DNA of 57,251 nt, counting the filler, from Sphacelaria rigidula (lineage: Eukaryota), in assembly GCA_964200075.2 (NCBI GenBank). It is 8 parts of 8 records of this genome, joined end to end, with 100 filler letters (N's around TTAATTAATTAA, not from the genome) between each part and the next. Parts side by side here need not be neighbours in the genome. Positions count along the whole stretch, not along the records: positions 1 to 7,070 come from CAXNAA020016647.1; 7 more parts are not named here. One strand, 5' to 3'. Under the pieces are notes generated by a model. It was not told the DNA's origin, did no database searches, and was given only the letters and a program-made list of their open reading frames with translations. The translations under genes and the position numbers were made by a program. The first letter of the stretch is position 1; every line of letters begins with the position of its first letter. Shown piece after piece: positions 1 through 57,251 of the stretch.

Positions 1-182
1 CATCCCGTGTGGCAGATCTTATGCTGTGCCCATGGCCCCCCCCGCACCGCCTGTGAGCACTGGCGCCCCCCCCCCCCCCCCTCCCCCCGCTCCGGCGTCT
101 GGCTCGAAGTCATGTGTGAAAGTATCAATAATGTGACTACCCCATCGTGGGTCATGTATTTCTAATGACCCCCTTTGTTCAC

Positions 183-1956
183 CTTATGTACCCTGGCAAG
201 CACGTCTGGTATGGCTATGGAAGATCTCGTCCTTTGGATTGATCGCCCGTAGAATCCTTGATGCCGCCAGCCGGTGAGATGCAGGACCGCTTCTCTGATC
301 GTCGCATTCAGCAGAGCACAGATTAGACTCTTGTACAACAATACTCTGTTCGTTTTGCTCTTATTTTTGTCATCCTTCCCACTCCCCGCCCTTCGTCGGA
401 CAAGGCCGTAGTCTCTACAGATGAACCCGACACTGCGCACAAGATATCTCGTGGTAGATGTAGTACAGTAGTCGACATTAGACATGATACTTCTCGATTT
501 GGCGCGATGTTTCCAGATTTTTCGGTGCCGAGGGGATATGCCACGTTTAACGTTTGATTCCACACCAAAATTTGGGGACCAAGATATACTAGTACCCAAC
601 ACAGATTACAAAAGGAAAATCACTTCTAGAATCTGTCTTGGACGCCTTGCAGGGTAACCAGTCGTCGGGGGTTCTACGAGCATACAGCCCCAGGTTTTCG
701 CTCCTTGATATATTTGTTCGATTGCTCTCGATTGAACCAATTTCAATCATTACGGTGATCAATCACATTGCTCAGTTTTTATTTCAATTTTCAAGTTATT
801 AATAGCGCTACAGCCGAACAACCATGGGTTGGGATAATATGAGTTCAATAGCACCCCCTCAAACACTCGAGTTCATCCCATATTGGCCCGACAGCACGAA
901 TTTGGGAAATATTTCGAGTCAACCTGTGTCTTCCAACATGCACAACAATATAACATTTCTACAACTTTCGAGTGAAAATTGCGAACAATCTGCGAAAAAT
1001 CCACGAGAGAATCCATAATCCGAAGGTTGACTACTGTACCACCAGTGACAGCCAAGAGTTTGGGGACACAGAAACCTACAGCACGTGAGTCAAACCCGGT
1101 GATGTTCGAAGGCGGCACATGCGACGCCTTTATTTTTTCTGTCATCTCAAATCTTCCACGGTGAACCACCCACAACGACAAGTGCACGACAACATGTACC
1201 CTCCAGCAGTGCGTTGCAAGGGTTCAGCATCGTCAACAGTCCCGACCTGAATGACAGGTGTACCCTAAAACTACGGCGACAGGATACTTCGATTCTTATA
1301 CGTGCCTGAACGTTTTCGAAGGTATTGTACCCGTGTGGACACACACACCCCCGAGCATGGAGAATTTGTCCACGACCGCAACGGTCTTGCCGTACTTCAC
1401 GCTCTCTAGAGCGCACTTCTGGGCAGCCGGACCCGACCCTGCAGTAGGATCGGTTGCAGCATCGTGGAAGCATCATACGCGGAAAACGTCGGCGTAAGTA
1501 CACAAGACACCAAGGGAAACGAATCTAGCAGCAGTCGAGGAACTTCGCTTGACGGTGATGTTGCACTTGAAGTGGAAGCCGTTTAGTTTGCGAGTGGGCG
1601 AGACAACCAGAAGAGTCTCGTTTTGTACAGAATAGAGAGTGTGAGTTTCTGTAGACATGCATCGTGGCTCAAGATACTTGTTGATCCAAGGCTGGCACAA
1701 ATACATACAGCAATACTATCGTCCCGGTCTGTCGGGAAAAAAGGTAGCAAATATGACTGGTTTATATCCCGTACATACCAACAATGACGAGATCAAAATG
1801 TGCACTGGATTTCGCGAGCGTTCCCCCACCGCCGCCCCCAGCCGCTGCAGCTGCTTGCTGTACATATCTTGACGATCCCAACTGCCAGTAGTTGGGTCGC
1901 CGCCGCAACTGTCCTCGGCCGGCGTTTCCAGCTGCGGAGAGTCCTACTTTGAGCAT
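183..1956 (-). CDS. sthA: Soluble pyridine nucleotide transhydrogenase (SthA/UdhA-type flavoprotein), 5' part; exons 1956-1779, 1438-1306, 294-183; continues off the contig
   Basis: The phase-compatible splice gives [24 protein letters not shown]...[89 protein letters not shown]. This has an FAD Rossmann motif (DLVIVGSGPA) and the single-Cys CxxxGTIPSK motif typical of STH, not the CxxxxC of LPD/GR. Donors are G|GTATGT, AG|GCACGT and AAG|GTGAAC (alternative exon end 192); both acceptors are CAG. Confidence 0.88.
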
Positions 1957-2450
1957 ATTCGCTATACGTAGTGTGTTTTTGCGACGCAATTTTGCGTGCT
2001 GCTTGGCGAAGCCTAAGTATGTACTAACGCGCCCTTGCTGCTTGCCTGCACCCACAACATCACGCAACACCCGAGCTCTCCGCTCGCATCGCCACATTTG
2101 ATCGTGTGTTTGCAGACCCGTGGTAAGAAAGGTATAAATGACATAAAGGAAGAATAGAACCTTTATACATAGTGTTGTTCGCAGCAGTAATTACTGCATT
2201 TTAGTTTTGAAATTTCAAATGTGTTTAGTAGAACTCTGTAAAGGATAACTAACACCACGCTCTCTATGAAGAGAGACGAAAAAACAAATGTTCATAGGAT
2301 TGGGGAGATGGAAAAAAAACATATAGGCAAAATATTAGAAAATGTTTCCATATATGCGGGCAATAGTTCTAGTGCTGTTTAAGCATCACTTGCACCGACT
2401 CTACTGTCCAAGGTTGCAAAGCAGTGCAACAAATCCTGTGCGGTACCAAG
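1957..2450. promoter_or_regulatory. Probable bidirectional promoter/5' UTR region between divergent sthA and IMPase start codons
   Basis: 494 bp between the two inferred ATGs, with an AT-rich core at about 2130-2400. No specific element was identified. Confidence 0.5.
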
Positions 2451-5400
2451 ATGCTGGCGACTTTCAGCATTGGTATACTGGCCTTGGCAAGCTTGGAGAT
2501 CTTCTCTGCGCATCCCAAACACTGCCAATCCTTCGTTCCGCAACCTTCATCCGTCAAACGACACCGTCGATCTCCACCGGCACTATCAACAGTACGACGC
2601 GAGAAGATTCGAACGGGCACAGGCATGGCAACTACTGCTGCTACCACTGGGCAATTCTTGTTTTCTTCTGCGCCTGCTGACGAGCAGCAAGGCGTATTGG
2701 ATGATGTAGCACCCAACGCACAGACGTTATCCGAGGTTAGGATCATCTTCAGGACTGTAGACGGCAGCAAATAGTTAGATTCATGCAACGCAAACACACA
2801 AGCTCAGACGAAGTGCGTGGAGATACGTAATGTAATGTACACACGGATACATACACTATTTGAAGATGTTGCGGAACAACTCGCTGGAGTCAGTCCGCTT
2901 AGGGTTTCGAGTGCGAGAATCGATTAGGAGGGCGGGTTAACAGATCGCTCTACATCTAAATGTCATTGCTGCAAGATTATGTTTACGAGCATGTATTATC
3001 TTGTAGTGTGATGAGTTTCAAGGATGCCAGTTGCATCCTACTCCGGTCCTACAAAGGATATCATACGTACAGGATCTATCGCTTGACCGGTTGGTCGGCG
3101 GGTTTCGATAACGCCTTCACCGCCAGGGTGGGGGTCACCGGATTCGCCATCATTTTCATTTTCGCTTGAAAAATGATTGTGAGACCTACGATCACCCGCC
3201 CTGGCGGTTAATTGGTTGAAGCGCAACAAAACGACGAGTACTAAACGGACGAAACAACAGCAGTGACTTTCACGTCTACGGTTCAGCTGTTCATAGTAAT
3301 GGAGTGTCTTAGGCTGTGTCTTCGCGCATCAGTTTTCGATCGAAGAAGTGCGGTGGAACACAAAAATCCCGATCTGATAGGTCGCGATTTCAACCGTCTT
3401 CAACAATAACAACGATGGTTGATATTACGACCTATCAAATGGGGATTTTTGTTTTCCACCGCACAATTTTGATCGAAAACTAATGGGATAAGACACGCCC
3501 TTAGCACATCAGTTTTAAAACGAAATTGTGCGGTGGACAACAAGAATCCCGATCTGGTAGGTCGTAATTTCAACCATCTTCAAAATTGACGACGATGGTT
3601 AAAATCAGCACCTATGAGATCAAGATTTCTGTATTCCCCTGCAGTTTTTCGATCGAAAAATGATGTGCTAAGCCCAACTCTTATGGGAGCGTTTAGAATT
3701 TTATTTTGCAATAATTCTAAATGACTTTTTTTTTTCCTTTGCCGTGGTTGTGTATTTCGTGCCCGTTCACCATGATGATGAAGAAAAAATAAAACTCCTC
3801 TGAAATTGTTGCAAAATAAAATTTCAAACGCTCCCATAAAAGCTGGCATAAGACCGACTCTAATGGGAGCCGTTCAAAATTCCTGCTCAAAACTGCCTTT
3901 TTGGCCCTTCTCCGTCGTTTTACGCCTGAAAAGAGGGCTAGGCGATTGACGCCTCGGAATGACTTGCTCTACCAATCTAGGCCGTTCCAGGGCAACCTTG
4001 CATTTCCCGCTGGTCGCACTTTCATTTTTGGCCGAACACGGATTTCCAACAAAAAACGGTCAAGCGATCAGAAAACAGGGGGAAATTTTGATCACCCGAC
4101 TGTTTTTTACTGAAAATCCGTGCCTCGCCTGATTCCGCCAGAAACAAAAGTACGGCCGGCGGGAAAAGCAAAGTTGCCCTAGAACGGCCTCAACGAGTAG
4201 AGCAAGTCATTCCAAGGCGTCAACATCCGCCTAGCCCTCTTTTCGGGCGTAAATCGAAGGAGAAGGGTCAAAAAGGCAGTTTTGAACAGGAATTTTGAAC
4301 GGCTGCCATTAGAGTTGGCCTAAGACACGGTCCAATTGAGGGCCAAGAAAGCGCACGCTCATCACATTATAAGAAAGTGTATGCGTACAGCATCGACAAT
4401 TGCGTCTTCAGTAGCGTTCTGCTCCACATAAACATGCCGTCCATGCTGTCTTGAGTAGACGGTAGGGGCACAATTTTGATTTTGTGGGGGGTTAACGGTC
4501 ATGCTACTCTACAACGTAGCTGTATTCATCGCCGCATGCACGGGTTCACGGTGTTTTGTATAAAAGTATAGGCCCGGTGCAACTGGCCCCTCATCACCGA
4601 AACGGCCACGCCGTGTCTTGCTTCCCTCTGAGGTAGTCTATGCTGTGACCACGGCTAGTACAACTAATCAATCAGTCTATGTATCACTTACTATACGTGC
4701 ATGGACACTGTGGAACATGGGGAAACAGTGCTGAAGAAATCAAGTTTATCGTCGCACGATGTACCATCAACGAGAGGGGTGAATACTCCTGTACGTTTCG
4801 CAACGCGAGAAGAACTATGGCTCACGGTTTCTGACAAAACTTCTCCGCCGTAAACATGTCGTATAAATACCGCTTGTTTGGTGCTTGGCCTCAACGACCC
4901 TAGGTTCTCGCGGCAGCGGTGCACGCGGCCAGCGAAGCCGGCGCTCTGATGAAGGCCAAGATAGGGGCCGACGTCCTCAAGACAAAGTTCAACCCTAAGG
5001 ATTTGCTCACAGAGGTCGATGCGGAGTGCCAAAGGGCCATCGAAAAGGTACACGGACCTGCCCAGATACTGCAGTCGACTGGAGATTCTGTACTCAACTC
5101 ACGTGCAGTATATTGTACTTCATTCAGAAGATCAGTATGTACTGACAAGTAATCCTGCAATGTTGGTGAGCCATCATGATATACTCTGGCAAAGTCGCAA
5201 TCCGATTTTCGCATCAGATGCCAACTGAATAAAAACAGTTGCTCTCTTTTATCTTACATTTGTAAACAACAGGTGGTGTCTAAGCAGTTCCCCGACCACG
5301 CGCTACTGGGAGAGGAGAACGTTGCGCCCGGGGCGGAGGCGTCTACCGTGGCGCTTAACCAAGCGTTGGGGGACGGGGAGAATGGGGGCCAGTCGGACTG

Positions 5401-6219
5401 GCTTTGGATCGTGGATCCAATTGATGGAACCACGAACTTTGTCCACGGGATGCCGCTGAGCGCTGTTTCGATTGGCATTTCGTACCGGGGGCAGGTGGTG
5501 GTAGGTGAGGTGGAGAGTGAGAGTACGGGCGGTAAACGGGGGAACAGGACATAGGCTAGAAAGGTGGACAGTAGAAAATGACAAGAATAAATAGGGGGGG
5601 GGGGGGGGGGGGGGGATCATTGTTTTGTTTGAGGTGTTTTGTGGGAGTAGGCGNNNNNNNNNNACAGAACGCGCACGGGAGAAGGTCGTGGGCAGAGAGC
5701 CAGTGGGGGCATGGGGGCCGCAGTGGGGTAAAGCGTAGCGTACTCATTTGTTGCTTGCCTTAGTCGTTTGACCATTGGCCACGCATCCCTTTCGAGACGG
5801 ATAAATAGGGGTGGATGAATGGATAGGTAGATAGGTGGTGGCACAGACGGGCCCTTTTGTGCTTGTCGTCACTTGGGCTTGCTGGTCATACTGTGCGAGC
5901 GGGACGGTCACGCAGACGGATAGGCAGAAGATGTGTAGATGCCATTTGCTGAGGTCCCCTATTTTGTCACTTGTATCCGGCACATCACAGGAGACACCGC
6001 ATGGTGTAAATGTAGATGCAGTAGTCCGCTCACCTTACGGGAGAACGTGTGGTGCTCTCTCTCTCCATTGTTTCGCCGGCACTGTGCTTTCCTTTTTCGA
6101 CGTACCGAACCCCCCCATGATTAGGATGCATCTACGATCCTTTCCGAGACGAGCTATTTACGGCGACAAGGGGCAACGGCGCCTTCCTCAACGGCTTGCA
6201 GATGACCGTTGGCGACCAG
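2451..6219 (+). CDS. Inositol monophosphatase family protein, probably plastid-targeted, 5' part; exons 2451-2735, 4904-5047, 5273-5504, 6125-6219
   Basis: The spliced product contains DLLTEVDAECQ, FPDHALLGEE, WIVDPIDGTTNFVHGMP (IMPase metal-binding signature) and GCIYDPFRDELFTATRGNGAFLNG. All introns are GT-AG with matching phases (0,0,1). Exon 1 encodes a hydrophobic leader, then CQS-FVP, then an S/R/T-rich stretch. The exon 1 assignment is less certain than exons 2-4. Confidence 0.9.
3312..4320. mobile_element. Four abutting palindromic MITEs (3312-3500, 3504-3668, 3672-3848, 3852-4320), PIF/Harbinger (Tourist)-like, in IMPase intron 1
   Basis: Each unit is a long imperfect inverted repeat (e.g. 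CTCTAATGGGAGCCGTTCAAAATTCCTG ... CAGGAATTTTGAACGGCTGCCATTAGAG). Each is bounded by TTA or TAA trinucleotides at 3309, 3501, 3669, 3849 and 4321. Confidence 0.8.
5738..5800 (-). mobile_element. Extreme 3' end fragment of the LINE family
   Basis: TACTCATTTGTTGCTTGCCTTAGTCGTTTGACCATTGGCCACGCATCCCTTTCGAGACGG matches the terminus of the RT-bearing copies at 13174 and 21900. Confidence 0.75.
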
Positions 6220-7018
6220 GTGAGCATATCTTGAGGTCAAGAGGGAAAATATCCCTAACGTACGAGATTCGGGGTCATCGTGCAGTCGTGGTGTTGCGCT
6301 CGCGGATTTTTTCATTCACATATGCACTTTCAAACGCTCTCGTGCACTGATGGATGAGGGCGAATATCCCGGATTTTGAAAGTGAAATCCAACAAGGGCA
6401 GGTAGCGGAGGTTATGTGCTTTTGAGTACTCGAGTAAAATACCGATGTATTTTTTCTACCCAAGTTTTGAGTAATTTAGGTACGATTTCAGTACTCTACA
6501 AAGAAATTGGGTAGAGTTAGCTGGGTATGATCTTAATACTCCACCCCAAAAAAGGGTCAAGGTGAGTATCATCTCCGTACTCTGTCCAAAAATGGGTACG
6601 TGATCTCAGCAACACCCGGGTATACAGTACCACTTGGGTCCTCCCCAAAAAATTGGGTCAGATGGGTATGATCTTAACACTGTACCCAATCTTTGGGTCA
6701 CTCATCTCAGCAACGCCTAGGTACAGAGTAACACTTGGGTATGAACTTAGTACTCTGCCCTAATTTTGGGTAGAGTTGGGTTTGATCTCAATACTATACT
6801 CGAATTATGAATAGAGAATCTTCGTAAGAATATCTGGTATAGAGTAACGCAAAAAAACGTCTTGTCCCGGAAGCCGCTTGATTTTTTCGTGAGGGTACTC
6901 GAATCAATGCAACGAGCGCCACGTGATGAAGAAACAAAAATCAAAAGATTGAAAGACGAAAAATGGCCTCAGTGCACAAAAGCATATGTCAACCGCTGCT
7001 GCTGATTTACCCAAAGGC

Positions 7019-7036
7019 TTATTATTATTGTTATTA

Positions 7037-7070
<34 letters not shown>
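7019..7070. repeat. (ATT)n/(TTG) microsatellite at contig end
   Basis: Directly visible. Confidence 0.95.
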
Positions 7071-7170
7071 NNNNNNNNNNNNNNNNNNNNNNNNNNNNNN
7101 NNNNNNNNNNNNNNTTAATTAATTAANNNNNNNNNNNNNNNNNNNNNNNNNNNNNNNNNNNNNNNNNNNN
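7071..7170. other. Artificial contig linker (N44-TTAATTAATTAA-N44); identical linkers at 14241-14340, 21410-21509, 28579-28678, 35748-35847, 42916-43015, 50084-50183
   Basis: Seven identical 100-nt spacers with stops in all six frames. The contigs between them are 7070, 7070, 7069, 7069, 7069, 7068, 7068 and 7068 bp. Confidence 0.98.
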
Positions 7171-10100
7171 CAATCCAGATCTGGAAAATTCCTATCCGCT
7201 TCTGCACAAAAGCTCGATTCTTCTCGAACACAGAATCTAACATTTCTCGCAGATCTCACCAAAGGTGGTGGTGAAAGTGATTCCCTCCGACAGCAGGACG
7301 GTTGACAGTTGACTGACGCAATTTGCTTGATTGGATTGATTGTTGCACGTTAACTCACCCGCCACGAATCCAGCCGTGTTTGCCCGAGAGACGTGCCCGA
7401 GGTGAACAAGCAGAGACAGTAGTCGCCGAAGAAAAACTCGAGCAAGGGAAAGATATGAGGAAGAAAGGACACGTAACAACAGAGCACACCGAGAAAGAAA
7501 AAAAACAGAGAAGACACGTGGGCGCCGTAATCCACCGTGGAGTGTACAGTAACTCGCCTGTCGGATCAATCACACACCCTCGACAATGGATGACATTGTC
7601 GAAATGTTTACTGCATACACTATCGACTATCGCGTCTATTACAGTTGACAAATGATGTGATACTGTACGCAGTACATTTCTTTACAAATGTTGTCCATCA
7701 TCCAGGGTGTGAGATATAGCCAACGCTGGGAAGAGTGACGCTCAGGTGAGCCGATTTTGCTGCTACCGCAGTACTATTGCTGACAGTCCAGCATGCTCTG
7801 CTGCAGAAGCCAAATTATATCAACGTCCAATCCCCAAATCTCGTGAACGACTACGAATTTCTACATATCGAATCGAGAGCTACTACGGCCCCCAATCGAA
7901 CCGATTGTGCATGCTGCACATCTCAGCGTCTGACAAGTTGATCCTAAACTGCTCCTCGAACGTGAGACACACTGTTTCGGGGTGGTTTATTTTTTGTTCG
8001 TTCTCTCGCCACGAAAGCAGAACGTATTCATAAACACACAACAACGTGCAGAATGGGATAGCCCCCAATCTCTTTCCCTTCCAAGGATACCTACCGGCCG
8101 CGCCTTCGTAGGTGCTGTGAATCTCATACGTGACTCTCCAAACGCGTCGATGTCGGTGCAACGCGGCGCAACAGGAGACAAAATACAGCGTGGTGGATAT
8201 TTTTCTGTTTCTTGTTTTTCTTGTCTATTGATCACGTACCACGCTACAATAGTGCGTGACGTACCGTACAACGGTCAAACACCACCCCCCACAGAACCTG
8301 GCCCGGTGAAAAACCGGCGAGCTCCGTCTCGACTTTGTAAGGATGCGAGACCAATGGTTTCACGACTGAGGCATGCGAAACCATGAGTACGCGCCCCTTC
8401 TCATATCCCTAGCCTCCCGAGTTTCGCTTCAAACTACTCTCTTCTACGATGAACACGACGGGTTTTCATCGGATTTCCGTCTACATGGGACGAGCGATCT
8501 GCGTGCGTTCACGAGCGGCACACGGAACCGCACTGCCTATGGAGTAGTACGCCTTTAGCTTAGTCTATTTTCATAGTGGCATATGGGTAACATGCGCCAG
8601 CGGCCATGCGTGAGGAAGTCTAACATGTGCACGGGTACAAAGATAGCAAAACCCCCGTGCGTGCTACTCAGATTTTGTGACGACGCGTTTCTTTCGACCA
8701 ATAAGTTTCTGGGAAATTCCCCCCCCCATGCCCCCCCCCCCACGAAGCTGGTAAAAATGGCAACGTAGACCGCGTGACGGCATCCACGTTTCAATGTTCT
8801 TCCGCTTCAAAGGGCCGCGGTTGGCGTCAGTCGCGACCTAAGGAACACTGGCCAATCTCATTTCATCGGTTGTGTCTTCGGTCAATCCGAAAACAGCGCG
8901 CATGCCCAAGCTACTGTACCACTCTTCTGTCACGAGAAATCAGAACAAGGAGAAAACAAAAGAAGCTCTAAAGCTCAAACCGACAAACGAATTTCAAGCA
9001 CAAAACCAACATCGTAGGTCATTTGTACGCAAAAATAAATGGTATATAGAACGAAGGGAATTTCTTGCGCTTATTTCCTCACCCTCGTTGACAGCGAAAC
9101 ATCCAATAACACCACCCCGTTCCAAGTTCATGTTGCAATCAATGCTTAATTAATTGCACCCGGTCAATATGTGTCACACACAACCTGCCACACAACCCTG
9201 ATTATTTTCCATTCGATCTGCGTCTTCATTCATCCCTGCTGAAGAAGCGACTGCACAACAGTATGTTACCCCACCTCCACGTCATACTCCGATTAATTGT
9301 AACATGCAGTGCAGTCACGCCTGACCAAGCTTTCAGTTTAAGCACCTGAATGAGCACCCGGAATACCCAAGAGACACATGGCAAATTTATATGTATAGAT
9401 ACACATATATGACGGCGTAGCATATTTGGAAGCAACGAAACAACAAGAGAGACCGGTGCCAACCTGGCCAGGCAGATGTTCTACAAAATGGACGCAAAGG
9501 TCAATTACAATTCATTCGACGTTATTCGGTGAGGAAGGGACCACTTTTTTTCAACACGCGACATCACCCTTCTTTTCAAACCACAATCGATCTCACCCTC
9601 ATATCCAGGCTCAAAACGGCCCTGTACTGACAGCGGGTGAAGATCCAAGACCACCCCCCCCTTCCCCCCTCTCCGCTGCCTGTTATAGATGGGAGACACA
9701 TCTCGAAACGGAATCGGAACCGAACGATGGCGACATACGTACCTGGTTTGAAATCAGCGGCGGTGTTGCTGTATCTGCAAGCAGCCAGAGCCGGGCTGAG
9801 TCAGGAGGGCTAGCTTCGCTCGGGCAAATATTGTTCCGAAAATTGACGGCACAAACTGCCGCTATTTTATTTTATCACCGTACAGCACTTATAAAAATAA
9901 AATAAAAAACGGAACGGGAGTTTGCCTCACAAGTTTCTTTTTCAATGTGACGGACGAACTATCTCGACAGCTACAATCCATGCGTGATATACAAAACACG
10001 CACACACGCAGGTAAATAAAATGTAGGTACGCCCGTCCATCGTGACAAATCTCTTCCTTCTGCCGCATCACGCAATAATACACCCTTTCCAACGACGGCG

Positions 10101-11529
10101 CAAGTTCCGCCGAAATCAGTAGCACCCACTGCAGTCGTTCGACATGCAAAAAAAAAAAGAAGAAAAAAATGAAGTTTGGTAAACGTCGGTACTTTAGTCC
10201 CTGTACAGAGAGAGTTCGCGGCATTTTCTGCGCGGATTCATGGCTTTGGCTTTCTGGGCCTCCCTCTGCCCCTTGTCGGTCGTGAGACACCGTCGCGTGC
10301 AATTGCTGGTGATCCTGCTGCATGAATTTTGAGGGAAAAAAAAAAACGATGACAGCGAGCAAGCAAAAAAAGGAGCAAGCGGCGATTTGTATTATAATAT
10401 TTTCTTCAATGTGCGTAATTTTCAAGTGCCGACACGTCAACCAGTAGCACAGGAGTGGACCGACGAACACAATCGCTTTTGAACCTCGTGCATACAAGAA
10501 CGAGGCCGGCTGTCGGCTCAACAAAAGGATGATGCCATACTCGGCCGAGAGGAGAATGATCTGTGCACCAGTCGCCGTGCTGGCATTGCAGTACTACAGA
10601 TGACAAGCAAAACATATTCTCTATCTAGACTTGACAGATCGGTATATTCAGATGTGCGGACAATACTACACACTACACTCAAATTATTTTATCCGTACCG
10701 AACAGATCGTTGTGTTCGGTGGCATTCTCAGGCGGTATATTTTCACCTGTATTGGAAAGCCTTCTGTGCAGTGACATGAAAATCAGTTACTTCAATGTAA
10801 GGTGGATGATGACTTCTCCCGTTAAAATAAATGCCCAGGAAAAACTTGCAGGCGTCACCGAGTGCAACAATCGATATGGTTCCATCAACGGCAAACCTCG
10901 TCCGGTCACCCTGGACCTGCTTCACTGCATCACCTTTCTCTAGAGATAGGCTAACAGACCGAATCCGTGCACAATGAAAACACTTTGTGCGCGAACGTCA
11001 CTGAGTGGTAGCAGCGAGTAAAAGCACCGTCGGCACTTCGCGACCTCAGCGACATGCCCCCCACTAGATGAGTGAGCTTTACACGCGTTCAGGCCTAGGG
11101 ACGTTTGATAGAGCTCGGAAATAGTACCATAGTACCAGTTATAACTGGCCATTATCATTATAATGGTATTGATGGTAATGGGTAACTTGAAATTCTTGGA
11201 TACAGTAATGGTTTCAAACCATTTTTTTTCACCTTTACCGGCTTTATAAGCCGATACCGGCCACGTATGCTACATAGAGCACACGTATTTTTTAGCTCTA
11301 GTGAAGCCACATCGCGTAAAAACGTGCCTGCGGCACGGCGGGGCCCCCTCTGCCGGGAGGGGGGGGGGGGGAGCTTTTTGGCTCGCGGCTTCGCCGCTCG
11401 ACGACCAAACCAGCATGTACCATTCAACTGCTTAATGGTTAGGCAAGCCATTTCCAAGCTCTAACGTTTGATCTTTCGGCTGCGGGTCTGAGTGAATACA
11501 CTTCATGCTATGGACAAAAAATAGAAACT

Positions 11530-11866
11530 GGGGGGAGGGGGAGGAGGAGGGGGAGGGGCGTATTCATATGTTCCTTGCCCTAGTCATCTGGCCGTTGACC
11601 ACGCATCGCTTTCGAGACGGAGTACCGTTCCTATCCCTAATAGAGACACCTTCAACATTTTGGTGCTCAGTACGTTTTCCCCATACATTACAAGTACCCA
11701 AGAACCTTTCACATATCTTATCCCCTTCCTGTTTCGCCGTCTGTGCCCATCTATCTCCTAGTGTAGCGACCATTCTCTCGCTACTAATCTATTTCACCAA
11801 ACAACTCCATTTCACATCCGTTTATTCCTCACGTTTCCCCCTTCAACATGTCGCTTTCCCGCGTAC
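11530..11866 (-). mobile_element. 5'-truncated LINE fragment (3' end)
   Basis: Shares the terminus ...CTAGTCATCTGGCCGTTGACCACGCATCGCTTTCGAGACGG and the adjacent ATAGAGACACCTTCAACATTT with the copies at 13174 and 21900. It is flanked by a G/GGA run. Confidence 0.75.
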
Positions 11867-13173
11867 AAACTGGGGGGCGGGGGGCGGGAATGGCGGTCAG
11901 TCCATTGTGCGTTCCAATTTTCGCTAGATCGGGCATGACCGCACTACGGCGGGAATTCCGCACTACGCTATTCTAGTGCGGCCACTCTTTGTTCTCATTA
12001 CATGAGATGGAATCAACTTGGACTTGTGTTCGTGTGCGAAACGAGTGTTTCTGACCGCACTGCGGGTATGGCCACCGCGCTCTTGACGGGCCACTTCAAC
12101 CATTGCAAGGTATCTACTATTTCGCGACGTTTTCTCACCAGGCCGCCCCCTTCCTCTCTTCGCCCCACCGCGGCCACCACCGCCTACGCCACCACGGCCT
12201 CCACCGCCGCCGCGGCCACCCTGTGCGCCACTTTTGTCTTGATCAGTCGGGGGCATCTTTCGACGCTTGTCCCGCTTGCCGGACTTCTGGCTCGACAAGC
12301 AACGACACGGACAGGGGGTGGTGGTAGTGCGCGGGGGGGGGGGAGTCACGCAAAGCAGTCACGCATGTTTTTCGAAAAAAAACTAAGAGCTCATGTGTAA
12401 AAGTCGCGAGACCTACGGTGGGCGGTGCTAACCGTCAAGGGCGGCGGGTGGTTTTTCTCGTGTTATGCTGGCAAGGATTCACCGCAGTCGAGTGTTTAGG
12501 CGGTTCAATCACTGGGGACCGGTCAGAGAAGATGTAGAGTTCGAGTGATTCCCAGGGGTCCCAGGGGGCTTGAAGGTGGTCAACCCACAAGATCTTGTCA
12601 TCCAGGGTCCCAGAGTCAGCTGTACAGGTATGAGGTATGAGAGTTTTGGGCCTCTCGGGTAGTCTAAAGTTAGTACTGCATCTGTAACGGCTCTTGTCTG
12701 GTATACAGGTTACAGGAGGTATCCATCTCTGCGTACATACAAAATGGCTACCTGCACATATGGAGGTACTTATGAAAGCTATGCTGTATGCTCCCAAGAT
12801 GACGAGGGTCGCAGCTGCTGCAGCAGTGGCAGCAGCAGCAGTTATGGTGGTGCTAGAGGCATGACGAACAACTTCCGTGTTCTCTGATGGGATCTATGGC
12901 AAGCACACGCCCGAACGCGAGCAGGTGGAGGTCATCACAAACGCTTTATGTTTGGTCGGCCCTGCTTGGCACACGAGATGGCAAAAAATAAATAAAAGGT
13001 CATCACGCAAAATCACTCCCACCCTTCCGTGGAACTTCCGGGCTCCCGTTCACTTCAACCAACACATGGGCTCGTGAGCGGTCCCCGGGGCAGTTTTTCC
13101 GCAGAGGAGACATGGCCGTGCCTGATACTACACTTCCGTGCATGGGAAAATAATTGCGATGAAAATTGTCAGT

Positions 13174-13990
13174 GGGGGCGTACCCCTTTGTTGCCTGCCT
13201 TAGCCGTTTGAACATTGACCACGCATTCCTTTCGAGACGGGTCACCGTTCCTACTACTAATAGACACCTCCAACATTTCGGTGCTCATCACGTTTCTTCC
13301 ATACGTTACACAAAGATCTTTTATATATCTTATCCCCGTCCTAGAGCATCCAAATATATTTTGGGCTATTGTTATCTGTACTGATTCCAACTTCTTCACC
13401 AATTCCCTTTCCCCTCCCATACTTCTCCTGCATATTCCAGGTTTGGTACGATCACGTTCATCAGGGTACATCTCTTAATCCTCGTATCCAGGTGCGAGCC
13501 TCTGAGGATCATGTCCATCCTGCTATCTGTGCCTTACCCATTTTTATCATTCTGTTCATGTGTACATCCCAAGAGCAGCTTACTTTCTAATATCTACGCC
13601 AGGGTATGTATACTGGTCTACGATCAGCAGTTCCTTTTTCTCTGCACTTCCATTTGAACTCCAGCGGGTTCTTATCTTCGTTGCATACAAGTACCGCACA
13701 TTTGTTCACGTTAGCTGTCACTCTCCATTTTCAAGTGTAGTCTAGCGTCTTCTCTATTTGCTTCTGCAGTCCTTTTGGTGTTTCTGATATTCCCACGAAA
13801 TCATCCGCGAACATCAATCCTGATACCATATCTCCCCCCACCTTGACTCCTTGGTTTGCTGCTTGCAGGTAACTATATTAATAAATTATTTGAAGAAAGT
13901 AGGTGATAACGTACATCCTTGTGGAACTCCTGGTGAAATACAAAAATATTTCGACAGTTCCCCGTCTAGCATCATAGAACGTTTGGCACA
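13174..13990 (-). mobile_element. Degenerate non-LTR retrotransposon (LINE) reverse transcriptase fragment with 3' end
   Basis: The minus strand reads GVPQGCTLSP (13930-13901) and GLMFADD (13820-13800), followed by thumb-region sequence (VKKLESVQITIAQNIFGCS) and the conserved 3' terminus. It carries frameshifts and stops. Confidence 0.88.
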
Positions 13991-14019
13991 TCGTTCTTAG
14001 GGGGAAGGAAAATACCGAC

Positions 14020-14150
14020 TTGATGAATTTTCCACGAGAGATGAGTTTCAACCCCCATCACGAGCTACTGCACGCATGAATCGTTTGATGAATTTTTCCA
14101 CGAGAGATGAGTTTCAACCCCCATCACGTGCTACTGCACGCATGAATCGT
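14020..14150. repeat. Tandem duplication, about 65 bp x2
   Basis: TTGATGAATTTTCCACGAGAGATGAGTTTCAACCCCCATCACG(A/T)GCTACTGCACGCATGAATCGT occurs twice. Confidence 0.9.
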
Positions 14151-14748
14151 TCAACCCCCCGCCCCCCCCGCCTGGTCCGGCGAAAACCCGGCGTGCTCCG
14201 TCCCGGCTTTGTAGGGATGCGAGGTCAATGGTCTTATGACNNNNNNNNNNNNNNNNNNNNNNNNNNNNNNNNNNNNNNNNNNNNTTAATTAATTAANNNN
14301 NNNNNNNNNNNNNNNNNNNNNNNNNNNNNNNNNNNNNNNNTTTTTTTTTTTATTCCCCTTTTCGCGTCGGTTGTGGGCCCCCCCCCCCCCCCCCCACTGC
14401 GGTGTCTTCTTTCGGATAGCGACGCGCACGCGGATAAAGTCAAAGCGTACGTGAATTGCTACTCAAGCACGTGATGTATTTCGATCCTATCAAAATCCTC
14501 TCAACTTGATTTATCGCCACCTCGTGAATCCCTTTCTGCCCTTCCCGCGGGCGCGCTTTCCTTCCGTCCTTGCGTCTCTTGCCGCCACCGTGTATCTATC
14601 TGCCTTCCGTTACTTGTTCTGCGTCGGGCCGCTTCTCTGTCTGTGGTTTCCCTGCTTGTTTGCTTGCGTGCTCACCTTCCTGTGTATCTCTGGTCTGGAA
14701 CAATAAAAACTCCCGCGGCGCCCATGAATATAATACCGCAACAACATA

Positions 14749-16631
<1,883 letters not shown>

Positions 16632-17849
16632 GTGATGAGGTACTATAATGCAACGCCAGTGAACGACATCGGCTTGCTCTTCTCCAGGGTATTGTGTTTC
16701 TCACGTTACCACCATTGAGCACTACCGCGGTATTGACGGACTTGAAGGATGGGGTGGATGGTCGAGAGACTGGTGCAAACTGGCTGGCTTGGGTGACGGA
16801 TTCGAGAATGAACTCAGACCCACCATCATACCGCACACTTGTCTACAGACATCCGAAGAGGCACACAGTTTGCCAGCACACACCTGCATACAAATTGATC
16901 CGAAATGTATCAAAATAATAATGTGTTTCAGAGAGATGGCAGCATAGCTCGTTCTGTACATGAACGTTGCTGAAGCGCGAATAGCGAGATGATGAACACC
17001 GAAACTTGGCAGGCGACTTGAAATGTGGCTATTACCATTTCGCATGCACACATGCGTCACCGACCATAAAGATATTTATACTTCGTATGATTTTTTTTTT
17101 GCGAGAACTGCAATCTTTATCCATCGATCGGCGCGCAAGTCCCGTTTTAATTCCAGTTTCACAAAGTGAATTTGGTTTCTGCTGCGGGTAAAAATTCGAC
17201 GAACCGGTTTTTTTGCGACTCCATTTTGGCGACATTATGTTTTCTAGATTTTTCCATACTAAAACCCCTATTGATTTCGTGTTTTCGAGAATAACTTTGT
17301 CAAACAAAGACCAAAAACACCCTTCTCCAAGGGGCACCTGGACACACAGCAGTTGATGCTGCCTACCTAGTATTATCCTCCAAATCGAAGTCTTGAGTGA
17401 GAACGCCCAGCGTTTGGTGCCCATGTACAAGGGTGAGCTACATCTAGTATCATGCTCCAAAACGTACCTGACAAGGGAGCAGCATGCCCGTACAGACAGT
17501 GGCAATGCTAGCGGATCCTATGTCCGGACAGTCTATGACAGTCTGGCAGCCCGCAAGGTGATAATGGTAGTGCCCTTCTAGCGATATCAACGTACTGTGC
17601 ACTGAAGCAGAGTTTGCAGGTGAATATTTCGGCGATTACCTCGCCTGTAGTTCGCCCACATGTTGCGGATTTTTGCTCGATGTCACTGAGTAACATTACA
17701 TGACGGGTGGACACGTACAAGATCCTCCGTTACATTATAGGTGGAGCTGTACCAGACCCTGCATTACACATGGAAATGTACCCAACCGTGGACAAAATAT
17801 TTCTACAGACAGTACGAATACGATGTTAAAAATGTACTGCGCACAGTCA

Positions 17850-17925
17850 GTGTGTTGTGTGTGCTGTCGTCCCATCTATTCCGGATGCCAGTCTCCACCT
17901 TTCGGTATATGTGGGCGCACCGGCC
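17850..17925 (-). mobile_element. 3' fragment of the tRNA-headed SINE family
   Basis: CCCATCTATTCCGGATGCCAGTCTCCACCTTTCGGTATATGTGGGCGCACC matches 47418-47470 and 54188-54240. Confidence 0.7.
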
Positions 17926-18541
17926 ACGGCTGTGTTACCATACAGCTTCGCCCAAGATACAGGCAGCCATTACAGCGGCGAAGGCGGCATTTCACTCCTG
18001 CGTGCGCCACCTGGGGCAAATGCACGCTCTAGCTGCAACACACACAGCTTTACAAAATGTGACGTGGCGATATAGTGCGTAGCGAGGGGTGGTATCCTGC
18101 GTACACGTTGGCCGCGATACAAGCGGTTGCATTCATGATGTGGCGAACTGCATGGGACAACGCGAAATCAATGCAGGACAGGGATAGGCTTAGGATGTCA
18201 CGTCCTGCGGTGTGCTTTGTCACCCTGCGCCCTACCGCTGTGCAGTGAGCAGGTAGTACCGCCGAACGCGTCACGCTGCGGTGGGTACGCAGTGTCCAAC
18301 ACAGCAGCGATCAGTATGTTTCATGTACGGTACCATACTTATACATTGATCTGTGCTCTGAAGAGCGATGCGCACACGCACAGCAACTACCCGCACAGCA
18401 ACTACCATCACCATTATCCATCGATGAGGGGGGTACCCCGTCCTTCCTCAACAATCTTAGCAAGATGCAGCTCACCCCTCATGCAACTATCCGAACACAT
18501 CACGGCGCTTCGCGCTTGGTGAATGACAGCGAGTCTGCTTA

Positions 18542-18672
18542 GGCGAAATCCCGGCGTGCTCCTTCCCGGCTTTGTAGGGATGTGAGGTCAATGCTCACGT
18601 GACTAGGGCATGCAAAAATGGTTAGTGGTCAAACGACTATGGCAAGCAACAAATATGTACGCCCCCCTCCTC
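18542..18672 (+). mobile_element. Short interspersed element family B sharing the LINE 3' end; other copies 14178-14240 (+), 35848-35918 (+), 21826-21866 (-)
   Basis: GGCGAAA(A/T)CCCGGCGTGCTCC(G/T)TCCCGGCTTTGTAGGGATG(C/T)GAGGTCAATG... recurs on four separate contigs and ends in GTAC(A/G)CCCCCC where complete. Confidence 0.7.
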
Positions 18673-21600
18673 CTCAAATAGGGTACCCAGGGGTCCCTCC
18701 CTCCCTTCCCCCCCTACGGCCCCAGAATGAGGTTTGGGCGACCTGGGGGGTGATGGTGCCGTCATTTCCCGATATGGGGCTCGTTGGCCCAGCGTGCAGC
18801 TGCTTGACGCTTGACTCTGTCTCCTGTCTGCCCGAGAAACAGCAGTTTGCAACTTGTAGTCTATGGCATACCGGGAAGCGAGTCGTGTACGTGTACTTCA
18901 AAACAGGAATGGTAGTGGCTGGGACTGGTGCGGGACGACCTGGCGGGAATTTGCCGGGAAACGGCTCGCGTCTGAGCGCCGGCTTGCTGCGGACCCTTGC
19001 GAATGTAGGGCGACGGCGATAACACCAACACGATTTACGCTTCAATTCAACTTCACGCTTCCGTGCGACGACACATCACCATACCGCGGGTGCGTGCGAC
19101 AGACCTTCACTTTAGAGTAGAAGGGTCCAGCCGAGACCTCTCCGGTTTCACCGCCGAAATCCGAGACCACAAAGTCACAAACACCGAAATGAATTGAAAT
19201 TGGAAGCGCCATAGACACGGGGCAATCTATTACTACATAAGTGTGGTTTCGACTTTTCCCAAAACAAAGTGAGCTTGACGCCGTTCATTGAAGGTCAAGA
19301 GTTCGATTCCCCCCTTAGACACATCGTTTTCTTCGAAAAATGCACTTTTTTTCTTCATTTTTCTTCCCCTCGTGCTGATTTTTCTGTTTGAAGTTTCAAT
19401 TTTTGGTACCGTGTATTTTTCCCTCCGGCCAAAAGGAAAGACGTTTTTTTTCTCAAAGATTCCCCTTGAAAATATGATCGCAAAAAAAGGCTTTTTTTCG
19501 TTCTGGACAAAAGGGAAAACGACACCCCAGTTGTCCTTACTCATCAGATCTTGGAAAACCCCCCCGGAGAATCATTTTTCCAGGGGAGGGGATGAGAGCT
19601 AACCATCCCCTGTTTAAAGCGGTTCCATCAATCGTATTGGTGATGAAAACATGATACATATAAAATATGGTGCAAAATCACCTCGTGTAACACCTTGAAC
19701 GACAAGCCGCGCTAATATTCGGAAAACCCTTTTCCAGCTTATATTACGGAACGGAGGGAGGAAGTAACATATATGACTCACCATGTTTCGCAGCCAAGAG
19801 CGATCAACTCGAATTAGTCAGGTTGGTGGGATCTTACCGGTGATCAGTGAACGGGGAAATCGAATCCAAGAGGACAGCACTGAAACAGCTTTCCCGATTA
19901 GAAGCACCATGATATGCGCAAATTGTTCACACATCCGACAGCTCATGAGTTACCTGAAACAACTAATCGAAGACAACTCTCAGATCCGCTGTACGAAATC
20001 ATAAAACACGTGACAGCTATGTCCGAGAACCAAAGTTTCACCTCCCCGCTACACCGCGTACTCCGGATTCATCGCTGTCGGGAGCTAATACGGAAATAGT
20101 GGCTAAATGAGCGAGCTCATGATCCGGATCAGCACTCTAATGACAAGTAATATCCAGGTAGCTCATGAGCTGTTGGACATGTGAAATTGTTGTAAGATTG
20201 TTGATCTCATGCATAAACGCTGTGAAGACGCGACTTTTCATGTGGACGAGGGATGAGCACAGCGTGCGGCGCGATGACTTCAAGCGAACAGCAAGTGACC
20301 CAGCACCAGTTCGTTTTGAGTTCAATATTACACAGAGAGTACAATGTTTCCCAGTAGTCACGGTTTATCATGTTCGATATCACCAATGAGCAGCAACGGA
20401 GACAAGCGTCACCCACGCGCGGTATCCGGCACACCGGTATATCGATCCAAGCGGATAGCATCATGTCTTCAGCACAGACGTCATTTTCTTTTTTCGTATT
20501 GGTGGTGTTGAGAACTCAATCAAGCTCAGCTTCGCTTCGTCTTTTCAAGAGTATTAATTAAAGGCCCGGGCGTCCCTCAGTTCGATCCTGTTCCGAAAAA
20601 GAACGGAATCCAATTGGATGCAAGGAGGCATGGTTTTCAACCGTCGTGAACGGATACAAGTACCCTCTAACCCCGATCAGACTGCTCGCCGGCAGCGCTC
20701 GATCAGCCCTCTGGATTCTCTAGTCGAATAGTTAGCCCATCCTCGTACTGACCCTCCACCACTACACCGTGATCCATAACACATGGTCATTTCTCAAATA
20801 CAAGATGAATGACGTGATGACGCATGAGGAAGACAAACCCCTCGCCACTCAACCCGCACGCTGTTGCATGGAGAGAGAAAACGAGTTACTAGATGCATTC
20901 TATTTCTGAAGGAAACTCCAAACGTTTGGTCGAGCATCGGTGAAAATGTAAATGACAAATGTGAAGGTACATACCGTCCGCGCATACACCTCCACATAGC
21001 ATGCATTGCCATTTCTATATACTCCTGGTTTTAGTCCAAATCATTGCGTTCGGCTTCTTCAGTCAAATTTGAGAAGTCGACACATGCGCCACCTCAGGTG
21101 GGATTTGGCCCAGGCCGAGCGTTTGCGCAATGGCTGTCGATACTCGTGGCCAATTAGACTTCGAAGAGGCAAATCGTGCTCGGCGACATCACCACGAAAA
21201 CACTCATAGCTGTGATGCATATCCATCGCTAACAATGTTTTCGTAAAATTGAGAGTCGAAGATCCAATTGAGAGCGACAAGTTTATTCGCACCGCGCTAA
21301 CGGGGACCTTTTGAATTGTTCCACGACACTTTGGGTTTTGGTATAACAAGAGGCTAGTTAACCCTTGGACCAGACCTACTCAAACTCTGAGTAGAGTATT
21401 TGGTGCTCCNNNNNNNNNNNNNNNNNNNNNNNNNNNNNNNNNNNNNNNNNNNNTTAATTAATTAANNNNNNNNNNNNNNNNNNNNNNNNNNNNNNNNNNN
21501 NNNNNNNNNACTGATTATCTTGCATTTGGATAGCAGCCTGCAATGAGTTGCTTCATTTTATGGTGTCGCCACTTCCAGAGACAGCCGCGGCTTATACACG

Positions 21601-21899
21601 GCCTCATGGCTGTCTCACCATCTAAACACTACGTAGTACGATTATCCCCGTTGTGCGGAATTGAGGTACTTCCATCCCGCATAACATGATCTAGCTACCA
21701 TCATGGTTACCGAAAAAAAATGCAAGTGCGCAAAACAAATCGGTAACCTGGTTGCCTAGCTTACGCAGTGAGTGGCGTGTTTAGTAACGTCATCGCCAAC
21801 CGATGTCAACCCCATCGGGGGCCCGCCCCTACAAAGCCGGGGCGGAGCATGCCGGGCTCTCGCCGGGAAGGGGAGAGTAGGGGGGGGGGGGGCGGGCGG

Positions 21900-22980
21900 A
21901 GGGGGGGGGGGACTCATTTCTTGCTTTGCCTTAGTCATTCGACCATACACCACACATCTCTTTCGAGACGGAGTACTATCCCTACTCCTACTAGAGACAC
22001 CTCCAACATTTTAGGCGCCCACCACCTTCCTTCCGTACATTACACGAAACCTTTCACCTATTCTATGCCCCTCCTGCTTCACCGTCTGTGGCCACCATCT
22101 GTTTCCTGCTATAGCGATCGTTTTCTCGCTACTACCTAAAGTACCGGAAGATTTCATGCCACCTTTGTTTAACTCCCTAATTTCCTCCGCTAACGCGCCC
22201 CGTTCCGCCTGGTATAGTTCCGACTTTATGAGCTCTATTCTGTTGCTTTGCCAGGAGGGCAGTTCTGTGCATCTACTTTCTCCTCTACCCGACTACTGGG
22301 ACGCCTCTTTGTTTTTTCTGGCAGGTCCTGTTCCCCCGCCCGAAATCGCACACTGAACCTTTTCGGGTAGTCCATCGGGGCATGCAGATATGTTTTCATC
22401 TCTATCTCTCCTCTGAATCCCAGTACATCTTTAGGCACTCTTTCCCATCCTCTTCCCGTAATCGCGCTTGTTTCGCCCTTATATTCTATTCTTTTTTTAC
22501 TCTTGTCTTGTATCCCACCACATTCACTCACGGACAGTATCTCGTCTTGGTTTTCTCCTAAATATTTCGATATTTTCTCGGCTACACTATCCCGCCTTTT
22601 TCCAGCATGCCGCCTCGGCACTTTTTTTCACACAGCCCTGTCAACTACTGCTGACAATCTCTTTCTCGCCATGTTCCTTACGTTATATTTTCATTTTATA
22701 GGTCTCTATTTATTCCAAGTGGGTGCATTCCCAATTCTGCTTCTACTGCTGTATTACTCGCCATTTTCGAGCATCCAAGTATTTTTTTAGTTGCTATCAT
22801 CTGTATTGTTTCCAGCTTCTCCACAAACTTCGCGTTCCCTTTCCATACTTCTCCTGCATATTCTAGCTTCGGTATAGTCATCGTTCATCAGAAGACATAT
22901 CTTAATGCTGATGTCGAGGTGCGAGTCTCTTAGGATCACATCCATCTCGCGCATATTTGCCGTACCCTTTCCTATTACTG
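21900..22980 (-). mobile_element. Degenerate LINE fragment (RT thumb to 3' end) in an intron of the PGK-like gene
   Basis: IPKLEYAGEVWKGNAKFVEKLETIQMIATKKILGCSKMASNTAVEAELGMHPL is homologous to 13330-13450 and leads to the same 3' terminus, which abuts a long G-run on the plus strand. Confidence 0.85.
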
Positions 22981-23248
22981 TGGAGGGTGAGGGGTGAGGC
23001 GATAGGGTGCGTACGGAATCAAAGATGGTGTACGGAAGCGCGGAATGCTTGTTCGGGCCGTGACAACGGCGGGAAAGACTGCAATGCCCACCGTCGAACG
23101 CCTTGTCCCCCCCCCCACATACACACACATTGACGTCTCACAAACTATCGCCTCCCTAGGATTACCTCCGAGCCAAAAAAACGCAGAAACGGCAACCTCG
23201 TGACGACTGATTATACTTCTCTCTCACCGCCAGCCTACTCTTACTTAC

Positions 23249-26200
23249 CTTAACTCCTCGTTTTCTGGCCTTGACGATCAACCTCCTCGCCGCGACAAAC
23301 ACGTCGACGGGATCCCGCGGCAGCCCAGCACAGTCTTTGCCCCACTTTTTTATTCTCTTTCTTCCACCACCGCCGCCGCCGCCGCCGCCGGTAAAAACGT
23401 TCTCCTCCGCCCTCAAGGCCGCCAACAACGTAACCGACATGGCCCCACCGATGGCCAATGTGTCGACGAGGTCAAGCAAGCCGTCGACGAGCTGCAATCG
23501 GGGCTCAAGGCATCCCCCGCCAACGATTGCAAGCAACGGTCGGTCCGGCATCTCGGTGAGGTAGGCCATGGCGTTCAGATCTCCGTGTAGAGCTTTCGTT
23601 TTGTTTTGTGGATATTTTTGTGGGGGCGTGTGTGAAAACACAGGGGTGTGGACGACGAAGGAAGACAAGTGGGGAGTCTATTTATCGCTTGGAAACCCCA
23701 CAGACTTGACGCGTGCATGAACGAATCGTGGAATATAATCACACTCACTCGCACAAGTACCTGACTTTCGTTGCCGGATGGGGAGCTACAGGTAGGTTAG
23801 GTCCATTCCCGCAGTAACGTTTTGCGACAAATATCCTTTTATGACCATCACGACCATCGCTTCCTGACCGACCTTGTAATTTTATTCACTATCCTTACCG
23901 GTTCCAGACACCGTAAGACCGGTAGTGGGTGTCGGGCCCCATGGAATGTTCCTTTTGGGCCTGTATAGAGTGCGCGGCGCATCGAGCACGGTAACGTCGA
24001 CAGTTCCAGCCAGCAACTCGCCAAGATCTCCCTGAGAAGGATCGTTGCGCTTTAATCGCCCTGCTTCGACTGCTTCTTCCTTCTCGGCTGCGACTCCCAC
24101 TTCATCTTCAGTCGTACGAGGAACGCAAAGGGAAAATCATAGAACACTCGTTATGTTTCACTTTTGTTTTCCCTCTCGCAGTGAAGCTCTGCGGCTAGAC
24201 CGAACAAGATAATGTATCGCACACATTTATGACTTTGCCCGTCGTTTGAATGCGGCGGGGATACTACAAACGATCCTACACCTTAGAACGAACACGTCAT
24301 CGTTGCAAAGGCCGAAGACGACCTGTTGTAGCATGTAGTATCCTAGGAGCAAGTCAAGACGAGCTATAAGTGTCGTTCTCGGAGTGAGGTGGGGCACACA
24401 CAGACACATGTACGCACCATACACACACCTTGTCCACCCCATGTGAAATCCGGTAGACGTTCGTCCTCGCAATCGCTCAGCTCGGGCTCTTCTACAGGCG
24501 GCGCAGGCACTACGCCAGGACATCCCAACCCCTCCACCATCATTACGCGAACAGCGAGCGGATGAGGATCTGACCCGCTCATATCGCACTCGCCGAGCGC
24601 CGTGGCCATTTCCGGGATGCTATCGTAGAACTCCACGTCCATGCCCAGTAGAGTGGACACGGCTAATGAGGTGGCACGCAAGGCCGATGGGGACGAGGTG
24701 GCAGGGGCGATATCATTCGTGAGAGCCTCCACCGGCGTCGGAGAAATTACATCGGACGTCGATACCCATGAGCCTCCTAGCAGCCCTAGGGACGGGTGAG
24801 GTGTGGGTCCGGTGTGCAATATAGTATTGTGGGCCGAAACAGGGCCTGACGCAGTTTCCGACACAATCGCCACGGCCGACGGCTTAGCCGAGAGCATACT
24901 GCGCACCTCTTCCGCCACAAGCTGCACCGCTTCCGGGAACAACATCGCGTGCGATTCTGCCCCCCCTCCCCTTCCCCCGTCCGACGAGTCGTCGACGATC
25001 ACCATGGGTTCCAGTGCTTGCGTCCTCTCCGCTGGTCCTCTTCCTTCCTCTCCTCCTCCCCCTTTGTGCCTACGATCAGCAGCACTAGCACCACCGGTAC
25101 CAACACCATCAGGACGATTGCCCTCCTTCAATCGAACTTCTTCGTTTCGCTGACAGAGATCTACATGTAGTAGCAGCCGTTGTCCTTCGATGTCGCTCCT
25201 CGAGAGCGTGGCGACTCTCGAGAGCGGCGGCGGGACTACCGCTGAAGACTGGGCATCCCCGTGACCGATACCGACGGGCCCCTCCACGACATTGACGAAG
25301 CGTCGTGCTGCAGAAGCAGAACGGCGATCAGCCTCTTCCGTCCGCAGCTTCGCCTCGAACCGCGCTACCGCCTCTTCAACTTCCGATGATACCGCGTCGA
25401 AGGCGAGGGCTGCGAAGGATGCTAGGGAATCGCCGCCCTTTGCTAAGGCCGCGGCACGCGCACGGGCTCCGCCTTGCGCGAAGTCGGAGAATGTGTTCTC
25501 TGGGCAGGCTGCAGCCCAAGTCTTGATCGAATCCTAGAATACATATTGCGCAGGGTCTTACTGAATTTTTCATTCTGTGGGTCACACCGTTGTCTGTGAG
25601 CTTGTAAATCCATTATCCGGGCGCCGAAGACTGACTCGGATACACCCTTGTGGCGGGGTGGTAAGTTTTGTTTTTGGAGCGAGTCTCTCGAACCAGTACA
25701 TATACCTGTGGCTGCGGACTAGAGAGGTAGAGTACCGCACGTGCAGCTGTCAGGTATTTGTGAATCCGCGAGAACAGCAAATATCTGGTGCAAACTTCGG
25801 CTGAAATTCACCTTATACTGTTCGCTACCAGATTTAGACGTTGACCCGCGGGACTGCGTCCTAGGGCTTCCCGTTTCTTAACGCCCAAGTTCCAAGACGT
25901 TTGTGGGGTGGTTACATAAACCGTCATTTTCGTATTGATGCATCGACCGCTTACAGAAATTTCTTCGCAGCGCGGGCGATGCAAGCTTCTGATTAACCAC
26001 ACGCCGATATGCTCACATATCACCAACATCCTCAGATACCGTCCGCCACCAACGGGCGTCGTCCACGACCGACGAGAGGAACGTGTCTCACCTCGTCATA
26101 CCGAAGCACAGGTCGCTGGCGTGGGGTCGCAGGTGTCCCTCCTGGCAACGCCACCGCTTCCCTCCGTGCTTCTTCCACAGCGTCAGGAACAGCTTCGAGC

Positions 26201-28047
26201 ATCGTGACGATCTCTGATCGCATCAGGTCAAAAATACTCGTCTCAGGTTCTAGCTCAGCGTCCAACAATAGTCGACGCCACTGCGCACGTAATACTCTTT
26301 GCTCACGAATAAGGGGATGTTGCTGCGCCGACCAAACTTCATCTTCATCTTCAACAAACTGTTGATCGTCCTCGCCACCTTCATCGTCGTCTCCGCTTTC
26401 GTCGCCATCTTCCTCGTCGTCCTCGTCGTCCTCGTCGTTTTCGTCGTCCTCGTCGTCCTCGTCGTTTTCGTCGTCCTCGTCGTCCCCCTCATCCTCTCCC
26501 TCTTCCTGCTCGCTCCCGTCCCGAGATTGACCCTCACTTCCCACATAACCATCCCCGATTTTCTCACCGGCAACCTTGTTTGGGTTGTCCTTACCCTCTA
26601 TGATCCCATTTGTCTTGTGTGCATCTAACCCAGGTCCGTCGACTCCCATTTCCAACCCCGCCGCTTCTACTTGGTTTGCAATATTATTCTCCTCCGATGG
26701 TTGTTGTTTCACGGGCTCGTCTACCGGGATCCACCGGCTGAGCTCCTCGATCTTGTCCAACACGACGTCCACAGACCCGTTCCAGTCCCCCCGGTCCAGA
26801 CTTTCTAGTTTTGCCTTCAGCTCTTCTATGTTGCTTGCCGCTGTCTCCTCGGTTTGCCCGTCTCTCTTTCCCCTATCGCCCATGTATTTGTCGTCGCCTC
26901 GTTCTTCCATCACTGGTGTTTCATCCGTTATTATCTCTGCGTGTTCATCATCGCTGACGGATTCCATCACTTCCTGGGGACTTGGTCCCTCCGCAGCTCT
27001 ATCCAACTCGGAGTCATGGCCCATATCACTGCCGTCGACGACGGATGAGGACGACGCACTGGCGGATCTTGTTTGCGACGACGCCACGGAATGCTCGTCA
27101 ACGTCATCCGTTTTCCCCATTTTTGTCAGCAGTGCTTCAGCAAGCGGCTTGTCGCTTGTTTCCCCCTGTTGAAGCACCATGCAATTACCTTGTACATTCG
27201 TCAGAGTTCGGCTCTCCTGACGGTCCTGTGTCCTTGCTGCCGCTTCTTCTGTCTCATCAGCTAGCACGGCATCGGTTGGCAGTTGATCATATTCCCCGGC
27301 TTTGGCGCCGAGAGCAACGACTTTGACTCGTTGGAGCAGCCCCGCGAATGAATCGTACAGATGAGGGGTGAAGAACAGCCCGCGTTCAGAGTTGGCGGAC
27401 AGGAATTCTTGCCGTTGCCGACGGCGTATCTGACAACATGATTAGAAGAGAGGGAAGTTTCTACAGAGGTTTTCCTGTTGTCATAGCGGGGCTTGCTCGT
27501 AAACTACAGTAACCGACCGCGCCGTCGCGCCGTGTACGGTGCTGCACGAATAGCTTGAAGCTGGCAACTGTGACATACTGCCTGAAACTAGAAAAAAGGA
27601 ACCTGTCGTACGCGTGACTCCGAGGGCCTCATCTTGTCGCGCTTTAAGTAAAAGTTCACTTTCTGTTTGAAATAGCTGAAGCATTACACATACCCTTGGC
27701 TTCGGTACCCTCTTGTTTCCGTTAAACGTGCTTCAAGAAAAAACAATCCCGCATCGCGAAGTTCAGCACAAGGACGATTTATCGGCGTGTCTTTCACCAT
27801 TCACGTATACCTCTTCTTCTCGCACAGGGGTGCGAACACCCCGGACAATCTCCCGCACAAGCTCCTCAACCTTCGCCGCGAGGACTCCTTTCTCCACCGA
27901 TGCCGCCAGACGCCTCCTTGCGTGTTCCCGTGTATCCGGTGTTAGCGCCAGACCCCGTAGGCCCACCTCCGCCGCCCCCTCTTCCATCTCCAGTTTTTTA
28001 ACCTCGACCGCACCTTGACCACCGTCACCACCAGCACAATCCTCGTC
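23249..28047 (-). CDS. Large protein with acidic N-terminal region and divergent phosphoglycerate-kinase-like domain, internal exons 28047-27811, 27429-26092, 25533-24429, 24105-23899, 23592-23249
   Basis: Five phase-compatible GT-AG exons (3231 nt, 1077 codons) with no stops. PGK-like segments appear in the correct order: TLSRSDIEGQRLLLHVDL, SAVAIVS, SALRATSLAVSTLLGMDVEF, VMMVEGL, VDVTVLDAPRTLYR, DLNAMAYLTEMPDRPLLAIVGG, LVDGLLDLVDTLAIGGAMSVTLLAAL, ARRLIVKARKRGVK. Confidence 0.85.
26400..26490 (-). repeat. In-frame acidic repeat (DDEDDEN)n, 27-bp period
   Basis: TCGTCGTCCTCGTCGTCCTCGTCGTTT repeated; encodes DDEDDENDEDDEDDENDEDDEDDEE. Confidence 0.9.
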
Positions 28048-28450
28048 CTAATTTAACCCCGAGGGGATGGGCAGGGAGAAAGAGAGATTGGAAGAGACAA
28101 GGTCCGCTTTGAAAAAAACGAAGTGATTCAGGTCACGACGCTTCGGCGTTGGTACTCTTGTCCTTGCCCCCTCACAAGCGTTGAGCTTCCGCAAACAGGC
28201 GGCTGTCAGCAAGCGTTGATTCGGGTGCTGATAAAGAAGGCAGCGCACGCTTCGAAGTCTTGGCAGCTAGAGAACGTTCACCGAGGTGTCCGGGGGTACT
28301 CTGTTATTTCAGGAACACCGGTGGAGGTATGCCACAATCTGGAGGCCCCTTTTACTTCGCTGCTGTTTTTGGTTTTAGGGGTCGCATTCAGGCAGTCGAT
28401 TGAAAAACGATTCTTCCCCGCCCCCTCCCGCGCGACAGATGTGAAATTGA

Positions 28451-28578
28451 GAAGCTAACCCTCCTTTTTTTTTAACCTACTATAACACAGCCCGGACATA
28501 GACATGGAATAGAGAAGCTAACCCTCCTTTTTCTTTAACCTACTATAACACAGCCCGGACATAGACATGGAATAGAGA
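28451..28578. repeat. 63-bp tandem duplication at contig end
   Basis: GAAGCTAACCCTCCTTTTT...CCCGGACATAGACATGGAATAGA starts at 28451 and again at 28514. Confidence 0.9.
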
Positions 28579-29029
28579 NNNNNNNNNNNNNNNNNNNNNN
28601 NNNNNNNNNNNNNNNNNNNNNNTTAATTAATTAANNNNNNNNNNNNNNNNNNNNNNNNNNNNNNNNNNNNNNNNNNNNTGTGCAAACACCATTTTTTTTC
28701 ACAAACGGCCCTTCCCCTCCCCCCCCCCCCCCCCCCCCCCAACACCCACGCACACGCACGAGCGTGCACATGTTTTATCGATGAAAAATTGGGTGCCGTC
28801 ATGCGGGCAGAGTAACGTTGTGTGAGCAGCTGGCCCTTGTATTGTTGACCTGCCAATAAGGGAACGAGCCGATACAATGGCCTGAGACTGAATCTTTCGG
28901 CAGTGAAGCACTTTGCTAGTAGACAGGATCGAACTTGAGAGTTTTTTGTAGCCCTGGATGACCATCGTAGACGTCGTTGCAGGTGGGATTAGGGTAGTAG
29001 GAAGAGGAGGAGCGGGCGCGAGCGAGCGA

Positions 29030-32000
29030 AAGGCCTGCGTGTAGAGAGAGTCGAGCTCGAAAATTTGTTTCACCCTGGGTGATGTACTATGTATGTCAAC
29101 TACGGTATACCTCGTGGCGGGCAAAACTCGGATAGGAGGGGCGGGCAGGGGGACGGAAGGGCCGACTTGTGGAGAAAGCCGAGCTCGTGATTTCCTTTCC
29201 GTTATATGCCTTGCGGCAGGCAGAGAGTAAGTACGAGAGGATAGAAGACCGGGGCGAAGGGATTGCTTGCGGAGAGCGGGATCAAAGCTGATGTTTGTTG
29301 TCACTCTGAGTGGTATATTCCGTATACCACCTATGGTATACCTCCATGACAGGCGGAGCTAGCGGATGCGGCGGGGAGCGGGGGACAGTAATTTCCTTGC
29401 GAGGAAAGTCGAGCTTGGGGAATGTTTTCGCCCTGGGTGATATACTGCATCTACCATCTATGGTGTGTCTCGTCAAAGGCGGAATTCGCATGGGGAGGGA
29501 CGGGGCGCAGGGTGGTGGAAGGGCTTGCTTGTGCAGATGGGGTCGAGATAGGAAATTTGTTTTTCCCTGGGTGGTACACTGCGCATATTATTCATGGTAC
29601 ACCTCGTGGCGGGGGGAATCAGCTTGTAGGTGCGGGGAGCAAGAGGATGAAGCTTTGCATGTGAAGGAAGTTGGGGTCGGAGAATGTTTGCGCCCTTGGT
29701 GTATACTTCAATACGTCTGTCAGGTATGGTATGCCTTGTGGCGGGCGTAATTTGTGCAGGAGCAGGGAAAGGAGACGGGGGGGGACTTGCTTGTGGAGAG
29801 AGGGTCGACGCGGGGAGTTCGTTTCGCCAGGGGTGGTGTAGAACATATACCATCTATGGGAAGCCTTGTTGCAGGCATAATTGCCGTGTAGGTGCGGGGA
29901 GCAGGAGGATGAGGCTTTGCAGGTCGAGCGAGGGAGCTGGGCTCGGAGAACGTTTACGCCTGGGTGATATTTTACAGTACGTCTGTCATGTATGGTGTAT
30001 TTCGTGGTGGGCGGAATATGCGTAGAAGCAGGGGAGGGGTGCGGGGGGAAAGGGCTTGCTTGTGAAGACGTGGTCGACTGAGGGAATTCGTTTCGCCCTG
30101 GGTAATATACAACATATGTCGCCTATGGTGAATCTTGTGGCAAGCGAAGTTGCTGTGGAAGTATTGGCAGCAGGGAGGGTGAGAGCTTGCTCAGGGAGAA
30201 ACCCGAGCTCGCAAACATTTGTTGCTCTGGAAATCTTGTCCCTATCGTGGACTTCGTGGCAGGCGAAATTTTCGGACAATGGGATGAAGGGTCTGATGGA
30301 GGGGGGTGATTCGTTGAGGACGTCAAACGTAGGGTTTGACGTGGCCCTGGTGGCATACACGTGGGAGTAGAGGCGACGGGGTAGGGGCTTGCTTGTGGAG
30401 AAGAACGAGCTTAACATGTGTTGTCGGTCTGGGTGGTATATGCGTGGGAGTGGCGGCGGGGATGGAGGAGACCTTGCCTGTGCAGGGAGTCGTGTTAGAG
30501 GTTTGTTGTCGACCTGAGTTGGACACTTCGTGTAAAACTTGTGAAATCCTCTGTGGCCGGGAGGTCGGGAAGGAAGACGCCGCTTGTGAAGGAATCCAGC
30601 TCGGGAGGCGTTGTTGCCCTAGGTGATCGTGTGGGCGCAAAGGGTGGAGAGCTTACTTTTCGAGGAAGCCGAGCTTGGGAATTGATGTTGCCCTGCGTGG
30701 TATACTGCGTATACCATATATTGCATGCCTCGTGACTGGCGAGATTTGCATCGGAGAAGGCCGGAGGGCCTAGGGGGGAGTGCTGACCTTTTGGGGAAGT
30801 CGAACTTGATATTTGTTAGCGCCCTGGTCGCGTACTCGTTGGAGTCAGGGCGGGGGTCGTACGAATTTGTTACTTGCCTCAGTCGTTGACCATTGACCAC
30901 GCATCCCTTTCGCGACGGAGAGTTAGGGCGGGGGGGGAGGAAGGGATTGCCTGTTTGGAAAGTCGACATGATGATTTCTCGTCGCCTCGATGATATATAG
31001 AGAGATAGAAGGGGGGCGGAAAACGAGGAGAATGTACTTGTAACAGAAGTCGAGAGTTGTATTTGCTTTTGGCCTGTGTGGCATACTCCGTGCATCACGT
31101 ACGGTATGCCCCTCGGCAGGCGGAACCCGCTCAGAAAGGAGCAGTGAGGAAGTTGAGGTTTGTTGTCGCCCTGGGTGGTGTACAAAAAAGACGGCAGGTG
31201 GGGAAGAAGGAGGACTGGCTGATGAAAAGGTCGAGGTTGTGATTGGTCGTCGCCCACGGTGGGATGCTGCCTGCAGTATGTGTTGAGGCAGGCGGAATTG
31301 ACGTACGCGGATGGAAAAGGGGAAGATGGGCATGGTTGCTGAGGAAGTCGAGGTTGGGATTTGTGGTGGCCCTGGGTGTGTATCTCGTATATCAGAGATT
31401 GTATGCGTGGTGATAGGCGAGAATTCCATCGAAGGGGGTCAACGGGTCGTGGTCGGCGAGGGCTGGCCGTTGGAGTCGGGGCAGGGAGGAGGAGGGCTGG
31501 CTCGTTGAGGAGGTCGAGCCAGAGGTTTCTCGTCGCCCCGGTGGTATACGCGTGGAGGTGAAGATGGGAGCGGGAAAGAGAGAGGTCTTGATTGTGGATA
31601 AGGAGTCGACGTTGAGCTTGATTGTGGCCTAGGTAATATACAGAGACAAGAGGGCGTGCTTGTAACGAAAGTCGAGCTTCGGGTTTGCTTTTGGCCTGTG
31701 TGGCATACTCCGTGTATCACGTACGGTATGCCCCTCGGCAGGCGGAACTCGCTCAGAAAGGAGCAGTAAGGTAGTGTACGCAAAAGAGGGTAGGTGGGAA
31801 AGAGGAAGGGCTGGTTGATGAAAAGGTCGGGGTTGCGATTGGTTGTCGCCCAAGGTGGAATGCTGCCTATGGTGTGTGTTGCGGCAGGCGGAAATGTACG
31901 CGGGTGGGGGAGGGGAGGAAGTTGAGCGTGAAATTTGTGGTGGCCCTGGGTGTGTACCTCGTATATCAGAGATTGTATGCGTGCAGGCAGGCGAGATTTG

Positions 32001-33450
32001 CATCGAAGGGGGTCAACGGGTCGTGGTCGGCGAGGGCTGACCATTAGAGTCGGGGCAGGAGGGAGGAGGGCTGGCTCGTTGAGGAGGTCTAGCCAGCGGT
32101 TTCTCGTCGCCTCGGTGATATACGCGTGGAGGTGGAGATGGGAGCGGCGTTGAGCTCAATTGTGCCCTAGGTAATACACAGAGACAGAAGGGTGTGCTTG
32201 TAACGGAGGTCGAGCGCTGGATTTGCTTTTGGCCTGTGTGGCATACTCCGTGTATCACGTACGGTATGCTCCTCGGCAGGCGGAACTCGCTCAGAAAGGG
32301 GCAGTGAGGAAATTGGGGTTTGTTGTCGCCCTGGGTAGGGTACGAAAGAGAGAGCAGGTGGGGAAGAGGGGGGACTGGCTGATGAAGAAGTGAAGGTTGC
32401 GATTGGTCGTCGCCCACGGTGGAATGCTGCCTGTGTTGTGTGTTGCGGCAGGCGGAAATGATGTAGCGCGGATGGATGGGCATGGTTGCTGAGGAAGTCG
32501 AGGTTGAGATTTGTGGTGGCCCTGGATGTGTAACTCGTATTTCAGAGATTGTATGCGTAGAGGCAGGCGAGGTTTGCGTCGGACAGGGTCTCAAAGGGTC
32601 GTGGTGGGTGAGGGCTGGCCGTTGGAGTCGTGGCAGGGGGGCAGAAGCTCGTTGAGGAGGTCGAGCCAGAGGTTCCTCGTCGCCTCGGTGGTATACTCGT
32701 GGAAGCGGGGGTGGAGGGATGGCGGAAGCGAGAGGACTTGATTGTGGATAAGGAGCCGACGTTGAGCTTTTTTGTGGACTGGATGGTACCCGCATGGAAG
32801 GGCGGGTGGAGAGACAGGGAGACGTGCTTGTAACGAAAGTCAAGTGTTCGATTTGTTTTTGGCTTGTATGGGGTACGCCGTGCATCACGTATGGTATGCC
32901 CCTCGGCAGGCGTAACCCACTCAGAACGGGGCGGTGAAGAAGAGACGTGCTCCTTGACGAAGTGAAGGTTGGGATTCGTTGCTGCCCTGGTTACTGTACG
33001 CAGGAGAGGGCAGGTGGGAAAGAAGAGGACGGGCTGATGGAGGAGTCGAGCTTGCGCTTGATCGTCGCCCTCGATGGGATATTGCGTGTATCGCCTATGT
33101 AATTCTTCATTTCGCGCCGAAGTTGCGCAGGTGAGGGACGGAGGGGGAGAGGTTCGCTCGTTGAGAAAGTCGACTCTGTTATTTATTTTGGTCCTGCGTG
33201 GCTTGCGCATAAGTGAGCAGACGGGGATATGGAAAGGCTTACTCTTTGAGAAGGCAGCCCTTGTTTGTTTTGCCGCCCTGGGTGTGGTACTGCGTATATT
33301 GCCTACGGTATTCCTCGTTTCAGCCTGAAGTTACGTGGGCGGGGGACAGAAGGGGAGAAGTTTGCTCTCACGGGAAGTCGACCTTAGGGTTTATTGTCGC
33401 CCGGGTGGTGTAATCCGTATACCACCTACTGTATGGTACACCTCGTGACC
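29030..33450. repeat. Complex degenerate tandem array with about 540-630 bp higher-order units
   Basis: A core GAAGTCGAG...TTTG..GCCCTGGGTG(G)TATAC recurs roughly every 60-140 bp. The higher-order marker TTTTGGCCTGTGTGGCATACTCCGTG sits at about 31071, 31693, 32231 and (diverged) 32861. Confidence 0.85.
30848..30920 (-). mobile_element. Extreme 3' end fragment of the LINE family inserted in the tandem array
   Basis: GTACGAATTTGTTACTTGCCTCAGTCGTTGACCATTGACCACGCATCCCTTTCGCGACGG, with G-runs on both sides. Confidence 0.7.
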
Positions 33451-35367
33451 GGCAAAATTGACGGGGACGGGCGGGGGGTGTGCTTTTGTCTGCTCTCTGA
33501 TGTGTGAAATTGCTTTGATTCGTCACGTCGCAGCGCAGCGCAGATGGAATCTTGACTGGAAAATGTGTGTTCGTATCCCGACCTTCCGTTTTGCGTACAA
33601 CCCTTGCCCTCCCGCGTCCCTGGGGGCCTCTTGTGTTCGTTCGGCGCCTTTCTGCTTCCCTCGACCCTTTTCGTAGTTTGGATGAAGGGTAAACGGCAGG
33701 GAAATACGAGACACGATTTTGACGTGGAGAAAAGTGCACGTTCAGAGGGTAGCATCGTATTTTCTCCCGTTTACTTTGTATACAAGTATTTGCAGGGTGT
33801 GTTGTCTCTATTTTTCGTGCGAATAGGAAAGGGCAAGGCTTCAAGTCTTCCCCCCATAAAAAGTAAGCTCTGCGTGATGGGTGAACCCTTGAGCGCGAGA
33901 TGCCCGATATCGACTCGGGATTTTGACTGCTACAAAAATGGTGTGATGGGCAGCTGCTTCGCCATCAAATCACATCGCCATGTTCCATAACGGTGTGGAG
34001 GACCACCGATTATACCAGTATTCAAATCCGGCCTACTCTGAGGAGTTCATCGGGCTGGGGCCCGTTGGCTTCACCTTGTACTCACCTGAAGTTGCCTCTT
34101 CTATCCACCCGTTTCTCATTAGAGGTGGGAATCGGCGAGCTTAGTCTCCTCCTTGACTTCTTACTGTCGAACGGCGGCTACGAGACGTGTCTTGCACTGT
34201 CGTCGGGGAAAGTTATTCGAGGGCTATGAAAGTCTCTGCATATCATCACCTCGTCGGCACTAGGTGCGTACGATGCTGGCCATCAAAATATTTCCCTGGC
34301 TCGTCAGGTCCCGCCGCGTTGTGGTTATAATAGCGTCCGTAAGGATGAAGTGTGTGAATTCCAGGGTAAAGGTGAAATAGAAAACCTACGTCCCTTCCGC
34401 ACCTACTGCGCCGAGCGTAGCATCAGGGGACTGAAGGGCTGGTTCAGTGAGCGCCGACGCGACGGCTATACATCTGCCTCTGGGATACCTTGGCCAATTC
34501 GGGTGTGAAATCGCCAAACATGATGTGTGGCAAAACTGACGATTTCGATATAATATTGAGTTTGTGAGCTGCAAAATAACCTAGCACCATTTCTGCCAGA
34601 ACCCGTCAACAGGTACGTACCATGGTCTGTAATTTGTCGATGAAACGTAGCTTCAAAATATTATGCCTGTGCCATGGGTCATGTACGCAGACAGGGCACG
34701 GCGGTGACCGGGGTGGAGGGCGTGGGGAATGAACCGTCAACGAGCTCAGCGGTGGGCACTTTAAAACCCATTGACCAACAGGGTGGGTCATCTGGGTGAA
34801 ACAATATGGTTGCAAGACTCCAGACCACGCTGGCAGTCAAATGGTCCGTTGACCTTTGAACCTTCGGGATGTATACCGCAAGAGCACTCGCCTGCTGAAA
34901 ACCTTGCAATTAGCCTACATGAGACTCAGGTGACTGCTCCCGACATCGAAGTGTTGACTCTTGGACCGCCAGGCAGGGTGGGTATTTATGTAGTCGCCAT
35001 AATTTTCAATAGATTGCTCTGCTTCGCAATCGCGCTTCCAATTTTCTGTTTTCCTTTTCCTTCTTAGGCGACTTGTTATACTTGCCATGTATCGAAATAA
35101 TATAACTTGTTGAAACGTGCTTTTTTTACCCTTCTCCGTCGAAGAGGGCTCAGCGGATGTTGACACCTCAGACCGTTCCAGAGCACCTTTGCGTTTTCCG
35201 TAGGTCACAGCGTAGTGGATGAGAGGACCGCGTACTTAGAGGACCTCATCGTAGCTCGAAAAAACAATCGGGCCAGTCCGTGCAGGTACCACGACCCTGA
35301 CCCCAACACTAACCCTAACCCCAACCATACGGGCTGGTTCACGGGAAAAACAAAAATACACTCATCG

Positions 35368-35642
35368 GCAAAACTTCACGCCGTTTTGAGGAGTTCTACC
35401 CTGAAATCGTGCACAGGTGTTCTATGGGTCATTACGCAACTTTGCAAGGACGAGTTTTTTTTACTTTTCTACTTTTTCCACCGTTTCTCCGGGGTCCTAG
35501 TTTTGTCGGGAAAACTTCGATCCAGTCGGACCCCCATAAAACGGTTAAAAAAAAACGTCCTTGCAAAGGTTGCGTAATAACCCACAGAACATCTGTGCAA
35601 CATTTCAGGGTCTAACTTCTTAAAACGGCATGAAGCTTTTCG
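35368..35642. mobile_element. Foldback/MITE-like inverted repeat
   Basis: AAAACTTCACGCCGTTTTGAGGAGTT...TTACGCAACTTTGCAAGGACG pairs with CGTCCTTGCAAAGGTTGCGTAA...AACTTCTTAAAACGGCATGAAGCTTT. Confidence 0.7.
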
Positions 35643-35968
35643 CGTTTGTGCGATGAACCTTGCCGTGCCACGGTGAAACGGCAGTTTACTAACAGTGGAT
35701 CCTTGAAAATGAGGTTGATACAAAATATGGGGTTGAAGTGGCATTTCNNNNNNNNNNNNNNNNNNNNNNNNNNNNNNNNNNNNNNNNNNNNTTAATTAAT
35801 TAANNNNNNNNNNNNNNNNNNNNNNNNNNNNNNNNNNNNNNNNNNNNCGGCTTTGTAGGGATGCGAGGTCAATGGTCTTATGACTATGGCATGCATGATC
35901 ATGAGTACACCCCCCCCCGGCGCCTCGCCCATGCCTCTCTCGTGCTGTGATCGCTCAACACGGTGCAG

Positions 35969-38755
35969 GTAGGGTTCATTTACCGCATGATGGCCAAGCA
36001 CGGCACTCCATACTCGGACATTGAACTGACGGAGCAGCTCACCTTTTACAACGACATGTTCGGCTGGGCCCGTATTGCCTACCTAGCACTTGCTGATCAA
36101 GCTCCGCCGGATATACTGTACGGGCCATCTCCGCAAGGTTTGTAGCCGAAGATTTCATAAGATGAGGGTTTTGTCGCTGAGTCAGCGATCAGAATGGTCT
36201 CTCTAGCTAGCACAACATCGTCGAGTTTTGGAACAAAAGCTTCCGTTGACATGACTCGGGGAAGGCGTGGTTGGTTGACTTCTGATCTCTCAGTTGTTCC
36301 TACCCTAGATTTGTCTCGATATGGCCGCGAAAAGCTCAGCGGCGGAAATAATTCTTCGTGTCACTGCATGTTCCTAACGGACCTGCATCGGAAGGTGCTC
36401 GACACCATTGGCACAAAACGCTCGTCCCATCCGTGTCGAGGTTTGTGGATCTGCATGATAATCGTTGCACTTGATCATGAAGAGACGAACCGACAGGTTA
36501 TGTACCTATGCGAACTCATGTAAGATACTTCCTTTGTAACAGACAGAATCGCTCAACATTTCACCCCATATGGTGTGTACCCCTCCCTACCCGTGCTCCG
36601 TCTCGAAAGGGATGCGTGGTCAATGGTCAAACGACTAAGGCAAGCAACAAATGAGTGCGCCCCCCCCCTCCTACCCAAATGAGTACGTCCCCTCCTACCC
36701 ATGCATGCAGACTATGGGCTGGTACCCACACTTGGCTATGGTGAGGTTGTGGACGCTATCTGTCATCTACTCAACTTGGCGCTCGAAGTACTCCGGGTGG
36801 GGTCGATCGAACGGGTATTAGACGCCAGCTACGTGGCGAGCCTACCCTGGTATTCCCAACTTCCCAGTCTGCTCGCCGGCGGTGAATAACATGACTGGTG
36901 AGGTGATTATCTAATGACTACGCACATATATTTTTGAAAATGAAGTTGAACATCATAATGGGGTTCAAGTCCAAAACAGTGCTTCCCCTGACCTAAAGTA
37001 ATGACGAATGACTTTCATATGGACAACATCATGCCCCCGACCTCCTTGAACCTGTTTGTGGGGTTTGGCTTCACGTCTTCCGTTCCTCCAAAGGGTATCC
37101 GCGAAAGCAGCACCATTTTGCCTCGATTTCGGGGGGAAGAATGGAATGTTTTTTGGCCCGAAGATGGTGCTTTCGCAGATATCCCTTGGGGGAACGGAAG
37201 ACCGGAAACCCTGAAGAATAGTTTCACGGAGGTCGGCGGGCATGAGGTCGTCCCTGTGAAAGTCGTTTGTCGTGACTTCGGGTCAGGGAAAGCACCATTT
37301 CTGACTCGATCCTCATTCTGATCTTCAACCAGATTTGCAAAAATAATATGTTTACGGCTCTAGCTTGATGGTTTCGAACGCTGACATATTGTGCTGGTAT
37401 TGTGCAGTCGTCTCACCGTTCCCGCAGGGCTTCTCTGTGTCTGGTCATAACTAGCTGCGAGATTGATGCATGGTTGTATGATAGAATACGGCGAAGTCGA
37501 TTTTGCCACGTAGCGATAGTTGATACACACTGTCGTGGTCCAGAGGTGCGTTTTCGATGCACAAATGTCGTCGATAGGCAGTGACGATGCTATCGATTAG
37601 GAGACGACAGCGTTCCACCCGCTCGTGCTCTAGCGTGTTGTGATGAAGGCATACTCACCGTATGTTTATATACGTATGTATCCATGCATGTATGTATGTA
37701 CGTACGTATGTACGTACGTATATGTGTGTATAAATGTATGATAACGTATGTATCCATGCATGTATAATGTATTTTAACCGTGTACGATGTACTACGTGCT
37801 CCTTTTTATTATGTATCATGTGTAATGTATTATGGATTGTGTATATGTTGTGTGTCATGTTTCATGTATCATATACTATGCAGTATATATCATGTGGTAT
37901 GTATGTATGTATGTATGTTTGTATGTATTCATAACGTTTGTTCTGAGCCCATATAATAAGCACAGTGCTCACCACCTGTACCATCGCTCATGTATTTTCC
38001 TCGGATGCACTCGAACACTCCCTCCAGCTTGTTTTTCTTCCCAGCAGGCAGATTCAAAACGACTACAGCTGAGACTACTGTGGACTCTTACATCGTCCCG
38101 CACACGCGCACATATCACAAAACATTGGGGCCGACTGACATGAGCTACCGCGTCATCAGCAGTTCCACCGAACCAAAAGTACAAGAGCCGAGGTGTGGCG
38201 ACGGATCTACGGTGATCGAGAAGCACGCTTCGGCATTTCTCCTCCGTTCAAGGACACGAGACGGTGGCTTATGTGGACTCCATTTCTTTTTGTCCTTGTT
38301 TGTGATGCGAGAGCCGTTGATGTCGGCGCCCCGCACCGCTTGGGGTTTCTGCGAGGCGAAGGTAATTTCTCTCTTCTTCACGTGAGGGCAATCTTTCCTG
38401 CCAACCCCGTTGGGGTATTTCTACCTGGCGCAGTGTCGACTTGCCCATCCATTGACATTGGGCCATAGGCATCCAAGTAAAAGGTGTGGAACATACATAT
38501 GCTGCCTACGATGCGATCCGGTCCAGATCCACTAGATGAAACTAACTCAATGAGATATTTAACGTACGTACGCTGCCGTAACAACATGTATGGTATTTTG
38601 TTTTTACATTTCCCCTACGAGGCTGTCAGTGGCTAGTTTTCCCAGACCCGTAATGTACTGATGCCAACTGGCACTGCAGACCACGTTGTGTTCCCAGCGT
38701 TGAAGATCCGGAGCGAGGTGGTTCACTTCTGGGGACAGTATTTAACTTGTGGTAG
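35969..38755 (+). CDS. Hypothetical protein, 3' part; exons 35969-36137, 36711-36881, 38045-38192, 38698-38755
   Basis: CAG acceptors and GT donors with matching phases (1,1,2) give an open 181-aa product VGFIYRMMAKHGTPYSDIELTEQLTFYNDMFGWARIAYLAL...DYGLVPTLGYGEVVDAICHLLNLALEVLR...GGSLLGTVFNLW, followed by TAG TAG TAG. No family was recognised. Confidence 0.6.
36598..36700 (+). mobile_element. 3' end fragment of the LINE family with duplicated terminus
   Basis: CCGTCTCGAAAGGGATGCGTGGTCAATGGTCAAACGACTAAGGCAAGCAACAAATGAGTGCGCCCCCCCCC, then a second AAATGAGTACGTCCCCTCCTACCC. Confidence 0.75.
36957..37317. mobile_element. Palindromic MITE, about 360 bp; second copy at about 40900-41252
   Basis: Long imperfect self-complementarity (GTGCTTCCCCTGACC...GGTCAGGGAAAGCAC; CTTCCGTTCCTCCAAAGGGTATCCGCGAAAGCA / TGCTTTCGCAGATATCCCTTGGGGGAACGGAAG). 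The homologous copy begins ACTCCAAAACAGTGGCTTCCCTGACC at 40911. Confidence 0.78.
37659..37930. repeat. Degenerate (TATG/TACG)n simple repeat
   Basis: Directly visible low-complexity tract. Confidence 0.85.
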
Positions 38756-39151
38756 TAGTAGTTAGCATCAGTACATTGCTTGTGCATTCGTTTCCACTGA
38801 TGGATCGGCGGGTTTGTATGAAAGGACTCCCCCTGCTGTTGTTGAAAGTGGCGTAAGCGATTTTGAATATTGTGGCATTTGTAGACAAAGGCTAGGCTTC
38901 TACTTAGAATGCTAGTACGGGTTCTATGTGTAGGTGACCCATCATTATTTTCAAGATAAACGTTTTTTTGTCAGAACCCATGCTGGCATGATAAGTAGAA
39001 GCCTAGACCAGGCTATGCTGAAGAAACTGTATCCCAATTTTGTTTTTTTTGGGGGGGGCAACAGCAGTCAAGGATAATGCTCTTCAGTTTTGTACGTTGT
39101 GTCGTGTGTGGACTTGCTTGTGATTTTTTCCGCAATATATGTGTATCTTGT

Positions 39152-39213
39152 TTTTGTTGTTGTTGCTGCTGCTGCCGCTGCCGCTGCCGCCGCCGCCGCT
39201 GCCGCTGCTGCTT
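39152..39213. repeat. Compound (TTG)(CTG)(CCG) trinucleotide microsatellite
   Basis: Directly visible. Confidence 0.9.
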
Positions 39214-39275
39214 TTTTTGTATTCAAAGTTACATATTGTACGCGCTTCAGAAGGGGCATGTCTTAGTACAGCCGT

Positions 39276-39657
39276 CACACGCGGCCATTCAGCTACCCCC
39301 CAAAATACTCTGTTCCAGTCAACTTTTCGAGCCTCCAGAGCAATTAAACGCCTCCAGAGGGTGCGCGGCCCTCCAGAGGAGTGGGATTAAACGCCTCCAG
39401 AGGCTTCTTTTGCCTCTGGAGGGCCGCGCATCCCCTGACGGAAGTTGGAGGATGCGCGGCCCTCCAGAGCGCTATCTTTTTTGTTACTCTCGAGGAATTC
39501 AGACCTCAAGAGTCACTGGAGCATCAGATGCTCTCCATAGGGTTCGTTTATGACCGCACCTGGGCATGAAATATCCTCTAGAGGGTACTTTTTATCCTCG
39601 AGAGGATGAAAATCGCGATGGAGGATTTCTCTGGGGGTAGCCGAATGGTCGCGTGTG
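39276..39657. mobile_element. Non-autonomous TIR element with internal CCTCCAGAGG repeats; second copy at 54431-54778
   Basis: TIRs CACACGCGGCCATTCAGCTACCCCC / GGGGGTAGCCGAATGGTCGCGTGTG. A near-colinear copy lies on another contig. Confidence 0.85.
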
Positions 39658-42269
39658 CATTTATATTTAGTCCTGTGTAGTGTTTGTATTTTCATGTAAG
39701 AGGTGTTGTTGATGTCTTTGCTTGATAGACCTTGGCGATCTCCAGTGTGTAATATCCTGCGTTTGGCATGCTCTTCCATTGCCCAGAATAACCGTAGTAT
39801 TACCCACCTGCCTTGCTTCTTTTTTGTTTCAGTGATGTATGGATACGTTTCTCAACTGCATCGTATATAGTCGGTCCTTTGATTCGAACCCCGATGAACC
39901 GGTTTAGTCGGAAAGTACTGGTGATTTGGTTCGCAACGTTACCGATGCCCTGTCGTCCCCAACAGGAAGGCTAGCGACGCGGTTGATGTAATGTGCGAAT
40001 ATCTGCTCTTCATTGCGTTCAACAATCATTTGCTGAGGTCGCATTTTGGGCCGTTTTTTTAGTATTCGCACAAACGTATAGGCGTTTGTCATTTTCTGTT
40101 TTTTTTTCTCATATATAGCTTTTAATGGACGCATCGTCCCGTACCCTAATGTGTCCAGGCCAACAGACACTTCACATCAAACTTTGGTTCCAACAGTTAA
40201 GAATGAAGATCTTGTGAACCGAAATTCCTTCAGTGATTTCAGTTGGTACCGGCATACCGGGGTCCGGGGTGGTGGGCTCCCCAAGAGCTACGTACGAAAA
40301 ACATCCAAGTAACCCATTTTTTTTTTTACGTGAAACGCTACCGGTGTAGTTTTACGATTGTCCGCTCCACTTTTTGGTGTAGTAATTTTCATTATTTTTT
40401 TTTATTGGCCTGTGGTCTTGCAGTGTTCCGTGATTGTGCTTTTGTACGTTCTCTACTGTGTCCTGGCGTTTCATTGGTTCCTTAGTTTCCTTCTCCTCTG
40501 TTTTCCCTTGCTTTCCCTGTCGTTCTCTCTCACTCGTGATCCCTTTCCCTTCGGTAGCAGTGTAGCAGTGTGGTACCTTGCTTCCGTAGGGATAATGGGT
40601 GAGATCTCATGCCAAATTATTATGGCGCGGCACATAGCTGAGCCACTATTTCCTGCAAGGATTTTTTTTGCTTTGTTTCTCTGTATGGGTACAGGGGATT
40701 GATTGTTGCCCAACGGCCTTTTTCACCTGAAGCCACACTGCAGGGGCTAGCCATTTTTTTTTTGTGTGTATGTGCTATTTTATTTACAGTGTATTTAATT
40801 ATTTGTTTTTCTTGTTCCCCGTCTCTTTTCCTCCCTGCTTTTGTTCTGTTTTATTTTATTTTTCAACATGGAATCCTCGGAGATGGGATCGAACATTGAT
40901 ATGATACTCAACTCCAAAACAGTGGCTTCCCTGACCTGAAGTCATGACAGATGACGTTCATATGGACGACTTCGTGCTCTCCAGCCTCTCTAGAACTATT
41001 TTTTAGCGTTTCCCGTCTTCCGTTTCCCTAAAAGGTGTGTGCGAAAGCACGATTCTCGGGCTAAAAGGCGTCCCTTTTTCACCCTGAAATCAAAGCAAAA
41101 TTGTGCTTTTGCACATATACCCTTCGCGGGAACGAAAGGAAAAACCCCCCCAAAATAATTTCAGGGAGGTCAGGGGGCATGCGGTCGTCCATATGAACGT
41201 CATTTGTCAGGACTGGGTTAGGAGAGGACTGATTTCGAGTTGAAACCCATTTTTCAGGATCAACTTTTGTTGCTTCTCAGTTTTTCGTTTACTTTTTTTT
41301 CTATATATATACTTCGAAGTATATATTCTAACTTTTCTTCTCCTGAGGGAGGGTTTGCGTCTTGTTGACCGTGGGTACATTTATGTTGTGACCACGGCTG
41401 GATCCCCCGGGAATTAGTCAAGGTAGTGCGACAATCAATCAATCAATCAATCAATCAGTCGTATCGATTGTAACCGCATGGACGAGCATTGCAAACTGAA
41501 GTGCTCCAATTCTTGGCTCAAAGTGGATGGTTTTTCGATAGGGTCCGCGTTCTTAGGACGCCTGTGCGTGTCCGACGGTGGGCTAGTGTCGTATTAGCGA
41601 TGTGCCGTGTAGATGGGCGTAGTCAGTGCGAGGTGGTTGAGACGAGCAGTATGTCACGAGTTTGGCGCCGATGCGTCAAACAGGAGAGGATGTAAGAAAT
41701 GCAAAATAGACTATTGCGAGATGCGTGTGTGCGAGTGTGAATGTGTGCGACTTTGGAGTTTGTGTTGTGTGGTTATGGGATCAGTGAATAGGGGCGCTAA
41801 CGAAATAGATGACCACTCAAAGGAATAGAAACTAAAGGAATAACCCAGGTGGATGAACCTGGTGCACACATACCTTGGCGCGACTCTCCTCCTCTATTCA
41901 GTTGTGCGTGTTGTCTCTTGCGGCCACACAGGTGCGTTCGCACGTTCATGCTCGGAAGCGAGCGATTAATAGTACCCAGTGCCTAGCTGAGTATCACGAC
42001 GCCCCGCAATGAGAATCTACAACGAAGCGCGTGTGTGCATGTTATGGGGCCGCCTTTGGTCGATCGCATGTGCGAAACTCGGCCGTACAGGTCCCGCAGT
42101 GACACGACCCCTCGTTTCATCTCGATATTTTTTTGGTGCCATGGGTGTGCTGTGCATAGGTCGTACATGTGTACATGTGCCATGCATGACAATATGTGGG
42201 ACGTGCTTCAGGGATCCTCTCGGATATAGCTCGTTGGCACGGGCGAGACACATGTACATGCATGTACCA

Positions 42270-42562
42270 CATGGGTGGCCACTGGGATCTGTAACCTGGC
42301 CATTTTGGGACCTCAACCACCTTTGGTAAGGTCCGCGGATTGGGTAGACAACTAAAGAGCATTCGCACAGCGTGGACAGGATCGAAACAAAATATGTCCC
42401 AGTCTATAGGCGGGTGACTCCCCTGTAGACTGAAACATGCTTTGTTTCAAACCTGTCCATGCTGTGCGAATGCTCTTCGGTTGTCCACCCAATCCGCGGA
42501 CCTCCCCAAATGTGGATAAGGTCCCAAAATGGCCAGGTTACAGACCCCAGTGCCCACCCGTG
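42270..42562. repeat. Long foldback hairpin, about 140-bp arms, short loop near 42415
   Basis: ACTGGGATCTGTAACCTGGCCATTTTGGGACCT pairs with AGGTCCCAAAATGGCCAGGTTACAGACCCCAGT; GAGCATTCGCACAGC pairs with GCTGTGCGAATGCTC. Confidence 0.9.
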
Positions 42563-43015
42563 CAGCGACAAGCATCCATATCGTAAACGTATCACTGCGA
42601 ACTGCGTCGGGCATGAGGCGTTTCGTACAGAGGAGGAAAGCAGGGGGCTCACAGGACAAACATAAACGCAACACCCATCGAACCCCTCCCAGCAAGAGCC
42701 TGCTGTGAGATCACGAAGTGACACACCGAAAACCAACACTCAGGGAATCGTGGCGGTAAGGATTTCCTCTCAAAGCAGCCCCCTGCTGCCCAAGAGGGGG
42801 CTGTTCGCCCCGATAAGTGGGGAAATGGAGCGAACGTTGGAAGGCGTCGTGGACCTTCATCTAACAGCCGATAATCGAAATCGAGGATGGAGCTTTTCAT
42901 TGAGGATGAGAACCCNNNNNNNNNNNNNNNNNNNNNNNNNNNNNNNNNNNNNNNNNNNNTTAATTAATTAANNNNNNNNNNNNNNNNNNNNNNNNNNNNN
43001 NNNNNNNNNNNNNNN

Positions 43016-43075
43016 CCACGACCCAACTGTCAGAAGGCTTCGAGGTTACCAACAGAGCCACCGGGGCTACCGGTC
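43016..43075 (-). mobile_element. tRNA-derived SINE head truncated by contig start
   Basis: CGAGGTTACCAACAGAGCCACCGGGGCTACCGG is homologous to 47724-47757. Confidence 0.7.
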
Positions 43076-43234
43076 AGCTGTGCAACCCAAATATTCGGGG
43101 ACCAGACTCCCAGAAACATGGTGTTTGCACGCCGGGGCCTTTTCGTGAATCGGCATCATTTCCAGTATTTTGCAAGTAAAAATAATGCCGATTCTCACAA
43201 TGGTCCGTTCAACACCCCCAGCAGCCCCGAGAAG

Positions 43235-43310
43235 CTGTTGTTGTTCTTGTTGTCGTTGTCGCTGTCGTTGTCGCTGTCGTTGTCGTTGTCGTTGTCGTTG
43301 TTGTTTTTGT
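43235..43310. repeat. (GTTGTC/GCTGTC)n microsatellite
   Basis: Directly visible. Confidence 0.9.
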
Positions 43311-44319
43311 CTTTACATTAAAAATCGTTCCGATATCTGCGCGGTACATTCGTATTGGGCTTCTGATGCGGACGCCTTCCGTGGTCACAGGCTAGCAAAA
43401 ACCAAAAAAACAAAATACTGTAGACCCACATGAAAACTCACAAAACGCGATACAAGCAAGACAGGGATAAACAATAAAGAAGAGAATACATATGGATCGG
43501 GTGCCGCAGGTGGCCATTCGAAGCTATATAAATTACAAATGATGTACGAATAGTATAATGTAGTCATCGGAATGATTCTATGAGTTGAATCATGATTTTA
43601 TTTTTTCGTTCTAACCGTGCAATGTTGTTGGGTACGGACAAGGAAAGCCCGAGCGGGTTGCGTCGAGGTCTGTTTTTACACAGCAGTTACCAACCGCGGT
43701 GAGCCACCGTACACCACGGCGCAACTTTGTTCACGATGTGCAATCTACAAAACCCTCGATGTTTCGTTCCTATACTATAGTACCGGCCACATTCCCTGCC
43801 GCTATCGGCTAGTCTGCAAATGCTCCGATGCCCCCTGGGTGTAGCACAGAAAAGTGAAGAGTGCTCCGTGTTGTACTCCCGGCACGGCAGAGCAATCCGC
43901 CATTCAGGTGCTGTCAGAACATTATTGCGTGTTTTCCTTCCTGTGATGTCCCAACACAACAACATGGGACCACGCCGTCGATGGTTCTTGATTAAAGGAA
44001 CGCATCCTCCGACCATTACGAGAGGTATCGGTCGTGCACTGCACCTAACAGCCGCGGCGACCTGCCGCGCACCCCTTGTACCTGCCTAGTGTGGTGTCAT
44101 GTTGACTCCTGATCAAATGACAAAACGAAACCTGTATAAATTGTTGATCCTGCTGAGTCGAGGGTGGATAACACATATAAAGCGCAGGCATCTTTCGCGC
44201 ACTACAGCTGGGAGAAAATTACCAGGGATGTGCACGGATTAAAAATAAATATGCGGAGCGGATGATTACGGTGCGGTTTGTCAATCCGCACCGCTCCGTG
44301 GCATTTCTAGGGGGCGGAT

Positions 44320-45481
44320 GAGGCTTTAGTTCTGGATGCGCGCATAAAGTTTAGCTTAATTTCGTTTTTTTTGCTTAAATAGGCCTGTTTAGCGCAAAGC
44401 TTATAATCGACTTAATACGCTTGGAATGAGCTTCACTTGACTGCAACGCGCATAAATTTGCAACGTTTTTTCCTCGCAAGTCCTCCATGTGGCGTAACTC
44501 GTCACCAAGCAGGCCGTGTTTCGTGTTTCTATTCTGTTGCGGGTCTGATGGGCAGACTGCTCCACTTTATATTTAATGCACATGGTGCTATGTGCTTTCA
44601 AAAATATGACAAGATTATTAAATAAACAATACACTTGTGCTTTGTACAGCAGACAGCAGTAGTAACAGCAGCACCAACTCAGAGAATTGATCACGAGTGA
44701 TGGCAGCGTTTGTAACTGACGAGGTCATGATGGGCCTACTGTCCGAGAAGGACAACTTTTTGGTCGCAGCCTCAGGCGCGCACTCGGAGTACGGTCAGCT
44801 GTCGTTTTGAGATGACAACAAGAACCGGCTTCCCAGTTGGTATCTCATGGTGATGGATACTGTACTTATCCAGCCATCGTCCGCGTCTATGTAGCGAGTG
44901 TTTTCGATTTTGAAGGGGTGCTTGAAGTCCGGGCAGGAGAAGGTGTTGGGTGACCGGATCGAGTCCGCAGTTATGATGAAGTACAATCGGTATCCGTAGT
45001 TCGACAAGATTTCAATTTCGACTGACGGTCAATGATGCGGGGAGGGTAGTTTGTAACTTTTAGCTTGTAGCTTGCCGGGCGAGAGCCCAAAGGTTGCAAT
45101 GCCCTGTGTCCAGAGGCTAGAATGCCGTACTACTGTATCAAGTATCGTAAGTGTAGTGGCGTTTGTTGTTCCCGTGCGTGGGTTAGGGTGTAGGTGTGCA
45201 GGTTGTGGTCTCCAAAGTCAACAAAGAAAAGCTTCATATTTTAATTACAAACAGTCCACAAAACTTCAAATGCCCAACTTGTCGTTTTCTCCTCACGCTA
45301 GAAGGCGCGCCTCGTGAGAAGATACTGCCACAACGCCACAACAAGGACGGGAATGAGGTGCATAAAGCGCGCCTAATTTGCGCTAGAAAAGCTTAAATTG
45401 GGGCTTGAAAGCAAAGAAAGAGCTTATAAAAAAAGGGAGCTTAATTTCAAGAAAAAAACGCGCATACGGAACTAAAGCCTA
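44320..45481 (+). mobile_element. Nested, internally deleted hAT element
   Basis: TIRs AGGCTTTAGTTCTGGATGCGCG / CGCGCATACGGAACTAAAGCCT, with a perfect 8-bp TSD GGGCGGAT at 44312-44319 and 45482-45489. Confidence 0.88.
44700..44999 (+). pseudogene. hAT transposase C-terminal dimerisation domain remnant
   Basis: Reads LSF*DDNKNRLPSWYLMVMDTVLIQPSSASM*RVFSILKGCL...DRIESAVMMKYNR. The stops at 44808 (TGA) and 44892 (TAG) sit where W and the E of the PSSAxxERxFS motif are expected. Confidence 0.85.
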
Positions 45482-45699
45482 GGGCGGATATCGGCTCCGT
45501 GACAATCCGTGATTTCTCCCACTGGCGGATATCCGCTCCGTACATTGAAAAAAATCGCTCCGTACCGTGACATTTTCGTTGGCGGGTATCCGCTCCGCAA
45601 TAATCTGTGAATTTTCCGAAGTACGGATATCCGCTCCGCTTCGTATAGATTACAGCTGCGTGGTTGGAACCGTGAAACGCGGTTTTCTACCGTGCGGTT

Positions 45700-46150
45700 T
45701 TATCCTCTCCGTAGCTGATCCGTGCGTCCTCCGTGGCATAACTTGTGGATTGAACCGCTAAAAAGACACGGATTTCCATGGACGAAGTTTTTCTGAATGC
45801 CGGATAACTTAGAATTGGAAGGATAAAAATACCGTTCTGGATAAGTAACTCGCCGATACGATTCTGAAAGTCTGCACTCCGTACTCCATCCGTGCGTTCT
45901 CCGTAGCACATCTCAGATCAAACCGCTGAAAAGCCTCGAAATTCCAGGACGAATTTGTATTGAATGCCGGATATACCTAAGAATTCGAATTATGAAAAAT
46001 ATCGTTCTGTATAAGCAATTCGCCGATACGGTTCTGAAATTGTGCTCCGTACTTCATCCGTGCGTTGTCCGTAGCATCACTCAGATCAAACCGCTGAAAA
46101 GCCACGAAATCCCACGGATAAATTGATAAATTGTTTCGAATGCCGGGTAA
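45700..46150. repeat. 168-bp tandem repeat, about 2.5 copies, inside the hAT element
   Basis: AACCGCT(G/A)AAAAG at 45753, 45921 and 46089. Confidence 0.85.
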
Positions 46151-47394
46151 GATGGAATTTGAAGTTCAAATATACTCAAGAGCCAGAAAATGGGTCTGGG
46201 CAGTCTCAGGACCCCCGACCATCGGTCAGCCCGTAAGTCATTCAATCATGAGCGCAGATGTGATTTTATTCTGGAATGTGGAGGAGATGCCTAGTAGATC
46301 CCCAAACTTCGGGATCAAATGTCCACTGGGATAATCGGTGGCACGCGAAAACACTTTCGAATATCCCCGACTAGGAAAAAACTACGAAAATATCCCTTTT
46401 TCAGTTGAAAGCTACCGTGCTGCTATTGACGTCATTCTTGAGGAATGTATTCCATGCTTTTTCTTGTGGTGGATAGCCTTGGTCCTAGGTCAAGGGCTGT
46501 TGCTGTTGCGTGTCTGCCACCCCGCCCCCCGTCGTCACCCTGTCCTGTAGGGTGAATTCAAAATTCAAATATGTACTGTTCATTATTCTCAATTGATTTT
46601 TTATTTTTTCTCCAGGGATTCGACCTTACATATGCGCTATTTAATCCGCCGTCCTCCCTGTCCAGAAGCTGGAAGTCAAAGCAAAATAACTCCTTTCGTA
46701 CTTTTTGGTATTTATCCGCCGCGGATATCCATACATTTTTCGCGGATAAGCGTATCGTTTCCACGGATTACTGCGACGGTGCACCGCGGGGAATTGCCGC
46801 GGTTTGTGCGGTTTGTTCCACGGAGGGGGGCAAACTGCTCGGTGAAAAAATCCATGCCACGGATATCCGCTCCGCAATCATCCGTGCATTTGTACCGGGC
46901 GGATATCCGCTCCGTGAAAATCCGTGATTTTTTCCACTGACGGATATCCCCTCCGCTCCGTACCATATTCGAAAAATCCGCACCGCACCGTGACATTTTT
47001 CGTTGGCGGATATCCGCTCCGCAATAATCCGTAATCTTCCACACAGACGGATATCCGCTCCGTCATAATCCGTAATCTTCCACACAGACGGATATCCGCT
47101 CCACTCCGCCCCGTGAGATTTCGAAGAAAAAAAAACGCAGCGCGGAGCGGATTGTCCTCCGTACACATCCCTGAAAACTACGCGCGATTCAGGGCCCATC
47201 GGGAGTGAAGGTTTGAGCGGTACAAGTTGTTGGTCCCGCATTAAGCTGAAGGTGGGAAAAATGTACAGACGCTCACCTCGAACGACTCGGTCAATCAAGT
47301 GGTACATGACGTTCCCGACTCATGATGGTCAGAAGTGCGTGGCATGTACAATCGATGCATTCGAATTTGCAGTGCAGGGGCTGACTATGAGTGT

Positions 47395-47757
47395 ATATGT
47401 TGTGTGTTGTGTTATCGCCCCATCTATTCTGGACGCCGGTGTACACCTTTCGGTATATGTGGGCCCACCAACCTGGGTCACACAGGAGGAAGGTCAACAA
47501 AGGAGTTTCTTTTTTTTGTTTGTTTTGAGTACCCCACCTTCCTTCTGCGGTGCTTGCCTTTGCTTTCATCCCGAGAGGGGTTCAGCACTCCCTTTCCCTC
47601 GTCGACCGTGAAGTCGAATTTTGTGTACCCACGACATCGTCGCTCTCCATTGTTGGGCATCGTGTAAGGAGAATCTCAGACCGCTCAGAGATTTGAACCC
47701 ACAACCCAACCGTCATAAGGTGTCGAGGTTACCGACTGAGCCACCGGGGCGACCGGC
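47395..47757 (-). mobile_element. tRNA-derived SINE, about 360 bp
   Basis: The minus-strand head GCCGGTCGCCCCGGTGGCTCAGTCGGTAACCTCG...GTGGGTTCAAATCTC has Pol III A-box and B-box motifs. The body is shared with 54186-54876 and 17850-17925, and it ends in an (ACA)-rich tail. Confidence 0.82.
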
Positions 47758-50700
47758 GCATATGACCATGTGCCCATTATTTACCCCAGTAGTCACGGAA
47801 GGTACGAAGCAGGTACCTTTGACATGTACTGCACGACGCACGAGCTGAGAAGCTGTATGAATTACAAGTGATGTACGAATAGTATGATTCATTGGTTGAA
47901 ATGATGACTTGAGTTGAATCACGAGTTTAGTCGTCCTTCCCGTAGTTTCGTGTAAACCCGTTCCCAAATCGTGACAAACGAATCTGAGCTTCTCCGATTT
48001 GAGCCAATTTGGGGTCCGTACAATGCGGTCCCGGATCGAAGGTCCCCTGATCTGCGTTCAAATTCGTTTTTGCGACTGCCAAACAAATTGGTCTGCGGCC
48101 GCTTCTTAAAGACTGAAAAAAGTCTCCGAGAAAAGTCGCCTTGGTCAATTTCCAGAGATTTTTTCCAGAACGCCACCTTATATGGCCATTTTTCATGAAA
48201 AGGTCTCTGGAAACTGGCCAAAATTTCCAGGGATGTGTACTGAGGACAATCCGCTCCGCGGTGCGGGTTATTTTTTGGGTAATGTCCTAGAAAAGGTGTA
48301 CCTTCGTTTTTTGCCTGAGAGGTGCGAAAAATTGCCAGAAACGCGAAAACAGCCAAACACGCCATTTTGACCGTTTTCGCTCCGGACTATTCACGCACAT
48401 CATTCAGGGGGGCCATCAGCACCCGGGCCTCGAAAAAAAACAGGAGAAAAACATGTTACTCGAGAGCTACTGTCACTCGAAAACGGACATTTCGCCTCCA
48501 GAAACCGCTCACCTGTTGTAGGCCAAATTTCGCTCAGGTAAACCTGATCTAGGACTTCTTTTTCAATCGTACCTTATCCGGGTCACCGATCGGCGGAGAA
48601 CGTACCTCTGCTAGGCCATCGCTCTCTACACTGTGCCTGATGCGGCACATCGCGCGCAAGGGAGTCTACGCGCCAACTTCAACCATGGCGCCCACACATT
48701 CGGCTCTTTTCCCGCTCATTTTCCGTCCACGGACGCCACAACGACCACGCCCCTTTCTCCTCGGAAATGTTTCCCGAGTCTCTCCGCATTTGACACAATA
48801 ACTGGAGTCACAACTCACAGCGCGTCGGTCTTGATGCGGCAGGTTGGTTGTGAAACACCACGGTTCCGTTGCGATCTCGGGGCTGGGGTCAGGGTCAAGC
48901 TAGGCTCTTCCGTCACCAACGGGCGGTGGTCGCATCATCGATGGTTGGTTCAGGCGACGGATACAGTACTGTACGCACGCATGCCCCATCGAGCCCGCGT
49001 GGATCGTCCGTTGGAGTACTTCAGACTGCTCAAATAACCCGAACATCACGACGCCCGTCTTCTTCCCTCCTTCTCCCCTACCATAATGTAGTAGCGGCTG
49101 GGCCGCCTAAGAAGCTCACTTCACTGCAACCCGTTCGAACTGACGATATATCGCGAGTTTTGCCAGTATAGATAACCGGCGGTGGGCTACAAATGTTCAT
49201 GGTTGATATTACTTGATTAGAGTGTGCACAATGAGAATCGAATCTTTAGTACGGCTGACAGTCCCGTGTGCTCCTCGAGTGCGCAGAATGCATTATCGTC
49301 AATCGGCGCCACAGGAGCCGATTTGGGGTTTGCAAAGGCTGCACTTTGCCGAGGGAATGCTTTGTACCGCCCATGTCCGAAAGCTCTCGGTTTGCGTCGG
49401 GTTGGGGTTAGGGTTTCAGGAGTAGGGTTAGGGGTAGCGATACTTGTGACATGTGTCAACCATGGACATTTGGAGCCCAACTCCGGTTAACTAGCCCACT
49501 TAGGCTATGACTCCATCTATGGCCGCAGAAAAAGCAAAGTTTCGGATTTTTGCGCAGAAAAAGGGCTGCGAAAAAACGGCAGGAAAACCAAAATATGTCG
49601 CAGATTTTCACAAAACACAACAGATTTTAACCCTTTTGGGATCGGACCCCCAGTAACACGGGGTCAACACTCTGTTAGTGGAATAATAAAAAATAAGTCT
49701 TCGAGCGACCTGCCCAATCACGGCGAAGCGAAATTTATCAACCAGACCCGAGTGACCAGCGCGGGGATTGTTGTCGACTTTGATATCACTGCAAAGATCG
49801 TGTGGGGGCCCTATCCCTGGCCCAGATAAGCCTCCCCAGGTTTCTAAGTGCAGGGTGGTCGCAGCTTTGTTTTATGGTACTACTTGCACTTCGTATACCG
49901 TTCCCGAGTTTTTCCGGAGTGTTTACTGGGTTCCAAATTATTTTCTGAAACGTAGTAATTTACACTAACACAGGGTGGACCGGAAAAAACCGGGAAGGAG
50001 TGTACATGCCACAATGTGGTCATTTTCACGAGGCACAAAATCCAGGTGGGCTGTGGAAAGACAAAAGGAGCTACCATCATGAANNNNNNNNNNNNNNNNN
50101 NNNNNNNNNNNNNNNNNNNNNNNNNNNTTAATTAATTAANNNNNNNNNNNNNNNNNNNNNNNNNNNNNNNNNNNNNNNNNNNNCTACCTTTTGGGCAATC
50201 AGCCCGAAAAAATCGTGAATTTGGTGATTTTGAGTCGTGATGATTTGTCCTAACCGTGAAACTCTGTTAAAGAAGCTTTGATTTTTTTCTTCAAGATAAT
50301 TGTTTTCCATGTATATTATACACTAGCGGTTATCCATACGAAATTCTAAAGCACGACTCTCGAAAACTGAGATGCGATATCGAGATTTAGGGCATCTAGT
50401 GTCTCTGCTCGTAATATATTGACTTTCGTATGGAACTTTATGTGCACCATATCTCGAGGTGGATAATGAATTAGGTGAAGGTGAGGGTATGTATCGTTTC
50501 CCCGTGTTCCAGAGAATGTCCACATCAAAAATCGCCATCCTCTGTATGCATCGTCCGGGGTTTCATGTAGACTTTAGTATGGACGCTATGTCCGTACGGT
50601 ATAAGAGTTACTAGACATGGGGATTAATCAACGAGATAAAAATGGTCCAGGCTTTTGAGCAGATGGGCGCCCTCCTCTTGGTTAGACGATCAATGCGATA

Positions 50701-51365
50701 TGCGGGTCACGGCCCAACTCGTCTGTATGGATGAGATATTTCTTCAAGAGCTTGAACCCTCTCTAGCCTGGATCAGTCTGTAGTTGCCATTTTTTTACAT
50801 AATCATCGGTTACCATTGTTGTTACTATTCTTTGTCTGACATAGGTTTTGGTTATAACCGCATTCTTCACATATATTTGTTTTAGTTTCAGACTCAAGAA
50901 CCCTCCAGCCCCACGTGTCTGCAAGGTTGCACTAAATCTGGATCGCACAAATTTCAATAATACGGCAGCACGGCAGCATTTGAAACGGCGAGTGTGCTAA
51001 TTTTTCTTCTGACCCTACTTCTTGTGATATCGCGATCTTGGGAAGGTATTCCACCCTCTCTACCGTCGCTTGGAGAAATGACCAACTGTGTGGTGGACCA
51101 GGCAACCTGTCGACCATTCTTCAGGGTAATACACGGCTTGCGCTCGTACGCAGAGATGAAGGAGCTATGGCCAAAGACGATCCCATCATGACATGCCACG
51201 GTAGGATGGAACGAGTAACGAAGGCGCTGACTTCAAAAAACTAAATCTGACGGCCGAAATCGTGTACGTTTTGTTCAAAAATATCACACGTCGGAGGAAC
51301 CACCACCCGTCGGAGGAACCACCACCCGTCGAAACGAGTGCACCTGTCAGTGTTGTTTAAGGACA

Positions 51366-51785
51366 CCGAGCATGACTCGTATACTGGAGTAATATATTTT
51401 GAAAAAAGACGAGCATGACTAGTTCGCCCGAGTTACTTATTTTCTTCACCACGAGCAATGACTCGAGTGCTCGAGTCATTTTTTTCCCAACCACGATCAA
51501 TCACTCGTGTGCTCGAATCATTTATTGCTTTCCCCAGGAGCAATGACTCGGGTGGCCGAGCTATTCATTTTTTGAACCACGAGCACTGACTCGTGTGCTC
51601 GAGTCATTTATTGTTTTCCCCGCGAATAAAGACATTATTCTAACCACGAGCAAAATCTCGTTCACTCGGGCCATTTATTTTTTTAAGCACGAGCAATGAC
51701 TCGTGTATTGGAGTCCTTTATTATTTCCACTACGAGTGATGACTGGTTAGCTCGAGACATTTATTTTTTACACCACGAGCTACCT
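51366..51785. repeat. Degenerate tandem array of about 42-bp palindromic units
   Basis: CACGAGCAATGACTCG(A/T)GTGCTCGAGTCATTTATTTT is repeated about 9-10 times with decay. Confidence 0.8.
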
Positions 51786-52599
51786 ACTCAGTTGCTGTTC
51801 ATCAAGATTCTCAGCCGTGAGCTTTATTTTGCTGTGCGTCGTGCAGGCCGAGGTCCGGTTCGTTGTGAAAGGCCTGCTCCCTGCTGGCCCGGAAGAACGG
51901 ACGAGAGCCGGTAAATTGCTCGAGCGGGATGTACGTCAGACCCGATGGTCCGCACGAGAAGAACCACGACGCTGACTGCAGGCAAACGTACCGTGGGTAG
52001 TCTCAATGCCTCGAAATTAGTGGCGTAAATCTTAACCCCCACGAGCAAGACGATTCCCTCCCGACTTTGCACGTGCGTACGCTATCCACCATGACCCTAG
52101 AGGTCTCGACCTACTCTCTACGAGTCATTCACGAGATACGCAACGAGGCCATCAACAGGGAAACTCTTATTAGGATCGCACGAAATAGTATGCACCACAG
52201 AAAGGGAGGGGCTGCTACGGTCTACGCATTTGACATCTGGATCCGCGGGCGGTGCTTTTGCAACTTTTCCTTGATGCAAGTGTTTGAACGCTTCGGGAGG
52301 GTTGATGTAGTCTCCTTGCGTGCGGTACTTGAGCAGGGAAATACTTCATAAGGTGCGTTGCAGGGGCGGGGGGTCGCCGCTGGGAGGAAGTGCCCTCTAT
52401 CGCTGTCGGGGTGTTCTTCGGGCAGGGGCGGGGATGCCGTTGGGTACACTTGCTGTGGGTGGAAAGTAGGGTGGGTGGTCACGTCGTGCCTGTGATTGGG
52501 TGGGCGTTGTAGTTGCCGTTCTCGGTTTGTTGTACTCTTTTTGGAAGTATTGTCGAATTTGTCGTGACACTTCAACACGTCTATAAACATGCCCATTTC

Positions 52600-53290
52600 C
52601 CTGCGTTCTACAGATTTTGATATTGACCTCCCACCAGCATTCCTGTGAAACCGCCGTATTCAAGGAGCGCCTGGCAGATGAAACAGACATGACCCCTCAT
52701 ATTTTACCCGGTCATCACATAATAACCGTCGTGAACCACCGGCTGTCCTTCAGGAGCACCGTCTATCATTCGACCGTGGAAGATGAAAACATATCACGTA
52801 GTGAATTTTCATCTGGTTGTTGTCGTACATCATCGGCAATCATGAGGGAACGCCGTGTCTACTTCGACCCCGACAAATGAGCGAATGTGACCCAGTCATT
52901 TACATATGACACTCGTTGTTCACCACCACCAGTTGCTCGGGGAGATCGTTTTTGGTTCGACCCTGGCAGATATGAACCGGTATGATCCAGTGATTACACA
53001 CGATACTCGGTACCCATCACCAGCACTTGTCCGGGAGCATCATTTTTGCACCCTGGCAGATGAAAAGAAAAAAGAGCAAGAGACCTTGCACATGATACTC
53101 GCCGTCAACCATGGACACTTGGTCGGGGACATCATCTTTACTCAGACCTTAAACGGTGGAAATATTCTAGGCACAGAGTTTACACGTGACAATCGTTGTC
53201 CAGCAGCAGCACTCGTTCGGGGACATCTTCGTTTATCTGACTCTGGAGGACGAAAAAAACAATTTGCAGGTGATCTTACACATGACACGG
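52600..53290. repeat. Highly degenerate tandem array, about 90-95 bp period
   Basis: ACAC(A/G)TGA-like starts at about 52902, 52997, 53087, 53182 and 53278, with a recurring ACCCTGGCAGATGAA. Confidence 0.6.
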
Positions 53291-54135
53291 TGGATATCAT
53301 ACCGGTCAAACGTTACATCGAATGCGTATGTGACACACTGGGATGATTTCTTTTCCTTCCTTCGTCACGCGGAAGGTATACATGACTATTAATCAGAGAA
53401 GAAACTTCTTGTCACTTGTTTACAGGTTGATCCATCATCGTTTGTTGCTCTCTCTTTCGCATGGCTTGATCACCGATATCATGCTGAAATGAGCCGTCAT
53501 ATAACACACAATGAATCTTCATTATATCGATACCGTATCCCTCAATGTCCACACATTGTGACTATGTCAACATGCTCCGCCAAGTACTTTCCTGTTGCCC
53601 ACTTACTCGCTGCATCCCAACTCCCCAGGCGGCTATCCCTGCTGGCACCGTTCCGTGTGCTTGCGGCGCTGCCTGCGCTGCAGCGTTCGACTGTATTTAC
53701 GCCGCGGCTACTGTTGTACTTCTCCACTACCGTGGTGCAGTGCATGCACATTGCTACTAACATGGAAGTTTCTTTCTACCCGCGTCGTAGCTCTGCAACA
53801 ATGCACGGCGTCTGAGCAGCCAGCTGGCAATGCTACGGTAGGGGTGCACGTTTTTCGTAAAATCGTGTCTGGTTCAGTGACTCGTAATGATTCAAGATGT
53901 ACAAGAATATGGGTCAGGCTATCCCTGTTTGAAAATTCCGTCGGGGTATCCCCAGCACATTGGAATAGTGATCCTGGGGTACTGTCACATATTTCATAAG
54001 TCGTATTTTCGAGGAGACAAATGGCTCCTGAAAAGTTTGACCTCAGAAAATATATGTGCACCCCTACCGTAGCATCACTTCAGCCGCAATCCAGCTGCTA
54101 CTACTGTACAGCATAACAGTCGTGTAATGTGCGGA

Positions 54136-54876
54136 AATAATAATAATAATAATGATAATAACCAGGTACGGTGGCTTAGCTGGTAACCCCCTTTATTCTG
54201 GACGCCAGTCTAGACCTTTCGGTATATGTGGGCGTATCAGCCGGGGTCACACAAGAGGAAGGCCAACACAGGAGCCTATTCTTTTTTCTTTTGTTTTAGT
54301 ACTCCACCTTCCTTCTGCGATGCTTGCCTTATTTTTTATCGCAAAAGCGCTTCAGCGGTCCTTTTCCCTCGTCGATCGTGAACTCGAACTTTTGTGTACC
54401 CACAACATGGTCGCTCTCCACTGTTGGACACACGCGCGGCCATTCCGCTACCCTCCAGAATACTCTGTTCCGGTCAACTTTTCGAGCCTCCAGAGGAATT
54501 AAACGCCTCCAGAGGGTGAGTGGCCCTCCAGAGGGGTGGGATCAAACGCCTCCAGAGGCTTTTTTTGCCTCTGGAGGGCCGCGCACCCTCTGGAGGAACT
54601 AGGAGGATGCGTACCCCTCCAGAGCACCATCTTTTTTGTTACTCTCGAGGGATTCAGACCTCAGAAGTCACTGGAGCATCAGATGCCCTCCAGAGGATTA
54701 GTTTATGTCACTTTGCCCTCGAGAGGATGAAAATTGCGATAGAGGGTGTTTATGGGGGTAGCCGAATGGCCGCGTGTGCATGGTTTGACGAAAAATCCCC
54801 GATCGCTCTGAAACTCCAACCCAAGACCCAATCGTCAAAATATTTCGAGGTTACCAATCGAGCCACGGCGACCGGC
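54136..54876 (-). mobile_element. tRNA-derived SINE interrupted by a TIR element at 54431-54778
   Basis: The SINE body (54186-54430) and head (54780-54876, CGAGGTTACCAATCGAGCCACGGCGACCGGC) are colinear with 47395-47757 once the insert is removed. A (TTA)n tail lies at 54136-54160. Confidence 0.8.
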
Positions 54877-55434
54877 TACAATGTATACAGTGCAAGTAGT
54901 ACAAGTACAAGTGGTACAGTGTACAGCATCCAACTTTCTGCGATAGCCTCCCCCCCAAAGTGGCTGGTTTGACGAGGAAAAATCTACACATAAACCGAAT
55001 GAAAAAAGCCGACCATAATGAGCAGCTGTGAATTCCCACGCTTGGGCTCGTTTCCGCCAATGTCGCCCACATGCAGCTCTTCATGTAAGGCGCCGCATGC
55101 AGCCTGAAATCAAACATCAGGCACTCTATGACCCCTTTCTTCGTGACAATTTTAGGCTGCTTTTTTGCTATCGCAAAAGTGCCAACAACAGACAGGGTGG
55201 AACACTAGGGAGGTATCGGGACATACAAGCGGCTTCATCGAGACAGCACAAAGTCACAGCCCCCCGTCCCTCGCACCTACCCCAGTGCGACTACGACATG
55301 AATCGCCATAGAAAAAATGAAGGTTTTCGTTTTTCCGACTACTGTACCAAAATCCAATTGCTTGAGGGGTACGACTCGTGGGGTTTAGTTGGTGGGGCCT
55401 TGGGGTATATACGTCTGGTAATCCAATCGATTGT

Positions 55435-55845
55435 TGCGACCGGCGTTCTGCTCAACGTACCCCCGTTGTGCGTCGGGGTATACTCCTCGTGTATGCGACA
55501 TACATCATGGCGGTACAAGTCTCTGATTAGGCTACTTCTACGGTACTGCACGGTGACGTCCTGCCTCTTTGCTGCTGAGTGCACGGCAGGGTGGAGCGCC
55601 GGCGCCTTGTGGGCCGAGCCGTGCTGTTGCCGTTCTGCAGTTTTGAATCGGCGTTTTGTTCAACGCACCTCTTGTGCACTGAGGCATACACCTTGCGCAT
55701 GCGACATACAGCCTGGCGGTACAAGTCGCGTATGAGACTATTAATGCAGTTCTGCACGGTAACGTTCTGCCTGCTCCCGGGGTACACTGCCGGGCGAGGC
55801 ACCGGCGCCTTGCGGGGCGGCCCGTGCTGGTCCCATTCTGTAGTA
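55435..55845. repeat. Diverged tandem duplication, about 209 bp x2
   Basis: CGGCGTTCTGCTCAACGTACC at 55441 and CGGCGTTTTGTTCAACGCACC at 55649. TATGCGACATACA..TGGCGGTACAAGTC occurs in both copies. Confidence 0.8.
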
Positions 55846-57251
55846 TAGCTATAGATTGTGTGCTCCCAATATATCTTGCTGGATCACCATTCCTCTATAC
55901 CGTCCACAGTGGGGCTGACTACATGTTTCCCTCGATGTAAGCATATCACTGTGAAGTGTAGACCAACCTGGTGACACACGGCACCGCCACTGAATGAGGA
56001 AAGAAAATAAAAAAAAATGTACTGCACAATGTATAACCTTAACTACTGACGAAAACAAAAGAAGAATCTGTCGGGATTCGAACTCATGACCTCCATAATT
56101 GGAGTCTCCCATCACTTCATTTATAGGGGTGCAGCAGCGTCACGGAAAAAGTTGAACGCAAGGCCCAATTCGACGACTTTTGAGCTGAAATTTCAGGAAG
56201 ACCGTCTGCACCCAAGGAACTGATACTTCACGTGTCCAGCTGCAGATTCTCATTTTTTCCGTGGACTTATGATTATATCTTGTTTTGCTGAAATTCAAAT
56301 GCCTGTAATTTGTTTATTTATTCATTTGTTTTCTCTGCTGGTCAGGTGATCTTCTGCATTTCGATCATAAAAAGCTGCTGTCAAAATTTTAGCGTCCAGC
56401 TCCTAATTTCGCGCCGTGCGTAATCTGAGCGAGATTCACACCTACTCTTGGCTGGCCCAGCTCGTACGATACCCCGGTATTTCGAGATACAGGTACCTAC
56501 CGTACCTGCCCAATCGGGTATTTTCAAACGACATACCTACGATACCTACGATACCACGGTAGTTCGAGATCTCAATACTTACCGTACCCGCTCAATCAGG
56601 TATTGCCGAAACTCATACCTACCTATTATACGATATCCACGCCTACCACAGTATGGGCTACCCCGGTAAATACCGGGGGTACGCTCGGCACGGTACCTTA
56701 CCTACGGTTCCTGTGTAATCATGGTACGCTTAAGGCACCCGACGGGTAAAACTCTGTTCCGTGGGAACCCCGACACGTGAAACAATGCCTAGAGTATCCG
56801 TAGAGAGATAATCTAATCCTTTATCAGGACCTGTTTTAGCGGCACAGCGCCCATACATGAGGATATATGGATAGATTATTGTTGCGAAATGTGGAAATCA
56901 ACCAATCAGAGGCCCTTCAGTGAGCAATCGGTGGAATCTAGTGCCAATGAAATGCGCCCTTCGTAGTAAATTATGTAGTTAAAAATGCTTGTGATTGGCT
57001 CGCAGACTCGAGTCACAACTGAAGTGTACCCCGGGACGGATAGAACAGCAGCAGTGAAACGAAGCTGCAAGCAGACAACCAGACAGCCAGTGGTACACTA
57101 CCGTCACAGTGGGTCATTGCGATACTCGTATATCGGTATAATCCAATCTGACCACGGCTGGTTCTGTCTTTCCGTGACCGCGAGCGCTGGCGCCGATGCC
57201 AGCGGTAGCAGCGGCCATGCTGACGGGTGCAAGCAGTACCCTGGCGGTGCA

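Follow-up and report, generated by a model that had tools for sequence, protein, structure and literature searches.

The Sphacelaria rigidula DNA analysed here most probably carries the 5' part of a nuclear brown-alga gene for a soluble transhydrogenase (STH) of the SthA/UdhA family, with a leader that would send the enzyme to the mitochondrion and with roots in an old eukaryotic clade. The analysis covered one window, a stretch of 57,251 nucleotides joined from eight parts, in which the minus strand from 1956 to 183 is the 5' part of this gene and comprises its first 141 codons.

Gene structure and transcripts

When the three exons 1956-1779, 1438-1306 and 294-183 (minus strand) are joined by their coordinates, they yield 423 nt, i.e. 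141 stop-free codons, and the spliced peptide begins with MLKVG and ends with ARVHK. Exon 1 (1779-1956) opens with the ATG at 1956-1954 and encodes a 53-aa leader as well as the start of a Rossmann beta-strand (HFDLVIVG). It was delimited by translation, by a contig joint 1437->1778 (cut +1) and by the alignment with homologues, and its 3' end falls after the first base of a Gly codon in GSGPAA. The adjoining intron 1 (1439-1778, minus strand, 340 nt) is a phase 1 GT-AG intron (G/GTATGT ... CTGCAG/G), as read from the sequence and from a contig joint that skips 340 nt. Exon 2 (1306-1438, minus strand), recognised by translation and by its match to the NF003585 model, contributes the FAD-binding GXGXXG motif (GSGPAA) and the active-site stretch. 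It is separated from exon 3 by intron 2 (295-1305, minus strand, 1011 nt, phase 2; CAG/GCACGT ... GATCAG/A), which is supported by the sequence and by the contig joint 294->1306. With a GC donor in a consensus-like 5' site, an AG acceptor and removal in the contigs, intron 2 is a U2-type GC-AG intron, a rare intron type. Exon 3 (183-294, minus strand) ends in phase 0 according to its translation and to contig pieces covering 181-294. An exon 3 end at 192 (donor GTACAT) was also considered and ruled out, since the contigs extend to 181. The start of intron 3 (1-182, minus strand, donor GTGAAC) is indicated by the sequence and by a loose contig end at 181; a G-rich low-complexity run lies inside it, near 60-100. 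The gene runs past position 1 of the window, so that exon 4 onward and about three quarters of the coding sequence lie outside (141 of roughly 600 codons are covered). Pfam was also searched with 14 long ORFs from other places in the window; one corresponds to an AAA ATPase fragment and the remaining 13 gave no match.

Splicing was examined in contigs from four of eight listed runs (X1, X2, X3 and X8). Contigs of X1, X2 and X3, which belong to one study, have the joints 294->1306 and 1437->1778. Read on the plus strand, the segments left out have the ends CT..GC and CT..AC, corresponding to GC..AG and GT..AG on the gene strand. Run X8 from a second study shows the same two joints, and because its figures equal those of X1 it probably represents the same data. 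None of the runs is recorded as RNA; that the contigs derive from RNA we infer from the splicing itself. Beyond 181 the contigs run on for at least 255 letters that are absent from the window. Past exon 3 they continue in frame with V-E-S-S-E-T-E-V-V-R, matching Undaria ...KVEASEMEVVRD, which places the end of exon 3 at 183. A 3024-nt contig of X3 extends 2508 nt past this exon. The contigs show a transcribed gene that is spliced at precisely the junctions given above. A first-pass annotation, made from the sequence of the window alone, had proposed this three-exon model with splicing across 1779/1438 and 1306/294. The model holds at its coordinates, on account of the open 141-codon reading and of both joints, GC donor included, in contigs of all three runs of the first study.

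On the 5' side, the contigs delimit an untranslated region at 1957-2064 (minus strand), with individual pieces ending at 2064, 2052 and 2047; position 2064 marks only how far these transcript-like contigs reach, as they cannot fix the true transcript start. One out-of-frame ATG at 2060 opens 15 codons within this region. A further ATG near 2097 is in frame, with no stop between it and the ATG at 1956. We prefer the latter as the start, because the Ectocarpus and Ascophyllum proteins begin at the aligned place; contig cover, absent from bins 2081-2400 and from parts of intron 1, does not decide between the two.

A single protein model for this DNA is public, P0004 (partial, 130 aa, labelled Sphacelaria rigidula), and it departs from the spliced contigs. 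It bypasses the GC donor of intron 2 by pairing a GT donor at 1311 with an acceptor at 328, thereby inserting 10 residues that are seen in no homologue, and it also reads into intron 3. GC-AG introns are a known weak spot of gene predictors. A practical outcome of the analysis is thus the identification of an erroneous public gene model at the GC-AG intron of this locus.

Assignment to the SthA family

Compared with models of 22 families, the exon 2 peptide (43 aa) scored best against NF003585, the SthA equivalog (53.8 bits, E = 1.2e-14), and second best against lipoamide dehydrogenase (34.4 bits, E = 9.8e-9). Given the E value of the NF003585 match, the exon 2 reading is not a chance match. 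The peptides of exon 1 and exon 3, each searched alone, gave no Pfam or NCBIfam match. P0004 obtained 85.4 bits over profile positions 3-94 of NF003585. The window fragment cannot itself attain the curated equivalog cut-off of 465 bits, which is set for the whole protein (the Lpd cut-off is 408.8). All five full-length brown-alga orthologues scanned pass the SthA cut-off with 493-538 bits and fail that of Lpd with 262-288 bits. Extended to every full-length protein scanned, the result is the same: 13 of 13 pass the SthA cut-off and none reaches those of Lpd, GR or MerA.

The motifs agree with this assignment. The FAD-binding GXGXXG, DLVIVGSGPAAQ, straddles the joint of exons 1 and 2. At 1326-1343 (minus strand) the sequence reads C-V-H-T-G-T, encoded from 1343 to 1326, which aligns with CTHWGT of E. 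coli SthA and with CLNVGC of E. coli Lpd. A passage of PMC9460512 names CXXXXT as the motif that separates STHs from disulfide reductases, and a passage of the same paper defines the terminal YXXXXE motif of STHs. The latter is present as YPTLAE in all five brown-alga proteins examined (P0009, P0080, P0018, P0014 and P0007). It was thus seen in orthologues, as the C-terminus of the Sphacelaria protein and its NAD(P)-binding and interface domains fall outside the window. Judged by its sequence, the gene most probably encodes an orthologue of the SthA/UdhA family (EC 1.6.1.1) and not a lipoamide dehydrogenase. The first-pass annotation had arrived at a soluble transhydrogenase from a CxxxGT variant. 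The CXXXXT hallmark is present, and the model scores of exon 2 and of the orthologues likewise favour this assignment over LPD, GR or MerA.

Orthologues occur in at least six other brown-alga records. Those compared, including Ectocarpus siliculosus P0018 (in UniRef 'NAD(P)(+) transhydrogenase (Si-specific)', in its NCBI record 'conserved unknown protein'), have 77-85% identity over the mature N-terminal 91 aa, the same type of leader and a common signature. Over these 91 residues, identity amounts to 85% with Ectocarpus and Undaria, 57% with an acidobacterial STH and 38% with E. coli SthA. The nearest solved structure to the ochrophyte homologue P0040 is PDB 9n4y, 'Soluble pyridine nucleotide transhydrogenase' (324 bits; 14 chains, bacterial-length with 464 aa), whereas no dihydrolipoyl dehydrogenase structure exceeds 178 bits; this comparison was by sequence only and concerns P0040, not the protein of the window.

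E. coli SthA (b3962) itself matches the alga's protein in the NF003585 model, in GXGXXG and CXXXXT within the part seen and in YXXXXE of the orthologues, and by analogy the two would have a common chemistry, energy-independent FAD-mediated hydride transfer between NADPH and NAD+. It differs in its 6 N-terminal residues as opposed to a 53-aa leader, and the alga's gene is nuclear and intron-bearing. A further difference concerns the orthologues, in which an acidic insert of 112-120 aa takes the place of the 20-21 aa linker of bacteria (21 aa in E. coli SthA); the corresponding region of the Sphacelaria gene is outside the window.

Leader and phylogeny

The putative mitochondrial presequence (1798-1956, minus strand, 53 aa), delimited by composition and by comparison with homologues, contains 7 R/K, no D/E, 10 Ala and 6 S/T. 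It lacks the hydrophobic core of a signal peptide (highest 10-residue Kyte-Doolittle mean 1.18). Rich in R/K, S/T and A, free of D/E and without such a core, it has the composition of a mitochondrial presequence, which suggests a mitochondrial location. N-terminal extensions measure 28-101 aa in 16 eukaryotic homologues compared with 3-7 aa in five bacterial ones, and basic leaders of the same kind are found in plastid-free heterotrophic oomycetes and in holozoan protists. The basic, acid-free extension described at first pass is borne out and is common to the eukaryotic homologues. The Sphacelaria leader contains an unusual Ala/Gly run and, with 53 aa, is longer than those of the brown-alga orthologues (37-42 aa). 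Its highest 18-residue amphipathic moment is 0.44, compared with 0.77 in Ectocarpus and 0.74 in Ascophyllum.

Trees were computed with FastTree (139 rows) and with IQ-TREE in quick mode (58 rows), using E. coli Lpd as outgroup and full-length orthologues in place of the window fragment. The longest branch in the tree separates E. coli Lpd from every STH-like row, E. coli SthA and those of the brown algae among them. The 18 named eukaryotic homologues all fall into one clade (support 99 in FastTree, SH-aLRT 99 in IQ-TREE), which comprises brown algae, Chrysoparadoxa, Nannochloropsis, two oomycete paralogues, Corallochytrium, Nk52, Rmarinus, one MMETSP and one EukProt transcript. Within it the brown algae are nested in an ochrophyte subclade (support 98-99). 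In the 58-row tree this clade counts 34 rows, and 14 of its 16 unnamed rows have an N-terminal extension of at least 23 residues (exceptions P0166 and P0025), extension length being a rough proxy for the missing names. Two rows outside the clade, P0194 and P0173, also have extensions of at least 30 residues. E. coli SthA belongs to a subclade other than that of the brown algae in both trees.

The first-pass annotation had assumed that this alga acquired the gene from bacteria. The tree of bacterial and eukaryotic STHs gives a different picture, namely an old shared eukaryotic clade apart from Lpd. With all 18 named eukaryotes in one clade and the brown algae nested among ochrophytes, the gene is not a recent bacterial acquisition of this alga. 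Any bacterial origin must therefore be far older than the brown algae, and the topology indicates one STH clade of eukaryotes, old by comparison with the brown algae. Acidobacteriota adjoin this clade in FastTree and not in IQ-TREE; as the sister group thus differs between the two trees, we name no bacterial donor. The outgroup branch is very long, and both trees gave warnings that long branches meet.

Function, alternative readings and implications

We propose that the basic, acid-free leader of 53 residues would act as a mitochondrial presequence and be removed on import. The mature protein would then be an oligomeric flavoenzyme of the matrix that passes hydride from NADPH via FAD to NAD+, or in reverse, uncoupled from the proton gradient. 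In this manner it could serve as a valve equilibrating the NADP(H) and NAD(H) pools of the matrix and, by analogy with E. coli, would run mainly from NADPH to NADH. The transhydrogenase activity is extrapolated from bacterial enzymes (38-57% identical N-terminally), because no assayed eukaryotic member was found. NNT/PntAB has the same net reaction, NADH + NADP+ <-> NAD+ + NADPH, and would share the compartment too if the predicted targeting is correct; it is a membrane protein unrelated to STH, coupled to the proton gradient and devoid of FAD. The two types are contrasted in a passage of PMC4518329.

Could the gene encode a mitochondrial dihydrolipoamide dehydrogenase (E3) or another disulfide reductase (GR, MerA, thioredoxin reductase) with no transhydrogenase function? 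These enzymes belong to the same superfamily and have the same two-dinucleotide-binding-domain fold, GXGXXG and first redox Cys; Pfam Pyr_redox_2 matches weakly, the exon 2 peptide and the orthologues are hit by the Lpd, MerA and GR models as well, and a few oomycete homologues are deposited as 'dihydrolipoyl dehydrogenase'. We nevertheless regard this as very improbable. Thr occupies the position of the second redox Cys (CXXXXT instead of CXXXXC), the orthologues carry Tyr where the His-Glu pair would have its catalytic His, the 13 full-length proteins scanned stay below the Lpd, GR and MerA cut-offs and all pass that of SthA, and Lpd is placed outside all STH rows at the end of a very long branch. 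More improbable still is an artefact, whether through bacterial contamination, a pseudogene or ORF fragments that lie side by side by chance. The window edge cuts the gene, a low-complexity run rich in G occurs close to the window start, and the sole public model is partial and reads into an intron, all of which might arouse suspicion. Against it stand two spliceosomal introns that are precisely removed in contigs of three runs, a spliced sequence colinear with homologues over both junctions, contigs that proceed in frame into the next exon, and the orthologues in other brown-alga records.

A more serious competitor, albeit an unlikely one, is a true STH that resides elsewhere (plastid, cytosol or both) or has shifted in function, to an NAD(P)H oxidase/diaphorase or to an insert-regulated form. 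The mitochondrial assignment draws on leader composition, the middle of the leader is oddly rich in Ala and Gly, and its amphipathic moment is only moderate. As to function, the acidic insert is far longer in brown-alga orthologues than the bacterial linker and could alter oligomerisation or function, and a passage of PMC9460512 reports a measurable oxidase side reaction of E. coli SthA. A shift of function is, on the other hand, opposed by the conservation of both STH-defining motifs across the clade. Plastid import in heterokont algae requires an ER signal peptide. The lack of a hydrophobic core in the leader argues against such a route, as do the like basic leaders of plastid-free oomycetes and holozoan protists. 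We retain a putatively mitochondrial soluble transhydrogenase as the preferred reading.

The first-pass annotation could not tell whether stramenopile homologues had been annotated before. They have: proteins from Ectocarpus and Nannochloropsis and dozens of oomycete proteins are already named 'NAD(P)(+) transhydrogenase (Si-specific)' or 'soluble pyridine nucleotide transhydrogenase'. Since the family assignment is already in public databases, the case exposes a lack of characterisation and is not a discovery. Our literature search found no paper characterising a eukaryotic STH. The diatom papers found deal with membrane NNT, and an Ectocarpus paper gives no more than the GO term 'NAD(P)+ transhydrogenase (B-specific)', placed under 'Transporter', which may mean NNT. 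Mitochondria are usually described as relying on the membrane-bound NNT. Reviews, in the passages of PMC4518329 concerned, present soluble transhydrogenase as bacterial and studied mainly in Gammaproteobacteria; the Nannochloropsis gaditana protein appears in a published proteome table (PMC7554720).

From a wider perspective, one old eukaryotic STH clade with mitochondrial-type leaders, spanning ochrophytes including brown algae, two oomycete paralogues, holozoan protists and Rhodelphis, may supply an energy-independent NADPH/NADH valve beside or instead of NNT, to which brown algae would have added an acidic insert of 112-120 aa between the FAD and interface domains. We consider this broader proposal to be evenly poised. 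If it is true, the insert of the brown algae could regulate activity or assembly. As an expressed, intron-bearing STH with a leader belongs to one clade over stramenopiles and some holozoan protists, some eukaryotic lineages probably keep matrix NADPH and NADH in balance independently of the proton gradient, which would bear on the redox and stress metabolism of kelps and of oomycete plant pathogens.

Exon structure and transcripts of the gene

On the minus strand, an ATG at 1956 opens 59 codons closing with HFDLVIV in the translated window, and the open reading frame fragments for exon 2 (43 aa) and exon 3 (37 aa shown) lie on the same strand. Joining 1956–1779, 1438–1306 and 294–183 by coordinates yields 423 nt, i.e. 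141 codons free of stops. Intron 1 (340 nt, minus strand) has the boundaries G/GTATGT...CTGCAG/G, intron 2 (1011 nt, minus strand) uses a GC donor (CAG/GCACGT...GATCAG/A), and exon 3 ends at 183 on the same strand (AAG/GTGAAC).

Eight public sequencing runs contain the stretch; none is recorded as RNA, and four were guessed to be RNA. We examined four runs (X1, X2, X3 and X8), which were taken to contain RNA because their contigs are spliced. Contigs from X1, X2 and X3, three samples of one study, carry the joints 294 to 1306 and 1437 to 1778. The former omits 1011 letters with the plus-strand ends CT..GC, corresponding to GC..AG on the gene strand; the latter omits 340 letters bounded by GT..AG on the gene strand. 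Identical joints occur in X8, which belongs to a second study; since all its columns of figures equal those of X1, it was taken as probably the same data. Word depth was 24.8–61.8 in spliced contigs versus 2.1–8.8 in separate intronic contigs, contig depth not being an expression measure. In every run the contigs have a loose end at 181, with at least 255 letters matching nothing in the window. The reverse complement extends the frame with V-E-S-S-E-T-E-V-V-R, which corresponds to Undaria ...ARVQKVEASEMEVVRD, and the letters 182–181 are common to the window and the start of exon 4. It follows from this in-frame continuation that exon 3 ends at 183. A single X3 contig of 3024 nt, of which 2508 nt lie past exon 3, indicates that the transcript extends far downstream. 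The gene is expressed, spliced and nuclear. The first-pass annotation had proposed the three exons with these coordinates; the open 141-codon reading and the contig joints confirm them, and the resumption at 181 confirms the end of exon 3.

The sole public protein model matching this DNA, P0004 (a partial entry of 130 aa under the name Sphacelaria rigidula), places intron 2 differently. Its full sequence reappears unchanged when the window is translated under another model, with a GT donor (1311/1310) 6 nt upstream and an acceptor (329/328) 33 nt upstream of those in the GC-AG model (1306–1311; 294–329); this model runs into intron 3 (VNKGGH, then a stop). We rejected this splice model, as it adds ten residues absent from all homologues, drops the Phe of the conserved SKTFREAVLHL, and requires a joint absent among the contigs of the four examined runs. 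P0004 is wrong here, and the GC-AG intron favoured by the first-pass annotation (1306/294) is right, as the contig joint 294 to 1306 demonstrates. The exact match to P0004 further implies that the window derives from Sphacelaria rigidula or a very close relative.

Near the window edge, intron 3 contains a long G-run (a C-run on the plus strand) at 60–100, covered solely by 31-letter contigs; low sequence complexity or an artefact at the assembly end could account for it. Elsewhere, a plus-strand reading frame fragment at 15147–15698 matches the AAA ATPase domain (PF00004, E = 5.7e-15); it probably belongs to a different nuclear gene, as one of its exons. In the region 28000–34000 the GC skew is strongly positive, reaching +0.39, and G+C is 55%. 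Many overlapping long minus-strand reading frames of 200–365 aa with zero Pfam matches lie there; the region could consist of repeats or of coding-like sequence of low complexity.

Assignment to the soluble transhydrogenases

The 43-aa exon 2 peptide matched 22 NCBIfam models, the best being NF003585, Si-specific NAD(P)(+) transhydrogenase (53.8 bits, E = 1.2e-14), and the second lipoamide dehydrogenase (Lpd, 34.4 bits); Pfam gave a weak Pyr_redox_2 match and nothing else. A search for longer proteins with this exon 2 peptide returned 54 matches, led by P0004 and followed by the brown algae Undaria, Ascophyllum, Ectocarpus (several records), Discosporangium, Hapterophycus and Scytosiphon; further down were Phaeothamnion, Chrysoparadoxa, oomycetes, Corallochytrium, Nk52 and bacterial 470-aa proteins. 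Because the window fragment is too short to attain the whole-protein cut-offs (465 bits for SthA, 408.8 for Lpd), these were applied to orthologues instead. All five full-length brown-algal orthologues scored 493–538 bits against SthA and 262–288 bits, below the cut-off, against Lpd; 13 of 13 scanned full-length proteins exceeded the SthA cut-off and that of no other model.

According to PMC9460512, soluble transhydrogenases (STHs) differ from flavoprotein disulfide reductases in that CXXXXT replaces CXXXXC and YXXXXE replaces the His-Glu pair. The window reading has an N-terminal FAD-binding motif and the CXXXXT. The latter, C-V-H-T-G-T, is encoded in exon 2 at 1343–1326 on the minus strand; its aligned E. 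coli counterparts are CTHWGT in SthA and CLNVGC in Lpd. The brown-algal orthologues carry YPTLAE, the corresponding site of this gene lying outside the window. For the ochrophyte homologue P0040, the closest solved structure is 9n4y, 'Soluble pyridine nucleotide transhydrogenase' (324 bits), every Lpd scoring at most 178 bits. Judged by sequence, the orthologues show every hallmark of SthA and the family assignment is sound; the soluble transhydrogenase identity proposed earlier thus holds by the best model, the orthologue scores and the CXXXXT.

The brown-algal orthologues P0018 (Ectocarpus siliculosus), P0009 (Ascophyllum nodosum), P0014 and P0007 contain an acidic insert of 112–120 aa (18–23 D/E) between the ...EQG motif of the FAD domain and the interface-domain start YGIYT(I/V)PE, a site outside the window; P0080 and P0058 were compared as well. 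The linker there measures 20–21 aa in bacteria and holozoans, 24–26 aa in oomycete paralogue B, and 39–47 aa in Chrysoparadoxa, Nannochloropsis, an MMETSP transcript, P0059 and oomycete A.

Distribution and origin

In a search with the full-length Ascophyllum protein, 7785 of 8000 scored candidates reached E <= 1e-30. The named eukaryotes comprised brown algae, Chrysoparadoxa, Corallochytrium, Nk52, Rmarinus, one MMETSP transcript, Nannochloropsis oceanica (named 'soluble pyridine nucleotide transhydrogenase') and dozens of oomycete matches in two size classes, many titled 'putative soluble pyridine nucleotide transhydrogenase' or UniRef 'NAD(P)(+) transhydrogenase (Si-specific)'. The closest named bacteria were Acidobacteriota MAGs (44–48% identity). 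In an exhaustive search of representatives, 27148 proteins passed E <= 1e-3, of which 2339 also passed E <= 1e-30.

All 18 named eukaryote rows fell into a single clade, both with FastTree (139 rows; 35-row clade, support 99) and with a quick IQ-TREE run under a mixture model (58 rows; 34-row clade, SH-aLRT 99). Neither tree placed a named bacterium inside this clade, and E. coli SthA is outside it in both. Leaders of at least 23 residues occur in 14 of the 16 clade rows other than the 18 named eukaryotes. Brown algae, Chrysoparadoxa, Nannochloropsis and the MMETSP transcript form an 11-row subclade (support 98–99). From the single eukaryote clade, with brown algae inside an ochrophyte subclade, the phylogeny indicates that stramenopiles possessed the gene long before brown algae arose. 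This contradicts the earlier proposal that this alga itself acquired it from bacteria; bacterial acquisition followed by intronisation may instead describe what happened in the ancestor of the clade. The two trees disagree on the bacterial sister group and join the Lpd root by a very long branch, so we name no donor.

Ascophyllum nodosum has a second STH-like protein, P0080, an N-terminally truncated model with a 62-aa linker, 57% identical to P0009; the window exons match the P0009 type. Brown algae may carry two STH paralogues, like oomycetes.

Leader peptide and proposed function

The 53 residues preceding the first Rossmann strand include 7 R/K, 10 Ala, 6 Ser/Thr and no D/E, in agreement with the basic extension devoid of acidic residues described in the first-pass annotation. 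The leader is without a hydrophobic core (top 10-residue hydropathy 1.18); its amphipathic moment of 0.44 is modest, and its Ala/Gly run is unusual. At this position, 16 named eukaryotic homologues have 28–101 residues, mostly basic, and five bacterial homologues, including E. coli, have 3–7. Plastid import in heterokont algae requires a signal peptide, and oomycetes and holozoans, which have no plastids, carry a leader of the same kind; a mitochondrial presequence is therefore the best and a plausible reading. Another in-frame ATG lies near 2097 (~2095–2097, minus strand), beyond the contig ends and with no stop ahead of 1956; we prefer the start at 1956, as it aligns with the first residues of the Ectocarpus and Ascophyllum proteins. 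An out-of-frame ATG at 2060 (2058–2060, minus strand) opens a 15-codon uORF within the contig-covered stretch.

In a full-text literature search of journals outside subscription, we found no paper on a characterised eukaryotic STH. A review describes STHs as studied mainly in Gammaproteobacteria (PMC4518329), and PMC9460512 reports in its phylogenetic methods a search of all three domains, with no eukaryote results in the main text. A Nannochloropsis gaditana proteome table includes 'Soluble pyridine nucleotide transhydrogenase' W7T7X5 (PMC7554720). In an Ectocarpus microarray study (PMC2718500), a GO term for B-specific transhydrogenase appears under 'Transporter'; this term may refer to NNT, the membrane-bound proton-pumping transhydrogenase that is the subject of two diatom papers (PMC10356853, PMC9292941). 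Oomycete and Nannochloropsis homologues already bear transhydrogenase names; the gene adds a better-modelled new member to an auto-annotated, uncharacterised family.

The leader would route the protein into the mitochondrial matrix, where the mature flavoenzyme would form oligomers; SthA of E. coli forms octamers, and other STHs assemble filaments (PMC9460512). Hydride would pass between NADPH and NAD+ via FAD, without proton coupling, and the opposite direction of transhydrogenation may be possible as well. The main role of E. coli SthA is to re-oxidise excess NADPH (PMC9460512, citing Sauer et al.); by analogy, the mitochondrial enzyme may feed NADPH from NADP-dependent dehydrogenases to the respiratory chain.
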